Source of the DNA: a virus
IMG/VR virus record: IMGVR_UViG_3300035338_000016
Coordinates: 14,784 to 78,783 of that record
Direction: 5' to 3' (one strand)
DNA length: 64,000 nucleotides
Made by a program: the position numbers and the translations under genes. Positions 1 through 64,000 of this stretch are shown piece by piece. The notes beneath the pieces are model-generated. The model was not told the origin of the DNA, made no database searches, and saw only the letters and a list, made by a program, of their open reading frames with translations. Numbering within the stretch: the stretch's first letter is position 1; every line of letters begins with the position of its first letter.

Positions 1-17
1 TTACGTCTTTTGGATCG

Positions 18-431
18 TTAATCATATTCACATTCTCCAATCTCACAAATATCTACTCTAACAATATAAGTATCACGTTCAATAAAACGAATATCATCGC
101 ATGTTTCTTTTGCATACTTATATGAATGATATAATTTAGCTTTCCTTATTTGTTTATCCCATTTGTTATATCCAATAAAGTAAAACCCGTCTCTGTCTTT
201 AACAGCAAATGTATTATCTCTTATTGTTTCTGCCTTTGGTTGGTTTAAGTTTCTACCACATATCGGGCAAAACTTCCATTTAGTTTCATAGTCTACACAA
301 ATATTATTACTATCTTCTCCATTACACCAATCTACTAGAATAGGATAATCATCTTCCCATGTGTCAGATATATCCTCTTTCTCGTCTTTATGTACGCAGG
401 TATTGCATCTTACTTTGCAAAAATCACACAA
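18..431 (-). CDS. Hypothetical phage protein with Cys motifs (CDFC, FCPICG)
   Basis: 137-aa ORF, TTG start, AAAGGAG SD, zinc-ribbon-like motifs. Confidence 0.6.
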   Translation of the reverse strand: MCDFCKVRCNTCVHKDEKEDISDTWEDDYPILVDWCNGEDSNNICVDYETKWKFCPICGRNLNQPKAETIRDNTFAVKDRDGFYFIGYNKWDKQIRKAKLYHSYKYAKETCDDIRFIERDTYIVRVDICEIGECEYD

Positions 432-432
432 A

Positions 433-606
433 TTATTTAGTTGCTCCTTTCTTGTTGTACCCTCTTAATATTTTTCTTTGATATTCAAACAACTTGATTC
501 CTAAAAATTCTTCACAAAACCTATCTGGATTATTTCTATAATATTTAATAAATTTCTTATATTTTCTCTGTTTGAGTTTGGTTCTTATCCGAGTAAGTAA
601 ATTCAT
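433..606 (-). CDS. 57-aa protein resembling the N-terminal helices of SPbeta-type large terminase
   Basis: Not in the ORF track. GAAAGGA SD then ATG; translation MNLLTRIRTKLKQRKYKKFIKYYRNNPDRFCEEFLGIKLFEYQRKILRGYNKKGATK. Confidence 0.6.
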   Translation of the reverse strand: MNLLTRIRTKLKQRKYKKFIKYYRNNPDRFCEEFLGIKLFEYQRKILRGYNKKGATK

Positions 607-608
607 TA

Positions 609-3600
609 TTAATTATCCTTTCTTGATATGCATTCATAAATAGCTATAGGAAGCCTGAATAAAATATACAACCACACCAAAGGAAAAAATAGTGAAAAAT
701 AAAATTCTAATATTGGTTCGTCATCTAATCCCATAAATACATGCAGGAACAACTCAGTTGCAAAAGCACCCAAAATATAAATAATTATAAATATCATCGT
801 ACCATCATCTCCTTTCATACCAAATGAATTATTTGTTTCAAGCGTTCTTTCTCTGTTCAATTGCTTTATCTAACTTTCCCTGTACTTGTGCTTGAATTTT
901 ATTACCGAAAAAGACAAATATAAATAGCATGGCAACATTCATAACTGGGATAAAACTATATATGAAAATTTTCAGCCAAGATAAGATAACACCACTTGTA
1001 TCACTTTTAAACGCTATCATTTTTAGTTCTTCTTTATACTTATGTTTCGCTTGATTAATACCACTTAAATTATGTAAAACTAAAATCGCTAATGTTAAAA
1101 TGCTTACTCCTAAATAAATTTTAAAAATCATCTTCTTCGTCATCCTCTTCAGTTTCAACTGGTGTTTCTAGAACCATTCCTAAAATACAACCGACCTCAT
1201 ATGCTAAATTTGATTGACCTGACGCAAAACCATCTTCAAAACAGTCATCATAATTTCCACAAGATCTTTCAGAAGTCCAATTATAGTTGTATGCCTTATA
1301 GTTTTCTCTTACTAAGTTACTTAACTCATTTAAAACTTTTTCAATATTTTTCATTTTAGCTCCTTCTTCAAAAACTTGACTAATAGTTTTAAAAGTGCCA
1401 TCTTCATTTTGAACATCCACATTGAACGTTTCTTTAAAAAACACTTTATATGCTTCCAACTGTTCACCTACGTTGGCGGCAATTTCATAATTAATAATTT
1501 GTGTGGCTTTGTCTAAATTCAAATTTATTCCTCCCTTGAAACTAAAATTTTAACACTAAATAAATTGCTACCGGATAATAAACATAATCTAATATCGTAT
1601 TAAACAGAAAATACATTCTTTTAAACTTAAAATCTTCGGCAATCACAGTATATGGTCAGTGTTTAAAGTATCATACCATGAATAAATTACTGTTAATATT
1701 TGCAACACCGACAATACAATAAAATATGTATAATCATACTTAGTACCTAAATTTACATAAAATAATGCAAAAAGTATTGAAATTAAAAGCATTACAAACT
1801 TTACTACTTCGGGTTTTGGTTTTGGATTTTTAGATAGATATAACTCATTCCTTTCAATAGTTTTCCTGATCTTTTTATCGTATTCTTTCTTGCTAAGTGC
1901 TGATGGAGTTGATTTAATCCTCGTCAATAACAACCCTACTAAAATTACTAATGTAAATATTTTCAATTATTTCCCTCCTGTTTTTGATTGTTAAATTATT
2001 TTTCTTATAAGGTCAAGATTTACATTTTGCTCGATTGTTTCGTCTACTAACTTAAACAGTCCATTGGATAAACTAAGCACAGCACAAGTATTAGTCGTAA
2101 CGTCGTGCCAAGCACAATCATTATTACAAATAGTCTTAATTAAAGGACACCATTTTTTATTTTCACTCATTTACGCATCTCCTTTCAAATCAGAATTTCA
2201 TTTAATCTTTCCATTCAACCATCTCCTGTTTTTCAATCCCCCCCCCTAATAAACCATTCTTTCAACTGTCCTCTTCAAAATAAACTATTTCATTTTCTTT
2301 TAATGGCAACCAACCTTTGATTTTTTCATATACATATTTTGTCATTACTCCGTTAAAATCTTCTCCAAAACAATCTTTATAATCATTTCTTTCAGTCGAA
2401 AGTTTCAAAAACGCAACAATATCAGAAAGAACATTTTCTGAAACAATGTTGTATTCCTCATATATCCATTCAAGGTCATCTCTGTCTAAATAGAATTTTC
2501 TTAGAACAGGATAGCAACTATTCACTTCATCAATCGTTGCTAATTCAAAATCCGTGAAGTACGGATTACTAATATCTCTTATTTTTGTCTTATCTGCTTT
2601 AATTAAATACATATCGTATCCCATAATTCATTCACTCCTTAATCGTTTGAATCCATGATTTCAAATGTTTATTTATTCCTCCCACCAATTAAACCCTTTA
2701 TTTATTTCTCCATAGCTAAATAAAGTTTTAGGAGTAAAACTATCTTCTGCACCAGGACGACAAACATTTTGGTGTACTTTATAACCCAAATCTTTCATTA
2801 CTTGAATATATTCTGGTTTTACTCCAATAAACGCCTTACTCCACTTTCCATGACCACAACAACATCCAGTTGTTTTGATTCCCATTTCCCATAAACTAAC
2901 AACCTCGCCTAATAAACATTTATCAATCGCAACTGTCTTTGCTTCTAATTTACTATTATCTTCCCATGGGGACTTTACTTTATATGGCAACATCATGTTA
3001 TAAGCACAATCGTATGTTCCGAAATCTATTTCGCTGCACCTCATTTTTAATCATTCTCCTTTCTTAACTTCTCCGCACACTTCTGCAAAGCGTACATATT
3101 GATAAAATATCTTTGGTCAATACATCTGCCAGCGTCCCACAAATTACTTTCACATTCTTCATCGAATTCACTAAAATTTGTTCTTCTCAAAAATGCAATC
3201 CATTCATATTCATCTGTATGAGATAGAGCCTCAAATGTAAAATCAATTATATTTATTAAATCGTCAATATTATTTTGTTCACAAAACTCTTCATTTTCAT
3301 AATATTTAAGTAATGGATTAAAACTATTAAATTTACTTTTCAAGAATTCTACAACTTTATCAATCTTCTCTTCTTCAATGTCATAGTAATTTTCTAAGCG
3401 TTCTCTTAGCCACTCATAAATATCATCTTCGCATTTTGTTTCATCATAAAGACGTAAAGCTTCTCGGCTTTCATGACTTAACTTCTCCATCTGATAGCCA
3501 ATATTGTCATAATGCAAATTGTAAACTGTACCCTTCCATGTCATTTGATTAAAGGTCATTGTCCCGTAATCGCCGTAAACGCATAAGAAGTGTCCATCTC

Positions 3601-4213
3601 TATACAAACAAACTTTTTGATATTCACTATTCGGCTTTCTAATCATCCATAGAGCATGATTATCATCAAAAATTTGTTCTGTTTCCTCCCAATCATCAAA
3701 GGCTGTTTTGTAATAGTCTCCGATGATGTGATCAATTAGTGCCATTTTTATTTTTCCTTTCTTCTATGAATTTCTTTATTTCTTCCATTAACATTAAGTC
3801 GTTTTCATTAGGTTTATATGGTGATAAATCAATCGGTAATTCGCCACCATTTGATTTTCTCTGGATTTCTTTTGAAAGCTTTTCTTCAAGTGTTCTAGTA
3901 TATTGAATAATGGTCACTCCTTTGTTTCTGGTAACAATAGAAACATTACAGTCTCATAGGCTTCATACTTTTCTCTACAGTATTCCATCATGAAATGTAT
4001 ATCATCTTTTTGTAAAACATCTTTATTTTTACAAACTGGTAATAACACACCCATAGATAATGGATATGAACTTTTTAAAACTTCTTCATCTTTAATGCCA
4101 TTGTTGCTCATAAGAATTGTTGTAATAAAACTTTCCCATGAGTATTCTCCTTTCACTTCGATAATTCTGCTTTGGAAATCGTTCAAGTTAGATGTTGTTT
4201 GAATTATTTTCAT
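609..4213 (-). other. Cluster of small co-oriented hypothetical CDS, several membrane-associated
   Basis: ORFs 609-860, 838-1158, 1121-1522, 1643-1966, 1991-2170 (59 aa, not in track), 2262-2624, 2673-3044 (TTGCCCGHG motif), 3047-3745, 3732-3917, 3914-4213; abutting, most with SD sites. Confidence 0.75.
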
Positions 4214-4247
4214 ATTATCTCCTTTCCTTGGCGATAAATCGTAGGAT

Positions 4248-4592
4248 TTATTTGTTATTCATAAATGGCTTCAATACTTCTTCAAAAAGTTCGTCGTCAA
4301 TGACAGGATGTTCCCATTCCCAACTCCAAGGATGAATTTTGGCTCTATTCCCTCTCACTGTTTCTTCTGGTTTACTAGGAGTAATAATTTTTATTGAACT
4401 TCCATTTTTAAAAACAATTTCTGCGTTTTCCATAGTCTTAATTTCATCTTGTAAAATTTTATGTTGGTCGTTCAGTGTTCTAAAGTCATCAAAATATTTT
4501 TCCATATCGTTTTCATCACATACTAAACATATTTGACTTTTTGAATATAAAATTGCTCTAAGGATACATTCTATTTCTTTTCTTAATTTCAC
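4248..4592 (-). CDS. Truncated large-terminase ATPase-subdomain-like protein
   Basis: CILRAILYSKSQICLV, IVFKNGSSIKIIT, VRGNRAKI and FEEVLKPF segments match the SPbeta YonF-type terminase ATPase region; Walker A and Walker B are absent. Confidence 0.6.
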   Translation of the reverse strand: MKLRKEIECILRAILYSKSQICLVCDENDMEKYFDDFRTLNDQHKILQDEIKTMENAEIVFKNGSSIKIITPSKPEETVRGNRAKIHPWSWEWEHPVIDDELFEEVLKPFMNNK

Positions 4593-4607
4593 TGATTACT
4601 CCTTCCC

Positions 4608-5160
4608 TTATAATTTAAATCCTACATCAGACACCTCAAATACTTGTGGCATGTCGAACACTTTGCCATCATATGTAGCCGTTTCATTTTCTGCAATTTG
4701 AGCAGAATAGGTTGGCTCTGCGTAGAAACATTGCAACTTATCTAATACTTTAAGTGCTTGATTCTGTGTTGCATATTCTCCCATTGGTTGCTCACACAGA
4801 CCTTTCAGATAAAATATAATTCTATATTTGTCTTCTACTCTGGTCATGTTCATAACTTCTACTGAATCTAAATTAATTAATACTGTTTGGTCTTGGCTTC
4901 TAATTAACATGTTTGTCCTTTCATTTTTGTCTTCTCACATCATGATATCCACCACAATGGTCACATGTATTATTCCACATTGAATTTTCCAACTCGCATC
5001 CTTTACATCCTTTAACTTTAACCGTGATATATTTTTCTTCATCTTCTTTTTGTTTAACTTCAAAACAATAATCATCTAAAATTGAAATTTCTTTTTCTTT
5101 TTTTCTGATCAATGCTTTTAACTGCTGACTAGATAAATTAACATATTCTTTTTTCTTCAA
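4608..5160 (-). other. Two small hypothetical CDS (4608-4910, 4921-5160)
   Basis: ORF track; SD sites present. Confidence 0.65.
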
Positions 5161-5213
5161 GTTATCATCCTTTCATATTTCTTCTCTCCTTTGAAAGATA
5201 AGTTTCATCTTAA

Positions 5214-6152
5214 TTATTCTCTTTCTAGTACCTCTTTGATCCCTTTAAAGAACCACTTTATTACTTCTATAGTCCAACCGTCGCCACACATATTGTAAAT
5301 ATGACCTTTTGCAACATTCATTTTGTACCAATTAGGAACGGTTTGTAATTTCCGATATTCATTTTCAGTTAATTTTCTACATATATTCTTTTTAATGTCG
5401 TACACTTTCTTTTGATGGTTGCCTCCCCGGCAAGATGTTAATGTAGCACATTTAAATTTAGGATTATTTACTCGTTTTAATATGTCATGACCATTAATAT
5501 GTAATGTGGCACAAACCTTTTTATCTAGTCCATGAAAGTCAAAATCTTGATTATAGTAATATGTATCATCAACATTTGTGTCTAAGATATCTTCCAGCAC
5601 TAAACTATTTTCTGTTGGAATAGTTTTGTAATCATATTCGATGTTTGTCCAATATAATCTTGATCTGTCACAAGCAGAAAATAAATTACTATCAATATGT
5701 ACCCATTCATCGCCAAGTCTATTACTAACTATTTCTCTATCTTCGGCATTCATACCATCTACGTTTTCACATAGATACAATACATTTGGATTATTATTTA
5801 CTTTTATCCAATCCAAAATATCTGCACAAGGATAAAATAACCATGATGCATTACCTTTTAAACCTTCGTCATAACCTTTTCTTCCTTTTACAGCTTTAGA
5901 GTTATTCCTACATGGAAATCCAAACAATACTAAATCAATTTTAGGCAAACCTTTTAACCACTCATCATTCTCATATAAATCTAATAAACTGCCACATTGA
6001 ATTGTATCTGGGAAGTTATCTTGTGTTACTTGGATTGCTTTATCATATATTTCACTTGCGTAATATTTTTCAATTGGAATATCTAATTCAGTCAAAGCAA
6101 TCTGACCACAACTCATACCATCACATAAGCTTAATATATTTAATTTTCTCAT
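5214..6152 (-). CDS. C5-cytosine DNA methyltransferase, canonical motif order
   Basis: Motif I LSLCDGMSCG, IV GFPC, VI ENV, VIII DRSRLYW, X GDGW. Confidence 0.95.
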   Translation of the reverse strand: MRKLNILSLCDGMSCGQIALTELDIPIEKYYASEIYDKAIQVTQDNFPDTIQCGSLLDLYENDEWLKGLPKIDLVLFGFPCRNNSKAVKGRKGYDEGLKGNASWLFYPCADILDWIKVNNNPNVLYLCENVDGMNAEDREIVSNRLGDEWVHIDSNLFSACDRSRLYWTNIEYDYKTIPTENSLVLEDILDTNVDDTYYYNQDFDFHGLDKKVCATLHINGHDILKRVNNPKFKCATLTSCRGGNHQKKVYDIKKNICRKLTENEYRKLQTVPNWYKMNVAKGHIYNMCGDGWTIEVIKWFFKGIKEVLERE

Positions 6153-6159
6153 TCATTTT

Positions 6160-6204
6160 TAGGAGTCACTTAAGTTTTATGTCCGGACAACTCGTTTCCT
6201 CCTA
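6160..6204 (-). promoter_or_regulatory. Twin-palindrome leader element upstream of MTase 1
   Basis: TAGGAG/CTCCTA inverted repeat enclosing the palindromes TGTCCGGACA and ACTTAAGT. Confidence 0.6.
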
Positions 6205-6234
6205 TATATTCTTTTATCGTTAAATAACTATAAA

Positions 6235-7188
6235 TTAATACTTCCAGTCTTCATTTCTTAAATCGAAAGCGTCTCCCATTTGCTGAATGTCTGGATAATT
6301 TTTGTTTGCTATTGCCTTTGCCCATTTATCAATTTCATAAGCTCTATATGTAATATTCGTATAACCTAATTGATCTAAAACATATCTGCCAGTACCAATT
6401 CCGTCATACAATGATAAGACTTCAATAGGATAATCTTTGGGAATATTAATATGGGATAAGATATGAATAATTACATTTGCAACCCAACCATTACCAGAGC
6501 ATTCGTATCTCCATTTATTAGGGACTTCAATTTCAGCACCATTATCATCAATACCATATTGGGTATACCCTACAGGCATTGTAAATAATCTTTCTACTTC
6601 TTCTGGCGTTAGCTGTCTTAAATAACCGTTTTGGTTCTCATAAACTTTTCTTGGATCAGTTTTCCACAATTCTTTTTGATATTCAGGTGTACAATTTTCA
6701 AATACGGCTTGTCCCATTGACTTACCAAAATATCTACGTCTTAAATAATCTTGACTTCCTTGGAAACCAGCATATCTTCTAGCTATGCATAATGATTTTT
6801 CTCTATCCACACATCCACTCTCTAAACAATCTTGTAATTTGATTTCTAATTCTTTTGGTTGTTGTACTCCTGGAATATTAAACCAATATACTCTTTTTCT
6901 GCTTTGACCGCTTACTAAAGCAGCATCAATCATCATGTATGGAACTCCTAGATGCTTACTTACTTCATCCTTAACAGATTGAGAAATTGAGTGGTTGTTT
7001 TCTACCATAAAATAATCTGGTTTGAATTTTTCTTTTGCAATAACACCGTTTAAAAATAATTCCCATCCCTCACCGCTATTTGGTTCTACTTCTCTATTCT
7101 CTGTCTTTTGACATACACTAAATTTAGTACAAGGGAAACCAAAAATTAATAGTCTTAAAGGTCTTCCATTTAATTCTTCTACATTCAT
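6235..7188 (-). CDS. Circularly permuted C5-cytosine DNA methyltransferase (motif order IV-VI-VIII-TRD-IX-X-I-II-III)
   Basis: GFPC near the N-terminus, then ENN, QSRKRVYW, RQLTPEEVERL, GNGW; LSLYDGIGTG, EID and GDAFD at the C-terminus. Confidence 0.9.
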   Translation of the reverse strand: MNVEELNGRPLRLLIFGFPCTKFSVCQKTENREVEPNSGEGWELFLNGVIAKEKFKPDYFMVENNHSISQSVKDEVSKHLGVPYMMIDAALVSGQSRKRVYWFNIPGVQQPKELEIKLQDCLESGCVDREKSLCIARRYAGFQGSQDYLRRRYFGKSMGQAVFENCTPEYQKELWKTDPRKVYENQNGYLRQLTPEEVERLFTMPVGYTQYGIDDNGAEIEVPNKWRYECSGNGWVANVIIHILSHINIPKDYPIEVLSLYDGIGTGRYVLDQLGYTNITYRAYEIDKWAKAIANKNYPDIQQMGDAFDLRNEDWKY

Positions 7189-7195
7189 TTTTCAT

Positions 7196-7243
7196 TAGGA
7201 GTAAACGCTGCGTTTATCGGTCGACCAAACCTCATTTCCTCCT
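7196..7243 (-). promoter_or_regulatory. Twin-palindrome leader element upstream of MTase 2
   Basis: AGGAG/CTCCT inverted repeat enclosing GGTCGACC and TAAACGCWGCGTTTA; same architecture as 6160-6204. Confidence 0.6.
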
Positions 7244-7338
7244 TTTAATTTTTTCTATATTTTGTGTTTTATTTTTGCTCAATTACTATATGTAGTAATA
7301 ATATCCAAATGAAATTTATGTTTCAAGTGCCTTGTGAT

Positions 7339-7863
7339 TTAACGAATTCTCAAACTCTCTCCCTGTGGTTCTAAATGAGCAAATTCACAATTCAAAGATC
7401 CATCTTTTCCTTCTAAACCATTCTCTTTAATGAATTCTCTAATTGCATCACCATTTACTGCGTCTGGTTGTTTAACTCTGTATTCTTGTGGTAACTTTTC
7501 AACATCTACATCCACAATCAACTTTCTCTTACCGCCGTTCTTCTGAATATTGAACGAAAATAAATCAGTTTTAAATTTGGTCTTTCCAGTAGCCATCATG
7601 CACATATGTAAATTCTGTTTTAACCATTTGATTCTATTTTCTAATGTTGTTTTTCTATTGTTTAATCTTGTAATTTCCGTTTCCAGACCTTTTACATCTG
7701 ACTCGAAACATTTGATAATTTTTGCATACCCATCTGCTTTCTCTTCAATTTCATATTCAATACATTCCAATGAATTAAGTATCGTTTCTTCATCGTAGCT
7801 ATCATCTTCTAACATTTCCATTAATTGAATAAAATTACCTGTAAGTTCATAAATGTTTGCCAT
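7339..7863 (-). CDS. Siphovirus Gp157 family protein
   Basis: MANIYELT start, IEEKADGYAKII and KTKFKTDLFSFNIQKN segments typical of the family. Confidence 0.9.
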   Translation of the reverse strand: MANIYELTGNFIQLMEMLEDDSYDEETILNSLECIEYEIEEKADGYAKIIKCFESDVKGLETEITRLNNRKTTLENRIKWLKQNLHMCMMATGKTKFKTDLFSFNIQKNGGKRKLIVDVDVEKLPQEYRVKQPDAVNGDAIREFIKENGLEGKDGSLNCEFAHLEPQGESLRIR

Positions 7864-7871
7864 ATATCCTC

Positions 7872-10235
7872 CTATGCTATGTCCTTTAATCTATTTTTGT
7901 TTTCAAGAAGAAATCCTCTCAAAAATGTTTGTTTGGTCTTTACTTCTTTTGTTTGAATTGCTTTTGTGATTGCATAACTATTTCCTACTAACACACAATA
8001 TCTTTTAGCTCTAGTGATAGCTGTATATAATAATTCAGAATTGTTCATGATGTAGCTGCTACTATCAATCCCTACAATAGTAGATGCAAATCCACTACCT
8101 TGCATCTTGTGAACTGTACAAGCATAAGCCAACTCTAATTTTTTAGATTCTTTCTTATTAAATACCACTTCTCCAATGCCAATAAAATCAATTGTGCAAT
8201 AACCATCATCTGAAATATCTTTTACGATTCCAATATTTCCATTGAATACAGGTGTAATTTCACCTTCCGTATTTGTACACTTATAATTATTTTTTGTATT
8301 TAAAACCTTATCTCCAACTCGTATAATGTATTTCTTTGTATCTTCATTTTTCTTTTCTAAAAATATTTCTAATTCATTGCCTTCTGTGAATTTTGGATTA
8401 TACAAAGCTTGAATTTTAGTATTTAGGTTATAACAAGATAATTCTCCACGAAGTCGCATTGGAACGCATACTTGCACTTCAATTATGTCATTGTATTTTT
8501 CAATTTCCCTTTGAAAATGAGTCATTATTGATTCTACTAGAGTCTCTTTATCGGTTTTATTATCTGAAATATCTAATTCCATATCTTCTAATTCACCTAA
8601 AATTTCATGTCCAGTAAAATTATTAGAAAATATTAATTCTTGGTTTGCAATTTTAATTGATGTAGGAATAATTCCACTTCTCAATGCCTGTCTATGTGGT
8701 TTGGTCAATCGTACAACTGGTAATACTTCACTATCCAAAATATCAGCAAAAACTTGACAATTTCCAATAGGTGTTAGCTGTTGAACATCTCCCATAATAA
8801 TTACCTTTGCTCCTGTTGGTATAGCTTCTAATAATGAAAGGAACAATGTACCATTTATCATAGTTGCTTCGTCAATCAGTACAATATCGACAGCTAATTT
8901 ATTATATTTATTAAAGTCAAAACTACCGTTCATATATTGCAAAGCTCTATGAATTGTACAAGCTGGCAACCCCGTAGCTTCTGTAATTCTTACACTGGCT
9001 TTACCCGATAACGCACATGCTAAAATACTATAATCTTCATACAATGAACAAATGCCATTTGCGGTCGTGGTTTTGCCACAACCGGCATCGCCCGTGATAG
9101 CAATAACATAATTATCAAGACTTAATTTAATAGCACCCCTTTGCTCATCTGTGAAAGGAAAACTTTGATTGTCCTCAACCTTTGTAACAATATCTTCCCA
9201 ATTGCAAATATTAAAAGACTTAGGAATATAATCTTGATGTAAATCATTTTCTAATGAATCATCATCTTCTTCATTACTTTCAATTATTTTGATGTTTCCT
9301 ATTTGTAATCGCATTAACTCTTTCATAATATTTTCTTCAAGTTCATAAAATTTTCGTAAAGCAATTTTATTACCATTATCAACTACCACAACATCTTTAT
9401 GATCTACCATTAATTTAGCCGTTGTATTTACTACTTCTTCTGGAACAAATCCAAGAGTGTCATATAGTGATTGCATTAATTCTTGATATGTAAGATAACT
9501 TTTACCTGCTTCACCTTGTTCATTTAAATGATGCAACAAGAATCCTTTAATTCTACGAATATCATATTGACCAATTCCAACCTTACAGGCTACCTCATCA
9601 GCTTTTTTAAAACCAACACCATCCACTCTTACTAAATCATATGGATTGTTTCTTACTACATCTATCACCGTATCAGGAGAATTATAAAACTCAACTAATT
9701 TTTTAATAAAAGTATGAGTCAATCCAAGTTGACCTAGTTCCATATAAATTGAACTATAATCCTTTGCTTCTTCATATTCATCAATCATTTTCAAAGCTAC
9801 TTGATTTCCTATTCCTTTTATCTCCATTAAAGACTTTACATCTCTATCTTCTAAGAGTTTCAAAACATCTTCGTATTTATCAAATAGCTTTTCTACCAGA
9901 TTTTCATTTAATATATTCTTCAGAAACTCTTTTTGTTTATCCTTACTTGAAATATCAATACACTTACTCATATATAAGATTTCATAAGTGTCACCATAAA
10001 TTTCATGAGTATCTACTACACGACCGTACATTTTGTAAGTTGTACCATAATCAAGTTTACAAACATTTCCTTTGTATTTTATTGTTTCAAGTTCTTCACA
10101 ATTTTCTATTGGTTTTACAATTCTTGCACTAAATATTGCAAACTCCCCTGATTCAACACTCTTGGAATATTTAGGAAATACAATTCTTTCTAAAACTACC
10201 TCTGCTTTTACAATCTTTTCTTCTTCCAATATCAC
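7872..10235 (-). CDS. recD2: RecD2-like SF1B DNA helicase
   Basis: NPYDLVRVDGVGFKKAD HhH region, Walker A GDAGCGKTT, DEATM, LAYACTVHKMQGS. Confidence 0.9.
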   Translation of the reverse strand: MILEEEKIVKAEVVLERIVFPKYSKSVESGEFAIFSARIVKPIENCEELETIKYKGNVCKLDYGTTYKMYGRVVDTHEIYGDTYEILYMSKCIDISSKDKQKEFLKNILNENLVEKLFDKYEDVLKLLEDRDVKSLMEIKGIGNQVALKMIDEYEEAKDYSSIYMELGQLGLTHTFIKKLVEFYNSPDTVIDVVRNNPYDLVRVDGVGFKKADEVACKVGIGQYDIRRIKGFLLHHLNEQGEAGKSYLTYQELMQSLYDTLGFVPEEVVNTTAKLMVDHKDVVVVDNGNKIALRKFYELEENIMKELMRLQIGNIKIIESNEEDDDSLENDLHQDYIPKSFNICNWEDIVTKVEDNQSFPFTDEQRGAIKLSLDNYVIAITGDAGCGKTTTANGICSLYEDYSILACALSGKASVRITEATGLPACTIHRALQYMNGSFDFNKYNKLAVDIVLIDEATMINGTLFLSLLEAIPTGAKVIIMGDVQQLTPIGNCQVFADILDSEVLPVVRLTKPHRQALRSGIIPTSIKIANQELIFSNNFTGHEILGELEDMELDISDNKTDKETLVESIMTHFQREIEKYNDIIEVQVCVPMRLRGELSCYNLNTKIQALYNPKFTEGNELEIFLEKKNEDTKKYIIRVGDKVLNTKNNYKCTNTEGEITPVFNGNIGIVKDISDDGYCTIDFIGIGEVVFNKKESKKLELAYACTVHKMQGSGFASTIVGIDSSSYIMNNSELLYTAITRAKRYCVLVGNSYAITKAIQTKEVKTKQTFLRGFLLENKNRLKDIA

Positions 10236-12811
10236 ACCTCACTATCGTGAATTAAAGATTTACCCTTTGTATAGTTTCTACTTATAATTTCATATTGTGT
10301 AATAACGTCATATTCTTTATCAATATCGGCGGCTAAGATATTAATACCCTTATCATCTTTACCAATTATCTTTTGACCAAATATTTTCTCTGACTTAATA
10401 ACGTCAATTATATCTCCATCTTGTAGAGGTAAAATTTTATAAACCTCCTTCTTTACTTTTCTATATTGAATTTCACCTGATTTCATATTGTAAATAATAA
10501 TATTTGGTGCTATAACATCTCTGGTGTTTAACACAAACCAACGATTGTCATTCAACTCACCATCTATAAATCTAACTTCATTAAATTTTGATACTTGCAT
10601 AGCCATTATTTCATATGGATCAATGTGATTATTCTCAATAGTTTCAAATATTTCTAATAATGCTTTGTGGGAATCGAAGTTATTATAGGATTTTCCTGTT
10701 TTAGATAATTCAGAATTGTTTTTAATTATAGATTTGATGGAGTCATCAGATATTTTCTTGTCAAGATTAGTGACAGTGATTTTATCTTTTCCATATAATA
10801 AGTTAAAATAATCTCGAAACGTTAAAAGTTTTTGGGTTTTTCCATATGCTCCACAACAATCAGCAATGATATAACCTTCTAAAACTTTTTTAGTAATTTT
10901 ATTTTCTAAACATTTTTCCAAAAATTCATAGAAATTTTGACTTTCACACATGCACTTGAATAGAATCTCAGGAATTTCGTCTATTTTTTCAATGTCCTTC
11001 TCCGTGAATTGTCTAATTCTTTCTTTAGCTGCATCTATGTAATACTGCCTATCAAGATATTCTGGAACTTCAACATTATTAATGTCATCGTTGTTTATAA
11101 AACATTTATCTGGTGTGTAAGCTACTTTCTCAAAACTTTTTTGTCCTTTTTCAATCTTTACTTTGTAAATACCTTTGTCTTCTGATCTGTTTGAAGCGAA
11201 TACTCTATGTACTTTTTCTTTTAATGGCGTTCCATCTTCCACAAAAATTTTATCTTTGCCATCCACTTTTACTTTCTTACCTTCACCATATACTACCCCT
11301 TTGTACAAGGCTGTAAGCTTAATTACTTTTTGAAATTCAATCAATTTATCAGCTTGATTTATAGTATCTTCCACGGGGATGTCATGAACAAAATAATTAA
11401 CTAATGCTTTGTTTAGTATTGGAAGATCATAGTCAATTTCTGATAATTCTTTTACATATGCTCCCTTACATTTATAATGTCTATCTTCTAAGTCAATCAA
11501 AAGATAATTATTTACATCTTTTTGAACTAATCTGCCGTGTTTGTAAACATCAAACTCCAACTCTAATTTTGTTCTATTTTCCCATTCTTTAGATATAGCT
11601 TTAACTTTATCTACATCTTCCATAGTTTTGACTCTAACATAAATGCCATCTGTATTTATCTGTAAGATTTCACACATATCTTCTAATCGAGCAGCTAATT
11701 CAGTTAAATATAGTTGACCTGCAATACACACATTGTTACTCTGTACTGGATCATAGCATGGAGAGTTTCTATCTTTTAAAATTCCATAGGTACTATTAAT
11801 TACGATTTTTAATGGTTGTTGTCTTTTGTCTTTTATCTTTTTTAATTCTAATCGTCTGTCTCTCATGTTCTCAAAGTCTTTAGGATTTTTAAGTTTTCTA
11901 CTAGAAAAGCCTTCGTTAATCATTAAAGATGGATATAGACTAGCAACATCGGCTGCTACTAAAATTCCTTCAAAAATTTCATTATCTTTACTACCATGTA
12001 ATCCCCCATAACCATATACGCAAGGAACTCCCCCTACTTTAGTAATTAACTGACGTGTACTGTTACTATCAACTTCTGTTTTTAATGGTAATTTATAACT
12101 TTTATTCTCAGGTTTTAAGTACCAATCAACAATATATTGGTATTTTTCTGGCATTCTTAAATTAGAAGGTATGGTAATTTCAAACTCATCGTCAATTGTA
12201 TGTTGTTCAATTGCTCCTAATATAGTAGCTGCTAATTGGGCTTTTGTTTTATTGAACATTTCCATATCTAAGTTAAACATTGAAATCATATCTAATTGAG
12301 CTTCAAATTCTTTAATTGTAGAATCCAAAGTTTTCAATGTTTCTTTTACGTCATGTATGTTATATTCTTTAATTTGACGAATTTCGTCTCCTGTCAATTT
12401 ACGTTCAATATCAAATGGAACATCTGTTTCTTTGATCATATCTCCCATAAAGGCTTCAAGCTGTTTCAAAGACTTATCTTTAAGGATTACATCATAATTA
12501 TTTAAATGATATTTCTTAGCATTTTTTACAACTTGAAATCCTTTTTTCCCACTCATGATTAATTCATCATTTATGTAAGATGGATTCATACCATCTAAAA
12601 TTCCTTTGAATAAAAATTGATCATACTGTCTACTGTTATATCCTACAAAAATAGCATCTTTATGTTGATTGTAAAAATCTATTAATTCTTGTCTATTGTT
12701 GATGATGGTAATTGGATTTTCTCTATCTTCTCTATCAATAAATGTTACGCACCACCAATTTATTTTAGAAAACACTTCAAAATCATATCCATAAATCTTT
12801 CTATCAAAAAT
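10232..12811 (-). CDS. Family-B DNA polymerase with a C-terminal DnaE-like extension; probable ATT start at 12811
   Basis: Motifs DVASLYPS, KIVINSTYG and NTDG. ExoI YDFEV lies in frame upstream of the tracked GTG (12775). AGGAGG lies 8 nt before ATT. Confidence 0.85.
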   Translation of the reverse strand: MFDRKIYGYDFEVFSKINWWCVTFIDREDRENPITIINNRQELIDFYNQHKDAIFVGYNSRQYDQFLFKGILDGMNPSYINDELIMSGKKGFQVVKNAKKYHLNNYDVILKDKSLKQLEAFMGDMIKETDVPFDIERKLTGDEIRQIKEYNIHDVKETLKTLDSTIKEFEAQLDMISMFNLDMEMFNKTKAQLAATILGAIEQHTIDDEFEITIPSNLRMPEKYQYIVDWYLKPENKSYKLPLKTEVDSNSTRQLITKVGGVPCVYGYGGLHGSKDNEIFEGILVAADVASLYPSLMINEGFSSRKLKNPKDFENMRDRRLELKKIKDKRQQPLKIVINSTYGILKDRNSPCYDPVQSNNVCIAGQLYLTELAARLEDMCEILQINTDGIYVRVKTMEDVDKVKAISKEWENRTKLELEFDVYKHGRLVQKDVNNYLLIDLEDRHYKCKGAYVKELSEIDYDLPILNKALVNYFVHDIPVEDTINQADKLIEFQKVIKLTALYKGVVYGEGKKVKVDGKDKIFVEDGTPLKEKVHRVFASNRSEDKGIYKVKIEKGQKSFEKVAYTPDKCFINNDDINNVEVPEYLDRQYYIDAAKERIRQFTEKDIEKIDEIPEILFKCMCESQNFYEFLEKCLENKITKKVLEGYIIADCCGAYGKTQKLLTFRDYFNLLYGKDKITVTNLDKKISDDSIKSIIKNNSELSKTGKSYNNFDSHKALLEIFETIENNHIDPYEIMAMQVSKFNEVRFIDGELNDNRWFVLNTRDVIAPNIIIYNMKSGEIQYRKVKKEVYKILPLQDGDIIDVIKSEKIFGQKIIGKDDKGINILAADIDKEYDVITQYEIISRNYTKGKSLIHDSEV

Positions 12812-12829
12812 AAGAGTGACCTCCTTCTT

Positions 12830-14569
12830 TTAAATTCCAAAACCTTGTACTACACTACTTTTTTTGAAAATCCAATCTTCAACTAATATTTGTGAACACT
12901 TATTATTTTTCATATCAATTGAAAATTTCCCTACAATATCAAACTCAATGTTATCTCCACATTCTAATATCTCTTTGTATAAAGCCATTAATGAACTTCC
13001 TTTTGTTTGTTTTACAAATTTTATATTATGGTAGATAAATTCGATTCTATTTTGCTTAGCTCCAATTAGATGTAAATTATATTTATTGCAAGAAACCCCT
13101 TTAATTAAAAACAATGGTTCACTTACGGTGCTCCCCCACACATGATGATATTTAGCTACATTTTTTATGACTTGGTCATGCAATAAATTAGCATCATAAC
13201 TGTTATAAACGTGATATGTTGGCTCATCTATTTTTTCCATAGTAGATAATAATGAAAATAATTTATTTGTATTTTCAAATGGTATCTCACAACCAAACGC
13301 ACCCTCATGACCTTCTACTTTTGTAAATAATCCTGTGTTTTTACACCAGTCATTGAAGTTTACAATTTCACATTTATCATTACCTCTTCCACTACCTTTG
13401 CAAACATCACCTTTTCTTCTCATTAATAAACACGGTCGTTGATACTGATCTGCTAACCTATTTGCAATTAAACCAGTGAAATTACCATCTACGTTATCTC
13501 TTGCGTTACAAACTAAAATTGGAAGCTTATCTAATTCAAACTTAATTATTTCTTCTGATAATACTTCTGCACTTTCTTGTGTTATTTTTTTCTGTTTTCT
13601 ATTTGAAGATTCACAAGATTTCAAAACGTATTCTTGGATAGTCATATTGACAATGCCTTTTCCTTTTACTTTTCTTTCCTTCATTTCATCTGAATTACAC
13701 AAAGCTTCAAACATAAAACATTTTTCTTCGTATTCTCCCAATCGTATTAATGAATTAATCAATGGGCATACATAAAACCCAATACCATTTATTGTTACTT
13801 GGTTATTCATTGAATACATTTGAGCATCTACCAGAACCTTGATTAATTTATTTCTTCCTGTTTTATTAGACATTTGACGCAAACCTTCAAGAACTAAATA
13901 CCTAGTTTGTAAATTTAATAAATCTGCTCTATCTCCAATCATCCCTAAAGCTACTAAATCTAGGTAATCATCGGCATAATTTACGTTGTAATGTTTATCT
14001 AATACTTTAGCAAATTTATATACGATTCCTACTCCGGTCATTGCTTTATCAGTTACTTTACTCGACAACTGATTATTTACAACTGTCGCAGTATTCCCCT
14101 CATTTGAAATCAAATGATGATCTAAGACGATTATATTTTTTCCTTTTGCTATTAATCTGTTACATTCTTTTACATCACCAGAGCCGGCATCTGGAACAAT
14201 TATTAATTTTGCGTCATCTTCTTCCATAAAATCTACAACATCAACCAATCCATGTTCTTTCCCTTTATGTATATAACATCTAATTTCTACTGTTGGTTTG
14301 ATTCTTTTTATGTATTGATACATTAATGCGGCTGATGTATAACCATCGCAGTCACAATCTACTAAAATATCAATAGTATGGTTGCTATCAATATGTGAAA
14401 TTAAAATGTCTCTTGCTTTCTCAATGTTGTCTAATAGTAATTCGCTTTCTGTATTCTTAACTGTTGGATTAAGGAAGGAGTTAATATCTTTAATCCCTTT
14501 CAATCTCAAAATATCTTCTAATTCTGAGCCAAATCTAACAGTACCAAGTAATTCATATTTGAAACCCAT
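12830..14569 (-). CDS. RecJ-like DHH/DHHA1 ssDNA exonuclease (SPbeta YorK-like)
   Basis: DCDCDGYTS, LDHH, DLVALGMIGD, GSGRG and GHEGAFG motifs. Confidence 0.92.
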   Translation of the reverse strand: MGFKYELLGTVRFGSELEDILRLKGIKDINSFLNPTVKNTESELLLDNIEKARDILISHIDSNHTIDILVDCDCDGYTSAALMYQYIKRIKPTVEIRCYIHKGKEHGLVDVVDFMEEDDAKLIIVPDAGSGDVKECNRLIAKGKNIIVLDHHLISNEGNTATVVNNQLSSKVTDKAMTGVGIVYKFAKVLDKHYNVNYADDYLDLVALGMIGDRADLLNLQTRYLVLEGLRQMSNKTGRNKLIKVLVDAQMYSMNNQVTINGIGFYVCPLINSLIRLGEYEEKCFMFEALCNSDEMKERKVKGKGIVNMTIQEYVLKSCESSNRKQKKITQESAEVLSEEIIKFELDKLPILVCNARDNVDGNFTGLIANRLADQYQRPCLLMRRKGDVCKGSGRGNDKCEIVNFNDWCKNTGLFTKVEGHEGAFGCEIPFENTNKLFSLLSTMEKIDEPTYHVYNSYDANLLHDQVIKNVAKYHHVWGSTVSEPLFLIKGVSCNKYNLHLIGAKQNRIEFIYHNIKFVKQTKGSSLMALYKEILECGDNIEFDIVGKFSIDMKNNKCSQILVEDWIFKKSSVVQGFGI

Positions 14570-14584
14570 TTTTACTCCTTCCTA

Positions 14585-15664
14585 TCATCCATTTGTACCA
14601 ACGTATATTTTTTGTTCCATTAATTTAAGCAAAATATCTTTCCCCATATCGGTAGGAGATGCTTTGTATGGTAATAAATTTCCTGAATCCCATAGCACAG
14701 AAACTCTTACGAATGGACTTAATTTATCAATTATTTTTTCTTTTATGTGAGTTGCCCATTTTTTACATTCATCTGAATCTAAAGATTGATATTGTTTATC
14801 AAGAGCAACTATAACTTCCCTTACACCTAACATTAATATCATTCCTTTTTGAAAATCGGTTAAATTACTTCCACATAAAGCAACTGTAAAATTATCATCT
14901 CCAAACATAGTATCTGTTTGAAATACTGATTTTTCAGCTTCCACTAACATAATTTTCTTTTTTTCTTGAATTGCCGTTAAGTTATGATTTAAGCCAAATA
15001 AATTTTGTCCTAACGAATGATTGTAAAATTGTTTTCCTACTTTAAACGGTGTATATTTGCCAAAAAGTTCAATTTCTTCCTCTATCAAGGATCTTCCTCT
15101 TACTCCAATCAATTGATTATTTATGTCAAAGTGAGGAATTATTATTTTTTGTTGCCATGTGGAATATAAAATTTTGTACTTTTTCATTGTTTCAATTGAA
15201 ATACCTTCGTTAATCCAATCTTCCACATATAACTTTTGAAAAATTCTTAATATAGATTCATTGTATAAAATTAATGGTTTTGTTGTTTTTTCTTTTTTTG
15301 TGTTTCGTTTATACTTTCTAATAAAATCCCAATCTGATATTTGTTCCTGTTTACCAAATCCATATTCACAATTATCAATATTTAATTTTATACAAATCCA
15401 ATTAATAGCTTTTGGGAGTTCTGTAGGTTCATACCCTTTATATCCCATTACTACACCGATAACATCTAATTGTCCACATTCCGAATAGCAATGGAAAGAT
15501 TGAGAGTCTTTATAGTAATATAACTTGGGTTTTAATCCATGATGACATACTGTATCAGTTATCCATTGATCATCATCTTCATAATAGAAGGTTGCCCCCA
15601 TCTCTAATAACAATTTTCTTACGTCATCTTCAGAAAGCTTTTCTTTCAATTCTTGGGCGGTCAT
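14585..15664 (-). CDS. DNA primase (Zn-binding plus TOPRIM; YorJ-like)
   Basis: TVCHH...KLYYY...FHCYSECG zinc domain, IIIPHFD, LVEAEKS, IVALDK. Confidence 0.9.
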   Translation of the reverse strand: MTAQELKEKLSEDDVRKLLLEMGATFYYEDDDQWITDTVCHHGLKPKLYYYKDSQSFHCYSECGQLDVIGVVMGYKGYEPTELPKAINWICIKLNIDNCEYGFGKQEQISDWDFIRKYKRNTKKEKTTKPLILYNESILRIFQKLYVEDWINEGISIETMKKYKILYSTWQQKIIIPHFDINNQLIGVRGRSLIEEEIELFGKYTPFKVGKQFYNHSLGQNLFGLNHNLTAIQEKKKIMLVEAEKSVFQTDTMFGDDNFTVALCGSNLTDFQKGMILMLGVREVIVALDKQYQSLDSDECKKWATHIKEKIIDKLSPFVRVSVLWDSGNLLPYKASPTDMGKDILLKLMEQKIYVGTNG

Positions 15665-15675
15665 TTTACACCTCC

Positions 15676-17295
15676 CTACTTAGACAATTCCATTGCTAAA
15701 TCTGCCCCTGATATTTCTAAACTATCATCTTCAATCATTCCTACGTTTCCTACATCATCAATTTGAAATTCAATAATAGTTTTCTCAATGTTGGTAATCA
15801 ACTCAAAGTTATAATCTGTGACAAAACAATCAACTTCTCTCATCGTACCCAAATTAATTTTTGTCCATACGATAATAGTTTTCCATTTACCACCACGATT
15901 TTTAAATATGTAATAAGCCATGTTAGGAACTAACGAACCAAAGTTTCCACTAGATTCTAATATAGGTTTCAACTTTTTTAAATCTTTCTGTGTCACTGGT
16001 AAAGCTAAAACACCATAATCAGCTTTCTCTATGATTGCAGTAGCTCCTTTTAATGCACTAGCATCCTTATTACCATCATCTTTGTATGTATTATTTAACT
16101 GTGTAGACGAACCCAAATAAATATCATACTTATTAGCTGTTCTTTTTAAAGCACAACTAAACAAAAATAAAATTTGATGTGTTGCTAGTTTAACCTTTGT
16201 CTTTTCGTAGTAATATCTATACAATTCTGGGCTATCGTTGATATAATCAAAGAAAGCATATTTAATATTTTGATTGATTACATATTTCTCAATGGTTTCA
16301 TTGATACTATCAATTGTAAAATCAGGCAAGTATTCACCAAATAACAATGAACTTTTCATTATTAATGCTGCTTCACTTAAAACTCTGTCTTCTTCTTCTG
16401 TAATTTCATTCCATTCTTCGATACGATCTTGTTCAATACCACTTATATGAGCCAACAAACAATCCTGAATTTCTTCTTTAGTCAACTCTGTAGATATAAA
16501 TAACACTGGTTCTTTTTCACCAGTAGATATCCATTTGTGGTTTTTCCAATCATACATTCTATCACTAGCTATATTGGCTGCCTCTGCCATCGAATTTCTC
16601 GATTTTCCGCCCCCCGAAATAGAACTTCGTATGAAGAATTTTTTACTTCTCATACCTCTAAATATGGTAGTCATGTATCCAGATTGAAAAGGATATCCAT
16701 ATACATTTTCTTGTTTTCTATGCTCCTCTAATCTATCTTCAATTCCATCACCTATATGAAAAGCATAATTGTCTCCAAATGAATTTTTCCAAGTTGTTTT
16801 AAAATTAATGAATCTATTATTAAATTCTCCTAAAACCTCTTCACTGGTCAATTCATTGAATATTGCTAGTTTAGTTTCATCTGATTCATCATAAATAAAA
16901 CTAATATCCCATTTTAGAAAATCTGAAGCATTTCTGATGATTGAATATTTTCTAACATCATCATAATACTTGCCAACATTCATTGTTTTATCTGATGCCA
17001 TCTTTACAGATTCTTCTATGTACTCCCAGCCATTGTTATTTTTCCAAAGGGAATTTGCTGTTTCAAATTGAGAAATTTCATTTTCTATATCAAGAGGTGT
17101 TATCTTTTCGACTTTCCCTTTTTTTGCTATATTTACGATTGCTCCCCAAATCATCTTGTGAAAATTTTCAGGATAATCATCTACATTGGTTTTATATTTC
17201 TCATCCATGACGAGTCTTGGGTTAATACAATAACACCCAAATAACAAAAATATTGCTTTCTTATCTACTTGTTCACTAAAATTAATGAGTGTCAC
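15676..17295 (-). CDS. DnaB-like replicative helicase (YorI-like)
   Basis: Walker A SISGGGKS, FISTEL, FFDYI, STQLN, IFKNRGG. Confidence 0.88.
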   Translation of the reverse strand: MTLINFSEQVDKKAIFLLFGCYCINPRLVMDEKYKTNVDDYPENFHKMIWGAIVNIAKKGKVEKITPLDIENEISQFETANSLWKNNNGWEYIEESVKMASDKTMNVGKYYDDVRKYSIIRNASDFLKWDISFIYDESDETKLAIFNELTSEEVLGEFNNRFINFKTTWKNSFGDNYAFHIGDGIEDRLEEHRKQENVYGYPFQSGYMTTIFRGMRSKKFFIRSSISGGGKSRNSMAEAANIASDRMYDWKNHKWISTGEKEPVLFISTELTKEEIQDCLLAHISGIEQDRIEEWNEITEEEDRVLSEAALIMKSSLLFGEYLPDFTIDSINETIEKYVINQNIKYAFFDYINDSPELYRYYYEKTKVKLATHQILFLFSCALKRTANKYDIYLGSSTQLNNTYKDDGNKDASALKGATAIIEKADYGVLALPVTQKDLKKLKPILESSGNFGSLVPNMAYYIFKNRGGKWKTIIVWTKINLGTMREVDCFVTDYNFELITNIEKTIIEFQIDDVGNVGMIEDDSLEISGADLAMELSK

Positions 17296-17788
17296 CGTCC
17301 TCTAATAAATTTTCCAAATTAATCAGAGATGAATTAGTATTGTTTAAATTGCTATTACTTTTACGTTTAACTACTTTAGTTTTTATTTCTACATTTTCTA
17401 ATTGCATCATTTGATTTTTTATTTTTTCTTGGTCAGTGTAAAAACTTTTAGCTTCGTTATAGTAATGTTTAATCAAAGCTACTCCATATCTTTCAATGAA
17501 TTGTTTACTTAATATTTCTTTTGCGTACCACAGTGTATATGTCATAGCAGCATATGAGTAAGAATATTCATTTTTATATTCTTTTATTTGTTTCAACATC
17601 AAACCAGTCGGTCTTTCAATTTCATAATTAGTACAAATAAAATCAATTAAAGTCTTATACTCTTCTCCATCTCTATGTATTGAATCATAACAATCTTTAC
17701 AGTATGCTTTTGAAGAATGTACATACTTTTCATCAGGTTGCAATTTCTTACCACAACCTTTACAAGTTGCTAATCTACTCATAGTCAC
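17282..17788 (-). CDS. YorH-like Zn-finger protein (possible helicase loader)
   Basis: CKGC...YCKDC and PTGLMLKQIKEY segments; position between the ATPase and helicase genes as in SPbeta. Confidence 0.7.
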   Translation of the reverse strand: MTMSRLATCKGCGKKLQPDEKYVHSSKAYCKDCYDSIHRDGEEYKTLIDFICTNYEIERPTGLMLKQIKEYKNEYSYSYAAMTYTLWYAKEILSKQFIERYGVALIKHYYNEAKSFYTDQEKIKNQMMQLENVEIKTKVVKRKSNSNLNNTNSSLINLENLLEDGDTH

Positions 17789-17841
17789 CCACTTTTCAAA
17801 ATGAGTAGGAGGAAAACCCTCCTACTACATCAATTAATAAT

Positions 17842-18828
17842 TTACACTACTTTCAAATTAAATTTAGATACCAATTCTTCTAATTCCATTACAATTACTT
17901 TAGTTAGATCTAATTGTGTATCTCTTAAAGCATCAAACATCTTAACGTTGCCGTTATCATCTAATCCTAAATGCTTCTGAAGAACGGCTGTAGCTTCAGC
18001 TAAATGACCATTTGATGCTAATAACCCACCCAATTTAATTCCTTTAGCTTTTACTTCTTCAAAATTTTCAACTGGTGTAGTTTTATCAATAGTTTTTTCA
18101 TTTGTTGTAAAATCTCCACCTAAATCTTTAACTGCTTTAATCCAAGTATCTTTCAATTCTTTAACATTGATTTTTTCAGGAAGATTAAATGTGTCTTTAA
18201 GGTCAGGATACTTGGAAGACTTTTTGAATGTGATATATCTTTCTCCTTTTTCTTCCCATAAATAACCAACTAAATAAGCTGCTTCTCTACAATAAGAAAA
18301 TGTATTCTTATTTAATTTCAAACCGTCTGATTCTTTTTTAGTTTCAAAGTCTTTACTATGAGCAGACTGAGCAATTTCATGAACAGTATAACCAAGACTT
18401 TGAATAGTACCAATATGTCTCAATGACGCTCTGTATCGCTGAGTACCTTCACCAAATGCTCCTACATCTTTCAGGATTTCAGCATCTCTATTTTGAGTAA
18501 CATATCTCTCACAAAATTCTTCATATTTATCAAGAGTATCTACAATAATACAAGAGAACTTTTCTTTCAATGCGGGATTATTAAGCTGTCCAATCACAGA
18601 CATAAAATCTGACATTGTGTTAATTTTAGTTGCCATGATACCGGGGATGTTTTCAAATCTATTTTCAAATTCTAAAAAGAAAGGTTCTTTATTTGGTGTA
18701 AGTTCTTTCAAAAATTTCATCATAGTTGTTGTTTTACCAACACCTGTATCACCCATCCAAATCATTGAATACTGAGTTAAATCGACTGATACTTTATTTG
18801 GCTGTAAATCTAATAAATTTCCAATCAT
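17842..18828 (-). CDS. AAA-family ATPase (YorG/Sak4-like annealing protein)
   Basis: Walker A GDTGVGKTT, Walker B IIVDT. Confidence 0.8.
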   Translation of the reverse strand: MIGNLLDLQPNKVSVDLTQYSMIWMGDTGVGKTTTMMKFLKELTPNKEPFFLEFENRFENIPGIMATKINTMSDFMSVIGQLNNPALKEKFSCIIVDTLDKYEEFCERYVTQNRDAEILKDVGAFGEGTQRYRASLRHIGTIQSLGYTVHEIAQSAHSKDFETKKESDGLKLNKNTFSYCREAAYLVGYLWEEKGERYITFKKSSKYPDLKDTFNLPEKINVKELKDTWIKAVKDLGGDFTTNEKTIDKTTPVENFEEVKAKGIKLGGLLASNGHLAEATAVLQKHLGLDDNGNVKMFDALRDTQLDLTKVIVMELEELVSKFNLKVV

Positions 18829-18870
18829 TAATTAATCTCCTTTGTTGTTTATAGTTTTAATTTATAGTAA

Positions 18871-18896
18871 CCCTATCTGAAATCAATCAGATAGGG
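18871..18896. terminator. 10-bp-stem hairpin between the SSB-like and ATPase genes
   Basis: CCCTATCTGA-AATCAA-TCAGATAGGG. Confidence 0.5.
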
Positions 18897-18920
18897 GGGT
18901 AAATCACTATTACATTGATC

Positions 18921-19877
18921 TTACTTTTGTGCGAATGGATTATATCCTACTGTTGGTGCAGGTGTAGATTTATCAGGTGTAAATGGAGCATCATCAGATG
19001 CAGCTTTTCCACTCATTACTTCTGCTAACTTAGCTTTTCTTTTAGCATTTAACGCATCTACAATTTCCTGAGTCAATTCGTGTTCAAAAATTGTCGATGG
19101 TGTAGTACCAGACTTAATCTCATTTTTTCTTATGTAAGCTTTAACTTCTTTTTCAATATCTGAACCAAATGCTGCTTTTTCAACTACTTTTGTTTTTTCT
19201 ACTGAATTAATAACAGCCCCTACAAATTTAGTAAAACAACCATCATAGTAGCCTGCACTTCTGAATGGGGTAGCCATTTCTTTGTCTACGATCATTCTGA
19301 TAGGAATTAAAGAATCAGCTTCATATTTTGCATCCTTACCAAAACCATCTGCCGTTTGTCTAATCGCCATCATTTTTACTACTAAATTACCAGTTGGAAT
19401 ATCTTTTACGATTTCATCTTTGATAGATTCAATGATACCTTCTACTTCAAATTTCGCTTCTAATACTGTTGAATCATAATCTTTTGGTTCAATTTTGTTG
19501 ATGAATTTAGCTGAAAGCTTATTGATCGTACTTACCTTACTATCTTTGTTCTTATAATCTTCTACTGTGAAATAACCATCTGTAATAGAAATTACATCAG
19601 GTCTTTCCCCTTCCGCACAATGTTCCATGTCTTTTAAATTTTCCATAGCGTCTTTATATTTCTTGTAGAAATAACCTTCTTCGCTAGTAAAGTTTTTATT
19701 TTCATCTTTCTTGTACTTATTAGCAAAGAAATGAATTTCGTGTTCACTACCATCGGCAGTTCTCAACACCAAACTACCACCAATAGCTTCATTGCCATCT
19801 TTTTTTGTTACAAATTCTTCTAAATTCTTTTTTACTAATTCACCAGTTACACTTACTACATTTTTCAATTCTTTCAT
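18921..19877 (-). CDS. YorF-like putative ssDNA-binding protein
   Basis: Beta-rich OB-like repeats, low-complexity tail ending in NPF motif; first gene of the replisome operon. Confidence 0.6.
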   Translation of the reverse strand: MKELKNVVSVTGELVKKNLEEFVTKKDGNEAIGGSLVLRTADGSEHEIHFFANKYKKDENKNFTSEEGYFYKKYKDAMENLKDMEHCAEGERPDVISITDGYFTVEDYKNKDSKVSTINKLSAKFINKIEPKDYDSTVLEAKFEVEGIIESIKDEIVKDIPTGNLVVKMMAIRQTADGFGKDAKYEADSLIPIRMIVDKEMATPFRSAGYYDGCFTKFVGAVINSVEKTKVVEKAAFGSDIEKEVKAYIRKNEIKSGTTPSTIFEHELTQEIVDALNAKRKAKLAEVMSGKAASDDAPFTPDKSTPAPTVGYNPFAQK

Positions 19878-20044
19878 AAATTCTTCTGTCTCCTTTTAAT
19901 TAAATAGTTTATAGGTTGATAGTTTTTATATATTGACAGCTATTATCAGCCGAAATATAACTTTATTGCATATTCTTACTTCTCTATTTATTACACTTTC
20001 ATACATCACTCAATCACCGAATTATATTATTAAAGCGTAAATTT

Positions 20045-20080
20045 GAAAAAAATATAAAAGAGTATATAATTTAACTCTTT
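20045..20080 (-). terminator. Intrinsic terminator upstream of the replisome operon
   Basis: AAAGAGT...ACTCTTT stem followed by a U-rich tract on the minus strand. Confidence 0.55.
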
Positions 20081-20154
20081 CTAATCCGATGAAAGTTTTA
20101 TTTCTTGGGAAATTATTACACTAGGAAGCCTTATTCTATAAGGGTTTGCAAGTT

Positions 20155-20391
20155 TCATTTTCTATTTGCTCCGATTTCATTATGTAGGTTTTCAACTTCT
20201 TGTCTGATTTCACTTAATTTTTCAATAATATAATCATATTCTTTATTGAATTGCTCAAGATTTTCTTTACAATTATTCTCATCCACATAGTCTGGATTTT
20301 GTACAACACCTGCCAACATATTCAAATTAGCTATTAAACTTTTGATTTTGTAAAACGCTACTTCTGACTTTTCTCTATCTAAAGTTATTAT
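20155..20391 (-). CDS. 78-aa hypothetical protein with probable ATA start
   Basis: AAAGGAGG SD followed by ATA ATA ACT; frame open to TGA at 20155; not in track. Confidence 0.55.
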   Translation of the reverse strand: MITLDREKSEVAFYKIKSLIANLNMLAGVVQNPDYVDENNCKENLEQFNKEYDYIIEKLSEIRQEVENLHNEIGANRK

Positions 20392-20409
20392 TCTCGCCTC
20401 CTTTAAGAC

Positions 20410-23325
20410 TTATAATTTATAAGAAACACCATTAGATTCAAAAGTTGCTAGTTTAGCTCTAATAATTGCTTCCTTCTGAATCTCAATTAATCTTTCCTTT
20501 TCTTCCTCTTTCTTTCTTGCAATTTTTTCTGCCCGTTTAGTAGCTAATTTAATTCTCTTGGCTTTGATTCTTTCTTCTTCTTTTCTATCTTGTTCCTGTC
20601 TCTGTAATTTCGTTTCATATACTTTAATTCCATTATCGACAGCTTTATTGTAGTTGCTTGTACCACCGATAAGATTTTTGGTAATACAGATTGAGATTGC
20701 TAATTCAAGTGAAAATTCATCATTCTCTGAGCATACTGTTTTCTGTTTACTTCCATTGGCAAATGTAACTTCTACTACTTTATTTGGAACAATCACGTTC
20801 ACATCTGCCACAACTGATCTTCTATCTTTGATTACAATAGGCGAATACATTGAAATAGGCATAGTATAAGAAAGCATTTCATTCAACCTATTCATTGACC
20901 TTTCTAGTTGATGTTTACTGGCTGCTTCAATCTGGCTATTAATTTCTGCAATACTGTTGTATCCCATAATTTTATTCTCCTTTTCAATTCCATTTAATCC
21001 ATCTAGTAATGATAGAAACTCATTTGCTCCTCTAATTCCTACTAAGTCTTGTGCTATTGAATATTTCTCTATTTGTTGCTGTTTGTCTTCTTTGCTAGTT
21101 GCCATTTTACCTCCTCATAAAATGAAAAGTTCATATTGCTTTACTCTACTTCATATTTCTTTCCCAATATCTGATATAGCTCATCGACACCATTCCCCAG
21201 ATAAAAGTATACAATGCCACCATTTGATAAAGTGATATATCCAAAATCATTAAAAACTTCATACTGTCTGTTGCTCCATTTATTGAAACATTCATTTAGT
21301 TCCGACTCATTAAATTCTTCAATGATTTCAAATTTTGTTGTTGTAGAATCGTCCTCTGAATTCTGCTTGTAAAAGGTAACACTTCCCGTGTAAGCAATTG
21401 TGACCCCATTATCATTTGTAACTAATTTGTCTAAATCTTTTTTATTTATCTTCATTTTTAAACTCCTCCATGTTGAGTGCTTTCCCCCAAAATCTAATAT
21501 ACGTTTTCATTTTATCTATTGCCTCGTTTTTTGCATCTGATAATTTAGATGATTTTAATTTACTTAACGTTAAAGGCAATTCTGGACAATGAATTATTCT
21601 AAACTCATTATTTTCATCTTCATACAGATATATTAATGAATTAAACTGACAACTTAATTCATACGCATCAAATTTAATACTTTGATTCCATTCTAATTTA
21701 TTCTCTTTACTCACTTAACTACCACCTCCCATGAAATTACTCTTCTAATAACTTCCCTATGTTAATCTTAAATCTGTCACATGCATTAATTAATTCCCTT
21801 GCAGTCATCCATGTGTTGTACCAAATCGAGAAATGATCCTCATTTACAGATAAATGTACAAAAAACTTGTCTGATTTCTGATTTTTAATAGTATGTTGGA
21901 TTCCAATAATTTTGCCTACATACTCTTCTCTGTTTTTTATAACTACAAATGTATTTTCTTCTAATGATGCTCCCTTAAAGAAATTATCTGCCAATCTTAC
22001 ATCGGTATAGCAGTTGTCGCATAATTTAACACCGTTATATTCTTTTGTAACTAATGCAGCATTGCATCTTGGGCATACATTTTTCATAATTCACCTCAAT
22101 CCACAATTTCAGTTTCAAGCTTAATAACTCTAATTGATGCAATCATACTTACAAGCTCATCAATAGATTCAAGTTCTAAATCTATACCATAACCTGTACC
22201 GTCATAAAATTCGGCAGTCATTTGCCCATCTTTTTTCAGGAAACCATTTTCACCATCTTCAAACATCCCTTGTAAATCATCTCTAAGCGACTCTATTTGG
22301 TCGAAGAAACAAGAAGACCAGTGACCTTTAGTAGTATACTCTATAGTTAAATACTTTCTAAAATCATCTTCTGCTACAAATAACACTTCATATGCGACCT
22401 TATATTCTACATTCATACAATGATCGACATATGAATCAGTAACGGTTGCCAACTGTGAACTATGATTTTTAACATAATAGGGAATGTAATAATCCGTGGC
22501 AAATTTTAAATCTTTCCCGTCTGCATATGTCCTGCTCCTCTGACAAAGTTGAACATCTTCTCGTAACTTGTCAAAAATATATGTATTGTTGTTTTCCTTG
22601 TCCTTTTTAAAGTATGAGACAATTTTCCCATCAGATTCAATACTACCTACAAATGATCCATGTCTATCGCCATTCCATGTATGACCATCCTGAACTGTAA
22701 TAAGAACAGTATTTTCTAATCCTGTGTAATCAGGAATATCAAAATACGAGCATGTTTCAATTTCTTTTCCCATTTTCTTTATTCTCCTTTACTATTTTTG
22801 AAAGACACAATTCATCGGTTATTTTTCAACTAATTCAAATTCATAACCTAACTCTTCCTCAACTTGAGTATGTGTCATTTTTACGGGGGATAGAGCTTTC
22901 CAATAATCTATTGCGAAAATATCATTTACATATGTAAAAGCATCCGCATCCCAAAGTTGTTTATCTTCTTCATGAAACCCAAACTTTACAGAATACCTCA
23001 TATCACTAGCTATATACGTCTTACCCGTTTTAGCTGCTTCATTCATCATTTCTAGTGTTGTCATTTAGTATTCTCCTTTCAATCAATTTCATTTCTGGTT
23101 ATCAGCATATCCATTCCTATAATAATCTCTTAATCTGTAAACGCCATCTTTGTATTGAATAACTGGTGTACATAAATCTCTACATGTATCACATACTTCA
23201 AGTTCATGCTCTTTATATTTATAGTTGCGACAATTACTATTTGCTACAGAAATTTTAATTGTGTTTAATTTACCAAATGATGATTCCTTCCCACAAAGAT
23301 CGCAAAAGTATCTTGTTTGTACCAT
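20410..23325 (-). other. Cluster of hypothetical CDS
   Basis: 20410-21105 (coiled coil), 21141-21455, 21442-21714, 21737-22087, 22096-22773, 22819-23064, 23089-23325 (CDLC/CDTC motifs). Confidence 0.75.
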
Positions 23326-23379
23326 AACTCCCCTCCGTTTTAGTTTAAAATGTTCGATTTATTGGTTTTGAATATGTAA

Positions 23380-23694
23380 TTAACTAAAAACCGTTAATGG
23401 GAATGCAATTGATTCATCAACAATTAATGTTTTAATAATCCTAACACCCTTTTGTTCTAACCCATCGTATATTACTGCCCCAAGACCATGACTATCTAAC
23501 ACGACTTCATGGGTTTGGTGATATATAATTTTATTGCCATCTTTAATAATTGGTAACATTACCAGTTTATAAATATGGTCAACAGCAGATTGTGTATTGT
23601 TTTCGCTGAGTTTAAGAAAATAGTTTTCTTTCCAAATTTCACATACAACCTCACCTTTTCTACCAAAGGTTGGGTTAATAATAATTCTTTCCAT
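23380..23694 (-). CDS. Small protein resembling part of the large-terminase nuclease domain
   Basis: HEVVLDSHGLGAVIYDGL resembles the LVLDxxGxGxGVYDxL segment of SPbeta-type terminases. Confidence 0.45.
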   Translation of the reverse strand: MERIIINPTFGRKGEVVCEIWKENYFLKLSENNTQSAVDHIYKLVMLPIIKDGNKIIYHQTHEVVLDSHGLGAVIYDGLEQKGVRIIKTLIVDESIAFPLTVFS

Positions 23695-23726
23695 ATTATC
23701 TCACTCCTTAATAAATTGTATTGAAG

Positions 23727-23897
23727 TTATTCACCATCTGTAAATTGAACATTCCAAGGAGATACTGTTGTACATTCTCCATTCCCAAATTCCACAACTG
23801 CATTTCCTTCCTCTTTTGTAAACAGATGAAACAACGCAGCTCTTTTTTCACTACCATAGTTTACAATACAAGTTCTCAATTTTGGCTTTTCATCCAT
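23727..23897 (-). CDS. 56-aa conserved-type phage protein
   Basis: Not in track; GGAG SD; MDESQKLRTC...ALFHLF...AVVEFGNG...VSPWNVQFTDGE. Confidence 0.6.
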   Translation of the reverse strand: MDEKPKLRTCIVNYGSEKRAALFHLFTKEEGNAVVEFGNGECTTVSPWNVQFTDGE

Positions 23898-23937
23898 GTA
23901 ATACTTCTCCTTTTATCTATGTAAAATCAACTTTTTA

Positions 23938-24327
23938 TTATCTCTTATTTTTACTTGTATCTGAAGTTTTGATTTTTATTGTAAATGTACTCATCACCAC
24001 AAATAATATAATATATGTCCACACTCCTATGATATCGAAACCATCAATAAACCTATCCATCAATAATAGTTCAATTAAATTTAATGCTGGTGCTAAAATT
24101 ACGCACATTATTAATGGAAAACATCCTACAACCATCGGTGTTGTTAGTGCAGAAATCATCAACACCCAACCGTACAACATATCAAAAACAATTGGAATAA
24201 CAGATACAAGTATTAATGTCTCGATTCCAGTAATCTGAATATTACTTGGAAAATAGGTCATACCAACCCATAGCATTGCATATGTTACAATAAATTTTAA
24301 TATTTTCCTCACCCAAATCCTCCCCAT
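23938..24327 (-). CDS. Four-TM membrane protein, YvlD/phage holin family 4-like
   Basis: Four hydrophobic segments; ALNLIELLLMDRFIDGFDIIGVW resembles the family motif. Confidence 0.5.
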   Translation of the reverse strand: MGRIWVRKILKFIVTYAMLWVGMTYFPSNIQITGIETLILVSVIPIVFDMLYGWVLMISALTTPMVVGCFPLIMCVILAPALNLIELLLMDRFIDGFDIIGVWTYIILFVVMSTFTIKIKTSDTSKNKR

Positions 24328-24379
24328 ATCAACTTTTTGCTAACATTTTTAGTCCTAAAATTATTTGATTTATATAACC

Positions 24380-26111
24380 TTAATCTAATAAAGCAGCAAT
24401 GCTATCCAGCTCTAACTCTGTCTTTTTATCATCGGAAAGCATTTTAGTTAATTTTGATTCAAGAGTTTTTAACTCAACTTCTTCCCGTTTAATATTATTC
24501 ACGAACATTTTATTCTTAATATCCAAAATCCATGAGTCAACAGAGTACCCACAAATTGGCGGAACTTCAATTCTAAGATCATTTGCAGACAAGACATGCA
24601 TATTCAATTTAATCATTAAGGTAACAAGCATATCCTCACTTAAAACGTTTAAGTTGTATGTATTTCCATCAAGTTCAAGAATACAATTTGTTTCTGGTAT
24701 GAATTTAGTTTTAATTTCTGTGAGACGTTTCTTTTTATCCTCTACCTGTTTTTTCAATTCAATAATTCTACTATCATTGTTCATCGCCATAATATAAACT
24801 CCTTCCATATAACTTACCGTTTTCCAAATATTCTTCTTTATAACAAGGTTGTAATCTCTCATATATCTCTTCAATTGTGCAAGGAATAAACTGCTTCTCT
24901 ATTCCTTTTCTTCTCCAACCATAAGCATATTCAACTTCAACATCTTCAAAATTAAAACGTCCATAATAATCCTTGTTGATTGTTTCGACTTCACTTGAAT
25001 AAACATTGTAAGGCTTTACTGTAAAAAGACCTATTTCTTTATCAACAGAAATATTGTACCTAAAATACTCATTGCGGCTATTAGGATAGTTAAAATAAGA
25101 TTCATATGGCATATATGGTCTTTCATTTTCAGTACCCTCATAGTAAAACTTTCTGGTTTCAACAAATCTTTTAAATTCATCAAAAGTATAGCGAATCAGT
25201 TTTTCTTTTGTTTTGTCAATTGGTGAAAAATCAGAGCAACATAACATTTTTTCATAAATATTAGCGTATTCTTCATTGCACTTTGAATTTGTACATTGAA
25301 TAAACTTTCCCGAAATACTTTTAACTTTTTCAAACACCCATCTAAATTTTGTTTTAGAATATATACATTCACCATTCACATATGTATAATCAAAGTATTT
25401 ATAAGCAAACCAAAAGTATTTGCCATATAGTAAGCTCACATTTTTATAGTCGGATCTCTTCATATATCCCCTGTTATAGTTCTCTGGCACATCTGACCAC
25501 TTCTTTGAAGTTTTAATTTCACCATTACTTGTCCACTGATACCCTGAAGAATAATAATCAAATTTGCCCATGTAAGTTCTTTCTTCGTTGCTCTTTGTAA
25601 GATATGTAGCCCCAATAATTAAATCACTTGCTTTGATTTTTTCATTAGAATGAATCAAAGAGTTATATGTCTCCATTTCCTTGTAATCTGGTGACTCTGT
25701 TGGAATAAGAATTAAATCTTTACCATCCCATCCATAAACAAAATCTCCTTCTAACCCCTTACCTTTAATTGAATTTGTATTTTCCAGTATGTAAAGTAGG
25801 TTCTCAATTGTAATTTCAAATTCAAAATTGCGTGGATCATAAATTCTGCAATATGCTTGTCTATGATTCCAGCCAGAATCGTAGTCACCAACTTTTTTAT
25901 TCAGTACAAATCCAGACGTGGGAATATTATCAAATTCATTATTAGGAATTTTATCATCTCTCCAACTAGACCATGAAGCTTCTTTACGCAGTTTTCCTTT
26001 TTCATCGTAATAAATAACATAAGCCAGCTTACCAGTATAAGTACCTGATCTTTTCTGATATCCTACATTTACTTTCTTCGGTATAAAAATATTGCTTTTC
26101 AACCACTTCAC
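24380..26111 (-). other. Two overlapping conserved hypothetical CDS (24380-24874, likely start 24790; 24774-26111, likely TTG start just after the SD)
   Basis: ORF track and SD positions. Confidence 0.75.
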
Positions 26112-26130
26112 CTCCTATAAAATGCGAGAT

Positions 26131-26460
26131 TTATTTTGTAATCCCAAATGCTGTAATATCTAAATCATCAATCACTAAAATACCTTCTTCGTTTCTGTGC
26201 GACTTAATTACATTACAGTCAGTTCCACCATAAAACAACATTCCATCTAATCTAACTTTATCCCAACCTTTTATGTAATCAGCGTTAGTTACAACACCTA
26301 CAACCACATCACTGTCACCAGTTTTATCAATAATCGGTTTCCCTTTATATGTATTTATAGAATTTAAAATTGCCTCTTCAGTATAAATAATTCCGTTTCC
26401 ATCTGGTTTATTAATTGGAATTGGAACTGTAAATTTAACACCAATATTTTTACACCTCAT
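26131..26460 (-). CDS. Hypothetical phage protein
   Basis: 109-aa ORF with SD. Confidence 0.65.
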   Translation of the reverse strand: MRCKNIGVKFTVPIPINKPDGNGIIYTEEAILNSINTYKGKPIIDKTGDSDVVVGVVTNADYIKGWDKVRLDGMLFYGGTDCNVIKSHRNEEGILVIDDLDITAFGITK

Positions 26461-26462
26461 TT

Positions 26463-26885
26463 TTATTCCTCCTTTGAATGCGTGGATTCAATTAACTCTG
26501 GATTATCGTGGATGTTACCGATGATTTCTCCCTGTGATATTAACACGTTGAAATTACTGCAATCAGACTCGCTAATATCACCATCTTTAAAACATTGATA
26601 CAATCCATCTTCGCAAGGAATTGATAGCCAACAGCCATTGTTTTCTGAATATTCAATGATTCCTAATCCATTCCATTTATCCTTGATAATATCCCCTTCA
26701 AAAATCTTAAACCCATTCTTATCGGTCAGCCCCGTCCATTGCCCGACGGTTTTTTTAAAAACATATGAATCAATACCATTTGCCAAGTCTACAATTCTAT
26801 AAGGGTCAGTAGTTATTAAATCTCCATAGACCCATTTAGAATCTTCAAAACCAATCGTTTTCCCCCTAAACAAAATATCACGCAT
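26463..26885 (-). CDS. YopX family protein
   Basis: MRDILFRGK, WVYGDL, TVGQWTGLTDKNG.KIFEGDII, IIGNIHDNPEL. Confidence 0.95.
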   Translation of the reverse strand: MRDILFRGKTIGFEDSKWVYGDLITTDPYRIVDLANGIDSYVFKKTVGQWTGLTDKNGFKIFEGDIIKDKWNGLGIIEYSENNGCWLSIPCEDGLYQCFKDGDISESDCSNFNVLISQGEIIGNIHDNPELIESTHSKEE

Positions 26886-26916
26886 GGTTATCCCCTCTTC
26901 CTATTAAATCGTGATT

Positions 26917-28260
26917 TCAAACGATATTTCCTTCTTCAAATCTTTTAAGTTCAATTTCGCTCATAGGTCTCATAACTTCAATCAATTTGCTTTCCACTAA
27001 CCACATGTCACCATTTTTATCTTTAATTACAGTCTTATTATTGGGAGCAAAATGCTCAATAACCCCTAACACTGATTTAGAACAACCAAATCTTTCTTCT
27101 CTCTCACCTGAATTAATATAAAAAGAAACATAATATTTTTTGTTTTCACATCCATACATGTGATTAACCATTGCTCCATTTGTAGCTTGTTCTAGTGTTT
27201 TAATTTCCATTTATTTTATTTACCTCCAACCCTGCAACATAGTTTAGACTTCACAATTATAAAATTCTACTTTGCTTCCGATATCCTCAACGTTAACATA
27301 GCATTCTTCATTTAATTCTATTGAGTGATTAGTAATAGCCCTCACTAAATACCATCCGGAAAAGTAACTATTTACTTTGTCAATTACATACACTGGTCTG
27401 TTTATCTTATTTCTCAAATTATCAACAGATAATTTATTCTGCTCTATTGAATCTTCAATCTTTCCCAACTTCTGGACACACTCCACTTTACTACTTAAAG
27501 CAGTATAGCTAGCACCATCAAAATAAGTTAATCGTTCCATATTATCCTCCTCAAAATATCTATTCTATCTATTATTTTCATCTCTTAAATCTCAATTATT
27601 CTTTCATCATCGTTCAAGAAGTCAATATATTTTTTGATAATTTCAGGAGTGATCTCTTCTTCTGTTTTGAAACAGTTACCAATTTTGTATAACAATAAAT
27701 CAAGATGTTCATTTGACCAGATAAAATAGTTAACTTCGCCATATCCATCTACACAATAATAACTTTCATTTTCTTTTGGTTTCCAAGGGATCTTCTTGAT
27801 TTTTATATTTCCTAACAATAAATCAATCAGTAATTCATCTCTTCGTGTACCTCCATAAGTAGAAAATAATCCTTCTTTGTAGATAACATAACTATTTGTA
27901 CCAGATATATTTTCAAAGACTTCTCCCAATTCAACACCTAACATTTTTGCAACTTGTTCCATATAGTTCAAATAATCACTCTCCTACCTGTATCCATAAT
28001 TTACGTTTACCCCATTTAACCTCAAAGAAAGTTACTTCATTCAATGATATACATAGTTCCGGACGATTCTTTCGGACTTCTCTCTTTGAGCTTATCAAAC
28101 CAATATCAATCATAATTTGAGGAAAATATCTCTCATTAGTAAAATGTGTTTTCTCTAATTCATTTCTCATCCAATCATCCATATCTAACCCAAATAAAAA
28201 TTCTGGTGAATATACTGGTTTACCTATGACTATATTTTCTATGTATCGTATATCAATCAC
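26917..28260 (-). other. Four hypothetical CDS (26917-27210, 27244-27540, 27585-27971, 27976-28260)
   Basis: ORF track and SD sites; the last probably starts at ATA 28251. Confidence 0.7.
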
Positions 28261-28333
28261 CTCAAACAGTGGTCTTACTGAGAGAATACCACTTCCCGTA
28301 TTGCCACCAAATCACGCCACAAGTGAACGAATT

Positions 28334-28696
28334 TCACAAGGGTATTCTGGCAGGGATATGTCTATATTGTTTTTCTATATTTCGTATTTCTGTAAGTTCA
28401 ACTTTTCTTCCTTCGTCAATAATTTTATCTATTAATTTATCTGCTTTTATGGTTGTTTTATTACGGCTTATCAAGATATCATAAGCACCATACATACAAT
28501 AACTGTAATAGACACTCGGAACTACATATCCAAATTTACACTTTCGTATTTCTTCATAGAAGGCGCAGCTCTTCGAATTCAAATATGTTTCTTGTATTAG
28601 GCAAAGAATAAAATTCAACTGAAGATTGTTTATTACACATTCATCATCTATACACTTATTGATGATGTAGTTAGCAAGTGATTTTGCAGAATACAT
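28334..28696 (-). CDS. Orphan Panacea (DUF4065/SocA-like) antitoxin-domain protein
   Basis: YSAKSLANYII, INNLQLNFIL and GYVVPSVY match the IANY/TNLKLQKLLY/GPVVPSVY pattern; no adjacent toxin. Confidence 0.7.
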   Translation of the reverse strand: MYSAKSLANYIINKCIDDECVINNLQLNFILCLIQETYLNSKSCAFYEEIRKCKFGYVVPSVYYSYCMYGAYDILISRNKTTIKADKLIDKIIDEGRKVELTEIRNIEKQYRHIPARIPL

Positions 28697-28724
28697 TTGC
28701 TCCTCCTATCATGAAATCACAGTT

Positions 28725-30268
28725 TCAACCGTCTCCGTTTGTTTTAGGAATACTTAACCATTCCGCAAATTCATTAGTGCATTCTTCGCATAAATCCATC
28801 TTTCCGTAAAACTCAAAGTCTCTATATTCAGGATGTGGTTCACCATCTCTTTCTCTATAAATAATTTCATCAATGTTATTAATAAACTTTTTTATTAAAC
28901 CTTTGAATTTAAATGTTATACCGTGTTTATGTACTGCCTTACCACATCTATCACAAGCTTTACTCATTTAATCACCTTCTCAACAATTCATATTTAGTAA
29001 ACATATATTAGCCGGACATCCGTCACAGTCCACATATTCACCTTGTTCTTCTAATTCATTACATCTATTAATTGCGTCCTCAATGGATTTAGAATTTTTA
29101 ATTACGTAATATTCATTAGAGTTTAATAACTTAACAGCTTTGTCAATTTCGTTTTCTCTGTCTGGGATGTCATATGTAAGTTCAAAAATATCTGGATTAC
29201 AAGGAGAGATTTCTCCATTTCTGCGAAGAATAACATAATCTCCGACCTTAATAAGTTTTCTACCTTTTGCTGTTTTTACAAATAAATCAACAGGCGGTTC
29301 TTCTTCAATCAATCCTTCATATCCATAAAATAACTTTCCGGTCTTATAAGCTTGTACCGCCCAATCTGGTACACACCAATCACCATTAGTCATTAGGTCG
29401 CCATCATACTTGAATGCTTCAATCTCTACCGGTTTCTTTCTGTATTTCGCCATTGTTAGTTTTCCTCCATTTTATAACTCACTTATTTCTACAGCACTCA
29501 CATCAAATGCATTAAATAAAATCTCAGATGTTTTATCTAAATTGTATATTGTCCTAAAGCATCTTGATCCTGATGGTATGTGTGATACAGAAAATAATAT
29601 TTTAAATATACTTTCACTCTTATCAATACCACTTTCATACATACCTTCAATAATGTTCCCATTTTGCAAAAATATTTTAATGTACCACCTATACATACGA
29701 TTGTTTCCTTTCATAAAATTGTGCTTTCGACGGTATGTATGTATTATTTGCTATTAATATTTTCTAAAAGTGCTTTTAGATTACCAAGCAAATATAAACA
29801 ACATTCGATTTCATAGTCAGATAATTTTTGCTTTGGATTTTTAAATCCAATCCTTTGATAAATATACCCATGAGTAGGTGAATACCCATATTCACAATCT
29901 GCTCTCTGATCAAATCCCGCATATTTTTTTTGACCAATATATCTATTGCTTAAATATTCACACCCATTTATTAAATCTTTTTTGGCATCTCTAACTAAGT
30001 CTTCATATATCATAGAATATGTTTTTCTTTGAGTATAATAATCTTGTGAAAATGGAAATTCGATTTTTAAAATTTTTAAACCCAATTCAAACTTATCAGT
30101 GTCAATATTTTTATCCAACAACCTAATATTATCATTTATGGATTTAATCCTTTGCTGGTATCCCTTACAATATTCGGTATAATCTCTAGTTTTGGTTTCG
30201 TACTCTGATTGTTCTTTTAATAATTCTCTATTTAATTCTAACAATGTCATGATCTCTCTCCTTTTCAT
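28725..30268 (-). other. Four hypothetical CDS (28725-28967, 28980-29453, 29472-29714, 29744-30268)
   Basis: 28980-29453 has the common phage N-terminus KYRKKPVEIEAF. Confidence 0.7.
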
Positions 30269-30295
30269 TTACGTTGAAATGTTGTTTTCGTCGGA

Positions 30296-31036
30296 TTATT
30301 CAAGCCATTTGTTCTTAGCATAAACGAATGCAAATACACAAATTCCAATAAATATTGTCCATACTACCCAGAATAAAATTGAACCCCAATTTGAATTATA
30401 AATATCTTCTACATCTTTAATTGTTTTGTCTTTATAAAATGTAGTGTCGTTTATCGTATTATTTTTTAACAATGCAAAAACTGTTCCAGTGTGTTTAATT
30501 GCTGTTCCATAATACTTATATCTAATGTGAGAAGATTCTTTAATTGTATTGATGTATTCGGTTGGCGGTGGATTAATTTTGTTGCTATCAAATTTCACAT
30601 CACAGAAAGAAATATTCTTGCATTTTAAACTATCTGTTCCTACCGTATCCCATGTCCAATATGTTTGTGTGTGATAAGTCTTTCCGGTTTTTACTAATCT
30701 TGTATGCATGGTATATCTTTGTTTTACTTTTTCGACATACATATATTTGCCGCCGATTTCAGGATATGTAACCGTATCAACAGCCTTCAATTCTCCATAG
30801 GTGACTGCATAGCCTATGTTCGTATCAACTCCGTACCGGAATAGCTCTTTGTCATTTATCTTCACTGCCTTATTATATTTTTCCACTTCATCAATATGGT
30901 GTTCGGAAATTTTAGATGAAACCAGAAACCCTACAAGAAATAGAATTGCTACAATGGATACACTTGCTAAAATTTCACGTTTTGTTATCTCAAAGTTTCT
31001 AAATTTAAGTCCTCTCATATATCTTCTCCTTATCAT
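30296..31036 (-). CDS. Two-TM membrane protein coupled to LemA
   Basis: N- and C-terminal TM helices; overlaps the lemA stop codon. Confidence 0.7.
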   Translation of the reverse strand: MIRRRYMRGLKFRNFEITKREILASVSIVAILFLVGFLVSSKISEHHIDEVEKYNKAVKINDKELFRYGVDTNIGYAVTYGELKAVDTVTYPEIGGKYMYVEKVKQRYTMHTRLVKTGKTYHTQTYWTWDTVGTDSLKCKNISFCDVKFDSNKINPPPTEYINTIKESSHIRYKYYGTAIKHTGTVFALLKNNTINDTTFYKDKTIKDVEDIYNSNWGSILFWVVWTIFIGICVFAFVYAKNKWLE

Positions 31037-31578
31037 TCAGCAAATAATTCTTGGGGAGCTGTTTCGGGAGCGTCAAAATCTAAATATGTATAATCTTGAA
31101 TCTCATAACCAAGAAAACTCAAAAACAATCTTGCTGGGAACTTACGAACATATCTGTTGTATTCCTTGATTTGTTTGTTATAGTTACTTCTATATTCGGC
31201 AATCATGTTCTCGGTCATTGACAATTCAGTCATCAATTGTTTGTAATTTTCATTGCTTTTTAATTCAGGATAAGCTTCACTGACTGCCGTAATAGCCATA
31301 CTTACATTTTCAATATCTCCGGTAGAACCTCTACCTTCTACTACGTTTTTTAATGTATCTGCTTCATGCTTGTCATACTGCTTCACACAATCTGCAAGAT
31401 TATATACTAAGTCAACTCTACGCTTTTCTTGTACCTTAATATCTGCACTAGCTGTCTGAACTTGTTCTTCTAATACAAAGGCTTTATTCTGAGATCCTTG
31501 AACACCAAATACTACCGCTAAGAATACTGCGATAATACCTACCAAAATAATTAAACCTAGTTTCACATTTCTTTTCAT
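31033..31578 (-). CDS. lemA: LemA family protein
   Basis: N-terminal TM, QEKRRVDLVYNL, VSEAYPELKSNENY, YNKQIKEYNRYVRKFP. Confidence 0.92.
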   Translation of the reverse strand: MKRNVKLGLIILVGIIAVFLAVVFGVQGSQNKAFVLEEQVQTASADIKVQEKRRVDLVYNLADCVKQYDKHEADTLKNVVEGRGSTGDIENVSMAITAVSEAYPELKSNENYKQLMTELSMTENMIAEYRSNYNKQIKEYNRYVRKFPARLFLSFLGYEIQDYTYLDFDAPETAPQELFAE

Positions 31579-31610
31579 AATTCATCCTCCTAATTTTTTA
31601 CTTCGTTTGT

Positions 31611-32075
31611 TTAAATTTCGCATTCTAAATATATTGTTTTTTCGTTCTTCAAGCCATTAATGTCTGGATAATAAGGAATCAAACATGGTCTGCAAATATT
31701 GTCTTTAATATCTATATCAACTGATGAATCTACAATGATATCATTAAATTTATTTCCTCTTGCAGACTCACTAGCCGGTAAAAACTTAAAGCGACTTCCA
31801 TTTTTAAATTTAATTTCTAAATCTGTTGGTGAAACCCTAAATCTTTCAATGTGATTATTAATTCTAAGTTCATCGGAAATTCTTTCAAGGATACATTCAA
31901 CCGTATATCTTTTTACAGAAAAACTAAATAATCCTACTCGGTAACGTTCTTTTGTAATGCATCTCATTATTTGCCTACTAATTGCTGCTTGTAAAAATTC
32001 TCTATTAATTATTCTAATTTGTGATTCATCCATGATATCTTCCCTCCTACTTTGTCTGAATAAAACTACAATCAT
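31611..32075 (-). CDS. Second truncated terminase-ATPase-subdomain-like protein
   Basis: EIKFKNGSRFKFLPASESARGNKFNDIIVDS. Confidence 0.55.
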   Translation of the reverse strand: MIVVLFRQSRREDIMDESQIRIINREFLQAAISRQIMRCITKERYRVGLFSFSVKRYTVECILERISDELRINNHIERFRVSPTDLEIKFKNGSRFKFLPASESARGNKFNDIIVDSSVDIDIKDNICRPCLIPYYPDINGLKNEKTIYLECEI

Positions 32076-32677
32076 TCAAATTCAATACATATTGCTTTTC
32101 TACTTCTTCGTCGTTTTCTTTTACAATATCAGTGACAAGAATCACATTTTTCTTATCAACTTGCTCAAATTTTGCATCATGTAATATTAAATACTTAAAT
32201 TCAAATTCTTTTCCATCTTTATAAACATATAAAATAGTTGGCTTCAAAAGCCCATAATAAAAGTTATCAATATCACCTTTATTTTTATATGTAATTTCGC
32301 CAACTACGTAGTTTTCAATTATCCTATGTAATTTATCATTGTCTTCAGTTAATTTCTTTAAATCGCCTTCAAGTTCATAACAGCGTTCTACTACTTTATC
32401 CAATCTTATATCTTCTACTTTTCTAAAGTTTAAAAATTCAAACATTTTATATCATCCTTTCTCCAATTAAAATTCATGATTCAACTGCCAATTACCACTT
32501 ATTAAAATGTTTATTAATTGTACTGCTTGCCTTTCTATAAACAAGTAATTGAATCAGTAACAGCAATCCACCAAGCACAAATAAAATAGTTGGCACAGAA
32601 TTAGGGATAATAAACCACCCATTCGCCATAACAATCTTTGCTGCTACTCCTAATAAAATCATAATAATTCCTAACAT
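32047..32677 (-). other. Two hypothetical CDS (32047-32445; 32492-32677 membrane peptide)
   Basis: ORF track and SD sites. Confidence 0.65.
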
Positions 32678-32705
32678 AATTTCTCCTCCTTTTGAAATTT
32701 ATCTT

Positions 32706-32942
32706 TTATCTCATCCAATGTCCATAAGCCCAATGACCTATTATTTTTCCACAATTCTTACACTGACAGTCATATTCTAAACACGTACTTCCCATCATGT
32801 TATCTAAATAATCGTGGTTACAATCTTCTAAATCAGAACACCCACAAGTACATCTCAAGGGCTCGTATTCTTTTGATATATACTTTAATTTAATTAATAG
32901 CCAATCTTTTATTTTGTACTTTAATTCTCTTAAAATGTAAAT
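32706..32942 (-). CDS. 78-aa Cys-rich protein with probable ATT start
   Basis: GAGGAG SD 8 nt before ATT; CTCGC and CKNCG motifs; not in track. Confidence 0.55.
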   Translation of the reverse strand: MYILRELKYKIKDWLLIKLKYISKEYEPLRCTCGCSDLEDCNHDYLDNMMGSTCLEYDCQCKNCGKIIGHWAYGHWMR

Positions 32943-32961
32943 TTGAGTAACTCCTCTCCCA

Positions 32962-33005
32962 TAAAACAGGTATTTGACCGCTAAAATAACACCATATGAT
33001 ACCTG
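32962..33005 (-). terminator. Intrinsic terminator/attenuator hairpin
   Basis: CAGGTAT...ATACCTG followed by TTTTAT on the minus strand. Confidence 0.5.
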
Positions 33006-33076
33006 CGAATTCTAATCACAAAGTTTCATATAGAATCAATAGCTTTAGTTGATTTTTGCTAAATTGGGTAATTGCC

Positions 33077-33105
33077 TTGATTAAGGCTAAAAGAATTGTT
33101 ATAAT
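33077..33105 (+). promoter_or_regulatory. Antisense sigmaA promoter
   Basis: TTGATT-17-TATAAT with extended TG. Confidence 0.7.
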
Positions 33106-33110
33106 AGAAA

Positions 33111-33190
33111 GAGCAATTCGGTTTATCCAATTGTGTTTTACATTGCTACTGATCCGGTCGCCAAACTAGCATCAGTAGCATATCTTTTAT
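33111..33190 (+). ncRNA. Putative cis-antisense RNA with CGCCAA loop
   Basis: Promoter followed by a 10-bp stem (33144-33153/33171-33180), a 17-nt loop and a U-rich tail. Confidence 0.55.
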
Positions 33191-33698
33191 TCAACTTCTT
33201 TACTACTTTTCTTACATTAAATTCTGTAGGGCATTGTTCTAAGTAATCAATCTTAGTGATAATAGCTTCTTTCTTCCCGAATTTTGTGTTGACTAAAATC
33301 ATATCACCGGGAAGCAAATCATTTTCCCATTCCGTCCAAGAATTAGGTACTCTCCATATGTATTGTTTATTCTTGTTATTTGGATGAACTCCCCAAATGT
33401 ATGTAGTCATTTGTGTTTTATACTCTGGTTCTTTATATTCATATGTAGGTTTGCGATTCAAGTAGCCTTTCTTGCGGTTTGAAATGACGATTTCAGCCTC
33501 TTCGATTTCTAAGTATTCAAGTACAAGATATTGAATATAGCCATCAATTAATTCTCCTTGGTGATTAATTACGATATATCTGTCTTGCTGTTTATGTTTA
33601 TCATAGTGCTTTAAACAGTCTGCAAACTTGGTAAGGCTTGGTGTAGTTTTTGTAAAAGACTCCTTAATCTTAATATCAGATAATTTCATTTTTCTCAT
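33138..33698 (-). CDS. ParB-like N-terminal domain protein
   Basis: MKLSDIKI...IVINHQGELIDGYIQYL. Confidence 0.55.
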   Translation of the reverse strand: MRKMKLSDIKIKESFTKTTPSLTKFADCLKHYDKHKQQDRYIVINHQGELIDGYIQYLVLEYLEIEEAEIVISNRKKGYLNRKPTYEYKEPEYKTQMTTYIWGVHPNNKNKQYIWRVPNSWTEWENDLLPGDMILVNTKFGKKEAIITKIDYLEQCPTEFNVRKVVKKLNKRYATDASLATGSVAM

Positions 33699-33716
33699 GT
33701 TTAATCATCCTTTCTT

Positions 33717-35729
33717 TTACCATCTAGTATTAAATTCATTCTCTACCTCTTCTGTTCTCCACCAAATAAGTTTTATATCAAAAAATTTTTCACATCTTTT
33801 ACATAATGAGTTGCCAAAGAAATCCCATGCTTTTGTGTCACCACAACAATCACATCGATTGTCTGGAACACAGAAACTCAATGACATTCTCTTTCCTGAT
33901 CTCTCCTCTGCATTACCAGTTAAAACTATTTGCATATTAAAATCTTCTGGTTCATGTATTCGGTGGAAGTCATTAAATTTAATAAGTCTTCCCACTCCAC
34001 TGAAATCTCTGTTTTCTGTTAAATCAACATTTCTCTTCATCTTTTTAACACCGACCTAACTTTATCAAAAAATGATAAGGGTTTGGTATTATTATTTAGT
34101 CTAAATGAATTTCTACTTTTTTGTTTCTCTTCCTCGAGATGTAACAATTGTTCTTTTAATTCAGAAATCTGTGTAGGAGTAGAAATAGTGATTTTTACAT
34201 CTTTGTCACTCTTCTTCTTAATTTCATATACCATCTTGTCAAGTGTTAGATCGCAATATTCATCAACCCAATCCCCTAAAAAATAGAATCTATCAGAAAT
34301 CATGCGGTTCTTAACCTCTTGGAAAGTTCCAAATAATATTGGGTCTTTTTCTCTGCGGGTTTGTTCTACTTTTCTTTCGACTTTTCCTGTGTAGTCGGTA
34401 AAAACAACATAAAACTTATCAAAGATGTTTTTAGTCTTTCCAATGATGTCAGCTATCTCATCTGGGATTTCCCTCTCATAATTTTCTAGTTCTATAATTT
34501 TAACTACATTTTTAGCCACTTCATCTATGTAATAATCAATATCGTCTTTGTAAACAAAAGAATTGATCCCCAAATCAATAATTTCTTTCTCTTTTTCAAC
34601 TATTTCCATGTGGAAGATAATCTTTTTCATTGCGGCTAACTGTCCAGTTAGATAATATTTATTTAGAAGCACTAAATATTGATTATAAAAACTGTCCATA
34701 TCATCCTTATTGACCGTACGCACCTTTGCTTTCACATAATCAAAATATTCAAGTGGGGTATATTCCTTATTGCTTTCATCTATAAAAACTACGTCATTTG
34801 CAACCTTGCTCACATTTATTCCTCCTTCTTCTCCATATGAAAGATTGGTTTAATCGGTATTATCCAAAAATCTTATGTTTTTCCAACCTTCTAACCCATT
34901 GCCCCAATCACAATATCTTTGTTCTACACAACAAAGTTCTAACCATCTTATTTCACTATTGTCATATAATTTAATTGGAATCCATGCAAATTTAACAATC
35001 TTTCTAGCTTTATGCTGAGTCGGTTTTACATATCTCATACTAACCAACCTCCTTTAAAATTCCAGTTCTATATTATGTAGTAAACAACATTTTGTTTTCT
35101 TTTGGATGATATGTTCTACTGTCCATACTCTTAACAAAACTGTTTATCTTATCTATATTAATGTCAACATTATTAGTGCAGTTGGCTACTTCCTTCAATA
35201 CCTGAAATTCATTCTTAATCAGCCTTCTTCTTTTTCTACATTCCGATAAGTTCTTAGCTGCAATATACCCCTGACAGGCATTAAACGACTTAAACTCAAT
35301 ATAATGCATCCAGTCACTAATCTCTCTATCTACTTTACTTAATTCCGCACATAATTGTGTTTTCTTGTTTTCTAAAGACTCTAAAAAATTATTCATATCG
35401 TTTACTTTTTCTAATAACGATGTAATTTCTTTTGAATCTGATACTTTTACTCCATTGTTTTTAATTTCATTTTCTGTCAAAGGAGCAATTAACACATCTT
35501 TTTTATCTTCTGATTTAATAACATTTTCTGGTTCTTCTGTGCCAACCTTCTCTACTCTATAAATTTTCCGTATTGATTTTGGTATGTAAGTATTTAAGAT
35601 TGTAGTTGCTTGGTCTTTCGTGTATGTATCTGCCATATCTAAACAATGAGCAGGTACATATTTACCTTGATAATTTTCGTACATGAATCGTTCACCATCT
35701 GTTATTACAAAGGCATCCATCATTATCAC
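33717..35729 (-). other. Four hypothetical CDS (33717-34040, 34037-34813, 34850-35047, 35073-35729)
   Basis: ORF track and SD sites. Confidence 0.75.
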
Positions 35730-35761
35730 CCCTTATATGTTTGTACCTATTAAATTTATAT

Positions 35762-37966
35762 TTAAGCTATCTTTTCGTTTGCTTTATCAATATGATGCTT
35801 CAAACTACCAATTAATTTATTTAACATTTCTACTTTACTAACATAGGCTTGTCCAGCATAAGAAGACTTTGATAATTTAACAAACCAATCAATACAATCT
35901 TCTTCATTTAAATCATTATCATAAACATACTTAACTACACTAACCAAAGCAGGAATATTTCCAGCGCTTAAAATTGCAGACTCGCTATCAACATCTAAAG
36001 TCCACTGATCTAATGAGGCTAAGTACAATAAGGTATCATCAATGTTATCACTCGTGAATTTGTTAGAGTCAACAAAATTGGTAATATCAGCATCAGACAG
36101 TTTGTCCACTCCACAAACCATCATTAAGCTCTGCATAGCGATTGTTGTCTTGTCTGAACCTTTTACAGAACAAACTTTAGTTAAATCAGAATTATTGAAA
36201 TCCACAATATACTTCTTTAATTCTTCACTTTCAATATGTAAATCTTCTTGTGTTTCTTCTTCGATATGTAAAAAACTGTTCATTAAACTTTCTAATAAGT
36301 TTAGTTTATCAATGACAATCTTTTTATCCTTCGTAGAATTGCTTTTATTATTTAAGTCATCATAACTGATATTATTTAATTTTGTTATATGTAATGACTG
36401 AGTAAATTCAGCCATAAATTCTACAAATCTTTCGTCGTCAAGTTCTGATTTGACAAATCTAGCAAATAATCCAAACCAGATAAATGAATCTCTTGAGTCA
36501 AACATATTGAATACTTCTTCATTTCCTACTTTTGTAAGTCTCAATACCATATCTTCAAAATTGTCAAACTGTTCAACTGTTGCATTGTCTTTCATAAACT
36601 CACACATGTCTTCTTGTTTCTTCTTCCAATTCTCAACAAAATTAGAAGCCATTACACTCTCAACAACTACACGATTAATAGTTCCATTTGTTGCTTCTGA
36701 CACCTTGTAACCACCCAAATCCTTAAAGAATTCCATATTAGAGATACTTTTTACATGAGATGCAAATTCTTCACCCAATCTTGTAATACCCTTTTGGGAA
36801 GCGTTCATTGGCTTGCCTTCGTTATATCTTGCGATATGATAAGCAATATCTTCATTAGAACAATTTAGATATTGCACTATTTCAAAGTTATAATCCTTAA
36901 TTTTGTCTTGCAATTCCTCCGGCAAATCAGAAAATTTTTTACTCCTAATATCAAAACTTCTCAATTCACTTTGTGGGAAACCATTAGCGTCAAGTATAAA
37001 TTTGCCGACTTCATCTTTAAGCTGCGCCTGATAGTGAATATCCCATCTACGAATGTTACGAGAAATTTTATATCCGTCATTGATAAAGGAATGGATGTTT
37101 GTACAACGCTGTTTTCCATCTAAGTCCCATATAATTGCCAAACCATTCAACACCTGTTCAGCAAATACAAGAGAGGGAATAGGGTTTCCTTGAAGCATAT
37201 CAGAGATTAAATTTCCTTTCATGGCGGGACTCCATTGACCAGACTCTCTCTGTAATGGATGGTCAAAACGAATTGTATAACTGTCAATTTTTTTCATAAT
37301 GGATGCCACACTTAATTTATCTGGTTTACTTTTTTCTAACGTCTGTACACTACCCATATTTTCTTCTTCCTCCTCTTGTAATCCATTGTTATTAGCATAT
37401 AATTCATATGTATTTTCAAATGATTTGATTTGCTCCCAGAGCTTATTGTATTGATTGTCTGTTAGATTCATCTTCTCTTTTATGATTGATGCCTCTAGTC
37501 CATTAATCTTATATTGTAAAAGCTTCTTTTGCTTGTCTGATAGATTATTATAGAACTTTTCAATTTTTTCATCTTTAAACTGAAAACCAAAATCGTTAGA
37601 ATAGATTTCGCAGTCAAGGTCAAAATCAGAAACAATCGTATCACTAACTGTAAACCCGTCATTCCCAATTGGAGTTTCAATGGATATTTCTTCTTTTCCC
37701 TTTTCAGGCTTTCTCTTTTTTCTGTTTCTTCTGGTCATTTCAGTCTTAACTTTATTGGATATACAACTATAAAGAAAACCATCGAAACTTTGTTCTCCAT
37801 CATATCTTTTTAAAACATCTGAAAAGACTTCGTTTGCCAACGAATAAAAATCATCACAATCTTTTTGACAAACACTAGGGAATTTTCTCAATATTGAATT
37901 AACCATCTTATGCAAACGACTCCCCTCATTTGCGTAATAATGTTCTAAAAATACAGAGCTATCCAT
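35762..37966 (-). CDS. Sigma70-family factor (regions 2 and 4) fused to a DUF262/ParB-like domain
   Basis: DDFYSLANEVF...SFDGFLYSCISNKV and LSDKQKKLL...KMNL; then HPLQR...W...NLI...GNPIP...DGKQR. Confidence 0.8.
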   Translation of the reverse strand: MDSSVFLEHYYANEGSRLHKMVNSILRKFPSVCQKDCDDFYSLANEVFSDVLKRYDGEQSFDGFLYSCISNKVKTEMTRRNRKKRKPEKGKEEISIETPIGNDGFTVSDTIVSDFDLDCEIYSNDFGFQFKDEKIEKFYNNLSDKQKKLLQYKINGLEASIIKEKMNLTDNQYNKLWEQIKSFENTYELYANNNGLQEEEEENMGSVQTLEKSKPDKLSVASIMKKIDSYTIRFDHPLQRESGQWSPAMKGNLISDMLQGNPIPSLVFAEQVLNGLAIIWDLDGKQRCTNIHSFINDGYKISRNIRRWDIHYQAQLKDEVGKFILDANGFPQSELRSFDIRSKKFSDLPEELQDKIKDYNFEIVQYLNCSNEDIAYHIARYNEGKPMNASQKGITRLGEEFASHVKSISNMEFFKDLGGYKVSEATNGTINRVVVESVMASNFVENWKKKQEDMCEFMKDNATVEQFDNFEDMVLRLTKVGNEEVFNMFDSRDSFIWFGLFARFVKSELDDERFVEFMAEFTQSLHITKLNNISYDDLNNKSNSTKDKKIVIDKLNLLESLMNSFLHIEEETQEDLHIESEELKKYIVDFNNSDLTKVCSVKGSDKTTIAMQSLMMVCGVDKLSDADITNFVDSNKFTSDNIDDTLLYLASLDQWTLDVDSESAILSAGNIPALVSVVKYVYDNDLNEEDCIDWFVKLSKSSYAGQAYVSKVEMLNKLIGSLKHHIDKANEKIA

Positions 37967-38028
37967 GAAACGCCTCCTTATTATGGAATTTTTTGTATAA
38001 ATTTGTAAAAATATTAGTAGAATTTTGC

Positions 38029-38057
38029 TTGAAATAAGCGAGACATGTAGGTATAAT
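38029..38057 (+). promoter_or_regulatory. Antisense sigmaA promoter
   Basis: TTGAAA-17-TATAAT. Confidence 0.7.
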
Positions 38058-38061
38058 ATGA

Positions 38062-38140
38062 AAATAGGCGCACTTATAGTGTGTTTATGGGAGGTAGTAC
38101 CCGACTAGGCGACCAAACTTCGGCGGGTACTACCTTAACT
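38062..38140 (+). ncRNA. Putative two-hairpin antisense RNA
   Basis: GU-containing hairpin 38065-38087; 12-bp stem 38092-38103/38124-38135 with CGACCAAAC loop. Confidence 0.55.
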
Positions 38141-38225
38141 ATTTATATTACATCTTAATCCTCAATTCTATTTTATCTTCTGTAAACAATTAAAAACTTA
38201 TGTAAAATTTAACAGGAACAATCAA

Positions 38226-38279
38226 AGTATAGTACGAATGAATGTTCCTGTCAATACAAATACACCGAAATTTTGTTCT
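38226..38279 (-). promoter_or_regulatory. sigmaA promoter for the sigma-DUF262 gene with LexA (Cheo)-like boxes
   Basis: TTGACA (38249-54)-17-TATACT (38226-31); CGAATGAATGTTCC in the spacer (38235-48); CGAAATTTTGTTCT at 38266-79. Confidence 0.7.
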
Positions 38280-38296
38280 ACTTTATTCGACAATAC

Positions 38297-38590
38297 CTAC
38301 CTTAAGAGTATGATATTTTGAATTCCTTTAGGCTTTAGGTTCATAATATCAGGCTGTATTTCCGTAAACACTTTGAGCTGTTTGACAAAGTCATCACAAA
38401 ATGATGCTATTGTTTCAGCATCTTTTATCATAGTTTCACAATCTAATTTTAATCTTGGATAGAATTGGCAATCAATATCTTTTGCAGTTTCGAGGTCTGT
38501 AATTGCCACCATAACTTTTTTACCCTTTGAGGATTGCAACAATTTAATTGCCTCTTCAGTTGTTACTTCTATATATTTCATATTTCCCAT
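38297..38590 (-). CDS. Hypothetical protein downstream of mazF
   Basis: 97-aa ORF with SD. Confidence 0.7.
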   Translation of the reverse strand: MGNMKYIEVTTEEAIKLLQSSKGKKVMVAITDLETAKDIDCQFYPRLKLDCETMIKDAETIASFCDDFVKQLKVFTEIQPDIMNLKPKGIQNIILLR

Positions 38591-38604
38591 AGTCTAACCC
38601 CCAA

Positions 38605-38955
38605 TTAATCTCCAAAATTCGCATCATATACTCTTTTAATTTCTTTTAAAGCCTTTGGACTAGTAACTTTACCCATCTTTTTTATTATTCTTTCTTCTGA
38701 AATTACACGCATTTGTTCTCCCAACAACATAGAATCTACTTTAAGTCCGTTGTCATCATCCTTTTCAATCAGTGCATGAGTTGGGATATGTAGACTTTTA
38801 ATGACATGCGTTAATGGCATGACAATAGTTGTTGAACTGTGAACGTTTCCAATATTATTTTGTATGACAATAGCATATCTTATTTTCCCTTGTTCAGATC
38901 CAACCGAACCTGTCAAGTCTACTTTAACTACATCATTTTTAAGAATACCCGTCAT
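38605..38955 (-). CDS. mazF: MazF/PemK-family endoribonuclease
   Basis: VGSEQGKIRYAIVIQNNIGN...TTIVMPLT...PTH; the catalytic Arg and Thr equivalents are retained. Confidence 0.92.
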   Translation of the reverse strand: MTGILKNDVVKVDLTGSVGSEQGKIRYAIVIQNNIGNVHSSTTIVMPLTHVIKSLHIPTHALIEKDDDNGLKVDSMLLGEQMRVISEERIIKKMGKVTSPKALKEIKRVYDANFGD

Positions 38956-38999
38956 ATCACATCCCCCTTTCTAATATTTACCTTTTTTACTTATCTTGA

Positions 39000-39085
39000 A
39001 TTATAGCAAGTTGATATCAACTTGTCAATAGGTATATGGCAATTTATTCAAAAAAGTTGACATCAATCTTGTATCAGCCTATAAT
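39000..39085. promoter_or_regulatory. Back-to-back consensus sigmaA promoters with palindromic operators
   Basis: Leftward TTGACA (39023-28)-17-TATAAT (39000-05); rightward TTGACA (39057-62)-17-TATAAT (39080-85); perfect palindrome CAAGTTGATATCAACTTG at 39007-24 and a degenerate copy at 39054-70. Confidence 0.85.
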
Positions 39086-39120
39086 CAAGTTACCATAAGA
39101 AATTTGAAAGGAGAATTAAT

Positions 39121-39279
39121 ATGGCAGCAGGTCAAATTTCAGATAAAAACACAAGAATCGCAGTTACCATTCCAAAAGATTTAAAGTTTGAAGCAGAGGT
39201 TATTGCTACAAAAGAAAATAGATCATTAAGCAATTTAATAGTTACATTACTCTCTAAGTATGTAGCTGAAAATAAATAA
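39121..39279 (+). CDS. 52-aa ribbon-helix-helix (Arc/CopG-like) regulator
   Basis: Not in track; GAAAGGAG SD; TRIAVTIPKDLKFEAEVIATKENRSLSNLIVTLL. Confidence 0.85.
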   Translation: MAAGQISDKNTRIAVTIPKDLKFEAEVIATKENRSLSNLIVTLLSKYVAENK

Positions 39280-39287
39280 TAATAATA

Positions 39288-39316
39288 AAAGACGATAATA
39301 ATTAATTATCGTCTTT
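39288..39316. terminator. Bidirectional terminator
   Basis: AAAGACGATAAT-AATTA-ATTATCGTCTTT between convergent genes. Confidence 0.75.
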
Positions 39317-39352
39317 ACATTCCTTATTCACATGAAATTCCACATTCAAACG

Positions 39353-39898
39353 TTACTTTTCATTTCTCTCAAACCCTAAAATCAATCCAGTATTCTGTCC
39401 ATCAATCATATCTTTAAGTATCGTACACTGAATAGGGAAAATTTCATCATGTTTTTTATTTAATAAACTATATGTCAGTGCTGTATATTTCTTAAAATAA
39501 CTATCAGGTAAACTACCATACCAAAATGCTATTAGCTCTCCATTTTCTGTAATTAGAATCGGATGCTGATAACTTATATCGAATAGATTGCCAAGTTCTG
39601 GAGGTGACATGAATCCTCTGAGTGTTGTTCCATCCGCTAAAATAAAGTCTGTCTTAACAAGAAACATCCATTGTTCTTCATCTGATGGTACTTTACCACT
39701 CCAAGGTCTAAAGATTTCTTCGTCCGTATCATCATACCAATCTTCATCATAATCTAGGCAGTGACATCCTACCCATACTGGACAAACTTCAAAATCTGAA
39801 TTCCTTAATTCATTATGTTGTTTTAAAATTGGTTTTTCTTTATTGACGCTTTCTTTGAGTTCTATTGAATCATTATTAAATAATGGTTTTTTATTCAT
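39353..39898 (-). CDS. Hypothetical acidic protein
   Basis: 181-aa ORF with SD. Confidence 0.65.
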   Translation of the reverse strand: MNKKPLFNNDSIELKESVNKEKPILKQHNELRNSDFEVCPVWVGCHCLDYDEDWYDDTDEEIFRPWSGKVPSDEEQWMFLVKTDFILADGTTLRGFMSPPELGNLFDISYQHPILITENGELIAFWYGSLPDSYFKKYTALTYSLLNKKHDEIFPIQCTILKDMIDGQNTGLILGFERNEK

Positions 39899-39957
39899 TT
39901 TTCTTGCCTCCTCGATATAATTACAGCAACTTATGTCCCGTTAATTAATTGCTTTGT

Positions 39958-40623
39958 TCACTCGTTTGTATTTATTAGTTCATTAGCTTTATCAGGGTTC
40001 ACATTATCAAAATCATCGTTTATAACATTTCCATTGATTGTATATGTAAAACTATAATGGTCTGGTATTTGAGTGTCTGTGTCAGGATAAGTGATTATCG
40101 CAACAAAATTACTGCAACCACCAGCATCTCTAATTACCTTTTCCATGTAAGCTTGATTTCCATGTCTATTTAATGTACTATTTTGTGGTGTGATATTGTA
40201 AGCATTTGAAACACCGCCAAGAGAATCGGCAATCACATGTCCTTCATCTAAATCCTTTCTCTCCGTTCCCGGTACTTTAGCTTCATCTGAATAATACCTA
40301 CCTTTCGAATTAACTGGCTCGACAGAATCGTCTTGTAATATGATTTTATTTGCTGTGACCATTACAAGTTGTCCGAATTCGTTAGTATAAGCCCAATATT
40401 CTCTGTCACCAAATCCTATGTCAACAATAACATTAGGCTCTCTATGTCCTGATAGATCGCCTCCGTCTATTTCAATTAGTTTATTTTCGCTGTATTGGTT
40501 TTCGATTACGCCATCGTATGCTGAAGTTGATTTGGATATATTTATTGCCTCTGTATTAATTATGGCATATATCGCAATTATTAAGCTTATTACTAAGCTA
40601 AAGGTTGTTTTCTTATTTTTCAT
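39958..40623 (-). CDS. Secreted DNA/RNA non-specific endonuclease (His-Me finger)
   Basis: N-terminal signal/TM, NEFGQLV, DEGHVIADSLGG, NITPQNSTLN. Confidence 0.85.
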   Translation of the reverse strand: MKNKKTTFSLVISLIIAIYAIINTEAINISKSTSAYDGVIENQYSENKLIEIDGGDLSGHREPNVIVDIGFGDREYWAYTNEFGQLVMVTANKIILQDDSVEPVNSKGRYYSDEAKVPGTERKDLDEGHVIADSLGGVSNAYNITPQNSTLNRHGNQAYMEKVIRDAGGCSNFVAIITYPDTDTQIPDHYSFTYTINGNVINDDFDNVNPDKANELINTNE

Positions 40624-40658
40624 ATCTGTTGCCCCTTACTTATAATTCGAATTAGATA

Positions 40659-42390
40659 TTATTGTATAATGCGTATTCCACAACCCTCACATGCAGCGTG
40701 AATATGACCATTTATTTCTGCTCTTGCACCAACTGCTGCTCCTCCACATATAGGACAAGTAAACTCATAGGGCTTACCTCTTTCAACTATAATTTTGTCT
40801 GCTTCTAAAATGAATTTCAAATACCCATCAGCTTTATTTTCATCTTTATTCATGTTTAACCTTACCTTTCAAATAAGTAATTCATTTGCTCAATTAAAAT
40901 TGTTAATTTACTTATTTTTCAATTGAACATTAAATAAATATTCCAATGTATTATAATGTATTATTCTATTTTCAACTAGTGTTATTACATTGCTAATACT
41001 ATCTTTCAATTCCGAAATATAATCAATTAACTCTTCTTTAGTACATTCTTCAATTGCTACTCCATCTTGTTCTATTTCTGTTAGTTTTGTCAATATTTCT
41101 AACATGATATTCTTCTCCTATCATAAAATCAGCATTCATTTGCTACTATTTTTGAATACTTTCTAATCTTAGACTTAGTTAGTTCATAATTAAATGTGGT
41201 TGAGCATATCAACATTAAATCAGCCTGATCAATATGATTATACTTTTCTAAAAATGGAACTATTGTTTTCATATAATCATCTTGTATTTGTTCATACCTT
41301 GTATCATCAATTTGTCCATTGTCTGCCCTATTTAATTTTTCCATACTTATAATTCATTCTCCAATCCTATTGCATTATTTTAACTCCACAACCATCACAG
41401 GCTGCGTGTATATGACCGTTAATACTTGCTTTAGCTCCTACGGCTTTACCACCACACAGAGGACATATAAACTCGTATGGTGTATCAGGATCAATTATAA
41501 CTTTGCTCGCTTCCGAAAGAAAAGTAAAACATTTTTGTAATGCTTCATTGTCATTCATCTATACTCTCCATTCTAACAGTTCCACACTTTGGGCATGAAT
41601 ATAAACTAACATTAAAATATTCTTGATAATTATAGTTACCGTGTTCACAAGGATAAGGATTTTCTATCATAACTGAATTATGTGTATAAATTTGAATAAA
41701 TCTTTCGTCACCAATAATGTTTTTATATCCTTCAGACGTCCATTCACCTTCATGTTCATAGCCACAAGCTGCGCACTTCATATTTATTGCCCTCTTTCTA
41801 AAACAGAATTTTATTTTCAATCATATTAATAACATTATTAATTTGATTTTTTAACTCTGCAATATAATCAATTAACTCTTCATTCGTACACTCTTCAATA
41901 GCAATACCATCTCTTTCTATTACCTTTAATTTTTCTAATACTTCTTCTATATTAGTCACCCCCAATTCTTTTATGTAAAACTTAGTTTTTACTAAGTTCA
42001 TCTTTGAATATTTTGCAGCTCTCAACTTCATAGCCCATATCAATTAAATCTTCTTCAACTAAAAATCTTAAGGTTTCTTCTGTATTTTCAGGATCATCAC
42101 TTAGATCCGTTTCAATATCAATTAATAATCTGGCTTTAATTTTCATAGTCCCTCCGTTAAAAATCTTCTAATTCAATATCTTTATCTCTTGTATTAAACT
42201 CAAATCCACATGTAGTACATTTTACGTCCATAAATCGCAAATCAATTCTATCATGAATACTATTACCACAATAATCCATTGTCGCTTCTTTTGGGTTCAT
42301 CAAATTAATTATATTGCCACATTCAGGACAAATCATTTCTGCCCTTCTTAATGGAGCAATTTCATATTCTACTTTAATTTTTATGCTCAA
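40659..42390 (-). other. Small CDS cluster with two internal paralog pairs
   Basis: 40659-40853 and 41367-41558 share YEF.CP.CGG.AVGA.A.INGHIHAAC.GCG; 40908-41105 and 41798-42043 share IE.DG.AIEECT.EELIDYI.ELK; also 41129-41344, 41551-41820, 42157-42390. Confidence 0.8.
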
Positions 42391-42393
42391 TAA

Positions 42394-42567
42394 TTATACA
42401 CTCCTTCTATTCCATTTATCAATCAGCTCTTGCTTTGAATTCCCTGTGAATTGGCAACCACAAGTGCATTCTAAAATTGCTACGCTACCTAACTTTTTTA
42501 TTTGAATGTTTTCATACTTCTCTCCACAAAAAGGGCAGTCCATTTTGATTCTTTTATCTTGTGCCAT
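42394..42567 (-). CDS. Lar-family restriction alleviation-like protein (57 aa)
   Basis: Not in track; CPFCG...CTCGC...KWNRR signature. Confidence 0.65.
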   Translation of the reverse strand: MAQDKRIKMDCPFCGEKYENIQIKKLGSVAILECTCGCQFTGNSKQELIDKWNRRSV

Positions 42568-42574
42568 AATTTCC

Positions 42575-43725
42575 TCAATCTTCCTTTTCTAATTTAACAT
42601 CAAAAATACTTTCCACAGCATCCATCAAATAGTAATACCAACCACCTGAAAGCCCGTTCCATTTACAATAATATTCAAATGCCTTTTCCTTACTCATGCT
42701 CATTATTTCTTCATCTTTTGACGTATCGTTTTCTTCTACGTCTAAACATTTTCGTAAAGCTTTCATCACATCGTTGCTGTATATCTTCATTGTCTCTCCA
42801 ATTAATGGACACCAGTCTGGTTTAGTTTCATCTTCCATAAATTCCTCAATTGATTCATTTTTGACATTGCAATAAGGTTCATCTTCTTTGTATAATTCAC
42901 TATCAAATGCTATACACACAAAACTACAGTCTTCGCACTTACTGGGCATTTTCATATCAATCTTGACCATACCAATCACCATCCCTCTTCCTGTCTTCTT
43001 TTATCTTCTAATTCTTTAAGCCATTCTTGACTCCATGCTGGACATTTCTCACATGGATAAGGACAACGATAAGTACCACAATCACATTCAGGATCAAATT
43101 CTTTTTCATCCATTGCTTACCAACCCCCTATGAATCTCAAATTCTATCTATTTAACAAACTACTTATCATTGGTATAAAAGGTGCAAATATAGTAATATG
43201 ATTTGCCACTGATTGAATAAAATTATTGTACGCCGTGGGAAAACTATCTCTCCCTACATTTTCCCGCATGTTATCTACTAATTCACATATGTCATCGCCG
43301 TTATTTAAAGTATTAGCTAAAGTTTTAAGCGTATCAAATAGAGCTTCTTCTTCTTTAGACAAAGTAATATTTACGTTTAGCGAATTATCAGTAGAATTTA
43401 TATTTATTTTTCCACTTTCATTACTAATGTTGTATGTAATCTGTTTACTACGTGATATAGCTGTTGTTTTCCTTACAGATACTTGGTAATGGTCTGGAAT
43501 GTTTCTTGTGCCTTTATAAAATCCTCTATCAAGTACTTCATAATTTTCTTTCGCCCCATTCGATAGAGTTCTTTCGAAAATATCACCTTCTTCAATAATT
43601 ACAGAAATATCTTCTATCACAATTAATTTTGGTTGCACCAATGCTTCAATATCGTCAATAATATCTCCATTATATTTAATTAACTTTATTCTTTCTGTTG
43701 GGAAATTGCCTAGAATGCTTCTCAT
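42575..43725 (-). other. Hypothetical CDS (42575-42982, 43144-43725)
   Basis: ORF track and SD sites. Confidence 0.7.
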
Positions 43726-43940
43726 ACTATATCTCCTCCTACAAAACTATTATTTCAACTGTTCTACAACTTCCTTAGGTATCAAATATAAATCCCCACT
43801 TAATTCAGATAAGTGTTTATCTGTCCATATCGGCTCATTATTTAATACAGATGTTTGATACCAGTCTTGTAAATACCCATCATCTACTGAATTATCAAGA
43901 ATAAATTTTTTTGTACTACTCATAAATGTTCTACCTCCTA

Positions 43941-44750
43941 TTATTTCAACTGCTCATACATTTCTTCAACTTTCTTAAGATGTAACTGATCCATAATCTT
44001 CCCACCTCTATTTAGCATCAAGAAGTATTTCAATACAGATTTCTTGTCACAATCTTCAACTTCTCCTATGGATACAGTATGATTTTTAAATACACGTCTA
44101 TCCGTCCAACTTAAATCATTATAAAATTTGCCTTTATATGCAAACCTGTTTTCATAAAATTCTACAATCGCATTGATTCTTTGCTTCCCATCAAGAACTT
44201 CATAAGATTGTTCTCTTTCGACATATGTTAAATAGTCTAAGTGAATTAAAGCAAATTTCCCAATGTCAATATTATTAAATATACTATCAATTAACAATTC
44301 TTTATCGTCCTGCTCCCAAACATAATCTCTTTGGTAATCAGGAGTCATGTCAATGCCATTTGAATAGTATTTGTGTAACAAACTTTCAATGGTAGAGTTA
44401 TTGAAATATATTTTGATATCTTGGTTTTTCGCAAAATTTGTATCTCCATATTCTATTGGTCTAATATCTGTCCATCCAACAACATTATATGTTTCGTAAT
44501 CATATGGATTTCCATAATTGGTATTAGTGGCTATACAATGCAACCCATAAACTTTCCCATCAAACAAAATTTCTTCAACTACACTTTCTTTTAATGCACC
44601 AAATTTAACCTTATCACCAATCTTAAAAAAGTATGTTGGGTCATTAAGGTTTTTAAATTTATCTTTATTAAAAGAAAGACTTCTTTCCCTTTCTTCTATA
44701 AGTTGTTCTTCTACTGTTTGAACTCTCTTTTCTACTTTCTTTCTAGCCAT
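43941..44750 (-). CDS. Stand-alone DUF262 (GmrS/ParB-like) protein
   Basis: PDYQRDYVW, LIDSI, EVLDGKQR, FLMLNRGG. Confidence 0.85.
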   Translation of the reverse strand: MARKKVEKRVQTVEEQLIEERERSLSFNKDKFKNLNDPTYFFKIGDKVKFGALKESVVEEILFDGKVYGLHCIATNTNYGNPYDYETYNVVGWTDIRPIEYGDTNFAKNQDIKIYFNNSTIESLLHKYYSNGIDMTPDYQRDYVWEQDDKELLIDSIFNNIDIGKFALIHLDYLTYVEREQSYEVLDGKQRINAIVEFYENRFAYKGKFYNDLSWTDRRVFKNHTVSIGEVEDCDKKSVLKYFLMLNRGGKIMDQLHLKKVEEMYEQLK

Positions 44751-44782
44751 ATTTATCCTCCAATCTTATAGACATGAAACAA

Positions 44783-45058
44783 TCATTTCAATGCTTCTAA
44801 GTTTTTATTAAAATCATCTCTTGTTCTTTTCCAAAACTTAATCAAATAATTCTGAGCATCAATTTTCGCTTCCTCAATATTAGATGATTTCATTTTAACT
44901 TTTAATCCTGTGGAAGAATCAGTTAATTGAAAATCTTTATATCTCAACAATGCTACATTCCTACCAATCCCATCAATGAACAAAGCTGATGCTTCTCCAT
45001 AATCTTTCCATGTAAACATATTTATCACTCCTTTATCTATTCCTTCTAATAAAATCAC
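44783..45058 (-). CDS. Hypothetical protein (likely start at the MFTWK Met)
   Basis: AAGGAG SD before the internal ATG. Confidence 0.6.
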   Translation of the reverse strand: MILLEGIDKGVINMFTWKDYGEASALFIDGIGRNVALLRYKDFQLTDSSTGLKVKMKSSNIEEAKIDAQNYLIKFWKRTRDDFNKNLEALK

Positions 45059-45118
45059 CTATATATCCGCATAGACCAATAAAAAGTCCAATAGCAATAT
45101 CCATAATTATCCTCCTAA

Positions 45119-46177
45119 TTATACCATCTTACTTTCTGCAATACTAATAATTTCATTCAGTCCTTCAAATTTATCTTCTCCGTTCTTAGCCATTTCCCAA
45201 CATTGAGATAATATCTCTCTGAAGTCTTCCGATTTAAAACTCACCACCGGACTGTTTGAAATATCTGTTTCAATTCCATTCAATTTGTCTATTGTGTGTT
45301 GCGATAAATCATCCGCATAAACGTCAGTCTTTTCAGCAAGCACTTTAATATATCTCTTTGTAATATTCTGGTCTGAATGTCCAAACATCGTCTGTATGAT
45401 GGTTAAATTATCAGCATCACGAGGATGTAGTTTGTAAAGTGTATTACCATAAAACCGTCTAAATGAATGTGTGCTTATTGGATATGTCAATCCATTTTCG
45501 TTGACTGCTTTTTTAAGGGATTTTCTAAATGCTGCATCTCCTGTTGAGAATACTTTTTCACTGTATGTTTGCATTGGATTAACCCCAACTATATTGCAAT
45601 ATTCATCAACTTTTAACTTAACTAAAGCTGTAATTTTAACCCCTACAATCTTGCCTGTTTTTTCTTCTCTTAAGTTACTCATTCTTTCTCTGTAATTACC
45701 ATTAGCTAGAAAAAAATCTGACCATCTTAATGATATAATATCTCCTACTCTACGACCTAAAGAATAGCACAACCATGCACAAAGCCAATGATGATACAAT
45801 TTTTGTTCTTCAAACCATGTCATTACCTTAAAGAAATCATCATAGTCTCTAAATGGGTTTGATTCTGTAGGTTCAGTGTTATTAATATTATTGATGCGTT
45901 TCAAATCAGACACTAACATATTATTTTCATCGTCAATGTTTCCTTCAACCCAAATTTGAGTCTTATGATTAGTATACTTTATAATATCAATTTCTTTCTC
46001 TTTCTTTTTTTCTTCCTTATCATCATTTTTATCATCTTCTGTTTCAATTAAATAAAAATCAAGTTCTCCCATTATATTATCTAACTCAATCGGAGATAAA
46101 ACCTCTCCTATCATTTCTTCTTTCAAACTTTTAATCTTTTTTGTAATACCATCAGTTTTCCTTGCCATACCAACCAT
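45119..46177 (-). CDS. Tyrosine recombinase with intact catalytic residues
   Basis: GRRVGDIISLRW (R), EEKTGK (K), THSFRR (HxxR), FGHS (H), TKRYI (Y). Confidence 0.92.
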   Translation of the reverse strand: MVGMARKTDGITKKIKSLKEEMIGEVLSPIELDNIMGELDFYLIETEDDKNDDKEEKKKEKEIDIIKYTNHKTQIWVEGNIDDENNMLVSDLKRINNINNTEPTESNPFRDYDDFFKVMTWFEEQKLYHHWLCAWLCYSLGRRVGDIISLRWSDFFLANGNYRERMSNLREEKTGKIVGVKITALVKLKVDEYCNIVGVNPMQTYSEKVFSTGDAAFRKSLKKAVNENGLTYPISTHSFRRFYGNTLYKLHPRDADNLTIIQTMFGHSDQNITKRYIKVLAEKTDVYADDLSQHTIDKLNGIETDISNSPVVSFKSEDFREILSQCWEMAKNGEDKFEGLNEIISIAESKMV

Positions 46178-46446
46178 CCTCCTCTATAAATTTTAACTAC
46201 TTCTTTTGGTACATCTGAGAAATATAGAACAGACGATGCGTTTCATGTCAACACACCTAATCCTTATTCAGTTTTATCTATTTATTCAGCTAATAGCCCC
46301 ATTTCTCGTAAACTCTGCTTTCCAGTTTTGTTCTTTGTGATACTTACATACAAAGCATAATAGTTTCTGCTAAATGCTGAATAGTCGTCAATTAGATTTA
46401 ATTGGTTTGCTTTTCTGCCACTCATATTATTATTCTCCCTTCAATT

Positions 46447-46475
46447 AAAAAGCAGCCCATATAATAAGAGCTGCT
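46447..46475 (-). terminator. Intrinsic terminator
   Basis: AGCAGCTC...GGGCTGCT followed by TTTT on the minus strand. Confidence 0.65.
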
Positions 46476-46495
46476 CTCAAGTATCCATATTCATT

Positions 46496-49236
46496 TTAAT
46501 AAGGATGGTTTGCATCTTTATCATAGTATCCTGCTACCATTCTTCTTTGTTTTTCTTTTGGAGAACAGTTATCTGTTTGCATTTTGATAACGTTTACTTT
46601 ATCAAGCGGATAGTTGTTTACGGGATCGTTTCTTTTAGCATTGAAATATAAATAAAAACAAATAAAAACAACAGCAATAATGCCTACAAACACAAGAATT
46701 CCTTCTAACATATTAATAAGTCCGTCCATATTTATCATAATAACATCTCCTTTTAATTTAACATCCAATTAATTACATTATATTCCTGATTAATGACAAA
46801 ATCAATCGTCTTGAAACAACGAATCTATAGGGTTTATTATACCATATTCACCCTTGAAATTGCACATTCATCTTGCACACTTAAACCAAATTACCCGTAC
46901 CATAAACGATACCCAATTTTTCAAGTCCCTCAAATGTAATTGTTTTAATTTCATCCTCTGGAATATCTGCAATGATATTTGCATTGTGTTCTAAATTATA
47001 AATATCAATAGGAAATCCAATATGTGATTCCATAAATACATGAAAATGTGGAAACTCTTCAGGATCATAATTATCAAAATCTTCTGGCATTTTCAATCTT
47101 GAATTCTTAATATGTTCTTTATACATTCCTTTAAATAAAAACATTCCTGTCATATTATTACCTCCATTTAGTCTTGAAATTTTCCTTTCATTTACTACGT
47201 CCTACAGAAGCAATACTTTCGTTAAATTTCGTGCCGCCTTCCGTATCTTCTTTTTTAATAATCGCTTTCTTGCCTTCAATAACAACAGTATATTTTCCAT
47301 CACTACAAAATGAAACTGTTAAAGGAAACTGGAATTCATCATACCCATACCCAAAAGATTTTTCAAAACGATTACACCCATTGCCTACAACCGCATCTTC
47401 TTTTACTATCCTAATATTTTTGTTTTCAATCATTGTAATTCCTCCATTATCTTATTCGCTATATTTAAAAAACTTGCCATACCATCGCCATTCTGATGGT
47501 TTATTAAATGATTTAGATAAGTTTCTTCTTACCTGACCTGAACACTCCCATGCGTCCTTCTCCATCTTTGCTACATGTTCTTCTCTTTCTTCTTCTGTAT
47601 CGTAGAAATATTCTTCAATAATTGTTCTAAGCTTTAGCTGCATAAATCCTCCTTATTTTACTGGCTGCGCATACTCCCCATGATTATTTTCGATGATTTC
47701 AAGAACTTTCTGTAATGTTCTATATACATCTCCGTCCATATTAACTATATTATCGTTTTGCAATCCAATAAGAGTACAAATAATATTATCCCTCATATAT
47801 TTAGCTCCTTGCTGCCATTCACTCATTGCGTCCTATCCTCTCCACATTAAAGTTGATCCACCTTTTCATGCATTAACTTTATAATTTCAGTCTTCTGTTC
47901 CTGTAATTCTGATATGACCTTGAATTCAACTTCTTTACTTAAACCCCAATTTTGTACAAGATTTTGTTTACCTGTAATATCAAATATTTCACGTTGCAAA
48001 TCCTCTAAGGTTTTATCCTTTTTAGCTTTCTCCATTTCTAGTCCAAAAAACAAAGTTCCCATATTATCCTCCTATAAAATTCATATTTCCTCTGTAATGT
48101 TAACTAATTTTGTACGAGCACCACCAGTATTTATAATTGCACCAGCAATAGCTTCATAGATAGCATTTGAATCAACATCCTCTAATGTAAGAAATTCAAG
48201 TTGAATACTGTAATGTTTTCCTTTACTTAAGACTTCACTATCAATTAACTCTTTTGGTCTTATCATGTTATACCCTCCAATCCAAGTAAAATAATTCGTT
48301 TACTAAGACTTTTCATAGTCCTTAACTTTTGATAAAATGTAAATCTTTTAAAACCTAATTATTTTCCCTTGACTATACGGACATTGCCGATTAATACACA
48401 TTTCACATGGAGCATCAAGTCTATCTTCTCTTATGATATAGTCGATAGGTAAAACCGCTTTAGTTATAGTGCATACATCATCCATCCCTGAATATCCTTT
48501 TAAGTTTTCATTTGTGTTATTTTTTTTATTTAGTGCGTCGGGATTTTTGGGTTTTATTGACTTAATTGATTTTCTTGGTTTGCATAATTTCTCTCCAAAT
48601 AATTCTTCGTTACACTTAGATAATTGTTCAAAAAATGATATGTTTGTTTTCAAAATTCTTATCCTCCTAGCTTGAAATAATTCTTTCATCTTGTTATTAA
48701 AATGTATTAAGAGATTCCTTATATTCTTTTTCTCTAGTTTCTTTGCTTTTTGCCATCCACCAATCATTGTAATCTTTTTTGATTGCTGCGTTGAACGGTT
48801 TAAGTTTATCATCGCCAAAGAAAGCCATCCAATCACCAATTTCCTTGCCGTCAATACTCCAAAAGAAGTCTTTCTTTAAATCACATTTAGCCCAAAACCC
48901 TTCCCCTGTAATATGACTCTCTAAACCACAGTGTTCTTTCAATCTATATGGTTTATTAACGAATTTCTTTAACTCATTTACAATAACATCCACTTTGTTT
49001 TTATGACAGAATACAATGAGACTTTCTCCTTTATAATTTTTAATATCACTAATTACGTTATGTGCATAATCATCAAACTGCCCCATAATTCTTCTGTAAG
49101 CTTTTGGAATTGCTCCCCATTCAAATTCTGAAGATCCCATATAATCTAAATACACAAGTCCTTCTCTACCTGTAAGCCCTGTATGTGTTTCTTGTAAATT
49201 ATTAAAACTTCCTCTTTGAATTAACCAAAATTCCAT
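46496..49236 (-). other. Cluster of small hypothetical CDS
   Basis: 46496-46768, 46881-47153, 47188-47433, 47452-47643, 47847-48062, 48081-48266, 48348-48653 (TTG start), 48697-49236 (DYMGSSEFEWG). Confidence 0.7.
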
Positions 49237-49250
49237 AATTTTTCTCTCCT

Positions 49251-49575
49251 TTACTGTATCTCTCTAACCTTTCCCAAATTAAACCTAACTTCAGGATAGC
49301 AACAAAATCCACTGTATCCTATCTCTCCTGTAAGTGCACCGAGATCATTTGACACAATCCAATCAATAATATCTTCTCCGTTGTCGTTGGTGTCAATGAA
49401 GGCGCAATCATTAGCTCTCTTGTCAAGATTAATAGTCAATATGCCCCAAGGTTCTGGATAGCCATTATCCCAAGAATACATTGCAATAGCTAAATTGCCG
49501 TTGTCTTCATATTCTGTTATTTCTAATGAAATCAGAAATACTTTACCGTATTTTTTTTAAGTTTAATTTTGCCAT
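49251..49575 (-). pseudogene. DUF4313-like gene interrupted by a frameshift in an A8 tract
   Basis: SD and ATG at 49575 are out of frame by 1 with the body (YEDNGNLAI...PWGILTINL...AFIDTN...SGFCCYPE); T8 at 49551-49558. Confidence 0.7.
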
Positions 49576-49591
49576 TTGTTTTCTCTCCTTT

Positions 49592-52500
49592 TCAAACTCC
49601 AAATTTACTAAACAATCCAAACGTTTCAGCCGCCTTAACAAATGTATTTGTAAGAGCAGCCATTTCTTTATCTTTCTTAATAATCTTCTCTAAATCCTCT
49701 TTCGACAGCTCCGTATATTTAAGCAGCCTTTCAATCCACTCATTTTGGATTTTAAGTTGTTCATCCTTTTCATTAGAGACTTGTTCAAGAGAAGAGATTC
49801 GTTCATCCTTTGACTTGACCAAATATTCTAACTCTCTAATTTGCTTTCTATATTTCGCACGTTCTTTCTCAAACGCTAAGTCTTTAGCAGACTTTTGACT
49901 CATTTTTATGCTCCTTTCTTGACGAAATTGCCTCTGCAATTATTTCGTTATATTCTTTAGGAGACATTCTCCGCTCAGTAACATTATATAATGCATCTAA
50001 GAGATTATATATTTCCTCCTTGCATTTAGCATTAATATCAGCTTTTGAACACTTTAAATTGTCTGTCATAGCATTATGTCTTTCTCGTAAAACAGCACAA
50101 GCATCTACATATTTGTTATAATATGCGCTCATTTTTATTTTCTCCTTTTCTCCTCCTATGAAATCATGCTTTCAGCTCTTTTAATTCTATCTCTAGTTCA
50201 ATTTTCTTCGTTGCAAGGTTTAATATTTTTTCTTGTTTTCGTGCAGGTGGAAGAATATCAGTCCATGCTTTTGTTTTTAAAAAATGTAATTCTAACTCAA
50301 TGTCTTCTAATTGCTTTTCTACCTTTCGTATAAGATAATCTCTCCATGATGGTGAAAGATGGTTATATGATTCTCCATGCATAATAAATCCTCCCTTAAT
50401 ATATTTCTCTTAATCTACTCCGTTCTTCTTCCAAATCACTGCAATTACGAATAAATTCACAATCCTCGTCATTTTCATCATCATACAATTCACTCACTGC
50501 ATTATCATAATCAGCCAGCACAACCTCTATTTCCGTTTCCTTGTCATCTGTATATACCCCTGTCACCACTCCTGCGTTAACTTCGATAAAAATTTTCATA
50601 AGTCTCAACCTCCCTTATTTACACTTCATAATCAAATTCTTTTATGCCTCCACTTGCTTCAACATAACAAATAATATCTGCCAAATTTAAAGAGCAGCCA
50701 TCTTTATTTCTGTTCTCGATCTCGAAATATCCCTTTTCATCAATTTCAATTTGACATTCATAGTGAAGAAAAATCATAGTAATTAAATTCTCCATATTTG
50801 TTTTAATTTCATATCCTGTATTCCTAAGATGATTTGCCATTACATCATAGTCACACCATTTTTCTTTTGGATATGTCGTATAATCAGTTTCTTCCGTCCA
50901 TCTACCATAGTAGTCAACCATATATACCAACCTCCTAATATTCTTTTCTCCGTTTACTTAATTTGTTGCAAAGAAAAAAGAGTGTTCCTTTTGAAGGATA
51001 CGGCTTGACCGACACTCTTTAAATTTCAATTTGATTGTAATTTATTTTTGATTCTTCCTAATATAATACATACATCCGCTTGTTCTTCAATTGTCGCAAT
51101 ATCATCCATGAGCGCAATATTTGCGATAGCTTCACATACTAATTTATAGTTGTCTTGCTTTAAAGAATCCATGAATACCTCTCATTATAAACCCTTCAAC
51201 TTATGTCATTTATAAAATTTTTTATACTTATTTTCACTTATATGACCAACAACTTTCCCACTCATTAAGCATCTTTCTAAAGATAGATATGAAACTAATG
51301 GTTCATCTATTCTATACGGACTGAAACATTCCCTCTCTTGATCATATAGAATGACATACATAGAATATTCAGGCTTAATATTACAAAAATTACACTGTAT
51401 CACACTTCCCTCAATAACCCCATCTGCAACAATATTTTCATTGTCCTTTTTGCATAGTAACATTCTATATTTGATTTCATTCTTTTTATTTTCCCGAATT
51501 TTTTCAAGTTCTTTTCTTGAATTGTACATTATAATAACTCCTTATAAAATCTTCGTTCTATGGCATTAAAGTAATTTCTTTCCCTTCTGCAACTGTCAAA
51601 CCTATAATGTATTCAACTAGCGAATGGGTGAAATTATATGCTATATTTTTCCCACGTTCATTGTTTATGATATAAACTGTTTTATCCCATGCAGGATCTA
51701 TTTCTATTGATTGCCCTGATCTATAATATCTCACATTGCAATATATTCTTTTACCATCTACCCAAGGGCAAATTCTTACTTTGCAAGATCCAATCCATGT
51801 ATCAATATCCATTGTGTTCACCACCTTTGAAATTTAATTTCTATCGGCTCTTAAATTCCGTTTGCTTGTAAAATTGCATCTACCATTTGATTAGCCTTTT
51901 CACAATCAACAGCAACTCTAATATCTGTTGTTACATCTGAAATCATATCGTGTTCATGGTCAACTCTGATATACACTTTCTCTTTTGTTTTCAGGTTCTC
52001 AGCAACTTTATAGTCACTCATGCAAAATACAGGCAACTCACCAATAACAAGAGAATCTGTTTTGATTATTTCATTACTCACATACTGGTAAGACATACCC
52101 TCTTTAATATCTTTTAAGTTAAACATTATAAATTCCTCCTATTCTTTATGTAGCATCATGCCAACGACCAAAGATACATTTTCCTTTGGTGTAGTAAGGA
52201 AATACTGTCCTATCTCCTACTTTGAATAATTCACCCCAACTTTTAGGACTGTAAATCACAGCAACGTCTTGATCCTTTACTTTCACTCTATACATTGCAA
52301 GTCACTCCTTTTATATCATTCTATATACTTATTCTCTTTTTATTTTTGACCGTATAAGCCTTTGTTTCAATGAGCTATGTGTATTAATAACCCATTCAAA
52401 AAAAAGGCTTATAATGCCCTTTATAGTGAACAAAATGCCGTTGCTAAACGCTTAGTAAGAGAAATGTTCTTACGGTTACGTTCTGTTCTGATTCTCCGGC

Positions 52501-54067
52501 GGTTAGCAACATAAATTTGATCTGCTAATACAATTTTCTTTACTGTGTCTCTTACTTGACTACCGTCAAGAGGGATATAACCCTCTGTTATAATTTCCAC
52601 GCCGTTCACATTGATAATACACATTTTAAATTCCTCCTTATTTAAACATTTTCTAAAATTTTTTCTTGTAACTCTTCCAAGTAGCCCATGAACACTGTTG
52701 AATTTTTGCTACTTGTATAATAATGATAAGTGATTCTTCCATCTGGATAGAAGGATATTTTTGCTAACGCTTTATTTACCCATCCTTGTGTTTTCAAAGG
52801 CAAATTGATACCGTATTTTTTCATTAATCGTAAAATAATACTCTTTCCTTCCACTTCGTTGTTATAGAAGGTTTCTTTTTTAATGATAGCCTGTTCTGTT
52901 TCATCCTCTGCATCTGTTATAAGTTTTTTCATTGCAGTAAGTTCTGCCTGTTCTTCCCGTTCTCTTTTTTCTTGTTTAGCCTTTTCTTTATCTTCTCTTT
53001 TCTTAATATACTCTAATCTGTATTGAATACATTCCTTTGCTAATGTGTCTTTACCTAACAATAAACAAGTTTCAATATTCAAAAGATTGATATAGTATCC
53101 TAAATTCATGCTGTCATAAATTGATTTGATATAACCATCTTTTCCAAAATATTCAAAAGTAGCTAACTTGCTTGTCATTTCTTCAAGTGACCAATGTTCT
53201 ATAATTGATCCATGATTTACAGCTATAACTTCTAAATCATCCCAAACATAAAAATTCGTGTTGTACTCATCTGGAACAACTTCAACATATAAATTTTTAT
53301 GCTGTTCTAATTTGGTAATAGCAGCTAAGCTGTATAATTTTTTATTTCTTTTTGTTACTGAATTGCCATCTTTACCAAAATAAATACATTTCTTTGAAAC
53401 CTGTTCATATTTTGTAAAGTCAATATCTTTAATTAACATGTTCTCAATCCTCCTGTTGAAACGGCTATTCTATCTCATTAATTGTCTTAAATCATAGATA
53501 ATAATTATCTTTTCTTTCTGACTCAATTCGTATAAATTGTTTTCTATCGCACCTATTAATTTTTCACATTGCTTTTTGTTTGGTAATCCGTTGTTTAAAC
53601 TTTCTTCAAAGCGTTTCAAAAAAATTTTTGTTGTATTTGTTAATTCATTCATGCTATACCCCCCCTGTGATAAACTTAAAATCTACCTTTCTTCGGTTAC
53701 TTTAATCATTTTTGCTAATTAAAATCAATTCATCTTTTCCTATAAACCTTGTATTTAAAAAATCTTTAAGCATACAATCAATTGCCGTTTCGTCTCCATC
53801 ATTTCCTTCTAAAAATGTTTCACTGTCACAATAGCAGCTAAATGTAACGCCACCATATCCACCGATTAAAATAATAATACTATCATTCCAATTTAACTTT
53901 TCACAGATATAAGCCGTTCCTGTGTCTCCATTGTCAAGTTCATTAAAATCAAATTTATCTCCAACTTTCATTTGCATTATTCTATTTTTAAGCATTTCAA
54001 CGCTTGCTACTAAGAAAGTTTCGTCAAATTCTGATTTGAAAATGTCATTTGCCTTGTAATTTTTCAT
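49592..54067 (-). other. Cluster of small early hypothetical CDS
   Basis: 49592-49903, 49884-50132, 50164-50382, 50396-50608, 50619-50930, 51206-51529, 51558-51824, 51851-52126, 52421-52624, 52642-53439, 53470-53652, 53702-54067. Confidence 0.75.
50974..51020 (-). terminator. Branched (three-way junction) terminator-like structure
   Basis: AAAGAGTGT/ACACTCTTT closing CGGT-CAA-GCCG and TCCTT-CAA-AAGGA, followed by a U tract. Confidence 0.5.
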
Positions 54068-54117
54068 TTTTAATTCCTCCTATATTGTCCTTATAAAATT
54101 CTGCTTTCAACGGTTAA

Positions 54118-54678
54118 TTAGTAAATTAATTCAACGCAATCATTACCAATGAAAATATATGTCCCCTCAAATCCCATATCACGACCAAAGGATGCAAAGT
54201 CAAAATATCCTCTTAAGTTTTCGGGAACACTGTCAAGAAGCCCTACCTCGTCAGCATACTCCTGTGCTACGTCCTCCATATCTTCACAATCATAATAGAT
54301 TCTATAGTCACCATCTTGTACATGTTCAATGGCTTTTTCAATATCACAACCATTTTCTAAGAAAGCTTGTAAAGCTGTTGTTTCAGATTCTTCAAAGTCC
54401 TCTATTGTTTCTGCCAATTCGTTTAATTCCGAAATACTGCTATACTCTTCTACTTTCAAACCTTCAATATCTGTTTCAAAATCATGAATTGCGTGTTCTT
54501 CATAAATACTGCCGTTCTCTTCGTACCCTTCGATGTATTCCCCATTTTCAAAACGTGCAAGTTTGATTCTAACAAAAAGATTTTGCATTTCTTCCTCTGT
54601 ACAAGGAAGGTTAACCCATTCCCCTACTAAATGACCTTCATTGTATTTCCCTAAGTTTGCCACATAAATTTTTAACAT
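54118..54678 (-). CDS. ardA: Antirestriction protein ArdA (DNA mimic)
   Basis: IYVANLGKYNEGHLVGEWVNLP, AIHDFE, YFDFASFGRD; highly acidic. Confidence 0.95.
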   Translation of the reverse strand: MLKIYVANLGKYNEGHLVGEWVNLPCTEEEMQNLFVRIKLARFENGEYIEGYEENGSIYEEHAIHDFETDIEGLKVEEYSSISELNELAETIEDFEESETTALQAFLENGCDIEKAIEHVQDGDYRIYYDCEDMEDVAQEYADEVGLLDSVPENLRGYFDFASFGRDMGFEGTYIFIGNDCVELIY

Positions 54679-54746
54679 AATAAATTCCTCCTCTATAATA
54701 AGTAATAAGTAGTAATTGACTTTGTAATATTCTGTATTGACACTAT

Positions 54747-54775
54747 AAAAGCCACTAGCAAAATACTAATGGCTT
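54747..54775 (-). terminator. Intrinsic terminator
   Basis: AAGCCATTAG...CTAGTGGCTT followed by TT. Confidence 0.65.
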
Positions 54776-54793
54776 CAAACTATCAACACTATT

Positions 54794-55231
54794 TCATTCC
54801 ATAATATCCTTATAAGCTTCTACAATTGAGCAACTACAATCCTCCATTCTTTCTTTGCACTCTTCCACCATATCTAATACAAACTGATTTTCTTCATCCT
54901 CTGTAATGTCTCTTTTGTGCTCTGCTTCAAAGTCCATGATTAATTGATCTAAATAACTATCCTTAATCATTAGACTTCTTACTATTGTAAAATCTGTCGA
55001 CATTTTAAATCCTCCTTTTTAAATTGCGGCAATGAAAACCGCCTTTTATTTGCTTCTTTTATTTAATTCTCTTTCAATTTCTTCTCTTGTTTCTTTATTA
55101 AGTGTTACAAGAAAACCTTCTTTGTCATATACACCGTCTTTATATGGTGTAATATCTGTTATTCCAGATACTAACAATTCAAGGATTTCTCCTGTTTCTT
55201 CGTTAACTTTATACACGTTATATTTTGCCAT
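54794..55231 (-). other. Two small hypothetical CDS (54794-55003; 55046-55231)
   Basis: SD-anchored ATGs. Confidence 0.65.
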
Positions 55232-55445
55232 GCTAAACCCTCCCTGTTGAAATATTGATTTCCAAGTTTCTATTTTATTTCCTACACATGCAACCAAAGT
55301 GAAATATTATGTCTTTGTGACCGTTCACAATGTATAGTGATTCTTATTGCTTCTCTGTTTAAGTGTCTATACTAATGCAATGACCAGAGATTATAAAAAT
55401 TGTTCAACTGTTGGGCGTTTCGTTTTGGTCGCATGAATTGAAAAT

Positions 55446-55770
55446 AAAAAAGCATACCATTGTTAATTGATATGCTTCAAAGTTGTTACTATTTAATTTT
55501 TTACTAACCATTGATAAGCGGACAAGTCAACGCTTAAAGTGGTTTACAGTATTCTCTTTTTACGATTCTTGAACAGAATCAACAAGCTAGGAGTTTCACC
55601 CTCTTGTATGCCACCGTAACGACATAACCATATTTTTAGTAAGGCTGTATATTGGTAACAGCTATCCTTATAATGAAAAGGTTATTTGATATTCAATTGA
55701 CACCTACCACTCGTTAGAATGGTAACGCTTGCACCCTAAGTCCTATTTATAGTCGGTGCAACGACTTTGT
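55446..55770 (-). ncRNA. Putative structured RNA (six or more hairpins) ending in an intrinsic terminator
   Basis: Stems at 55729-61, 55705-24, 55629-85, 55587-608, 55565-81 and 55505-46; terminator at 55446-77. Confidence 0.5.
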
Positions 55771-55772
55771 GA

Positions 55773-55928
55773 TTATTCACAGTGGTAAGTATTTGTTTGA
55801 CCAAAAATTGTGGTAGATACCGTATGAGGATTGTCGATAGAAACTTGAATGTTGTATGTGATGTAAAAATAAGAGCCAATACATCCTATAATGAAAGAAA
55901 GTAATGCAGTGATGAATAATTTTGTCAT
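55773..55928 (-). CDS. 51-aa single-TM peptide, first gene of the leftward operon
   Basis: AAGGAG SD before ATG 55928; the tracked longer ORF runs through the promoter. Confidence 0.7.
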   Translation of the reverse strand: MTKLFITALLSFIIGCIGSYFYITYNIQVSIDNPHTVSTTIFGQTNTYHCE

Positions 55929-56064
55929 TGTAAACACTCCTTTATATTGTCTGATTTGATATTCTACTTTTAGATGAAAATTTGCTACCACTTTGTAACG
56001 CTTGACAAAATCTTGTGTTGTGTGGTAAACTGTAATACTAAGTTGCTGTCTTAACCACAAACTA

Positions 56065-56199
56065 AGTATACCATAGGTTAACCAATATATCAATAGGTTA
56101 ACCAACATTTTATCACTTTTAGCATTATGCATAATTAATATTGATTAATAGGTTAACCGATTGTTTATTTGTTACAAAAGTATAATATTTGGGTTAACC
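56065..56199. promoter_or_regulatory. Leftward promoter with four GGTTAACC operators
   Basis: TTGATA (56088-93)-17-TG-TATACT (56065-70); GGTTAACC at 56076, 56096, 56151, 56192. Confidence 0.8.
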
Positions 56200-56243
56200 T
56201 ACATATAATAGAATATGGTTTTAATATGAAAGGGGTTGTAATT

Positions 56244-56456
56244 ATGGCGATGACAGAAGCGCAGAAAGAAGCCGACAAGAGATATAGGGAAAAGAATAAA
56301 CCTTTGACCTTTGCTATTGCATATAAAGCGATTGATATTGTAGATGGATTTAGACTAAAGAAATACTTAGAGCAAACTGGACAAAGTGCAAATAGCTATA
56401 TTAAAGAATTGATTAAGCAAGATTTAGATAGAAAAGAGTTTGATATAAATGATTAG
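56244..56456 (+). CDS. Ribbon-helix-helix-like regulator
   Basis: MTEAQKEADKRYREKN...GQSANSYIKELIKQDL. Confidence 0.7.
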   Translation: MAMTEAQKEADKRYREKNKPLTFAIAYKAIDIVDGFRLKKYLEQTGQSANSYIKELIKQDLDRKEFDIND

Positions 56457-56679
56457 ATACAAAGGGGACATTTTAGGAAGATTGAAAGATAAAGGATATT
56501 CCACATATAAAATCAAAGAAGAAAAGATATTCAATCAATCACAAGTGCAACAAATAAGGGATGATAAACTATTGACCCAAGATGCATTAAATAAGTTGTG
56601 TAGATTGTTAGACTGTCAACCGGGAGACTTAATGGAATATATACCAGACATTGAGCAAATGGAGAATGAAGTGGAATAG
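56449..56679 (+). CDS. Cro/C1-type HTH (HTH_26/YozG-like) regulator
   Basis: LKDKGYSTYKI...LNKLCRLLDCQPGDLMEY. Confidence 0.85.
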   Translation: MIRYKGDILGRLKDKGYSTYKIKEEKIFNQSQVQQIRDDKLLTQDALNKLCRLLDCQPGDLMEYIPDIEQMENEVE

Positions 56680-58010
56680 ATTATATATAATAGGTAGAAA
56701 CCTATTGAATAAGTGTCTATTGCAACGGGATAAATGGCAGAATATGAGCGTATGACGTATGTTTGTTTGGTGGATGATAAATTGTATAGGTGGAATAGAA
56801 TTGAATGGAATAGGCTTGAATTATGCTTATTTTGCGTAGTGGAATGAGTGAAGCAAGATAGATAAAGTGGGAAATAGTTAGGTTTGGTAAAGTGTATTAA
56901 TATAATAGTACAGTTGTGAAGCATATTACACTTTATATGGATAATTAGATTTGTAATGGTTTCGATTTGATAGTTAGTATAAATAATATACTTAGTATCT
57001 TTTTGATACTATTGGATTTTACTGTATTATTTGAGTAGTACACTTTTCGAACTTGTCAGCCAGACATAAAAAATAAGTGTAGGTAATATTCTACACTTTA
57101 CCACATTTTCACCCTGTCAGCTATCCAATTATTACCATTAAATAGGAGCATATCTTTGCCATGTCGGTTATAAAAATAATCATTATATAACTCCCCATCC
57201 CTTGTTTTATATGGCGTAGGGGGCATAGTTTACATTTTGAAATTTGAAGTTGACAATGAAATACCGGCTATCTATTCCATTCACGCATCGACTTCAAATT
57301 TTAACTTTATAGAAAATCACCCTCTCAAATCCCAAAATGAGTTCGATAAACACTTCGTACAAACCCTTTATTCACCTACATTCTTCCCCTATTCGCCCTC
57401 TCAAATTTCTCCCAAAATCACTCATTTTTACCCTTTCATCTCCCTCAAACCTATATAAAATAAGCCTTCCTACGAACTCACCTAATATTTTCAAATTTTC
57501 ACTCCTCGCCCTCACCAAATCCACAATCCCTAACCACTCACAAACCCTTATTTTTCCTATATAAATAACATCTGAAATTTCAAATTTTATCCCTTTTCTC
57601 GAACTTACTTTTCGCATATAAAATATATTATTAAACACAAAAAATAAAATCGTGTCAATCAACCATCAATCAAGTATATTTTAAGCACATACCATTTAAT
57701 TGATAGAATTAATCAACACGATTTCGGTTATAATAATATAAAAATCAGAGATAAATTCACACTAAATTTGCAAATTTCATATAAAAACACCCGACTCAAT
57801 TTTACTATCTTTTCGACAAATTTTCTCATAATCTAAAATCCAAAAATCTTGTTTTGCGTTTGATTTTGTTTTGTTTACTGCTCTGAACTGACACTGGACA
57901 CACACGCTGCGCATTTGATTTAAAAAAATAAAAAAGAAGCCGAAAAACACCAATAGGATTTAAAAAACAAAAATAAACACTTAAATATAAACAATATAAT
58001 CATCATAGAC

Positions 58011-58065
58011 TTGCAGACAGTTTGCAAAGTAACGGCAAACAAATGGCAAAGTTATGGCAATACAT
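58011..58065. repeat. Five phased 11-bp degenerate direct repeats
   Basis: TTGCAGACAGT TTGCAAAGTAA CGGCAAACAAA TGGCAAAGTTA TGGCAATACAT. Confidence 0.6.
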
Positions 58066-58600
58066 ATTTCAATTTAGACAACTCAGTATCCACTACAAAA
58101 CTCTTTAGTTTAATTTCCTTAACCTTGATATTTCCTTTGCTTGATACAATAAACAATTTAGGCTCAAAAGGGAACTTTTTGCAGAAATTTGTATCAGAGT
58201 ATTTAGCATAATCAAATCCCTTATTTGAAATTTCAACTTCTAAAATACCCAAATACTCTTTACCATTAATTATATATCCAAATATCGCATCAGGTTTTTT
58301 ACCATTAATATTAGGTTCTTTATTAAAGAAAACTACTGATGACGTATACCTATGTAACTCTCTATAAAAATCAGTAACCAATAAGCTATGTCTCAATTGT
58401 GCAGGTTTCTTAATAAAATAAACATATTGATTTGTAATAGAATCTCTGGATCTCTTGACTAATTTTTTATCAACTAATGATTTGAGTCTATATCTTGCAG
58501 TTCTAGGATTATTATAGAATAGTTCTGTAAGTGTATCTGTACTTGCCACTTTATAAACATTGATAAACTCAATCACATCATAATCAATCTCTTTTATCAT
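58052..58600 (-). CDS. Replication-relaxation family protein
   Basis: N-terminal wHTH (ARYRLKSLVD), LRHSLLVTDFY, KPDAIF...LEVE nuclease-like motif; coupled to FtsK. Confidence 0.75.
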   Translation of the reverse strand: MIKEIDYDVIEFINVYKVASTDTLTELFYNNPRTARYRLKSLVDKKLVKRSRDSITNQYVYFIKKPAQLRHSLLVTDFYRELHRYTSSVVFFNKEPNINGKKPDAIFGYIINGKEYLGILEVEISNKGFDYAKYSDTNFCKKFPFEPKLFIVSSKGNIKVKEIKLKSFVVDTELSKLKYVLP

Positions 58601-59829
58601 AGAAACATACCTCCTACATCTTCTAAAGACATATTTGGTTTAATAGTTTCTTTTGTTTTGTCAATATAGGTATGTTTTATTAACTCTCTACACTCTTCTA
58701 CGCTAAGATAAGGACATTGCATTTCAATCTCTCCACTACGTTTAAACAATCCATGACCTTTTCCCTTAAGATTTTCAAGTCCATTGTGATCAATAATAAT
58801 TCTACTATTAATATCATTCATCGTTTTTAATCCTAACACACTAGAAACATTGGCTTTAATACGCCCATTCAGAACTTTAGCATCTGGACGTTGAGTGGAA
58901 ATAATTAAATGAATACCACAAGCTCTTGCTTTGGCAGCAATAGTTTCAATGATGCTTATGCTCCCCTTTTCATCCTGTAAATCTGCAAACTCATCAATTA
59001 CAATGACCTGAAAATTTAATTTTTTACCTTTAAACTTTTTATTATATTCCTTAATATCGGCTACATCGTTTTCAAAGAACAGGTCATATCGTCTATCTAT
59101 CTCTGTATTAATTTCGTTTAATATACTTTCAGCCTCGTTCTTAGTACGAGAGAAACTTTGAACTTTACTACACTTAGCAAACACATTAAACTCAGCACCA
59201 CGTTTCAAATCAATTAGGTGAAGAGCAGTATCACTATGCAATATTAAATTTGTAATAATACTTCTTAATACAGTTGATTTGCCACTACCAGTTTCGCCTG
59301 CAATTAACAAATGGGGTTCACCATCAGCTAAATCAGCCGATATTAAATTACTTTTACGGTCGTATCCAATTAATAAAGGTACATTACCTTTTATCACAGT
59401 TGGTTGATAATCATGTGCATTTGATGTACGTTGCTCAAACACCTCTATTTGGATTTCTTTATATGTATATTTAATCTCAATTTCTCTGCCCAAATATTGT
59501 TCAATAACCTTTCTTTTCTTATCAAAATCTTGTACTGATAAGCCACATGGTAGTGTAAATGTGTAAATTGTACTAATATCAGTTTTTTGACTTCCCTTTT
59601 TAATAGGATAAGATGAACCTACACATAAACCAGTATTTTTCCATATCTTATCAAATTTACTCCATGTAAATGCCGTATATACTATACCTATTGTTCCAAT
59701 AGATGCTATACCAAAGCCATAAACAGCATAAGCAGGATACAATGCTGTTGAAGCAACACCACCAATGATTGCAATAAGTCCTGTTTCAATAAGACTTGAT
59801 TTTCTGTCAGAATTTGCGTTATATTTCAT
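58597..59829 (-). CDS. FtsK/SpoIIIE-family ATPase with N-terminal TM helices
   Basis: PHLLIAGETGSGKS, LIDLKRGAEF, IVIDEFADL, ARACGIHLIISTQRPD. Confidence 0.92.
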   Translation of the reverse strand: MKYNANSDRKSSLIETGLIAIIGGVASTALYPAYAVYGFGIASIGTIGIVYTAFTWSKFDKIWKNTGLCVGSSYPIKKGSQKTDISTIYTFTLPCGLSVQDFDKKRKVIEQYLGREIEIKYTYKEIQIEVFEQRTSNAHDYQPTVIKGNVPLLIGYDRKSNLISADLADGEPHLLIAGETGSGKSTVLRSIITNLILHSDTALHLIDLKRGAEFNVFAKCSKVQSFSRTKNEAESILNEINTEIDRRYDLFFENDVADIKEYNKKFKGKKLNFQVIVIDEFADLQDEKGSISIIETIAAKARACGIHLIISTQRPDAKVLNGRIKANVSSVLGLKTMNDINSRIIIDHNGLENLKGKGHGLFKRSGEIEMQCPYLSVEECRELIKHTYIDKTKETIKPNMSLEDVGGMFL

Positions 59830-59915
59830 ATAATATCACTCCTTTTCGACAAAGAAATTAGAGTGACCAAGCTATAATATAGGCAATCGGTCACTTGTGG
59901 CTGATGATTTAAGGG

Positions 59916-59953
59916 GGCAGCTTTTACACTTTGCGGGTGGAGCTGCCTTTTTT
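59916..59953 (+). terminator. Plus-strand terminator antisense to the FtsK operon
   Basis: GGCAGCT...AGCTGCC followed by TTTTTT. Confidence 0.55.
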
Positions 59954-60167
59954 ATTGCTTATAATAAGCTTTAAGAATATCTTTTATCCAAGCTGATGGA
60001 GATGAGTGTTCACATAGCTTCTCATAAATCCACATTTCATCATCTTTAAACGATATAGAAATTCTTGTTTGTTTTTTCCTTTCTGGTAGTTTAGTTTCAA
60101 CTGTTTTTATTGGATTAAACATTTGATTTTGCCTCTGAAAATTCATTTGACTATTTCGATTTATCAT
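59952..60167 (-). CDS. Small RHH-like DNA-binding protein
   Basis: TRISISFKDDEMWIYEKL...SPSAWIKDIL; SD-anchored ATG at 60167. Confidence 0.6.
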   Translation of the reverse strand: MINRNSQMNFQRQNQMFNPIKTVETKLPERKKQTRISISFKDDEMWIYEKLCEHSSPSAWIKDILKAYYKQ

Positions 60168-60438
60168 ATAATCACCCTCCAATTGTGTTTTGCAACTTAT
60201 AGTGAAAATATATGTAAGCAAATAAAACATTAGAATATGTCCACAAATTAAATGTGAAATATTATAGAAGACATTTGTGAAAACGAGTGTCTTATTTTTG
60301 TGCAGAAAATTATTTTGAATAGAGAAATAGATATTAGCATCATTTGAAGTTTATTTTGATGTGAAAACTTTTCAAATGTAGAAATGAAATATTGGAAGTG
60401 AAAAAATCAAACTATAAAACTTAAAGGAGAGATTTATT

Positions 60439-61272
60439 ATGACAAACATTATGACAACGACAAGCAAATCAGAAACACTTACCTCTATTGAAGTAGCTCA
60501 AATGGTAGGAAAAGAACATAAGGATTTATTGAGAGATATTCGCAGATATGTTAAACAACTTAACCAGACCAATCTTGCACTCGTTAAATTAGGACAGAGC
60601 AAAATTGCGCCCTCCGATTTCTTCACAGAGAGTACATATGTCACAGAGCAAAATAAAACAATTCCATGTTATCAAGTTACTCGTAAAGGATGTGAATTTA
60701 TTGCAAATAAACTTACTGGACAGAAAGGGACTGAGTTTACAGCTAGATTTGTAAATAGATTTCATGAGTTAGAAGAAATGAATACTACAAATATATTATT
60801 GCAATCTTTAGCAACATTATCTGAATCAATGGTTGCATTGAAAAATGACATGGACAACAGATTATCCAATCTTGAATCCAAAAATGAAATGCAAGAAACA
60901 AAAAAAATACCATCTGAAACATTACATAAGAAGCCATTCAATCCTTGGTTTGCCAGAATGTCACCAAAATATACGTTATTAGAAGAATACTTTGACATAA
61001 CAAGAGGACAACTATATAGAAACATCCTATTGGAACTCGAAAATCTATATGACTTAGACACACAACAAATCCAAGCAGACTATTGTTATGAAAATAACCT
61101 CACTTCCTGCTATCCCCTTGATCCATATCAATTTAATAAAAGATATAGAGATGCAATTGAATTGTTGGTGAATGATACTCTAACTAAATATGGAATAGTA
61201 TCAGAGGATAACCCTATTGCAACGAGAAGACATCAAACTATATTTGATAAGCCTGTCATGAAATGTATTTGA
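60439..61272 (+). CDS. rha: Rha family phage regulatory protein
   Basis: LTSIEVAQMVGKEHKDLLRDIR...CYQVTRKGCEFIANKLTGQKG..FTARFVNRFHE. Confidence 0.92.
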   Translation: MTNIMTTTSKSETLTSIEVAQMVGKEHKDLLRDIRRYVKQLNQTNLALVKLGQSKIAPSDFFTESTYVTEQNKTIPCYQVTRKGCEFIANKLTGQKGTEFTARFVNRFHELEEMNTTNILLQSLATLSESMVALKNDMDNRLSNLESKNEMQETKKIPSETLHKKPFNPWFARMSPKYTLLEEYFDITRGQLYRNILLELENLYDLDTQQIQADYCYENNLTSCYPLDPYQFNKRYRDAIELLVNDTLTKYGIVSEDNPIATRRHQTIFDKPVMKCI

Positions 61273-61323
61273 AAAGAGAATTAAAAAATAGAAACAGAAA
61301 ATTACTTAAAGGAGAATAAATAC

Positions 61324-61551
61324 ATGATGAAAGATTTTGTAGATGTAGTGTTCAAAGCGCAAGTTGCATTTTATCTAAAGAATGGAATTAAACCTATAGA
61401 TGTTTATTTAGGCAGAAATGAAACTATTGTATTTAGATTCGATAAGAAAGAAAGCTCTCAATATTATATCCAATGGATGAAAAATAGAACAAAGAAAGAG
61501 GATAAATGTACAGATGATAATCACCTCCGAAAGGAGTGGTTAAAATTATGA
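61324..61551 (+). CDS. Small hypothetical protein (DUF5659-like)
   Basis: QVAFYLKNGIKPIDV...IVFRF. Confidence 0.55.
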   Translation: MMKDFVDVVFKAQVAFYLKNGIKPIDVYLGRNETIVFRFDKKESSQYYIQWMKNRTKKEDKCTDDNHLRKEWLKL

Positions 61552-61656
61552 TTAATACTTATCTAATGATTAATACTTATTTAAATAGCAAATCCAACAA
61601 AAAAATGTTGGAATCGCTATAAGCTACTTAAGTACAGATAACAAAAAAATGTTGGA
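61548..61656. repeat. Iteron-like direct and inverted repeats
   Basis: ATGATTAATACTTAT twice (61548, 61566); AACAAAAAAATGTTGGA twice; TCCAACA-N6-TGTTGGA at 61593-61612. Confidence 0.65.
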
Positions 61657-61701
61657 TTTACTATAATGGGGAATTTTACTGGGTTTAAGCGAGGTTAAAA
61701 T

Positions 61702-62661
61702 ATGGATATATTTTTAAGAAAAAATGTAGTAGAAAATAAAAATCTTACCAATGATGGTTTAACTGTTTATGTGGCATTGAAAAAGTTAATGAACAAAGAA
61801 GAGAAGGAATATTACATATCACATAACATGATAGCTTTTACTTTGTTTGGAAATACGGATTTTAATAGGTATTTTCTCAACCATATTAAATATGGATTAC
61901 AGAATTTGATTGATATGGAACTAGTAAAAGTTAATGTTGCTATTGGTAAAAATGAATTTGTATTGGATTTGAGCAAATTATTCTTTGAGATTGATAATGT
62001 AGATGAAACAAAAAATTATTTTATAAAGATTTATTCAAATGAAGTCCATAAGATAATGCAGAGCAACAAGGATAAATTTAATTTGCTTAAATGTTTCATT
62101 CACACTATCAGCTCAATTGATTATGGTGCAAAAGTTTACGTTGATATTTCTTATAAAAATGTAGAAGTAGGTTATATGACTCAAGAATATTTAGGTTCAT
62201 TGTGTGGACTTAATCAGGTTGATTATTACAAATACAGTGTAGAACTTGAAAATTTAGGTGTTCTTTACATAAGAAGAAATGAAGATTTTTATCTCGATGG
62301 TGATACACCTAAAAGATTGGCTAATTGTTATGGTAGACCATGCGATAAAAATTTAATTAATCTATATTCCACCAAATATTCTGAAATGAAAGATAGTGTT
62401 GATTTCAAATGCAACAAAGAAATGACAACAAAGAAAGCTAATTATAAGAAATCATTGGCTATGAAATTCAATGAGATGTTAAAAGGCAAAGATTATTCAA
62501 AAGAAGAAATATTAGACATCTACAATTATGTATTGACCGAAAATAAAAAATACACTGCCCTATATAACAAGCATGAAGATGAAAATTATTTAGAGAAGAT
62601 AAGAGATGTAGAAGTATTTAGGAAATATGACTTTATCGAAATTGAGGAGGACAATTCATGA
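61702..62661 (+). CDS. Putative replication initiator (tandem winged-helix-like)
   Basis: Two wHTH-like segments (KYGLQNLIDMELV; YLGSLCGL...ELENLGVL); preceded by repeats. Confidence 0.45.
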   Translation: MDIFLRKNVVENKNLTNDGLTVYVALKKLMNKEEKEYYISHNMIAFTLFGNTDFNRYFLNHIKYGLQNLIDMELVKVNVAIGKNEFVLDLSKLFFEIDNVDETKNYFIKIYSNEVHKIMQSNKDKFNLLKCFIHTISSIDYGAKVYVDISYKNVEVGYMTQEYLGSLCGLNQVDYYKYSVELENLGVLYIRRNEDFYLDGDTPKRLANCYGRPCDKNLINLYSTKYSEMKDSVDFKCNKEMTTKKANYKKSLAMKFNEMLKGKDYSKEEILDIYNYVLTENKKYTALYNKHEDENYLEKIRDVEVFRKYDFIEIEEDNS

Positions 62662-62804
62662 CGCCGAAAAACAAATCTAAAAAGTAGAAATAATTATTGT
62701 AACAACTGATCACTAACAAACGCATTAACCTGTTATGACCAATATAAAAGGAGAGATGCCAATGACAAAACAAACTTATATGAAACCAAAGGAGAATAAC
62801 AATT

Positions 62805-64000
62805 ATGAAAGAAATCAAGAAACTTACAGTACAAAATAACAAATATGAAATCCTCTCTCGTGAAGAATTCCATAGATACGATTGTGGAATATTAACAGAC
62901 GAAGATTTTTGTACTGCCCACCCTACCGGCAAGATGGTAGAAAAGATTGATGACGCAATAATTTGGACAAAGAAACATGTAAGAATTACACCTGATACTA
63001 ACTTAAAAGGAGAAGATGATAATGGCAAATGAGAGTTTAGAAGAAGAGAAAAGACCGGTTACTCTATCGGTGGCAGAACAGGAAACCTACATACATTTTA
63101 TGAGAGATGAACCTTTTGCGACAATTTACACTTCTGATTCAACACAAATTACAAAACTAGATAAACTGTGTGCCGATAGTAAAAGTTCAGAATATTATTC
63201 ATTGATTAGGGAAAGTAGTGTCAGCAAGACCTATAAGTGTACTGACAAATCGCTTGTTTGGGGATGTCGTACTGGTAAAAAAGAAATGTCAGAAGAGCAA
63301 CGTAAAGCCGCCGGTGAGAGAATGAAAAAATATCAGGAGAGTAAAAAGCAGTCTGAGTGATAGTTTTGGTCTGAATTTCTAACGTATACATTAACGTAGA
63401 AAATTTTGACACTTAGGTTGACTAATTGTTCACCTAAAATTACAACTTTAAAAATTAAAGATGCTAATTAGAAAAATGGAGGAAAATATTATGGAGAAAG
63501 TTTTAAGATACGAAAAAATGGGAACAACAGTTATTTCAGTAGATATTACAGAGGATTATACAGTTTTTGTAACGGCAAATTGGAACAAAGTAAGCAAGAA
63601 ATATATGGTCACGCTTGAATTAAAAGAAAAGACCACTCCCCTCAAAGATATGATTGTTGATGAAACTGACAATATCGAGTTAAGAGCTGATATGAAAACG
63701 ATTAACTTCGAAATGGCTAAGTTTATCACTAAGAAATTAGACGATGGTTTCTTCAATTATTATATTGACAGATACAATCATATGCTCAGATGTTTCGATA
63801 AAGGAGCTGAGATGATTGAGTTAGAAACAGAGAATAAGGTGATTGGAGCATAATGTGTAGGTATTGCAATCAGTTGATATGCCCAGTTGGATGCCCTAAT
63901 TATGAGCTACCAAGACCGAAACATCACTGTCGTATTTGTGGAAGTGGAATTTATGAAGGTGAAGAATACATAGAAAACGAAGATGGTGAGTTTATTCATT
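62805..64000 (+). other. Rightward hypothetical CDS (62805-63032, 63016-63360, 63491-63853 and partial Cys-rich 63853 to window end)
   Basis: ORF track and SD sites. Confidence 0.7.

Follow-up and report, generated by a model that had tools for sequence, protein, structure and literature searches.

A widespread palindromic mRNA leader of gut Clostridia phages, predicted to mask a displaced Shine-Dalgarno sequence before DNA-modification genes

Among the closest described systems are the split ribosome-binding sites of the T4 genes 38 and 25, in which an RNA structure bridges the Shine-Dalgarno sequence (SD) and the start codon, so that 22 nt shrink to 5 nt in the one case and 27 nt to 11 nt in the other (PMC3014915). 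The leaders analysed here resemble them: they belong to phage genes, their SD lies far upstream (45–49 nt, against 22 and 27 nt in T4), and a predicted intervening RNA structure might shorten the SD-AUG distance, here to about 13 nt by our inference, where that of T4 brings it to 5 and 11 nt. However, the T4 SD is unpaired, whereas here GGAG is predicted to pair with an invariant CUCC standing in the normal place of an SD; the insert is a predicted three-way junction with two palindromic arms; and the element, rather than being gene-specific, is common to many unrelated genes and phages.

As is predicted here, a cis helix between SD and anti-SD limits initiation in T4 gene e, in the I-TevI hairpins and in the SAM-III/SMK box, the latter being moreover a small Y-shaped fold around that helix. 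There the SD keeps its usual distance from the AUG, with the anti-SD elsewhere, whereas the positions are swapped here; besides, unlike SAM-III/SMK, our element has no Rfam match, no link to a SAM synthesis gene, and palindromic cores that have no counterpart there. Palindromes before a methyltransferase gene, together with the idea of a limit on expression, recall the autoregulated methyltransferases of restriction-modification systems (the CfrBI promoter site, the SsoII, EcoRII and MspI operators, the C-protein boxes). These are double-stranded DNA sites at promoters, each for one enzyme, whereas here it is the RNA strand that pairs, at a site between SD and start, with cores that are not tied to the enzyme. 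Hairpins with self-complementary loops are found in the HIV-1 DIS and in the guanidine-II (mini-ykkC) riboswitch, the latter also placing two hairpins just before an SD. However, their loops are conserved (GCGCGC or GUGCAC, and ACGR, respectively) and ours hypervariable, in an element that is the mRNA leader of phage genes and whose dimerisation is putative. Finally, candidate structured RNAs immediately upstream of DNA N6-adenine methyltransferase genes were reported from IMG/VR in the main text of Fremin et al. 2023 (PMC10690425), which gives such a motif no structure, palindrome feature or mechanism.

The window, i.e. the whole 64,000-nucleotide stretch of viral DNA that was analysed, carries two C5 methyltransferase genes, M1 and M2, each behind such a leader. 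The features are, in window coordinates:

7298–7326, minus strand: TTGAAA-17-TATTAT, possibly a sigma-70-like promoter, some 55 nt before leader 2; consensus match only (10/12)
7197–7243, minus strand: leader 2, the canonical copy, upstream of M2; match to covariance model R1 at 36.5 bits, E 7e-9
7238–7243, minus strand: SD AGGAGG of leader 2, 5' strand of the closing helix P0, 49 nt upstream of the ATG
7217–7228, minus strand: P1 of leader 2, palindrome GGTCGACC; perfect core at 7226–7219, extended on the mRNA strand by a U.G and a U-A pair; P1 columns covary
7202–7216, minus strand: P2 of leader 2, odd palindrome of 15 nt with the core AAA-CGCAGCG-UUU; the commonest phage variant has the same P2
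7197–7201, minus strand: anti-SD CUCCU of leader 2, 3' strand of P0, 8 nt before the ATG at 7188
6235–7188, minus strand: M2, circularly permuted C5 DNA methyltransferase of 317 aa (motif IV N-terminal, motif I C-terminal)
6161–6203, minus strand: leader 1, a degenerate copy, upstream of M1; R1 match at 18.5 bits, E 0.003
6198–6203, minus strand: SD AGGAGG of leader 1, 45 nt upstream of the ATG
6180–6189, minus strand: P1 of leader 1, perfect palindrome of 10 nt with a TCCGGA core; several unrelated phage leaders share the same P1
6168–6175, minus strand: P2 of leader 1, perfect palindrome of 8 nt with a CTTAAG core, without the usual AAA/UUU arms
6161–6165, minus strand: anti-SD CUCCU of leader 1, 8 nt before the ATG at 6152
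5214–6152, minus strand: M1, C5 DNA methyltransferase of 312 aa

Read on the minus strand, both sites bear out the twin leaders of the initial annotation, with their closing AGGAG/CTCCT stem and two palindromes, and the sole SD that it had put at 45–50 nt from the ATG, complementary to CTCCT near the start, is measured at 49 and 45 nt. The G-U extension had been misplaced on the second palindrome: it belongs to the first palindrome of leader 2. No SD-like word lies between CTCCT and the start in leader 1 or leader 2, and the succession AGGAG..CTCCT..ATG occurs in the window only at these leaders (4 overlapping matches vs 0.19 expected, a number reached in 0/100 shuffles). When folded, both leaders pair AGGAG with CUCCU, at minimum free energies (MFE) of -10.7 and -14.1 kcal/mol and z-scores of about -2. 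The 3' U's of P2 in leader 2 overlap the inner pairs of P0. Promoter-like sites of the 7298–7326 kind are not enriched over shuffles.

Both methyltransferase leaders are copies of one widespread, uncatalogued mRNA leader of about 45 bases of gut Clostridia phages. The element is common to more than 200 IMG/VR phage contigs and is also found in Lachnospiraceae-type genomes, with the following layout: GGAG, the conserved linker GAGGUUUG, P1, a short A-rich joint, P2, UUUACUCC, 9±1 nt and the start codon. Cultured bacteria that carry it include Robinsoniella peoriensis CCUG 48729 and Clostridium sp. HBUAS56010, and some variants, such as L026, lack the GAGGUUUG scaffold. The covariance model R1, built from 27 leaders of other phages with the window sequences excluded, matches the 64 kb window at the two leader sites only (E 7e-9 and E 0.003; next match E 0.43), and also recovers 86 sites from 74 sources when E is held below 1e-3. 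The pattern scans demanded GAGGTTTG and TTTACTCC, so that the conservation of these words is partly by construction. Two palindromes are present in 111 of the 113 scaffold matches that have an upstream GGAG or GGGG, against 4 of the 27 that have neither, these being chance matches. Rfam 15, searched permissively by cmscan (E up to 10), has nothing overlapping a leader between 4500 and 8500 of the window, nor anything at the leaders of four canonical loci, one of them before a D12 methylase; the check proposed at the outset thus finds no fitting known family among these loci, D12-methyl included. By blastn, no close relative of the region appears among deposited phage genomes.

Phage methyltransferases decide the survival of host restriction, and the control of their dose and timing is little understood. 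The genes behind the element are mostly DNA-modification enzymes, including C5, N4/N6 and D12 DNA methyltransferases; the others encode PAPS-reductase-like proteins and, in a few cases, sigma-factor and zinc-ribbon proteins. The element is a candidate portable control module, which abundant Clostridia phages of the human gut and the rumen share among DNA-modification genes from all three methyltransferase classes. Most homologues of M2 are without it: 100 unbiased loci gave full-length model matches at three sites only (L006, L082 and L059), which ties the element to certain phage lineages and not to the enzyme family. Two further model matches at another locus (L079) correspond to a 21-nt hairpin. 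A homologue lacking the element (L001) has an ordinary SD 8 nt before its ATG, and the neighbouring genes of element-bearing phages also have ordinary SDs. A double-zinc-ribbon protein, whose gene often has the leader, was considered as a common trans factor and rejected, the provirus of the window having no homologue of it. For annotation, the element marks true starts devoid of a local SD and can serve as a signpost of DNA-modification islands on the contigs of phages.

Across 81 distinct copies, 94.7% of the cells of the alignment's paired columns are pairing, against 77% in shuffles (0/500 shuffles match), and pairing falls to about 50% when the partner columns are slid. Ten pairs are altered on both sides, with 243 compensatory cells, and the variants of P0 include swaps of U-A to C-G as well as G.U pairs. 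The large excess of G.U over A.C cells (89 vs 4) indicates that the pairing takes place on the mRNA-sense strand. The core GGAG/CUCC itself never covaries, so that its pairing rests on invariance, on energy and on the flanking pairs. By ViennaRNA the probability of GGAG:CUCC pairing exceeds 0.9 in 88% of 112 distinct leaders, and P0 is present in every MFE structure computed; thermodynamic z-scores are modest (-0.7 to -3.2), and P1 and P2, weak as monomer hairpins, are marginal and often missing from the MFE structure. Of 106 leaders, 70 place CUCC 9 nt from the start, and 99 place it within 8–10 nt. A conserved cis-element of the mRNA strand, as first supposed, is supported by the covariation, the G.U asymmetry and a closing stem that pairs the sole SD with CUCC. 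Its conservation, strand, pairing, spacing and gene association are what these comparisons show.

We propose, with a probability of roughly 55%, that the element folds in cis into a three-way RNA junction, in which a displaced SD is hidden, and gates the translation of DNA-modification genes. P0 would pair the sole SD of the gene (GGAG plus UAA or GAAA) with the near-invariant UUUACUCC, which sits 9 nt upstream of the start, i.e. at the normal SD position, while P1 and P2 would form two short arms made of conserved bases and hypervariable self-complementary cores. Such a fold would keep the access of the ribosome low or conditional. Initiation would probably need the 16S rRNA tail to invade P0 from the unpaired A's lying 5' of GGAG; the compact P1/P2 domain might then bridge SD and AUG into a split ribosome-binding site whose effective spacing would be about 13 nt, a geometry deduced from sequence with P0 open and the inner junction still folded. 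Invasion, bridging and any influence on translation are inferred, and the direction of the predicted control may be repression or activation, both fitting the sequence data. Several points weigh against the proposal: a pure repressive hairpin would need neither two arms, nor palindromic cores, nor so strict a spacing; the SD of the T4 split sites is unpaired; and the effective spacing of about 13 nt exceeds the Firmicute optimum. With an anti-SD in place of the SD and the real SD some 45 nt upstream, these leaders offer a natural test case for Firmicute ribosomes on a self-masked split site.

The palindromic cores are a clean structural puzzle, open to simple in vitro assays. They are hypervariable: 16 self-complementary tetranucleotide centres are possible and 13 occur, and the arms are conserved outside them over about 3 bp only (UUG/CAA, AAA/UUU). 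P1 always differs from P2 within one leader, and the leaders of one phage differ too. The centre dinucleotide of P1 is self-complementary in 53/53 leaders, and the adjacent central pair of P2 is standard or U.G in 79/81 (GC 21, CG 20, AU 18, UG 16, UA 3, GU 1, other 2). The central exceptions are U.G variants of the sense strand (CUGG, UCGG, GUGC), found in at least 6 sequence backgrounds, and no C.A counterpart was seen. As a monomer hairpin cannot use the self-complementarity of its centre, this points to a symmetric RNA duplex, i.e. a dimer. The cores might thus pair a leader with a second copy, through kissing loops or a domain-swapped extended duplex, and give each gene a private control over translation or decay that depends on concentration. 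The kissing or dimer RNA that the initial annotation had named among its ideas is compatible with the data. The U.G-only exceptions, the shortness of the conserved arms, the weakness of the monomer hairpins and the distinctness of the palindromes would all fit such a homodimer. Against it, mRNA concentrations in cells are low and many cores are AU-rich; a domain-swapped dimer leaves P0 intact, and its regulatory consequence is not evident; a C-to-T mutation bias could partly produce the U.G-only exceptions; and we know of no bacterial example of regulation by mRNA homodimers. Cofold energies do not separate homodimer from monomer, since every hairpin becomes more stable once it is a duplex. 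We therefore hold this switch for doubtful, though the foremost of the alternatives, and we are equally tentative about its stronger form, in which the cores would be intermolecular pairing sites through which each leader recognises only its own copies as a domain-swapped mRNA dimer. If true, each phage DNA-modification gene would have a private dose-sensing switch of translation or decay, undescribed for bacterial or phage mRNAs, and the diversity of the cores would be driven by the avoidance of cross-pairing between leaders and of host restriction sites. A homodimer could also act on top of the SD-sequestering fold.

Less probable is a role in RNA processing or stability, in which RNase III or RNase Y would cut at the element, or the element would protect the 5' end by its structure and an SD-like stabiliser, and so determine how long the following cistron lasts instead of gating initiation directly. 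Bacillus phages and T7 offer known cases of 5' stabilisers resembling an SD and of intergenic RNase III sites. Consistently, the element is intercistronic, its distance to the preceding stop being variable and unconserved (-2 to more than 45 nt), and sometimes lies directly behind promoter-like sequences. However, its helices are short for RNase III, and the strict 9-nt spacing to the start, with no other SD present, ties it to initiation.

The initial annotation had also considered the palindromes as target-like sequences of the enzymes or as methylation-sensitive DNA sites. In such a reading the methyltransferase encoded downstream, or a restriction enzyme, would recognise them, and the gene would be autoregulated by their methylation or by enzyme binding. 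The element does precede methyltransferases, its cores are 6-bp palindromes of the Type II recognition kind, and full self-complementarity, centre included, is typical of a symmetric double-stranded DNA site. However, the core pair TGCGCA + CTATAG is found before a C5 enzyme at one locus (L260) and an N4/N6 enzyme at another (L261), TCCGGA + TCATGA before a SNF2-methylase, a C5 enzyme and a 167-aa methylase, and, conversely, one enzyme family has at least five different core pairs. Identical palindrome pairs before different enzyme classes imply that the palindromes are not the targets of these enzymes, and this claim falls. Besides, PAPS-reductase-like, sigma and zinc-ribbon genes also follow the element, the sites lie between SD and start and not in the promoter, and 89 G.U vs 4 A.C cells, like the sense-strand G.U nature of the exceptions, would be unexpected for double-stranded DNA. 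We consider a DNA-level element quite improbable. A distinct question is whether restriction avoidance drives the choice of cores, for which the evidence is mixed. No core contains GATC or CTAG and a single one has CGCG, these being the most depleted words of these phages genome-wide, which a DNA-level reading could also claim. GGCC, by contrast, is frequent in cores despite its depletion, with an observed/expected ratio of 0.36 in the loci that use it and 0.16 in the others. The window has neither GGCC nor CGCG, and both leaders avoid these words. The four cores of its leaders are neither avoided nor enriched across the window.

The SAM switch first suggested has found no evidence in its favour. 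A riboswitch sensing a ligand, e.g. SAM or SAH, that opens or closes the SD-anti-SD helix would agree with the size of the element, with its conserved junction and variable arms, with an SD-anti-SD helix like that of SAM-III and with the SAM-dependent enzymes downstream. It is made most unlikely by the lack of a fitting Rfam family, by the PAPS-reductase-like, sigma-factor and zinc-ribbon genes behind the element, i.e. genes that do not use SAM, and by a tiny junction in which the palindromic cores would have no role. A hammerhead or other ribozyme junction was likewise rejected, with no core match by eye and no Rfam match.

Just as remote is a leader peptide with translational coupling, in which the distal SD would serve a mini-ORF (from the UUG in GGUUUG, or from an ATG in AAAUGAGG variants) whose terminating ribosomes reinitiate at the methyltransferase start: a UUG does lie 8 nt after GGAG, and leader 2 has a 16-codon ORF from the ATG at 7235 ending in an ATGA overlap with the start of M2, but this ATG is a mere 2 nt from GGAGG, indels shift the reading frame (as in L002), copies with UUUC for UUUG (L225, L138, L317) keep the pairing while losing the UUG, and as a general mechanism the coupling was rejected, being largely refuted by the unconserved position of the mini-ORF stop, which falls inside the main ORF in 46 cases, near its start in 32 and far upstream in 25.

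Both C5 DNA methyltransferase genes of the window, M1 and M2, are preceded by a leader whose mRNA-sense sequence, as reported in the initial annotation, matches our reading of the reverse strand. All genes described here lie on that strand:

5214-6152, minus: M1, C5 DNA methyltransferase, 312 aa, full-length Pfam match
6161-6203, minus: leader 1, with AGGAGG (6203-6198), palindromes (6189-6180 and 6175-6168), CTCCT (6165-6161), 8 nt, ATG at 6152
6235-7188, minus: M2, circularly permuted C5 methyltransferase, 317 aa, motif order FGFPC first and motif I last
7197-7243, minus: leader 2, with AGGAGG (7243-7238), palindromes (7226-7219 and 7216-7202), CTCCT (7201-7197), 8 nt, ATG at 7188

The SD lies 49 nt (leader 2) and 45 nt (leader 1) from the ATG, and neither leader has an SD-like word between CTCCT and the start. 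Searching the 64 kb window for the combined AGGAG/CTCCT/ATG pattern gives just these two sites (0.19 expected); in single-sequence folding AGGAG pairs with CUCCU in both, the z-score being modest (about -2). Both leaders end in AAAAATGAATG (6150-6156 and 7182-7188, minus), of which M1 uses the second ATG and M2 the first; the unused ATG starts an 11-codon ORF in leader 1 and is directly followed by a stop codon in leader 2. M2 (6235-7188, minus), with motif IV (FGFPC) near its N-terminus and motif I (YDGIGTG) near its C-terminus, belongs to a large circularly permuted C5 family (3208 relatives by protein search), some members being fusions with about 100 additional residues. Directly upstream of the pair stand a Siphovirus Gp157-like gene and a RecD2-like helicase (7339-10235, minus), which places M1 and M2 within the provirus's replication or early region.

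We fetched loci by their encoded homologues of M1 and M2. In one M1 homologue a conventional SD precedes the ATG by 8 nt, and an M2 homologue (69% identical) keeps the leader architecture, with both palindromes altered and still palindromic. When these unbiased loci were searched with a regular expression, several other genes proved to have the same layout in front of them, and two pattern scans of IMG/VR returned at least 115 and at least 112 stretches, GGAG not being demanded in the second. The consensus reads GGAG(UAA or GAAA), GAGGUUUG, a first palindrome (P1), 1-3 nt, AAA-core-UUU (the second palindrome, P2), ACUCC, about 9 nt and AUG, UUG or GUG. The named host genomes that carry it are Lachnospiraceae and related Clostridia (Robinsoniella, Lachnoclostridium, Clostridium sp., Lachnospiraceae MAGs).

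A covariance model, R1, derived from 27 leaders found in other phages (alignment A4), window sequences excluded, was searched against the whole window with filters off. It matched leader 2 (7197-7243, minus; 36.5 bits, E 7e-9) and leader 1 (6161-6203, minus; 18.5 bits, E 0.003), the third-best match reaching only E 0.43. Leader 2 is therefore a canonical copy; leader 1 is a degenerate one, its linker shortened and its P2 devoid of AAA/UUU arms, and these are the two copies of the whole 127.5-kb IMG/VR provirus record that contains the window. Among 100 loci picked solely for M2 relatives, full-length matches occur at three sites only (L006, L082, L059), two more at L079 being merely a 21-nt hairpin, so that the element tracks certain phage lineages and not the enzyme family. 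A GC-rich variant (L026:1452-1494) consists of GGAGC, two perfect 10-nt palindromes, GCUCC, about 10 nt and ATG; it is without the GAGGUUUG/UUUACUCC scaffold and was missed by R1. As it keeps the layout, the architecture may be broader than the sequence family.

Covariation supports the fold. In A5, the model-based alignment of 86 R1 matches (81 distinct), scored for P1, P2 and the closing GGAG:CUCC helix (P0), paired cells make up 94.7% of the total, against 77.3% in column shuffles; the fit to the model's structure favours this figure, although no retrieval pattern included the variable cores. Ten pairs are altered on both sides, with 243 compensatory cells; none of 500 shuffles equalled any measure, and sliding the partner columns lowers pairing to about 50%. 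P0 shows U-A to C-G exchanges as well as G.U pairs (UGA facing UUA, GGGG facing CUCC), its GGAG/CUCC core being nearly invariant. It is present in all MFEs computed, and GGAG:CUCC pairing probability (ViennaRNA) exceeds 0.9 in 88% of the 112 distinct leaders among the matches listed. Among these matches, two palindromes accompany the scaffold in 111/113 cases when GGAG or GGGG stands upstream and in 4/27, deemed chance, when it does not; every genuine instance thus has this upstream word. Since G.U cells number 89 and A.C cells 4, the constraint bears on the sense strand, as RNA or conceivably as sense ssDNA.

Pfam classification of 85 non-redundant downstream proteins (among the matches listed) gave 22 C5, 12 N4/N6 (three with SNF2 helicase fusion) and 9 D12 methyltransferases, 8 double-zinc-ribbon proteins, 3 sigma factors and 3 PAPS-reductase domain proteins. 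By PHROGs, downstream families of 167 and 207 aa are DNA methyltransferases, and a common 405-aa family without Pfam match is PAPS-reductase-like. Such varied classes associate the element with DNA-modification genes in general. In one phage a leader-bearing member of the 167-aa family is split by an intein-like insert (L218:4395-5960; 522 aa), with weak Intein_splicing and LAGLIDADG matches.

The suggestion that the palindromes are targets of the downstream enzymes, or methylation-sensitive DNA sites, is ruled out in its simple form by the uncoupling of cores from enzymes and by the G.U bias. The core pair TCCGGA and TCATGA is shared by the leaders of an SNF2-methylase in L166, a C5 methyltransferase in L147 and a methylase of 167 aa in L188; TGCGCA and CTATAG together precede a C5 methyltransferase in L260 and an N4/N6 one in L261. 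Within one C5 family there are five or more different core pairs, cores before D12 enzymes are without GATC, and the four leader cores are about as frequent in the window as expected. The window, like its leaders, has no GGCC (29.8 expected) and no CGCG (12.5 expected), and GATC is found 73 times against 176 expected, which amounts to strong restriction-site avoidance in this 31% GC provirus. Across the loci listed GATC and CTAG are never core centres and CGCG is once, and the depletion of these three words is among the strongest; GGCC, depleted as well, is nevertheless a frequent centre. Avoidance may shape the choice of cores, without explaining it.

P1 and P2 are palindromic through their very centre. 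The central dinucleotide of 12-nt P1s is CG, GC, AT or TA in 53/53 leaders, the adjacent pair of central P2 bases is complementary or U.G in 79/81, and 13 of the 16 possible self-complementary tetranucleotides serve as centres in the leaders listed. In a monomer hairpin the four bases at the centre must stay unpaired, so that free loop centres should drift, and no drift is seen. Where these central positions deviate, they do so as U.G variants on the sense strand (CUGG, UCGG, GUGC), spread over six or more sequence backgrounds; no C.A counterpart occurs among the leaders listed, an asymmetry to which C-to-T mutation bias could contribute. Conserved flanks span just about 3 bp per side (UUG/CAA, AAA/UUU), and monomer P1 and P2 hairpins are marginal, often missing from the MFE. 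The simplest structural reading of these centres would be a symmetric RNA duplex between two copies of one leader; cofold energies favour a duplex for any hairpin.

CUCC stands 9 nt from the start codon in 70 of the 106 distinct leaders among the matches listed and 8-10 nt in 99 (ATG 88, TTG 13, GTG 5). Notional excision from just past GGAG through CUCCU restores a textbook site (GGAG, 8 nt, ATG), so that the element behaves like a structured insert splitting a normal ribosome-binding site, its 3' end folding onto the SD. Ordinary SDs precede neighbouring genes of the same phages and some other methyltransferases.

The element, whose conservation, strand, pairing, spacing and gene association are established, would with a probability of about 0.55 be a cis-acting RNA gating initiation through SD:anti-SD pairing. 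The fold would lower or condition translation. The 16S rRNA tail has a U-run complementary to the unpaired A's that lie 5' of GGAG, and ribosomes might gain access from these A's by invading P0; were the P1/P2 domain to stay folded, about 13 nt would separate SD and AUG. This shortening, deduced here from sequence, is comparable to that in T4 genes 38 and 25, whose structure-bridged sites cut the spacing from 22 to 5 nt and from 27 to 11 nt (PMC3014915). Gating through the SD does not account for CUCC lying exactly at the SD position, for the two arms or for the palindromic cores. It is conceivable that the cis GGAG:CUCC helix mimics, and fills, the SD-helix site of the ribosome. A processing or stability element, a riboswitch and, against the strand bias, a DNA site are further rivals of initiation gating; a leader peptide is rejected by a leader-wide tally.

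Rfam 15, scanned with the window leaders and canonical loci, holds no matching family; we found no description of the element in the literature searched. A 2023 survey of IMG/VR describes candidate structures, left unnamed, that lie upstream of N6-adenine methyltransferase genes (PMC10690425); the element may be among these uncharacterised candidates. SD-masking leaders, or split ribosome-binding sites, are a known kind to which the element belongs; it is new as a variant because SD and anti-SD positions are swapped, because a three-way junction carries hypervariable palindromic cores, and because it is common to DNA-modification genes of all classes.

In these phages other genes carry a leader of a second conserved type (..AAAACCGAGGUUUCCUUUUGGU.., about 10 nt, ATG), which has no Rfam entry and in which GAGG can pair with CCUU. 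It is found at L252:9108-9144 and L259:9278-9314, and also in L180, L181, L185, L186, L193, L205, L211 and L235, some of the downstream genes being methyltransferase-like.

Follow-up and report, generated by a model that had tools for sequence, protein, structure and literature searches.

The gene at positions 6235-7188 (minus strand) of the window, a stretch of 64,000 nucleotides within a provirus record of 127.5 kb (IMGVR_UViG_3300035338_000016, positions 14,784 to 78,783), encodes a C5 cytosine methyltransferase whose chain is circularly permuted, starting at motif IV and ending just after motif III. C5 methyltransferases serve as the textbook example of motifs whose order is fixed. We hold with good confidence that the protein is best explained as an intact DNMT3-like permutant from a clade carried by phages of Clostridia, with an ancient origin, most likely by duplication, and a probable role in anti-restriction methylation. 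Here we present the features of the gene and its relatives, together with the rival explanations and a comparison with known permutants.

Gene and motif features

The gene is a single unbroken open reading frame of 317 codons, encoding 317 amino acids, and TGA and TAA stop codons in frame just 5' of the ATG rule out an N-terminal extension. Its motifs follow in the order IV-VI-VIII-TRD-IX-X-I-II-III (TRD, target-recognition region), with coordinates that were checked by translating sub-ranges. The features of the gene and of its methyltransferase neighbor are as follows.

6235-7188, minus strand: permuted C5 cytosine methyltransferase gene, 317 aa (open reading frame, Pfam, BLASTP, alignment, AlphaFold2, translation)
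7129-7143, minus strand: motif IV, FGFPC, with the catalytic Cys20, on the first strand (beta4); Pro19 and Cys20 invariant in 50 relatives
6994-7002, minus strand: motif VI, ENN (Glu63); invariant in 50 relatives
6892-6906, minus strand: motif VIII, QSRKR (Gln95, Arg97, Arg99); these three residues invariant in 50 relatives
6625-6876, minus strand: target-recognition region (TRD), residues 105-188; length varies across the family
6574-6624, minus strand: motif IX region (alignment, DNMT3/DRM comparison, translation)
6457-6495, minus strand: motif X, GNGW and helix; Gly232, Asn233, Gly234 and Trp235 invariant in 50 relatives
6427-6456, minus strand: ten-residue linker between the motif X helix (the former C-terminus) and the motif I strand (the former N-terminus) (alignment, model, contig)
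6388-6426, minus strand: motif I, SAM-binding loop LSLYDGIGTG, DNMT3-like; Tyr261, Asp262, Gly263, Ile264 and Thr266 invariant; aligned to DNMT3A
6328-6339, minus strand: motif II, YEID; Glu285 invariant in 50 relatives
6268-6276, minus strand: motif III, GDA (Asp306); Gly305, Asp306 and Trp315 invariant in 50 relatives
5214-6152, minus strand: canonical-order DNMT3-like C5 methyltransferase, 312 aa, distant paralogue (Pfam, BLASTP, structure-sequence match, tree, identity)

When the protein was compared with this neighbor using BLASTP, residues 2-240 matched residues 62-298 of the neighbor (E 1e-13) and residues 255-315 matched residues 4-65 (E 1e-7). The order of the two blocks is swapped, and both ends of the permuted protein converge on the same few residues of the neighbor. 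The C-terminus (...DWKY) lies ten residues past the GDA of motif III. The rearrangement amounts to a clean circular permutation whose breakpoint falls in the short loop leading from motif III to strand beta4. The motif order given in the preliminary description, with the SAM-binding motifs at the C-terminus, is confirmed by the translation and by the swapped BLASTP blocks.

Pfam model PF00145 matched the protein with 53.2 bits (cut-off 22) in two stretches, and none of the NCBIfam models reached its cut-off (TIGR00675 scored 50 bits against a cut-off of 100.65). The residue set of the C5 superfamily is complete, comprising the Pro-Cys of motif IV, the Glu of motif VI, the QxRxR of motif VIII, the GNG of motif X, the SAM loop of motif I and the acidic residues of motifs II and III; the linear order from I to X is absent, as motifs IV-X come before motifs I-III. 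The product is an intact, probably active, monomer-sized DNMT3-like phage C5 methyltransferase. The motif FGFPC, earlier described as unusual, is so only in its leading Phe, GFPC being the ordinary motif IV consensus.

Predicted fold

The AlphaFold prediction proposed in the preliminary description was made with AlphaFold2 from the family alignment and gave a confident fold (pLDDT 92.1, pTM 0.89). The strands of the model follow in the order beta4 (residues 11-17), beta5 (59-65), beta6 (84-88), beta7 (98-103), beta1 (255-260), beta2 (279-284) and beta3 (301-303). The solved structures nearest by sequence were DNMT3A/3B (E ~1e-26), aligned in three blocks of swapped order, and motif I is strikingly similar to that of DNMT3A; plant DRM came next (E ~1e-14) and was aligned as a single collinear block using the family profile. 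With VIA-align, NtDRM superposed on model residues 56-317 (Z 18.5, rmsd 2.5 Å, 225 residues), collinearly through the X-to-I junction, and DNMT3B on model residues 1-252, i.e., motifs IV-X (Z 17.4); the structural match to M.HhaI had a Z of 13.6. The matches to DNMT3, DRM and M.HhaI obtained with Foldseek and VIA-align identify a class I methyltransferase fold with a small TRD domain. Among the eukaryotic families the catalytic domain is most similar to DNMT3/DRM (E 1e-26 and 1e-14, respectively; Z 17-18.5). The N-terminal part of the eukaryotic enzymes is absent, as the 317 residues are all catalytic domain and the gene is a prophage gene.

As DRM has the same covalent X-to-I junction and the model superposes on it, the C-terminal motifs I-III are placed as in DRM, and the superposition together with the pTM suggests that they pack against beta4. 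The chain begins at beta4 with the catalytic Pro-Cys; motifs VI and VIII come next, followed by the target-recognition region, motifs IX-X and the ten-residue linker, which leads to beta1-beta3 (motifs I-III). These three strands would fold back beside beta4 and complete the seven-stranded sheet. If the conserved residues act in the usual C5 chemistry, Cys20 would attack C6 of a flipped-out cytosine, Glu63 and Arg97/Arg99 would hold the base, and the methyl group would come from SAM bound by motifs I-III and X.

Intactness of the gene

A contig of 101 kb from the probable source run (depth 16) is identical to the window across positions 5100-7400. In an independent study of a biofilm metagenome, contigs with 99-100% identity tile positions 6016-7118, and one of these contigs, at 6226-6486, takes in the motif X helix, the linker, motifs I-III and the stop codon. 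Run X2 covers the gene in overlapping pieces, no one contig holding it whole, and runs X3 and X4 cover small parts only. In an alignment of 50 relatives (53-85% identity) the invariant residues are Pro19, Cys20, Glu63-Asn64-Asn65, Gln95, Arg97, Arg99, Gly232-Asn233-Gly234-Trp235, Tyr261-Asp262-Gly263-Ile264, Thr266, Glu285, Gly305-Asp306 and Trp315.

The preliminary description had named an assembly artefact as the finding that would overturn it, and such an artefact is ruled against by the depth-16 contig and by the independent near-identical contigs, which cross the X-to-I junction. Mis-assembly and its counterpart, a functionless remnant of two truncated tandem genes, would account for a Pfam match that consists of two partial stretches, and for the frequent naming of relatives as 'hypothetical' by annotation pipelines; against either stand, besides the contigs, the same motif order in 71 of 79 loci from other genomes, the invariance of the functional residues among the 50 relatives and the high confidence of the AlphaFold2 fold. 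We regard both as extremely improbable.

Family, hosts and phylogeny

A word-indexed search yielded more than 100 collinear relatives of 280-460 aa. All 13 relatives that were examined start near '...LNGRPLRLLIGG[FS]PC' and end with '...YDGI[AG]TG...YEID...GDA...W.Y'. When 1.84 billion cluster representatives were searched exhaustively, 4843 matches had E <=1e-3 and 286 had E <=1e-30; the best 150 clusters at 50% identity comprised 71 permuted proteins, 34 canonical ones and two fused tandems, the rest being fragments. In a scan of one genome per prokaryotic species, 169 genomes contained a relative. Of these, 79 loci were fetched: in 71 motif IV lies upstream of motif I (681-1371 nt apart), two are canonical and six are partial. 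The named hosts are nearly all Clostridia from gut, rumen and digesters (Lachnospiraceae, Oscillospiraceae and Acutalibacteraceae), with isolates that include Butyricicoccus pullicaecorum DSM 23266, Lachnospira eligens and Robinsoniella peoriensis.

Standard profiles are weak for the permuted family, and precomputed PF00145 matches are marked 'weak'. The best PHROG match was phrog_17284 ('unknown function', E 3e-31), in which residues 185-279 align with positions 153-244 of the 245-position profile; this profile appears to span motifs IX-X-I of permuted methyltransferases. Phage nd4 (OR777945, WRQ08028.1; locus L002:2498-4174) carries a permuted member of 558 aa, labeled 'hypothetical protein' in GenBank, with about 100 additional C-terminal residues after motif III. 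A megablast search of positions 5000-12000 against GenBank phages gave no match. Given the weak profile detection and these two labels, phage methylation in anaerobic and gut communities is probably under-annotated.

The trees were inferred from 63 permuted proteins, re-linearised, and 45 canonical proteins, all picked by similarity to the permuted query; the IQ-TREE analyses used 215 core columns from which the TRD, termini and junction had been removed. The permuted proteins formed one side of a single branch in FastTree (support 98), in the quick IQ-TREE analysis (SH-aLRT 95) and in the careful IQ-TREE analysis (ultrafast bootstrap 99, SH-aLRT 96), and a single change suffices in 99% of the bootstrap trees. 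The canonical group nearest to the permuted clade on the tree is P0204/P0222/P0258. The tree is unrooted, and the derivation of the permuted from the canonical order relies on all wider relatives being canonical; as every one of them is, a single old permutation event is the simplest reading, and the clade would fit one ancient origin.

The closest enzymes outside the permuted clade, with 45-52% core identity, are canonical DNMT3-like phage methyltransferases of order I-X, namely Cellulophaga phage phi18:1 gp01, Synechococcus phage S-CBS2 Dcm, Roseobacter phage CRP-9 gp12, P0204 and P0222, some of which carry the same TRD cassette. Matches of marine phages in two pieces were considered as candidate permutants and rejected, as the enzymes are of canonical order.

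The TRD of the window protein (residues 105-188) is 80% identical to that of the canonical protein P0125 and 69% identical to that of the canonical P0151. In their catalytic cores these two canonical proteins share just 32-36% identity with the window protein (P0125 32%), and permuted relatives with 55-70% identical cores carry unrelated, longer TRDs. From this pattern of TRD identity with divergent cores, and vice versa, recognition cassettes have evidently been exchanged between permuted and canonical-order relatives, moving from one scaffold to the other.

In the permuted relatives P0139 and P0198 and the canonical P0163 and P0225, an insert of 200-400 aa begins at the cysteine of the catalytic Pro-Cys. 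These inserts match Hint/intein-splicing domains, that of P0198 also a LAGLIDADG domain, so that permuted and canonical enzymes alike have inteins in their active-site motif. P0244 and P0263 have a similar insert, as judged by motif spacing only.

Relationship to the adjacent methyltransferase

The preliminary description had read the adjacent canonical gene, with its shared FGFPC, as evidence of the duplication behind the permutant. A recent local permutation of this kind, in which the permuted gene arose in this phage from a duplicate of its neighbor, draws on the adjacency of the two genes on the same strand, on the DNMT3-like character of both proteins and on the FGFPC present in each. Yet the neighbor is only 25% identical to the permuted protein over motifs IV-X and 35% over motifs I-III (BLASTP), and among the 45 canonical relatives it ranks 45th in core identity to it (32.2% versus up to 51.6% over the 215 columns); it likewise comes last in mean identity to the permuted clade (36.1% versus 54.0%). 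The window protein is nested deep within the permuted clade, and P0007, which is 81% identical to it, has no methyltransferase adjoining at its loci. A synteny search with ten neighboring proteins of the window found no conserved gene neighborhood around family members, the surroundings being quite different in other relatives of the permuted gene. FGFPC is derived: it is confined to the nearest relatives of the window protein (P0001-P0009) and, separately, to the neighbor, whereas GGSPC is the family norm, and the codons for FGFPC differ between the two genes.

The phylogeny of re-linearised domains that had been suggested as a check separates the two genes only in part. In the best tree the permuted proteins occupy their single branch and the neighbor lies inside a distant canonical clade (100/98), on a long branch; however, an approximately unbiased (AU) test on the careful tree does not reject its placement beside the permuted clade (delta lnL 0.9, p 0.505), a point in favor of local origin. 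A first AU test had used the quick tree, for which the constrained search gave a tree better by 58 lnL units. With the long branch and this AU result the phylogenetic exclusion is not formal, and the neighbor is disfavored as the parent by the identity ranking and synteny rather than by phylogeny alone. The parentage of the neighbor is thus not supported by the sequences, which point to a distant paralogue, and we consider a local, recent permutation very unlikely. With a permutation that is old and clade-wide, the lowest core identity, an unpaired P0007 and a derived FGFPC, the adjacent gene does not serve as evidence of the duplication; permutation by duplication itself stays plausible for an ancient event.

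Origin of the permutation

P0145 (962 aa) and P0196 (618 aa) are natural in-frame, single-chain fusions of two complete C5 methyltransferases. The permuted protein aligns collinearly with residues 75-386 of P0145 (E 2e-41), a stretch made up of motifs IV-X of the first domain, a linker and motifs I-III of the second domain. The fused tandems contain the permuted order internally, as would fit duplication, fusion and truncation. The clustering of the two halves of P0196 on the tree points to a recent tandem duplication and fusion in that protein. Canonical methyltransferase genes arranged head to tail are common in phages, with examples in Psychrobacillus phage Perkons (three in a row), in Croceibacter phage P2559Y and in this window. 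In Perkons (MT325768; L001:2288-5241) the first two genes are DNMT3-like and lie in the same frame, 63 nt apart, with several stop codons between them; a tblastn match that had suggested a fused gene there was rejected, as it crosses these stops and represents tandem genes.

By the route that we consider most likely, an ancient tandem duplication of a canonical gene would have been followed by in-frame fusion and by loss of both outer ends. With M.HaeIII the duplication route has been replayed in the laboratory, yielding active variants that start between motifs III and IV (PMC5944983). A canonical gene could instead have been split between motifs III and IV, with its pieces reordered and re-fused, and these data leave the intermediate steps undated, which gives such a fission some room. 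No split pairs of I-III and IV-X genes were found among the relatives examined, in which shorter fragments were not specifically sought, while both head-to-tail tandem genes and fused tandems with the permuted order are known. Fission is therefore unlikely in our view, if still worth bearing in mind, and tandem duplication with fusion and truncation is preferred.

Genomic context and probable role

On one side the permuted gene is flanked by a replication or early module and on the other by the second methyltransferase gene and small unknown genes. The features of this context are as follows.

7339-7863, minus strand: Mu Gam-like end-protection protein
7872-10235, minus strand: RecD/Dda-like helicase (787 aa)
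10232-12775, minus strand: DNA polymerase (847 aa)
7189-7243, minus strand: leader of the permuted gene, with palindromes GGTCGACC and AAACGC-A-GCGTTT in the spacer; fold z -1.9, modest
6153-6205, minus strand: leader of the canonical gene, of the same layout, with palindromes GTCCGGAC and ACTTAAGT; fold z -1.7

Neither methyltransferase gene has a normally spaced ribosome-binding site; in both leaders a GGAGG about 50 nt upstream is able to pair with a CUCC by the start codon. The leaders fold modestly better than shuffled sequences, by the z values listed above, and an Rfam search of positions 5000-8000 (E up to 1) detected no known RNA family in them. Given the lack of a normally spaced ribosome-binding site, expression of the permuted gene may be conditional; none of the sequencing runs listed as containing the stretch is recorded as RNA. 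The palindromes might serve as operators for autoregulation or be sites that the enzymes themselves target.

GGCC is absent from the window (positions 1-64000, G+C 30.9%), with about 32 occurrences expected from base composition. GATC (73 found, 170 expected), TCGA (76 and 170) and GCGC (13 and 32) are depleted as well, and AGCT and CCGG are not. The absence of GGCC and the depletion of the other three words suggest restriction-site avoidance alongside methylation.

Orphan phage methyltransferases commonly protect phage DNA from host restriction, and by analogy the permuted enzyme is most likely an orphan methyltransferase that would methylate the phage DNA against it. The enzyme might instead be active as the modification half of a phage-borne restriction system, as an epigenetic regulator or as a partner-dependent subunit. 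Regulation is hinted at by the palindromes in both leaders, and dependence on a partner by the solved structures of DNMT3 and DRM enzymes, which act as dimers or tetramers. However, no nuclease gene is recognizable among the neighbors of the permuted gene, and the gene neighbors vary between relatives, as is typical of orphan phage methyltransferases. These other roles together appear quite unlikely, and the orphan, protective role is retained as the preferred reading.

Comparison with known permutants

A 2018 survey of REBASE, using motif X before motif I as its criterion, turned up 27 natural sequences. Every one of them is broken in the variable region, and the authors concluded that nature permutes C5 enzymes only there and favors pathways by which both domains stay whole (PMC5944983). 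In a 2020 review, 'one alternative permutation' is mentioned for the 5mC motif order, and IV-TRD-I is the order that defines class beta (PMC7544214); a 2025 classification of topologies places m5C enzymes only in classes C (canonical) and F (M2.Eco31I type) (bioRxiv 10.1101/2023.12.13.571470). A natural C5 enzyme broken between motifs III and IV is not described in the published surveys and classifications examined (REBASE itself was not queried), and further literature searches brought up no account of such a break. The preliminary description would have lost its point had the topology already been cataloged, and none of these three sources contains it; its distinction of the III/IV break from both the M.BssHII type and plant DRM also holds, the motif coordinates differing from both definitions.

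On balance we lean somewhat towards a natural C5 topology class new to the literature, of beta-like order, with one ancient origin in phages of Clostridia, fused intermediates that are extant and recognition cassettes that are traded. If true, this would contradict the published generalization by which both domains always stay intact in natural permutants, and the family would be a natural replay of the laboratory experiments on permutation by duplication. A large, conserved natural family broken between motifs III and IV shows the variable-region-only rule to be a sampling effect, and it is a natural counterpart to the topologies evolved in the laboratory, with surviving fused-tandem intermediates. 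As compact scaffolds of DNMT3-like type, with new termini and recognition cassettes that can be interchanged, its members could serve as split or fusion methyltransferase tools.

M.BssHII, M.Alw26I, M2.Eco31I, M.Esp3I and M2.BsaI (type H, zeta, class F) are natural prokaryotic permutants with motif X before motif I, like the permuted protein. Their break in the variable region leaves both structural domains intact (PMC5944983), whereas the permuted protein is cut within the large domain, in the stretch from motif III to motif IV, with the TRD and motifs IX-X in mid-chain.

The animal DNMT3A/3B/3C catalytic domains, which include the best sequence match among solved structures, have a DGIATG-type motif I and a short TRD, and their GGSPC is the motif of most members of the permuted family. 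They differ from the permuted protein in the canonical I-X order, the large N-terminal chromatin-reading domains and the eukaryotic host.

Plant DRM (NtDRM, 4onj; Arabidopsis DRM2, 7l4c) is likewise a DNMT3-like C5 enzyme with a covalent link between the motif X helix and motif I. Of the two permutations this junction alone is common to both: the DRM chain runs from motif VI to IV-V and that of the phage protein from IV to III, and DRM is eukaryotic with UBA domains, whereas the phage protein is prophage-encoded and consists of the catalytic domain alone. As the similarity to DRM (1e-14) is weaker than that to DNMT3A (1e-26), the two permutations are probably independent; shared descent of the X-to-I junction from such a fused form is much less likely, and we give it only a very slight chance.

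Among laboratory permutants, the evolved M.HaeIII variants of group 1 and the engineered M.MpeI/M.SssI types B and C have their new N-terminus between motifs II and IV (PMC5944983). They keep activity, with tandem-duplicated fusions as active intermediates, and are artificial, in contrast to the large natural family described here. The 2018 authors suggested that SAM is bound less well by such topologies. The class beta amino-methyltransferases (M.PvuII, M.RsrI, CcrM) carry a (D/S/N)PP(Y/F) motif and make N6mA or N4mC. The permuted protein shares their order IV-TRD-I (PMC7544214) but has a Pro-Cys motif (FGFPC) in place of that catalytic motif, together with the complete set of C5 motifs; among C5 enzymes, its topology corresponds to the beta order.

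Follow-up and report, generated by a model that had tools for sequence, protein, structure and literature searches.

The DNA polymerase gene located next to a yorK homolog in the SPbeta-like provirus analyzed here encodes a cross-family hybrid: a family B core (PolB) is continued by a C-terminal tail of family C (DnaE) type. The protein is presumably the replicase; it appears to descend from a DnaE whose core was replaced in place, and the role of the retained tail is inferred. The window, that is, the whole stretch of 64,000 nucleotides analyzed, belongs to a 127,532-bp IMG/VR provirus record (IMGVR_UViG_3300035338_000016), 73% complete according to CheckV.

Non-orthologous replacement of replication genes is well known in phages. 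Family B and family C polymerases solve the task of replicative DNA synthesis without being homologous, and no report of domain transfer between them was found. A description of a family B core with a family C C-terminal module was likewise not found in the literature searched, including a global survey of viral replicases (Kazlauskas et al. 2016, PMC4889955), which does not prove that the fusion is undescribed. The case is relevant to both replisome architecture and phage mosaicism.

Gene Frame and Start

Read from 12811 to 10232 on the minus strand, the window gives a translation of 859 residues without a stop. The first ATG, GTG, or TTG in this frame is the GTG at 12775. Because a start there would remove the D-x-E of the ExoI motif, homologs begin 8–20 residues before ExoI and upstream of this GTG, and AAGGAGG precedes the ATT at 12811 by 8 nt, this ATT is most likely the start of the gene, as predicted from these signals. 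The start codon is non-canonical. At the other end, the stop codon overlaps the GTG start of the RecD2-like helicase gene (GTGTGA). Judging from its relatives, the fusion is not an assembly artifact, because a search with the tail (E ≤ 0.01) returned 507 length-compatible proteins; the best 120 of the 507 are 517–875 aa long and their tails are 65–100% identical.

Table 1. Coordinates of the polymerase gene, its parts, and its neighbors in the window.
Feature	Residues	Position	Strand	Remarks
Polymerase gene		10232..12811	−	Single stop-free frame of 859 codons plus TGA
Probable ATT start		12811-12809	−	Ribosome-binding site AAGGAGG at 12826-12820, 8 nt before ATT
Family B polymerase core	1-606	10994..12811	−	3′-5′ exonuclease (ExoI/II/III), palm, fingers, thumb
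Linker	607-624	10940..10993	−	P-x-I-L-F and Cys residues kept within the fused family
Tail part 1	625-665	10817..10939	−	Equivalent of C-terminal half of DnaE HhH (HHH_6, beta-binding) domain
Tail part 2	666-750	10562..10816	−	Helical segment common to the phage DnaE subgroup
Tail part 3	757-845	10277..10543	−	OB-like beta-barrel (AF2 models, VIA Z, hhalign)
RecD2-like SF1 helicase		7872..10235	−	GTG start, translationally coupled to the polymerase
YorK-like DHH/RecJ-type exonuclease		12830..14569	−	Pfam DHH; immediately upstream of the polymerase
Homologs of yorJ, yorI (DnaB-type helicase), yorH, yorG (AAA_24), yorF		14585..19877	−	SPbeta order

The Family B Core

Residues 3–606 match the PHROGs family phrog_1252, “DNA polymerase,” over profile positions 51–655 of 663 (E 4.3e-138), Pfam DNA_pol_B (PF00136) is detected with 26.7 bits against a cut-off of 23, and over the palm and fingers there are matches to archaeal PolB and E. 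coli Pol II sequences from the PDB. All the exonuclease motifs, ExoI (D-x-E), ExoII (N-x2-3-F/Y-D), and ExoIII (Y-x3-D), are met by YDFEV (aa 9–13), YNSRQYD (58–64), and YNIHD, which are kept in fused and tail-less members alike, and polymerase motifs A (D-x-x-S-L-Y-P), B (K-x3-N-S-x-Y-G), and C (x-T-D) are met by DVASLYPS (287–294), KIVINSTYG (335–343), and NTDG (386–389). The segment YYIDAAKERIRQF occupies aa 590–602 (nt 11044–11006). Every family B motif named in the preliminary description, and every tail string quoted there, is indeed present in frame. Throughout the phrog_1252 subgroup, Asn replaces the first Asp of the classical DTD; since the tail-less members share NTDG, this form of motif C is, on comparison, a family trait and no defect. 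The catalytic motifs are all kept among members down to 44% overall identity. Furthermore, a full-length AF2 model (pLDDT 87.6, pTM 0.79, tail about 90) matches Tgo/KOD/Pfu PolB and Pol alpha in the PDB at E 1e-13 by Foldseek. As far as motifs and profiles can tell, the core is a complete family B enzyme, apparently active as both exonuclease and polymerase. The protein and the whole provirus record are without a Pfam match to PHP, the Pol III alpha palm (PF07733), or its fingers (PF17657); by domain content, the window polymerase is not a DnaE.

The closest relatives among phage records are found in Paenibacillus phage LincolnB/Wanderer, Staphylococcus phage PI-Sepi-HH2, and Bacillus phage BMBtp15, at 47–48% identity. 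These tail-less PolB proteins have 562–582 aa and stop at positions equivalent to residues ~605–612 of the window polymerase, leaving ~250 aa beyond them, in agreement with the extension of about 255 residues proposed earlier. They are encoded in siphovirus genomes of 35–40 kb, between an NTP-binding protein and a primase. Because its tail-less relatives occupy this other module, the core seems to have an origin different from that of the module in which the tail-bearing gene is found.

Homology of the Tail to DnaE

For the 18-residue linker after the core, neither tail-less PolB nor DnaE has an equivalent. When residues 595–859 were compared by tblastn with 50,697 phage records, five weak matches were obtained, the top four of which are at the 3′ end of dnaE genes. 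For example, residues 894–1092 of the 1110-aa LIBA2945 DnaE align with tail residues 18–225 in pairwise BLASTP (E 1e-7). A profile of 14 tails (A1), searched with hmmsearch against 1.84 billion protein representatives, recovered 94 clusters at E ≤ 1e-3. These include PolB-tail proteins and their fragments, and A1 also matches the extreme C-termini of proteins of 1000–1485 aa (E 3e-15 to 1e-4). Among 29 A1 matches scanned with Pfam, DnaE domains (PHP, DNA_pol3_alpha, finger, HHH_6) are present in 19, some with inteins, and DNA_pol_B in two; no other polymerase family was detected in these 29. In the DnaE proteins, the A1 match opens inside HHH_6 and reaches the protein end. Hhalign of A1 against an alignment of 16 DnaE C-termini (A2) gave 99.8% and E 4.5e-28 over 210 columns, collinear through the HhH half, the helical segment, and the OB. 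Residues 625–845 are thus homologous to the C-terminal region of one phage DnaE subgroup. The preliminary description would have been refuted by a C-terminal region without profile or structural similarity to DnaE C-terminal domains; with this alignment and a Foldseek match at E 2.7e-10 (see below), both kinds of similarity have been found.

The tail was earlier taken to consist of an HhH plus an OB fold. While the barrel is present, only the C-terminal half of the HhH appears to be retained: A1 columns 31–70 align by hhalign with this half of the DnaE domain, the first hairpin is absent, and HHH_6 is undetected by Pfam in the polymerase even at E 0.1. Searches with the DnaE-type tail against NCBIfam reached the C-terminal region of cellular DnaE models (E 1e-7 and 2e-6), which ties the module to genuine family C enzymes. 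For the PolB-fused tail directly, neither Pfam nor NCBIfam nor a profile search of sequences in the PDB yielded a meaningful match.

Fused proteins are annotated as “hypothetical” or just as “DNA polymerase,” and such annotation is probably explained by the invisibility of the tail to these three kinds of search. Fused homologs are present in sequenced isolates, such as Kineothrix sp. MB12-C1 and Lacrimispora spp. Two candidates for a stand-alone tail were rejected. The first (P0124), a supposed natural split, is actually a PolB-tail gene with one in-frame TAG; in the second (P0153), a DnaE core adjoins in another frame on a contig of 3.3x coverage, which may be an assembly frameshift.

Structure of the Tail

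An AF2 model of the tail alone (pLDDT 77) was compared with structure collections. By Foldseek, the AFDB cluster ranked first (E 2.5e-9) is a “DNA polymerase HhH motif domain” protein, and the only two significant matches in BFVD are both DnaE proteins: a phage DNA polymerase of 1474 aa (E 2.7e-10) and, in Lactococcus phage LW81, a 299-aa “DNA polymerase III alpha subunit” (E 1.8e-7). When the PDB was compared exhaustively, the longest alignment was that with residues 899–1122 of Taq Pol III alpha (2hpi; Z 6.6, 159 residues, model residues 17–250), and the remaining top matches span the OB barrel only. The barrel has VIA Z of 6.6–6.9 to PriB, RPA, SSB, and Taq Pol III alpha, and the C-terminal OB fold expected of family C is met by the AF2 barrel at aa 757–845. 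The high pTM of the full-length model and the pLDDT of its tail suggest that the tail packs on the core rather than dangling; this docking is a prediction of the model.

A Foldseek search of the tail against the PDB itself returned only weak, generic OB folds (E > 0.01). Together with the blank that Pfam leaves over the tail, this might be taken to mean that the tail is just another OB-fold DNA-binding domain, with a convergent or generic similarity and no specific relation to DnaE. Such a reading is scarcely tenable, as the sequence match far exceeds chance expectation and runs collinearly through 210 columns, the helical part among them, and every non-PolB match that Pfam can place is a DnaE (19 of the 29 checked), always at its C-terminal end.

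Which DnaE the Tail Resembles

The DnaE enzymes carrying this tail type form a subgroup, with those of C. difficile phage LIBA2945, Thomasclavelia phage TR-TP1, Lactococcus phage LW81, and two metagenomic proteins (P0146 and P0147). The preliminary description had assigned the tail to the SPbeta-type DnaE. Its homology to DnaE C-termini stands; the relevant subgroup is not that of SPbeta, since C-termini of YorL type give only marginal matches restricted to the HhH part (E 0.012–0.016; 0.016 by hhalign). The motif pattern given there fits the consensus of the A2 subgroup, not YorL. In the large gut-phage group with YorK, DnaE, and RecD2, the C-termini of DnaE (~1070–1115 aa) have no hhalign match to the tail profile. 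The closest DnaE tails, those of P0146 and P0147, are located in other, non-SPbeta gene contexts. Because neither YorL nor the gut-phage YorK-DnaE-RecD2 proteins match, the direct DnaE ancestor has not been sampled in the full yorK/DnaE/RecD2 context.

The Polymerase Slot of the Replication Module

Upstream of the polymerase, homologs of yorF, yorG, yorH, yorI, yorJ, and yorK are all collinear with SPbeta (6/6), with 25–38% identity (35% for YorK) and BLASTP E of 1e-10, 4e-15, 2e-22, 7e-100, 2e-75, and 7e-88, respectively, so that the gene order asserted in the preliminary description is borne out. Furthermore, 80 IMG/VR loci were fetched by YorK alignment and the downstream polymerase of each was classified, a survey that had been suggested as a check. 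The slot contains DnaE in 58 loci, many of them arranged YorK…DnaE-RecD2, PolB-tail in nine, and PolA in two. Of the last, which have neither DnaE nor PolB, one (L026) was found by scan to encode a family A polymerase of 763 aa, with a YorM-like 3D-domain gene after it, and the other (L034) is taken to be PolA too because its YorK is a close relative of that of L026. A tail is not retained with PolA, so the slot does not require one. One replication-module slot is thus filled by DnaE, PolB, or PolA.

YorK of the nine PolB-tail loci is at least 70% identical to that of the window. In a YorK tree, PolB-linked sequences form one clade with support of 100 among DnaE-linked clades; the tree is unrooted (midpoint root only) and support at deep nodes is 87–88. 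The survey, the tree, and the collinearity with SPbeta agree that the polymerase occupies the yorL slot, as had been claimed. A RecD2-like gene follows the polymerase in 8/8 PolB-tail loci extending past the polymerase gene. Among the DnaE-linked RecD2 proteins sampled, the most similar to that of the window is the one of TR-TP1 (33% identity, E 8e-118), whose DnaE carries the same tail type. Two divergent fused proteins, whose tails are 42% and 32% identical, lie in the same arrangement of yorF…yorK, polymerase, and RecD2, and the fusion is therefore old and stable. The PolB-tail lineage is widespread in gut Firmicutes prophages, and its stability extends to tails of 32% identity that keep the context.

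In the 127.5-kb record (73% complete), no DnaE, PolA, or clamp gene was found. The hybrid is the only recognizable DNA polymerase of the provirus, so it is presumably the replicase, as inferred from gene content. Alternatively, it could be an accessory polymerase for repair or translesion synthesis, or the gene could be decaying, with host enzymes replicating the prophage: another polymerase could lie outside the incomplete record, and the start codon is not a canonical one. This alternative is very improbable, given that the gene sits at the replicase position between exonuclease and helicase genes, keeps all catalytic motifs down to 44% overall identity, and has hundreds of intact homologs.

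Origin of the Fusion

The comparative evidence favors a single event in which, inside an SPbeta-like module, a siphovirus-type PolB took the place of the catalytic region of DnaE, on account of the single YorK clade, the shared slot, the old and stable context, and the similarity to TR-TP1 RecD2 taken together. The ancestor would have carried the module yorF-yorK, DnaE, and a RecD2-like helicase. Recombination would then have swapped the 5′ ~2.5 kb of the DnaE gene, encoding PHP, palm, thumb, fingers, and the first HhH, for a PolB gene like those of small siphoviruses, and the 3′ end of the DnaE gene and the downstream helicase gene would have been left in place. In-place displacement is an inference with good comparative support, and the direction and site of recombination are inferred as well.

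Or the fusion may have been made in another genome and later imported as a complete hybrid gene that took over from an entire DnaE gene downstream of yorK, in which case the slot would be shared without the tail being a local remnant. This would be consistent with the non-SPbeta contexts of the closest DnaE tails, with the unrelated C-termini of DnaE in the sampled YorK-DnaE-RecD2 phages, and with whole-gene replacement, which is known in this slot from PolA. Yet all 12 PolB-tail loci examined, the most divergent included, are in the yorK/RecD2 context. A PolB-tail has not been found in the small-siphovirus module, no phage record covers at least 80% of the query, and TR-TP1 pairs the tail type with the most similar DnaE-linked RecD2. 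Import of a finished hybrid is therefore unlikely, though it cannot be excluded, and replacement in place remains the preferred explanation.

The cores are of two types, 50–55% identical to each other, and the tails stay at ~70%. The linker was considered as a recombination hot spot and rejected, as the discordant segment is in mid-core (aa ~160–480) and not at the core/tail junction.

If the core was replaced in this way, the tail behaves as a module able to move between non-homologous replicases, and the C-terminal HhH/OB region of DnaE would be an evolutionarily separable unit, still serving an unrelated catalytic core.

Possible Function of the Tail

In cellular Pol III alpha, the equivalent region contains a duplex-binding HhH, a clamp-binding site, and an OB fold that binds single-stranded DNA (PMC3384344). 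The retained module would do for PolB what it did for DnaE, that is, hold the enzyme at the fork, by contacts of the HhH with duplex DNA and of the OB with single-stranded DNA, and/or by a phage replisome partner or the host clamp. By this analogy the tail would serve to anchor the PolB core on DNA and/or a fork partner; the function is inferred, and there are no activity or binding data.

Charge alone gives DNA binding little support, because the tail is not basic overall, with a calculated pI of 5.9; the HhH half and the OB are each about pI 8. No recognizable clamp-binding pentapeptide was found in the tail. Since the tail is predicted to be docked, is not notably basic, and is without such a pentapeptide, and since the slot can be filled by a PolA with no tail, a protein partner is no less likely than DNA. 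An obvious candidate is the translationally coupled RecD2-like helicase, and for neither suggestion are there binding data. A bolder idea, offered only tentatively and with more doubt than confidence, is that the tail is a portable “replisome socket,” which binds a conserved partner and lets family C or family B cores plug into the same replisome. The partner would be the co-inherited RecD2-like helicase, a DnaB-type helicase, or the host clamp. If so, polymerase-replisome coupling would reside in a module of ~220 aa separable from catalysis. The hybrid is a natural experiment on a question that has long been unclear, what the C-terminal region of Pol III alpha-type enzymes contributes apart from the core.

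Comparison with Known Systems

In phage DnaE of the LIBA2945/TR-TP1/LW81 type (LIBA2945 DnaE: AUO78466.1, 1110 aa), the C-terminal ~215 residues are homologous to and collinear with the tail, whereas the catalytic part consists of PHP, Pol III alpha palm, fingers, and a full HhH, none of which is present in the window protein. The gene order in LIBA2945 is helicase-primase-RecJ-polymerase, and in TR-TP1 a RecD-like helicase is directly downstream of DnaE, as it is downstream of the window polymerase. SPbeta YorL (NP_046685.1, 1305 aa) occupies the same genomic slot but is a DnaE, and it is followed by YorM instead of a RecD2-like helicase. The tail-less PolB proteins of phrog_1252 (LincolnB/Wanderer AXF40363.1, PI-Sepi-HH2, and BMBtp15) resemble the core end to end and share NTDG; they end where the linker begins and belong, as described above, to another replication module in smaller genomes.

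Cellular Pol III alpha (Taq 2hpi 899–1122; E. coli ~890–1080) has the same order, the HhH/beta-binding end and then the OB, and in E. coli the C-terminal region of alpha binds the clamp as well as DNA in both duplex and single-stranded form (PMC3384344). Compared with the cellular enzymes, the window tail is without the tau-binding domain and has an extra helical segment, and its sequence similarity to them is only transitive, through phage DnaE. Eukaryotic and archaeal PolB enzymes have C-terminal docking domains, non-catalytic modules thought to couple PolB to replisome parts. These domains are Cys-rich and metal-binding, unrelated to HhH/OB, and not known to have been borrowed from family C. 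They are like the window PolB in placing a non-catalytic module at the C-terminus of a family B core, but the module differs in fold.

Possible mosaic architecture of the fused polymerases

Two core types are found among the polymerases that carry the DnaE-derived tail, and they are 50-55% identical to each other. The similarity is distributed unevenly: palm and fingers are only ~40% identical between the types, the discordant part corresponding to aa ~160-480 of P0001, the window polymerase, while identity is considerably higher at the exonuclease end (60-75%) and in the tails (~70%). As far as sequence comparison goes, the pattern points to putative intragenic mosaicism or strongly uneven rates. 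Furthermore, P0001 has cysteines at aa 620, 622, 634, 652, and 653 of the linker and HhH half, arranged as C-x-C, C, and CC. All five are invariant or nearly invariant in the close fused family, and they are missing from DnaE tails and from the most divergent fused members. Possibly, the set would form a lineage-specific metal or disulfide site.

Translation signals and neighboring genes

The P0001 frame opens with ATT, preceded by AAGGAGG at a distance of 8 nt, and the 5′-neighboring DHH gene terminates 18 nt before this codon in the same frame. In three relatives, L009 (at 7769) and L011 and L012 (at 8254), the polymerase opens with ATA ATA immediately past a TAA stop, and no ATG, GTG, or TTG is present in these frames ahead of the ExoI motif. 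The start codon is ATG or TTG in other relatives. Probably, a non-canonical initiation codon is required for the window polymerase, an inference from sequence only. At the other end, the P0001 stop overlaps the start of the RecD2-like helicase gene within GTGTGA and GAGG lies just upstream; therefore, translational coupling of the two genes is suggested. One of two C5 cytosine methyltransferases encoded in the window gives only a partial Pfam match (profile positions 64-122).

Features of the window and of related loci
Feature	Location	Remark
P0001 start region	window 12809-12832
Discordant core part	window ~11372-12334
Linker/HhH-half cysteines	window ~10853-10954
Polymerase/helicase overlap	window 10232-10237
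Two C5 cytosine methyltransferase genes	window 5214-7188	side by side, downstream of Gp157-like gene
Family A polymerase	L026 (IMG/VR 2806311071_000002) 8203-10494	763 aa; PF00476, E 1.7e-42
YorM-like 3D-domain gene	L026 10506-11261	follows family A polymerase
Intein-/HNH-interrupted tail-type DnaE examples	P0152, P0166, P0183, P0163, P0187; L002 4035-8660
Relative with in-frame TAG	L097 1-1857	metagenomic
DnaE core and tail ORF	L098 808-4238	coverage 3.3x

Interrupted genes and polymerase exchange

Among phage DnaE genes of the P0001 tail type, many carry inteins (with LAGLIDADG) or are split by a gene for an HNH endonuclease. The tail-type DnaE gene is often hit by mobile elements, which could favor recombination at this site.

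Two related loci show other irregularities. L097 has one in-frame TAG within the thumb region, and therefore gene callers give a separate 262-aa "tail protein"; the TAG could reflect a sequencing error, mark a pseudogene, or act as a read-through site. In L098, a DnaE core (864 codons) overlaps a tail ORF in a different frame, representing a DnaE that is naturally split or frameshifted, or else an assembly error.

In L026, an SPbeta relative, the slot after yorK holds a family A polymerase without the tail. The same arrangement is taken to exist in L034, likewise an SPbeta relative, from close YorK kinship. Family A is the third polymerase family occupying this slot.

Follow-up and report, generated by a model that had tools for sequence, protein, structure and literature searches.

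The window, the whole 64,000-nt stretch of DNA analysed here, carries on its minus strand a gene for a RecJ-like phosphoesterase followed by a gene for a family-B DNA polymerase (Table 1). Neither a promoter nor a terminator was found between the two. The RecJ-like ORF stops at TAA 12832-12830 and shares its frame with the polymerase, whose proposed ATT start lies 18 nt further on. After this stop the frame reads K K E V T L I F D R K I Y G Y D F E V, with no in-frame ATG, GTG or TTG between the TAA and the D-F-E of the ExoI motif. The longest canonical ORF in the ORF listing is 10232..12775. The original prediction, that the frame is open from 12829 with AGGAGG 8 nt before an ATT, was confirmed on the minus strand, as was its claim that the catalytic D-x-E of ExoI lies upstream of any ATG, GTG or TTG: D-F-E occupies 12784-12776, and the first canonical codon is the GTG at 12775.

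Table 1. Features of the polymerase locus and two further near-cognate-start genes (window coordinates).
Feature	Position	Strand	Details
RecJ-like DHH phosphoesterase gene, upstream	12830..14569	-	579 aa; ORF list; Pfam DHH 1.4e-15
Extended Shine-Dalgarno (SD) sequence GAAGGAGGT	12819..12827	-	core AGGAGG 12825-12820; ATT 8 nt downstream (12819-12812)
ATT, proposed polymerase initiation codon	12809..12811	-	sole near-cognate codon at a workable SD distance
ExoI motif D10-F11-E12 (GAT TTT GAA)	12776..12784	-	numbering from ATT; D10/E12 invariant in 36 sequences
GTG, first canonical start	12773..12775	-	one codon past ExoI; gene callers' choice
ExoII motif N59-x3-Y63-D64	12620..12637	-	invariant columns
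ExoIII motif Y150-x3-D154	12350..12364	-	invariant columns
Full family-B DNA polymerase CDS, proposed	10232..12811	-	859 aa + stop; Pfam DNA_pol_B, phrog_1252, tblastn to phage polymerases
Second SD-served ATA-start gene	20155..20391	-	77-78 aa; AAAGGAGG, 5 or 8 nt, ATA ATA
Third candidate, ATT start	32706..32942	-	78 aa; GAGAGGAG, 8 nt, ATT

Motifs and predicted fold identify the product as a family-B polymerase with a DEDD 3'-5' exonuclease domain. The phrog_1252 DNA polymerase profile matches residues 3-606 (4e-138), Pfam PF00136 matches above cut-off, and PolB palm domains are matched in the PDB. The polymerase core extends to about residue 606 and is followed by a C-terminal extension of ~250 aa. 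Palm motifs A and B read DVASLYPS and KIVINSTYG, and motif C is a variant, N-T-D-G, whose residues N386, T387, D388 and G389 are invariant. The DEDD exonuclease motifs (ExoI DxE, ExoII Nx3(F/Y)D and ExoIII Yx3D) are all present, and D10, E12, N59, Y63, D64, Y150 and D154 are invariant across 36 relatives. Sequence searches of the PDB aligned the palm only; the exonuclease domain was seen through a fold search with the AF2 model (pLDDT 84.9). In this model the first strand, E6-14, bears D10 and E12, and its alignment to family-B and DEDD exonuclease domains begins at model residue 1-3 (Z 10-11). Among these domains are those of phi29, with model 3..172 matching chain 5..187, and of T4 (1noy, chain 102..368).

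The SD sequence of the polymerase scores 14/16 at a spacing of 8 nt, which is the modal spacing class for the canonical genes of this genome (peak 6-9 nt). At the heads of ORFs of at least 75 codons in the genome, 33 of 39 GGAGG motifs have a canonical start at 4-12 nt. The six orphan motifs include that of the polymerase, and four of them have ATT or ATA at 5-10 nt. These counts indicate that the SD-ATT arrangement is more than chance. The polymerase leader appears to form only a weak hairpin, with AGGAG paired to CUCUU (z = -0.75). Frameshifting from an out-of-frame TTG at 12807 was considered and rejected, as no slippery site is conserved and relatives lack that TTG.

The start codon state of homologues, which had been put forward as a check, was examined, and the nearest relatives have TTG, ATA or ATT at the homologous codon. 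It is TTG in L005, L007 and L008 (79% identity) and ATA in L077 (83% identity; behind GGAGGTGA, spacing 9 nt) and in L079 (behind AGGAGGG, spacing 7 nt). The window polymerase groups with L077 and L079 in one clade of the tree; since a sister lineage manages with TTG, ATT is not obligatory. Called proteins at 94%, 89%, 80%, 78% and 67% identity each begin at the codon after D-F-E, the nearest two (94% and 89%) having been compared as called proteins only. P0001/P0241 are called from GTG, and a second assembly holds an identical polymerase gene, likewise called from GTG. An exact-pattern scan of viral contigs gave no match to the window sequence, and blastn of the window against phages gave one weak match only.

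Of the related polymerase loci examined (138), 20 lack any canonical start ahead of ExoI; in ~18 more the sole such start sits, by SD scoring, inside the SD itself. On the polymerase tree the start codon switches among TTG, GTG, ATG, ATA, ATT and ATC, and the start class changed independently at least 5 (strict) to 10 times. In one 27-member polymerase clade, 26 members have ATA at the same codon, and an in-frame TAA stands immediately 5' of the ATA in at least 13 contigs from several metagenomes. By a heuristic SD-based assignment, AUH starts appear at ~31% of polymerases versus 15% of neighbouring long ORFs, a comparison not corrected for phylogeny in which some of the ATA/ATT/ATC flags on the control ORFs are false. 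Judged from these sequences, the non-canonical start state is conserved and recurrent in the relatives of the polymerase.

Near-cognate starts are also found at other genes. In this prophage, at least five other genes with profile (PHROG)-supported N-termini start at an SD-served ATA or ATT, and its ATT/ATA-start genes include those for a 924-aa protein, an exonuclease and small proteins. In the 20155..20391 gene the phrog_29888 alignment starts at residue 8, ahead of the first canonical start (codon 22); in the 32706..32942 candidate the phrog_2993 alignment starts at residue 20, again ahead of the first canonical start (codon 28). A related prophage, in the isolate Lacrimispora sp. HJ-01 (NZ_CP173277.1), has three genes with profile-supported N-termini at SD-served ATA/ATT; its candidates include a DnaB-like helicase with an ATA start (L180:15808) and genes for 381 and 181 aa. 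In a sister prophage the DnaB-like helicase has an ATT/ATA start, whereas the polymerase starts with TTG. A 300-kb stretch of related host chromosome (43% G+C) showed no SD-served ATA, ATT or ATC start, and a search of five related genomes gave no orthologue for two other candidate genes. The phage genome yielded no initiator-like tRNA, tRNA-Asn being its sole tRNA, and no IF3_C domain was found in the phage proteins. For the genome 116576 candidate (409 aa), callers pick either a GTG that lies in frame within the SD or a TTG upstream; its 92% relatives begin 15 codons later, and homologues leave the start ambiguous. Taken together, ATA, ATT and ATC starts appear to recur often, both within this polymerase family and elsewhere among the genes of the prophage lineage.

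We propose that the polymerase is translated from AUU 12811-12809, giving an 859-residue family-B product whose first beta-strand would bear the ExoI carboxylates D10 and E12. The extended SD GAAGGAGGU would set the AUU 8 nt downstream. Initiator tRNA would read this near-cognate codon at lowered efficiency, so that a strong SD would be needed and the yield would be a fraction of that from AUG. The AUU start would be an evolutionarily stable state rather than damage, because TTG, ATA or ATT stands at the same codon in the nearest relatives. Overall, we consider initiation at this AUU behind the extended SD, as a stable weak-start state, to be highly probable. The prediction that a non-AUG start is needed to include ExoI is borne out, and a start upstream of the GTG, at ATT 12811, is strongly supported by homology, by the relatives' start codons and by the predicted fold. 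We infer that initiation at the ATT may be reduced and sensitive to physiology or IF3, and may have some adaptive purpose. The earlier proposal of a throttle on replicase dosage holds only in part: reduced initiation at AUU fits the literature, but its specificity for the polymerase fails, and the idea is weakened because ATT/ATA starts occur at other prophage genes and at the DnaB-like helicase of the sister prophage.

A start at GTG 12775 would give a polymerase without ExoI and hence deficient in proofreading. Although this is the first canonical codon and the one picked by gene callers, we regard such a start as very improbable: the 12 upstream codons are conserved as protein, with synonymous changes relative to L005, ExoII and ExoIII are invariant, and only a weak SD-like sequence precedes the GTG (score 10 versus 14). 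In addition, relatives have TGC, GTT or GTA at the V13 codon, so the GTG is not conserved as a start. One might also suspect a mistake in sequencing or assembly, or a recent inactivating mutation, in a metagenome-derived provirus in which a single base change from ATT to ATG restores a canonical start; the true codon would then be ATG or TTG, or the gene would be decaying. This too has very little probability, as the second assembly shows the identical state, gene calls in relatives at 94-67% identity likewise begin at this GTG, L077 and L079 hold ATA or ATT at the same codon, every catalytic motif is intact, and five other genes of the genome share the architecture. Read-through of the RecJ TAA to give a RecJ-polymerase fusion would exploit the single frame and single intervening TAA, but a dedicated SD lies between stop and ATT, and a conserved frame with one stop is not seen in L005, L077 or the L083 group. 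The upstream gene of L005/L007 ends in TAATAA in another frame, L077 has two intervening in-frame stops, and the upstream stop of the L083 group is out of frame. We consider a fusion extremely improbable. The same-frame TAA at 12830-12832 that had been pointed out is thus real, but it carries no meaning because it is not conserved in relatives.

Two further explanations concern how the ATT is reached and why it is there. Ribosomes ending the RecJ-like gene might restart at the ATT by coupled re-initiation; polymerase output would then follow RecJ translation, with only a minor role for de novo 30S binding at the AUU. This would bear on the route to the ATT and not on the ATT as the start. In every close relative the upstream stop lies within ~5-25 nt of the polymerase start, and in many it touches the SD or falls inside it; the uninterrupted RecJ-polymerase interval also fits. 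However, coupling alone would not need the full extended SD at optimal spacing that the polymerase keeps, and some ATT/ATA-start genes elsewhere (e.g. genome 116576) lie behind a terminator hairpin or an intergenic gap, where no upstream ORF ends close by. We view coupling as rather unlikely. Somewhat more plausible, though still doubtful, is that the ATT reflects tolerated drift and not a throttle. G-to-A/T pressure in a 31% G+C phage genome would convert ATG/TTG to ATA/ATT, and strong Bacillota-type SDs would preserve sufficient initiation; the change would be near-neutral for low-demand genes and have no regulatory purpose. The ATA/ATT/ATC starts of unrelated prophage genes, their absence from the 43% G+C host sequence and the flipping of the start codon on the tree are all consistent with drift. 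Against it, ATA is retained almost throughout the 27-polymerase clade, the TAA directly before ATA suggests a maintained state, and AUH starts appear commoner at polymerases than at their neighbours by the uncorrected heuristic.

A lineage of large temperate phages from Clostridia and further Bacillota might share a 'strong SD + 8 nt + AUA/AUU' translational regulon, a suggestion we offer as speculative and on balance unlikely. The output of replication-module and other genes would then track host initiation fidelity (IF3 level, ppGpp, growth phase), holding replication proteins low, e.g., until a burst is favoured, with the family-B polymerase as the commonest member. In practical terms, standard gene callers trim ExoI, and sometimes ExoII, off these polymerases. 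Of the 120 closest database clusters, 19 lack ExoI as called, as do 18 of the 47 at ≥60% identity; such enzymes would be misread as proofreading-deficient. Small ATA/ATT-start genes are wholly missed by gene finders. Several percent of starts in the prophage are ATA, ATT or ATC, versus none in the 300 kb of host chromosome, a frequency far above documented bacterial levels, and the prophage genes offer a natural set with which to test the use or tolerance of weak start codons in Bacillota.

The output of T4/RB69 gp43, a phage family-B replicase, is limited at translation initiation, where the protein binds a hairpin operator in the RNA that covers the ribosome-binding site of its own gene. The polymerase described here is likewise a family-B phage replicase and a candidate for limitation at initiation. 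Unlike the gp43 operator, its leader appears to be without significant structure, and the codon itself would be limiting. The exonuclease resembles the phi29-type DEDD domains with short N-termini, in which the ExoI D-x-E lies ~10 residues from the N-terminus in the first strand. With phi29 residues 5-187 aligned from model residue 3, sequence identity is 14-16% and fold and motif positions alone are shared. It differs from the phi29 type in its motif C variant and in the 250-aa C-terminal extension of the long form.

The closest parallels to the proposed start are bacterial. SD-led initiation at AUU/AUA is described for infC and pcnB in E. coli and for infC, cvfC1, ccpN and citZ in S. aureus and B. 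subtilis. In the latter two species such starts need an extended SD and reach ~10-30% of the AUG level (PMC13009471), in agreement with the original claim that AUU starts lower expression and with the dependence on a strong SD. Non-AUG starts respond to nutrient state and ppGpp in vitro (PMC5499595). Like these cases, the polymerase combines a near-cognate AUH codon with an extended or strong SD 5-10 nt upstream and with conservation of the odd codon in relatives, and by analogy its yield might be ~10-30% of that from AUG (PMC13009471). Unlike IF3/infC, it has no evident comparable autoregulatory loop, and its start is predicted from sequence. Full-text literature searches found no paper describing an AUH start for a phage polymerase. 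In contrast to the bacterial cases, the gene is a phage replicase, and such starts occur at several percent of prophage genes rather than at a handful per bacterial genome. Initiation at a weak codon backed by a strong SD is a known mechanism, and it is its frequency in this phage lineage, as read from the sequences, that is unusually high.

Reading of the minus strand confirmed every coordinate of the original prediction. The RecJ-like gene does lie in the polymerase frame, and past its TAA that frame stays open (K K E V T L I F D R K I Y G Y D F E V). As claimed, the ExoI motif lies upstream of every ATG, GTG or TTG in frame. Leader RNA structure was not significant (z = -0.75 vs shuffles); a weak hairpin pairing the Shine-Dalgarno (SD) AGGAG with the spacer CUCUU is possible at window 12805-12835 (minus strand), no better than shuffles. 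AAAGAAGGAGGT recurs within the polymerase C-terminus (window ~10437-10448, minus strand), coding K-K-E-V, with an in-frame ATT 8 nt past it and 67 codons ahead of the stop; this repeat is probably due to chance. Homologues of about 560 aa stop near residue 606, and the C-terminal extension is kept across the long-form clade.

Features of the polymerase head and candidate ATA/ATT-started genes (genome, G000 whole-provirus coordinates, outside the window)
Feature	Coordinates	Strand	Start, length	Remarks
RecJ-like ORF	window 14569..12830	minus		Pfam DHH 1.4e-15; TAA stop 12832-12830
SD core AGGAGG	window 12825-12820	minus		8 bases before ATT
Proposed polymerase start	window 12811-12809	minus	ATT	
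ExoI D-F-E	window 12784-12776	minus		
GTG	window 12775	minus		first ATG/GTG/TTG; ORF lister begins gene there
Extension past PolB core	window 10232-~11000	minus	~250 residues	
Gene	genome 80025-82799	+	ATA, 924 aa	phrog_25339, residues 2-549 to 2-557; first canonical codon 33
Gene	genome 82787-83536	+	ATT, 249 aa	PHROG, residues 2-243 to 4-255; first canonical codon 13
Exonuclease	genome 86273-87457	+	ATT, 394 aa	phrog_284 from residue 25; first canonical codon 51
Gene	genome 7389-7679	minus	ATT, 96 aa	PHROG, residues 4-95 to 3-95; first canonical codon 12
Small ORF	window 20155-20391 (start given as 20388)	minus	ATA, 77 aa	PHROG from residue 8; first canonical codon 22
Candidate small ORF	window 27976-28251	minus	ATA, 91 aa	
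Candidate small ORF	window 32706-32942	minus	ATT, 78 aa	
HJ-01 DnaB-like helicase	L180:15808-17415		ATA, 536 aa	ATA right after stop, AATGGAGGTGA at 8 nt; homology from residue 14; first canonical codon (TTG) 24
HJ-01 prophage gene			ATA, 381 aa	phrog_9653, residues 2-373 to profile 2-366
HJ-01 prophage gene			ATA, 181 aa	phrog_2776, residues 2-171 to 6-181

Pfam PF00136, phrog_1252 (4e-138, residues 3-606) and PDB palm matches identify the protein as a family-B polymerase. Across 36 aligned N-terminal domains there is no variation at D10 and E12 (ExoI), N59, Y63 and D64 (ExoII), or Y150 and D154 (ExoIII). In an AlphaFold model covering residues 1-265 (pLDDT 84.9), the first strand (residues 6-14) bears D10 and E12. 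Nearly all Foldseek matches of the N-terminal model were family-B exonuclease domains, and VIA-align matched model residues 1-201 to those of Pol alpha, Pol epsilon, HSV, T4, RB69 and phi29 at Z of 10-11 (T4 1noy, 102-368; phi29, model 3..172 to chain 5..187). The offset of the phi29 alignment suggests that D10 and E12 correspond to phi29 residues 12 and 14, which we take to be the phi29 ExoI pair. A protein started at the GTG would be without two of the four carboxylates, with the other motifs intact.

The original prediction had named the start codon of homologues as a check, and this bore it out. In the 79% relative L005, and in L007 (the Lacrimispora sp. HJ-01 chromosome) and L008, AAGGAGGAG is followed after 4-6 nt by TTG TTA GAT AGA GAG, the TTG occupying the codon of the window's ATT. 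In locus L077 (83% in the N-terminal part) the corresponding codon, behind GGAGGTGA, is ATA, and a TGA lies two codons upstream; L079 reads AGGAGGG, 7 nt, ATA. Phage homologues at 44% identity (LincolnB, BMBtp15) begin ATG-(I/L)-F-Y-D-F-E. For database clusters at 94%, 89%, 80%, 78% and 67% identity the called start is in every case the codon directly past D-F-E, and the same holds for an identical protein in a second assembly (483-kb Logan/ENA contig); ExoI is missing as called in 19 of the 120 closest clusters. In 20 of the 138 motif-bearing loci (the strict class) the stretch from the nearest in-frame stop to ExoI contains no ATG, GTG or TTG. These include at least 13 viral contigs, from several metagenomes, reading AAGGCGGTGGTT TAA ATA ATA GAT, in which the in-frame TAA abuts ATA and the GGCGG core is 8 nt from it. 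Outside the strict class start assignment is heuristic, each candidate codon being scored by SD match at 5-10 nt; the best starts were ATG (62), TTG (15), GTG (12), ATA (33), ATT (11) and ATC (5). At many "canonical" loci the in-frame GTG or ATG belongs to the SD itself, as in AAGGATGGTGA of the L091 type and GAGGTGA of the E-V-I-K-I-L-F-Y-D-F-E type. The isolated Staphylococcus phage PI-Sepi-HH2 is probably the same case (GCGTGA after AAGGAG).

A FastTree phylogeny of 123 unique polymerase cores, start region left out, required at least 5 changes of start class in the strict definition and at least 10 in the broad one, which adds loci by SD score. The window falls within a clade of ATA/ATT/ATC state (L079 ATA, (L077 ATA, window ATT, (L005/L007/L008 TTG))), and ATA is kept in 26 of 27 members of one polymerase clade. 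The relatives' start codons and the tree together indicate that this state is, as judged from sequence, old, maintained and of multiple origin.

Several loci had further peculiarities. In PI-Sepi-HH2 (L003, MT880871, 1455-1520) the TTG annotated as the polymerase start falls within a terminator-like hairpin, as part of its loop (GCCCGA ttgac GTCGGGC TTT), and the SD-served codon is ATA, where homologues have ATG; the nearly identical L021, labelled Streptomyces sp., is probably contamination. Polymerase heads of L083-L090, L105, L117, L119, L122 and L124 (~2470-2490) read GTG GTT TAA ATA ATA, a two-codon mini-ORF inside the SD whose in-frame stop abuts the ATA start codon; L091, the sister type, has ATG GTG ATT GAT ATA ATA and lacks a stop there. 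In L088:1612-2482, L103:1749-2490 and L113:1814-2486 an additional gene, 224-290 codons long, lies immediately 5' of the polymerase. Its head (TAAGGCGGTGG or AAGGATGGTGA, 8 nt, ATA) matches the SD-plus-ATA polymerase head of sister contigs, and the gene may have been inserted with the junction copied in the process. The NCBI-annotated 790-aa polymerase P0018 (Kineothrix sp. MB12-C1, 3.9-Mb contig) begins past ExoII, being either another missed non-canonical start or a damaged gene.

The start-codon state of relatives does not fit a sequencing error, in which ATT would not be the true codon, and translation from GTG 12775 is opposed by the lack of conservation of that codon in relatives. A RecJ-polymerase read-through fusion is not conserved: the upstream gene of L005 does not share the polymerase frame and closes with TAATAA, L077 carries a pair of in-frame stops, and the L083 group has its upstream stop outside the polymerase frame. 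Since no promoter or terminator was found between the two genes and the upstream stop is always near the polymerase start, ribosomes may be helped to the ATT by coupling to RecJ translation. Initiation at the ATT is the best explanation for the polymerase, and a quite probable one.

We also scanned the 127.5-kb provirus (31% G+C). Canonical starts were served by 33 of the 39 GGAGG motifs heading ORFs of at least 75 codons; of the six orphans, two have an explanation, namely a second SD and a hairpin, and the other four have ATT or ATA at 5-10 nt. A wider score-based scan gave 84 canonical vs 12 non-canonical top candidates, and several of the latter match PHROG profiles from the extreme N-terminus, upstream of the first canonical codon. 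The three small window ORFs have a strong SD at 5-8 nt, and two have a PHROG match starting before the first canonical start. Applied to 300 kb of the HJ-01 chromosome (43% G+C), the same scan flagged nothing but short ORFs that are probably spurious; the 100 kb surrounding its prophage (34% G+C) yielded three named ATA starts, those of a DnaB-like helicase and two other genes. The only tRNA found in the phage was tRNA-Asn, with no initiator-like tRNA, and no IF3 domain was found in the phage. Among related loci, ATA/ATT/ATC was flagged for 15% of long strong-SD ORFs adjoining the polymerase vs about 31% of polymerases, kinship ignored. The sequences indicate a habit that is not specific to the polymerase. 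The proposal that a weak ATT limits replicase dosage finds partial support: its anatomy, an ATT start with a strong SD, holds, while the putative ATA or ATT starts of other genes weaken the idea of a polymerase-specific throttle. Tolerated A+T drift, instead of an adaptive throttle, is possible, on the unlikely side.

A full-text literature search turned up no account of a phage polymerase with starts of this kind, nor of a phage-wide habit. In S. aureus, Ribo-seq identified AUU/AUA starts at infC, cvfC1, ccpN and citZ, all with an extended SD and yielding about 10% of AUG, up to 30% in rich medium; that of ccpN is conserved in B. subtilis (PMC13009471). Non-AUG starts are described as sensitive in vitro to nutrient state and ppGpp (PMC5499595). 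The window site has the same anatomy as the S. aureus AUU/AUA sites, and by this analogy initiation at its ATT would most likely be reduced and SD-dependent. The mechanism is known, but its setting is new and its frequency unusually high.

What the first reader, a model, noticed from the sequence alone, without database searches (positions are those of the whole stretch)
38605..39279. Genetic switch: RHH repressor divergent from an antitoxin-less MazF
Two perfect TTGACA-17-TATAAT promoters sit back to back. An 18-bp perfect palindrome fills the spacer of the leftward one and a degenerate copy overlaps the -35 of the rightward one. The rightward gene is a 52-aa RHH protein (missed by the track); the leftward first gene is a MazF with intact catalytic residues and no upstream mazE. 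Established: in SPbeta the host MazEF system takes part in the lysis-lysogeny decision (AimX, YosL). Inference: this phage carries its own MazF as a decision or host-shutoff effector, controlled transcriptionally by the RHH or neutralised by it or by the 97-aa downstream protein.
Basis: partly seen in the sequence, partly recalled or inferred. Interest (0 to 1): 0.7.

Follow-up and report, generated by a model that had tools for sequence, protein, structure and literature searches.

The report
Repressor-gated phage MazF with novel partner
A large SPbeta-like prophage places a MazF RNA-cutting toxin and a previously undescribed ~95-residue partner protein behind a very strong promoter that a small divergent repressor shuts through a palindromic operator; so the toxin is not "antitoxin-less", and its likely antidote is a new protein family.

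Summary
Two 12/12 TTGACA-17-TATAAT promoters sit back to back. An 18-bp perfect palindrome fills the mazF promoter spacer, and a 10/12 copy of its core overlaps the -35 of the RHH promoter. The 52-aa ORF is a Pfam RHH_5 protein, and the 116-aa ORF is a MazF with the catalytic Arg and Thr.

- **RHH as repressor: supported.** The only relative with the same layout (L037, RHH 65% identical) keeps both promoters. Its operator sits at the same place and differs by a symmetric double change that preserves the palindrome. A sister locus (L027, MazF 96% identical to L037) carries an XRE-HTH regulator and no such palindrome, and DNA homology resumes exactly at the -10 box. Regulator and operators therefore swap as one cassette.
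- **"Antitoxin-less": not supported.** In 52 of 53 related loci that extend far enough, a ~90-100-aa ORF of one family follows MazF directly (gap -22 to +20 nt). The family is acidic, has no Pfam, PHROG or PADLOC match, and gives a confident globular model with no clear structural relative. The RHH has no toxin-binding tail, and its homologues elsewhere lack MazF.
- **Best reading:** a three-part module of swappable repressor, MazF and a new candidate inhibitor, at the head of the early operon, upstream of a conserved LexA-box promoter.
- **Not shown:** binding, toxicity and biological role.

The parts
39121..39279 (+). 52-aa ribbon-helix-helix repressor gene (AGGAG ribosome-binding site 8 nt upstream of the ATG)
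   Evidence: Pfam RHH_5, 33.9 bits against a cut-off of 26. PHROG 'Arc-like repressor'. A 65%-identical orthologue sits in the same position in L037. There are no residues beyond the RHH fold.
39057..39085 (+). RHH promoter, TTGACA-17-TATAAT (12/12)
   Evidence: A 12/12 promoter occupies the same position in L037.
39053..39071 (.). Weaker operator copy O2. Core GTTGACATCAAT at 39056-39067 matches the perfect core at 10/12 and overlaps the -35 of the RHH promoter. Inferred site of autoregulation.
   Evidence: It is the only other hit to the palindrome at up to 3 edits in the 127.5-kb record; the core match is. L037 also has weaker copies of its own core in and beside its RHH promoter.
39007..39024 (.). 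Operator O1: the 18-bp perfect palindrome CAAGTTGATATCAACTTG (core 39010-39021), which fills the spacer of the mazF promoter
   Evidence: In L037 the same position holds GTTTATATAAAC, a symmetric double change that keeps the palindrome. It is absent from HTH-type relatives.
39000..39028 (-). mazF operon promoter, TTGACA-17-TGnTATAAT (12/12 plus extended -10)
   Evidence: Relatives keep an 11-12/12 promoter here in most cases (10/12 in L014), whichever regulator they carry.
38605..38955 (-). MazF/PemK endoribonuclease, 116 aa, with catalytic Arg26 and Thr49 present
   Evidence: Pfam PF02452, E 2e-21. PDB MazF (S. aureus, B. subtilis), E 1e-14 with alignment. R26 is invariant across 30 homologues.
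38297..38590 (-). 97-aa conserved MazF partner of a new family, the candidate antitoxin or inhibitor. Its Shine-Dalgarno sequence starts directly after the mazF stop codon.
   Evidence: It follows MazF directly in 52 of 53 related loci that extend far enough. The family has 128 representatives at 50% identity and no family annotation. It is acidic while MazF is basic. AlphaFold2 model: pLDDT 90.9, with no clear structural match.
39288..39316 (.). Hairpin terminator that ends the upstream leftward genes and probably also the RHH transcript. It makes the mazF promoter the start of a new transcription unit.
   Evidence: 12-pair stem followed by a T-rich tail on the - strand.
38226..38254 (-). Next promoter downstream (TTGACA-17-TATACT) with a LexA-like box in its spacer, ahead of the sigma/DUF262 gene. 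This is context for the finding, not part of the MazF module.
   Evidence: The same promoter with GAAC-N4-GTTC boxes follows the pair in all eight relatives inspected. It was first noted in e1-5351345.

Best explanation
This is a three-part module at the head of the early/replication gene array of a large SPbeta-like prophage.

(1) The 52-aa RHH protein is a dedicated transcriptional repressor. It binds the palindrome O1 in the spacer of the very strong mazF promoter and blocks RNA polymerase. It binds the weaker copy O2 over the -35 of its own promoter and so limits its own synthesis. The pairing of regulator with operator is shown by comparison; the binding itself is inferred.

(2) mazF and the 97-aa gene form one tightly coupled operon. 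MazF is a catalytically intact sequence-specific endoribonuclease.

(3) The 97-aa protein is MazF's cognate partner, most likely a globular, acidic inhibitor encoded after the toxin (reversed gene order) and lacking any DNA-binding domain. Transcriptional control has therefore been handed to a separate, exchangeable repressor (RHH here, XRE-HTH in most relatives). The partnership is shown by synteny; inhibition is inferred.

No terminator separates the pair from the LexA-box promoter and the sigma/replication genes downstream. The mazF promoter therefore probably has to be kept off in the lysogen, which would make MazF and its partner immediate-early products made on infection or induction (inferred). 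Their likely job is to act on host or competitor RNA, or to bias the lysis-lysogeny outcome as host MazF does for phi3T (speculative).
For: - Promoters, palindrome and second copy.
- RHH domain above the Pfam cut-off.
- Orthologous locus L037 (RHH 65% identical): both promoters are 12/12. The operator core in the same spacer position differs by a symmetric pair of changes (GTTGATATCAAC versus GTTTATATAAAC). Weaker copies lie in and beside its RHH promoter. The predicted DNA-reading beta-strand also differs (TRIAVTIP versus TIMSFAIP).
- Natural swap: L037 and L027 have 95.7%-identical MazF, but L027 carries an XRE-HTH regulator and no such palindrome. DNA homology between them resumes at the -10 box of the mazF promoter and again beyond the regulator gene. 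The operator therefore tracks the regulator, not MazF or the partner.
- Partner: all 25 viral or genome loci of this MazF clade, and 27 of 28 metagenome loci that extend far enough, have a family member directly downstream on the same strand, with a gap of -22 to +20 nt. The flanking genes and the regulator type vary.
- The two partner subfamilies are bridged by intermediate sequences.
- The partner diverges faster than MazF (close homologues are mostly 53-66% versus 70-78% identical).
- The partner family is acidic (median pI 5.6) and MazF is basic (median pI 9.5).
- RHH homologues elsewhere (L018-L026) have no MazF nearby.
- The RHH has no C-terminal extension. Its marginal best PDB hit covers only residues 6-48 of the 94-aa B. 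subtilis MazE/EndoAI.
- No terminator was found between the partner gene and the next promoter.
- LexA-box promoters are conserved after the pair in relatives.
Against: - There is no direct evidence that the partner binds or neutralises MazF.
- Its confident, fully globular model is unlike the partly disordered tails of classical MazE antitoxins.
- Strict synteny could also fit a cofactor or a co-selected early gene.
- Only two RHH-type loci exist for the operator comparison, so covariation rests on n=2.
- A near-identical strain carries A>C at 39014 inside the core, so the perfect symmetry is not itself conserved.
- The expression timing (repressed in the lysogen) is inferred from the absence of a recognisable terminator, not from RNA data.
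- The canonical Firmicute MazF motif UACAU is not avoided in the phage's coding strands (213 observed, 182 expected). That gives no support to a self-sparing host-shutoff design, though this MazF's specificity is unknown.
Confidence: 0.6

Rival explanations
1. The divergent RHH is itself the antitoxin: a MazE-like protein, as in B. subtilis EndoAI, that both represses the promoter and neutralises MazF. The 97-aa protein is then an unrelated early gene.
For: The window RHH's only PDB hit is the RHH domain of EndoAI/MazE (4me7_E, E 0.075). RHH antitoxins of MazF are well known. The L037 orthologue has a 20-residue C-terminal extension.
Against: The hit is marginal and covers only EndoAI residues 6-48, the RHH domain, of a 94-aa protein. 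The 52-aa protein has nothing left over to bind a toxin. The L037 orthologue gives no PDB hit at all. Most relatives, including one with 96%-identical MazF, have an XRE-HTH regulator instead. RHH homologues in other viral contigs lack MazF.
Confidence: 0.07
2. MazF is a solitary effector. It is controlled only at the level of transcription, and the downstream 97-aa protein has an independent function (for example anti-defence or replication).
For: The partner has no similarity to any known antitoxin and is predicted to be a stable globular domain. Other cultured phages carry a MazF homologue with no member of the partner family directly downstream: Enterocloster phage PMBT24 and Psychrobacillus phage Perkons.
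Against: In 52 of 53 loci the two genes stay adjacent, often with overlapping stop and start codons, across MazF identities down to 34%. Meanwhile both neighbours change. The charges are complementary. An unrestrained active MazF behind a consensus promoter would be hard for a temperate phage to carry.
Confidence: 0.15
3. Same parts, different role: the pair is a conventional addiction or abortive-infection toxin-antitoxin cassette expressed in the lysogen. The RHH only damps expression, and the module stabilises the prophage or excludes other phages rather than acting early in the phage's own cycle.
For: Toxin-antitoxin modules on prophages commonly do this, and three-component prophage systems such as paaR-paaA-parE are known (PMC7167474). 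Host MazF has been proposed to suppress phi3T lytic propagation, possibly by abortive infection (PMC10769878).
Against: The module always sits at the head of the early/replication array. Nothing recognisable as a terminator separates it from the LexA-controlled promoter, so constitutive transcription would read into lytic genes. There is no PADLOC match. This is positional evidence only.
Confidence: 0.2

Closest known systems
Bacillus/Staphylococcus MazEF (EndoAI-EndoA, PDB 4ME7/4MDX/4MZM)
   Same: The toxin is a clear MazF/PemK family member with the catalytic Arg and Thr. An RHH DNA-binding protein controls the promoter.
   Different: There is no antitoxin gene upstream. The RHH is divergently transcribed, has no toxin-binding tail and is replaceable by an HTH protein. 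The conserved partner lies downstream and is unrelated in sequence and predicted fold to MazE.
Three-component toxin-antitoxin systems with a separate regulator (omega-epsilon-zeta; paaR-paaA-parE of E. coli O157 cryptic prophages)
   Same: Repressor, antitoxin and toxin are three separate proteins, and the antitoxin has no DNA-binding domain. In omega-epsilon-zeta the regulator is an RHH protein (own knowledge). The paaR systems are prophage-borne (PMC7167474).
   Different: Here the toxin is MazF and the regulator is divergent rather than co-transcribed. The regulator swaps as a cassette between RHH and XRE-HTH types. The gene order is toxin first.
Reverse-order type II systems (higBA, mqsRA, hicAB, rnlAB)
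   Same: The toxin gene precedes its candidate antitoxin (PMC7167474). rnlAB is prophage-borne.
   Different: In those systems the downstream antitoxin carries the DNA-binding domain and autoregulates. Here it has none recognisable. I found no report of MazF in this arrangement in the searches I ran.
phi3T/SPbeta AimX-YosL-phi3T_93 network acting on host MazEF (PMC10769878)
   Same: It is an SPbeta-type temperate phage whose regulatory region encodes proteins that bind and inhibit MazF. MazF activity feeds into the choice between lysis and lysogeny.
   Different: Those phages use the host's MazF and inhibit it with MazE-mimicking helices. This lineage carries its own MazF and an unrelated globular partner. 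No arbitrium genes were examined here, and no role in the decision is shown.
P22 immI region (mnt divergent from arc-ant)
   Same: A small RHH repressor is transcribed divergently from an operon whose promoter overlaps its operator (own knowledge). The PHROG match is 'Arc-like repressor'.
   Different: The controlled operon encodes a nuclease and its partner rather than an antirepressor. There is no sequence relationship beyond the RHH fold.

Membership tests
MazF/PemK endoribonuclease toxins (PF02452) | Sequence match to the family profile above the curated threshold | tested here: met
   76.7 bits against a cut-off of 23.1, E 2e-21. PHROG 1936 'MazF-like growth inhibitor', E 5e-21.
MazF/PemK endoribonuclease toxins (PF02452) | Catalytic Arg and Thr/Ser (B. 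subtilis R25/T48 equivalents) | tested here: met
   R26 and T49 align to the Arg and Thr of S. aureus MazF. R26 is invariant across 30 homologues. That these residues are catalytic is from my own knowledge of the B. subtilis structure work.
MazF/PemK endoribonuclease toxins (PF02452) | RNA cleavage and growth inhibition | not testable with these tools
   Needs expression and cleavage assays.
Canonical mazEF operon (antitoxin upstream, autoregulating) | Antitoxin gene immediately upstream and co-transcribed with the toxin | tested here: not met
   The promoter lies about 45 nt upstream of the mazF start and no ORF fits between them. The record has no PF04014 match.
Canonical mazEF operon (antitoxin upstream, autoregulating) | The antitoxin carries both a DNA-binding domain and a toxin-binding tail | tested here: not met
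   The RHH is 52 aa, and the domain match spans residues 11-52. The 97-aa partner has no DNA-binding family match.
Type II toxin-antitoxin pair (protein antitoxin neutralising by binding) | Conserved two-gene linkage of the toxin with one partner family | tested here: met
   52 of 53 loci that extend far enough; gap -22 to +20 nt.
Type II toxin-antitoxin pair (protein antitoxin neutralising by binding) | Physical complex and neutralisation of toxicity | not testable with these tools
   Needs co-expression rescue and binding assays.
Ribbon-helix-helix (Arc/MetJ/CopG) repressors | RHH domain match above threshold | tested here: met
   PF07878, 33.9 bits against a cut-off of 26. It is the only such match in the record.
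Ribbon-helix-helix (Arc/MetJ/CopG) repressors | Binds a repeated or palindromic operator overlapping the regulated promoter | tested here: inconclusive
   The operator is present and covaries with the regulator in L037. It is lost when the regulator is swapped. Binding itself is untested.

The most novel reading that the evidence does not exclude
Large SPbeta-like prophages of anaerobic Firmicutes carry their own MazF together with a new-fold globular inhibitor as the first products of the early operon. The pair would be an internalised version of the host-MazF/AimX/YosL circuit of phi3T. The ratio of MazF to partner, set by an exchangeable immunity repressor upstream and an SOS-controlled promoter downstream, would then help decide between lysis and lysogeny or shut off host and competitor RNA. 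The ~95-aa family would be the first MazF antitoxin that is encoded downstream, lacks DNA binding and has a fold of its own.
Probability: 0.3. Interest if true: 0.8.

Novelty: new variant of a known kind. Interest (0 to 1): 0.62.

Why it matters
MazF is one of the best-studied bacterial toxins, and its antitoxins have so far been described as upstream DNA-binding proteins with a toxin-binding tail. This module differs in three ways: the order is reversed, an unannotated globular partner family (at least 128 sequence clusters) takes the antitoxin's place, and control is handed to a swappable repressor cassette.

If the partner is an inhibitor, it adds a new antitoxin class and a new way to block MazF. 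The position is also notable. It sits beside the integrase-like gene in relatives and just upstream of a conserved LexA-box promoter, in phages built like SPbeta. In SPbeta-type phages host MazF has recently been shown to steer the lysis-lysogeny choice. That makes it directly testable whether phages can own that circuit rather than borrow it. Finally, the RHH and operator pair, with its natural covariation and cassette swap, is a ready-made specificity pair for studying or engineering small repressors.

Tried and rejected
- **Complex prediction** (two MazF chains plus the 97-aa partner, own alignments): no verdict, score 0.00. Not evidence either way.
- **AlphaFold2 of the partner with a shallow 16-row alignment:** poor model (pLDDT 61). 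Replaced by the 89-row alignment (pLDDT 90.9).
- **Fold searches with the good model:**
  - Foldseek against PDB: nothing at E <= 0.001.
  - VIA-align wide: best Z 5.3, to a designed protein.
  - BFVD: only one uncharacterised family member.
  - ESM Atlas: no usable hit.
- **Direct profile-profile comparison of the two partner subfamilies:** weak (probability 16.5%). The link rests on intermediate sequences.
- **The look-up of encoding contigs:** The contexts of the roughly 120 close MazF homologues and 128 partner representatives could not be fetched.
- **Megablast of the locus against phage records:** no match. **tblastn of the partner against phage records:** no match.
- **Rfam on 37500-39700:** nothing near threshold.
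- **PADLOC:** no match for the three proteins.
- **Genome-contig scan with the deep alignment:** With the shallow alignment it returned one locus.
- **Motif avoidance:** UACAU is not depleted on coding strands. This MazF's specificity is unknown, so the test is not decisive.
- **Sequencing runs:** no RNA holder is listed. One run guessed to be RNA has a contig identical over 38774-38962, but DNA carry-over cannot be excluded.
- **The integrase-like 352-aa protein:** no PDB sequence match, so a link to the SPbeta MrpR/SroF repressor could not be tested.
- **'Split MazE' idea** (RHH as the detached N-terminal domain of MazE): rests on a single E 0.075 hit and was not reproduced with the L037 orthologue. 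Set aside.

Full report
**Setting.** The window is bases 14784-78783 of a 127.5-kb IMG/VR provirus record. GC content is about 31% and nearly all genes lie on the minus strand. Leftward of the finding lie these genes:
- a sigma-like/DUF262 fusion;
- a DnaB-like helicase;
- a DHH exonuclease;
- a polymerase;
- a RecD2 helicase.

Near-identical DNA occurs in bioreactor and sludge-type metagenomes.

The two promoters are the only 12/12 matches in 37000-41000, and the mazF promoter also has a TG extended -10. The 18-bp palindrome (39007-39024) fills that promoter's spacer. It is unique in the window at up to 3 mismatches (expected 0.01) and in the whole record at up to 2 edits. The only other sequence within 3 edits anywhere in the record is the copy at 39053-39071. 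Its 12-bp core (39056-39067) matches the perfect core (39010-39021) at 10/12 and overlaps the -35 of the RHH promoter. The 52-aa ORF exceeds the Pfam RHH_5 threshold, and the 116-aa ORF is a clear MazF with the catalytic Arg and Thr aligned to solved MazF structures. A hairpin terminator at 39288-39316 ends the upstream leftward genes, so the mazF promoter starts a new transcription unit.

**The RHH is the repressor of this promoter pair.** One relative, L037, a 6.6-kb MAG contig, has the same layout: an RHH (65% identical) divergent from MazF and the partner gene.
- Both of its promoters are also 12/12.
- In the same spacer position it carries GTTTATATAAAC where the window has GTTGATATCAAC. 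The two changes are symmetric, so the palindrome is kept.
- Weaker copies of its own core lie in and beside its RHH promoter.
- The predicted DNA-reading strand of the two RHH proteins differs.

A second comparison works as a natural swap experiment. L027 has a MazF 95.7% identical to that of L037, but it carries an XRE-HTH regulator and has no such palindrome. DNA homology between the two loci stops at the -10 box of the mazF promoter and resumes beyond the regulator gene. Regulator, its promoter and the operators therefore move as one cassette of about 320-350 bp. The operator follows the regulator, not MazF or the partner. Binding itself remains untested, and the covariation rests on two loci. 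A near-identical strain has A>C at 39014 inside the core.

**MazF is not antitoxin-less.** The 97-aa ORF directly downstream (38297-38590) has its Shine-Dalgarno sequence immediately after the mazF stop codon.
- It has 27 close homologues and 128 cluster representatives at 50% identity.
- None of these carries a Pfam, PHROG, NCBIfam or PADLOC assignment.
- All 12 viral contigs with a clear homologue of it have MazF directly upstream.
- In all 25 viral or genome loci of this MazF clade, and in 27 of 28 metagenome loci that extend far enough, a family member follows MazF with a gap of -22 to +20 nt. This holds across MazF identities from 60% down to 34%.

The more distant partners form a second subfamily. 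It is linked to the first through intermediate sequences, whereas direct profile comparison is weak.

Around this constant pair, everything else varies:
- the regulator is an XRE-HTH in most loci and an RHH in two;
- the integrase-like gene is adjacent in relatives but 6 kb away here;
- a ~200-aa gene lies after the pair in some relatives but after the sigma gene here.

The partner diverges faster than MazF. It is acidic (median pI 5.6) while MazF is basic (9.5). With an 89-sequence alignment it gives a confident globular beta-alpha-beta-beta-alpha-beta-beta-beta model (pLDDT 90.9, pTM 0.81). That model has no convincing match among solved structures and matches only one uncharacterised family member among viral models.

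**The RHH is not the antitoxin.**
- It is only 52 aa, with nothing beyond the DNA-binding fold.
- Its marginal similarity to B. subtilis MazE covers residues 6-48 of that 94-aa protein, and the L037 orthologue does not reproduce it.
- It is absent from most loci that have the pair.
- Its homologues in nine other viral contigs have no MazF nearby.

**How the module most likely works.** The repressor occupies O1 and occludes a near-perfect sigma-A-type promoter. At higher concentration it also occupies O2 and limits its own synthesis. When the repressor is absent (fresh infection) or relieved, MazF and its partner are made together as the first products of this unit.

No recognisable terminator separates the pair from the next promoter. 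That promoter carries LexA-type boxes (GAAC-N4-GTTC) in the window and in all eight relatives inspected (first noted in e1-5351345). Constitutive firing of the mazF promoter would therefore read into the sigma/replication genes. This argues, by position only, that the pair is early-lytic rather than lysogen-expressed.

What MazF then does is open. It might cut host or rival RNA, or it might bias the decision as host MazF does in phi3T, where the phage proteins AimX and YosL bind and inhibit it (PMC10769878). UACAU, the motif cut by the Bacillus and Staphylococcus enzymes (own knowledge), is not depleted in the phage's coding strands.

**Comparison with known systems.** The toxin is an ordinary family member. 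The architecture is not a canonical mazEF operon, because the upstream-antitoxin and dual-domain-antitoxin features are both absent. In logic it most resembles three-component systems with a separate regulator (omega-epsilon-zeta, paaR-paaA-parE) and reverse-order systems (PMC7167474). It is combined with a divergent, cassette-swappable repressor as in phage immunity regions. Other cultured phages carry MazF homologues with no member of the partner family downstream, so a phage-borne MazF is not new in itself. The new element is the conserved partner family together with the regulatory design.

**Limits.**
- The complex prediction gave no verdict.
- No RNA data are available.
- Binding, toxicity, timing and role all need experiments.

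Noticed in passing
window 38226-38279; L003, L005, L014, L027, L028, L031, L037 in the gap after the partner gene: In the window and in every relative inspected, the non-coding gap after the MazF partner holds a TTGACA promoter flanked by or containing GAAC-N4-GTTC LexA-type boxes, often two. The window's box has one mismatch. This supports SOS control of the sigma/early operon across the lineage. Several relatives also carry tRNA-like sequences in this gap.
   Followed up: partly
L003, L005, L008, L014, L015, L016, L027, L037: 5' leaders of mazF (between the -10 and the start codon): Eight of eleven mazF leaders contain UACAU, the Bacillus/Staphylococcus MazF cleavage motif. In four of them a second copy overlaps the start codon (UACAUAUG). 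A conserved AAAGGU element lies just after the -10. The window's own leader has no UACAU. This may reflect self-cleavage feedback or only shared ancestry.
   Followed up: partly
window 56169-56679 (+): A second plus-strand island lies amid the minus-strand genes. It holds an RHH-like 95-aa ORF followed by a 76-aa XRE-HTH protein, which is a weak homologue (E 0.002) of the regulators that sit divergent from MazF in relatives. It may be the phage's main immunity region.
   Followed up: partly
L005, L008, L014, L015 and others: XRE-HTH regulators divergent from MazF: These regulators differ widely in length (75-161 aa), but many end in a conserved acidic tail, (K/E)DDT(K/N/E). This could be a degradation tag or a partner-binding tag.
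   Followed up: no
whole record (G000), coding strands: The most under-represented pentamers are CCTGG/CCAGG and GGACC/GGTCC (0-2 observed against 11-27 expected), which suggests avoidance of restriction sites. CGAAC is also depleted.
   Followed up: no
window 38029-38140 (+) and 38091-38135: An 11/12 plus-strand promoter faces the leftward LexA-box promoter. It is followed by a strong hairpin and would make an RNA antisense to the leader of the sigma/DUF262 gene. An earlier scan note already flagged it. No Rfam match.
   Followed up: no
window 39014: Two runs from one sample of a near-identical strain carry A>C inside the operator core (GTTGCTATCAAC). This is a natural operator variant.
   Followed up: partly
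L069 1201-2364: A distant MazF homologue (31% identical) lies inside a 387-aa ORF with no partner gene downstream. It may be a fused form.
   Followed up: no
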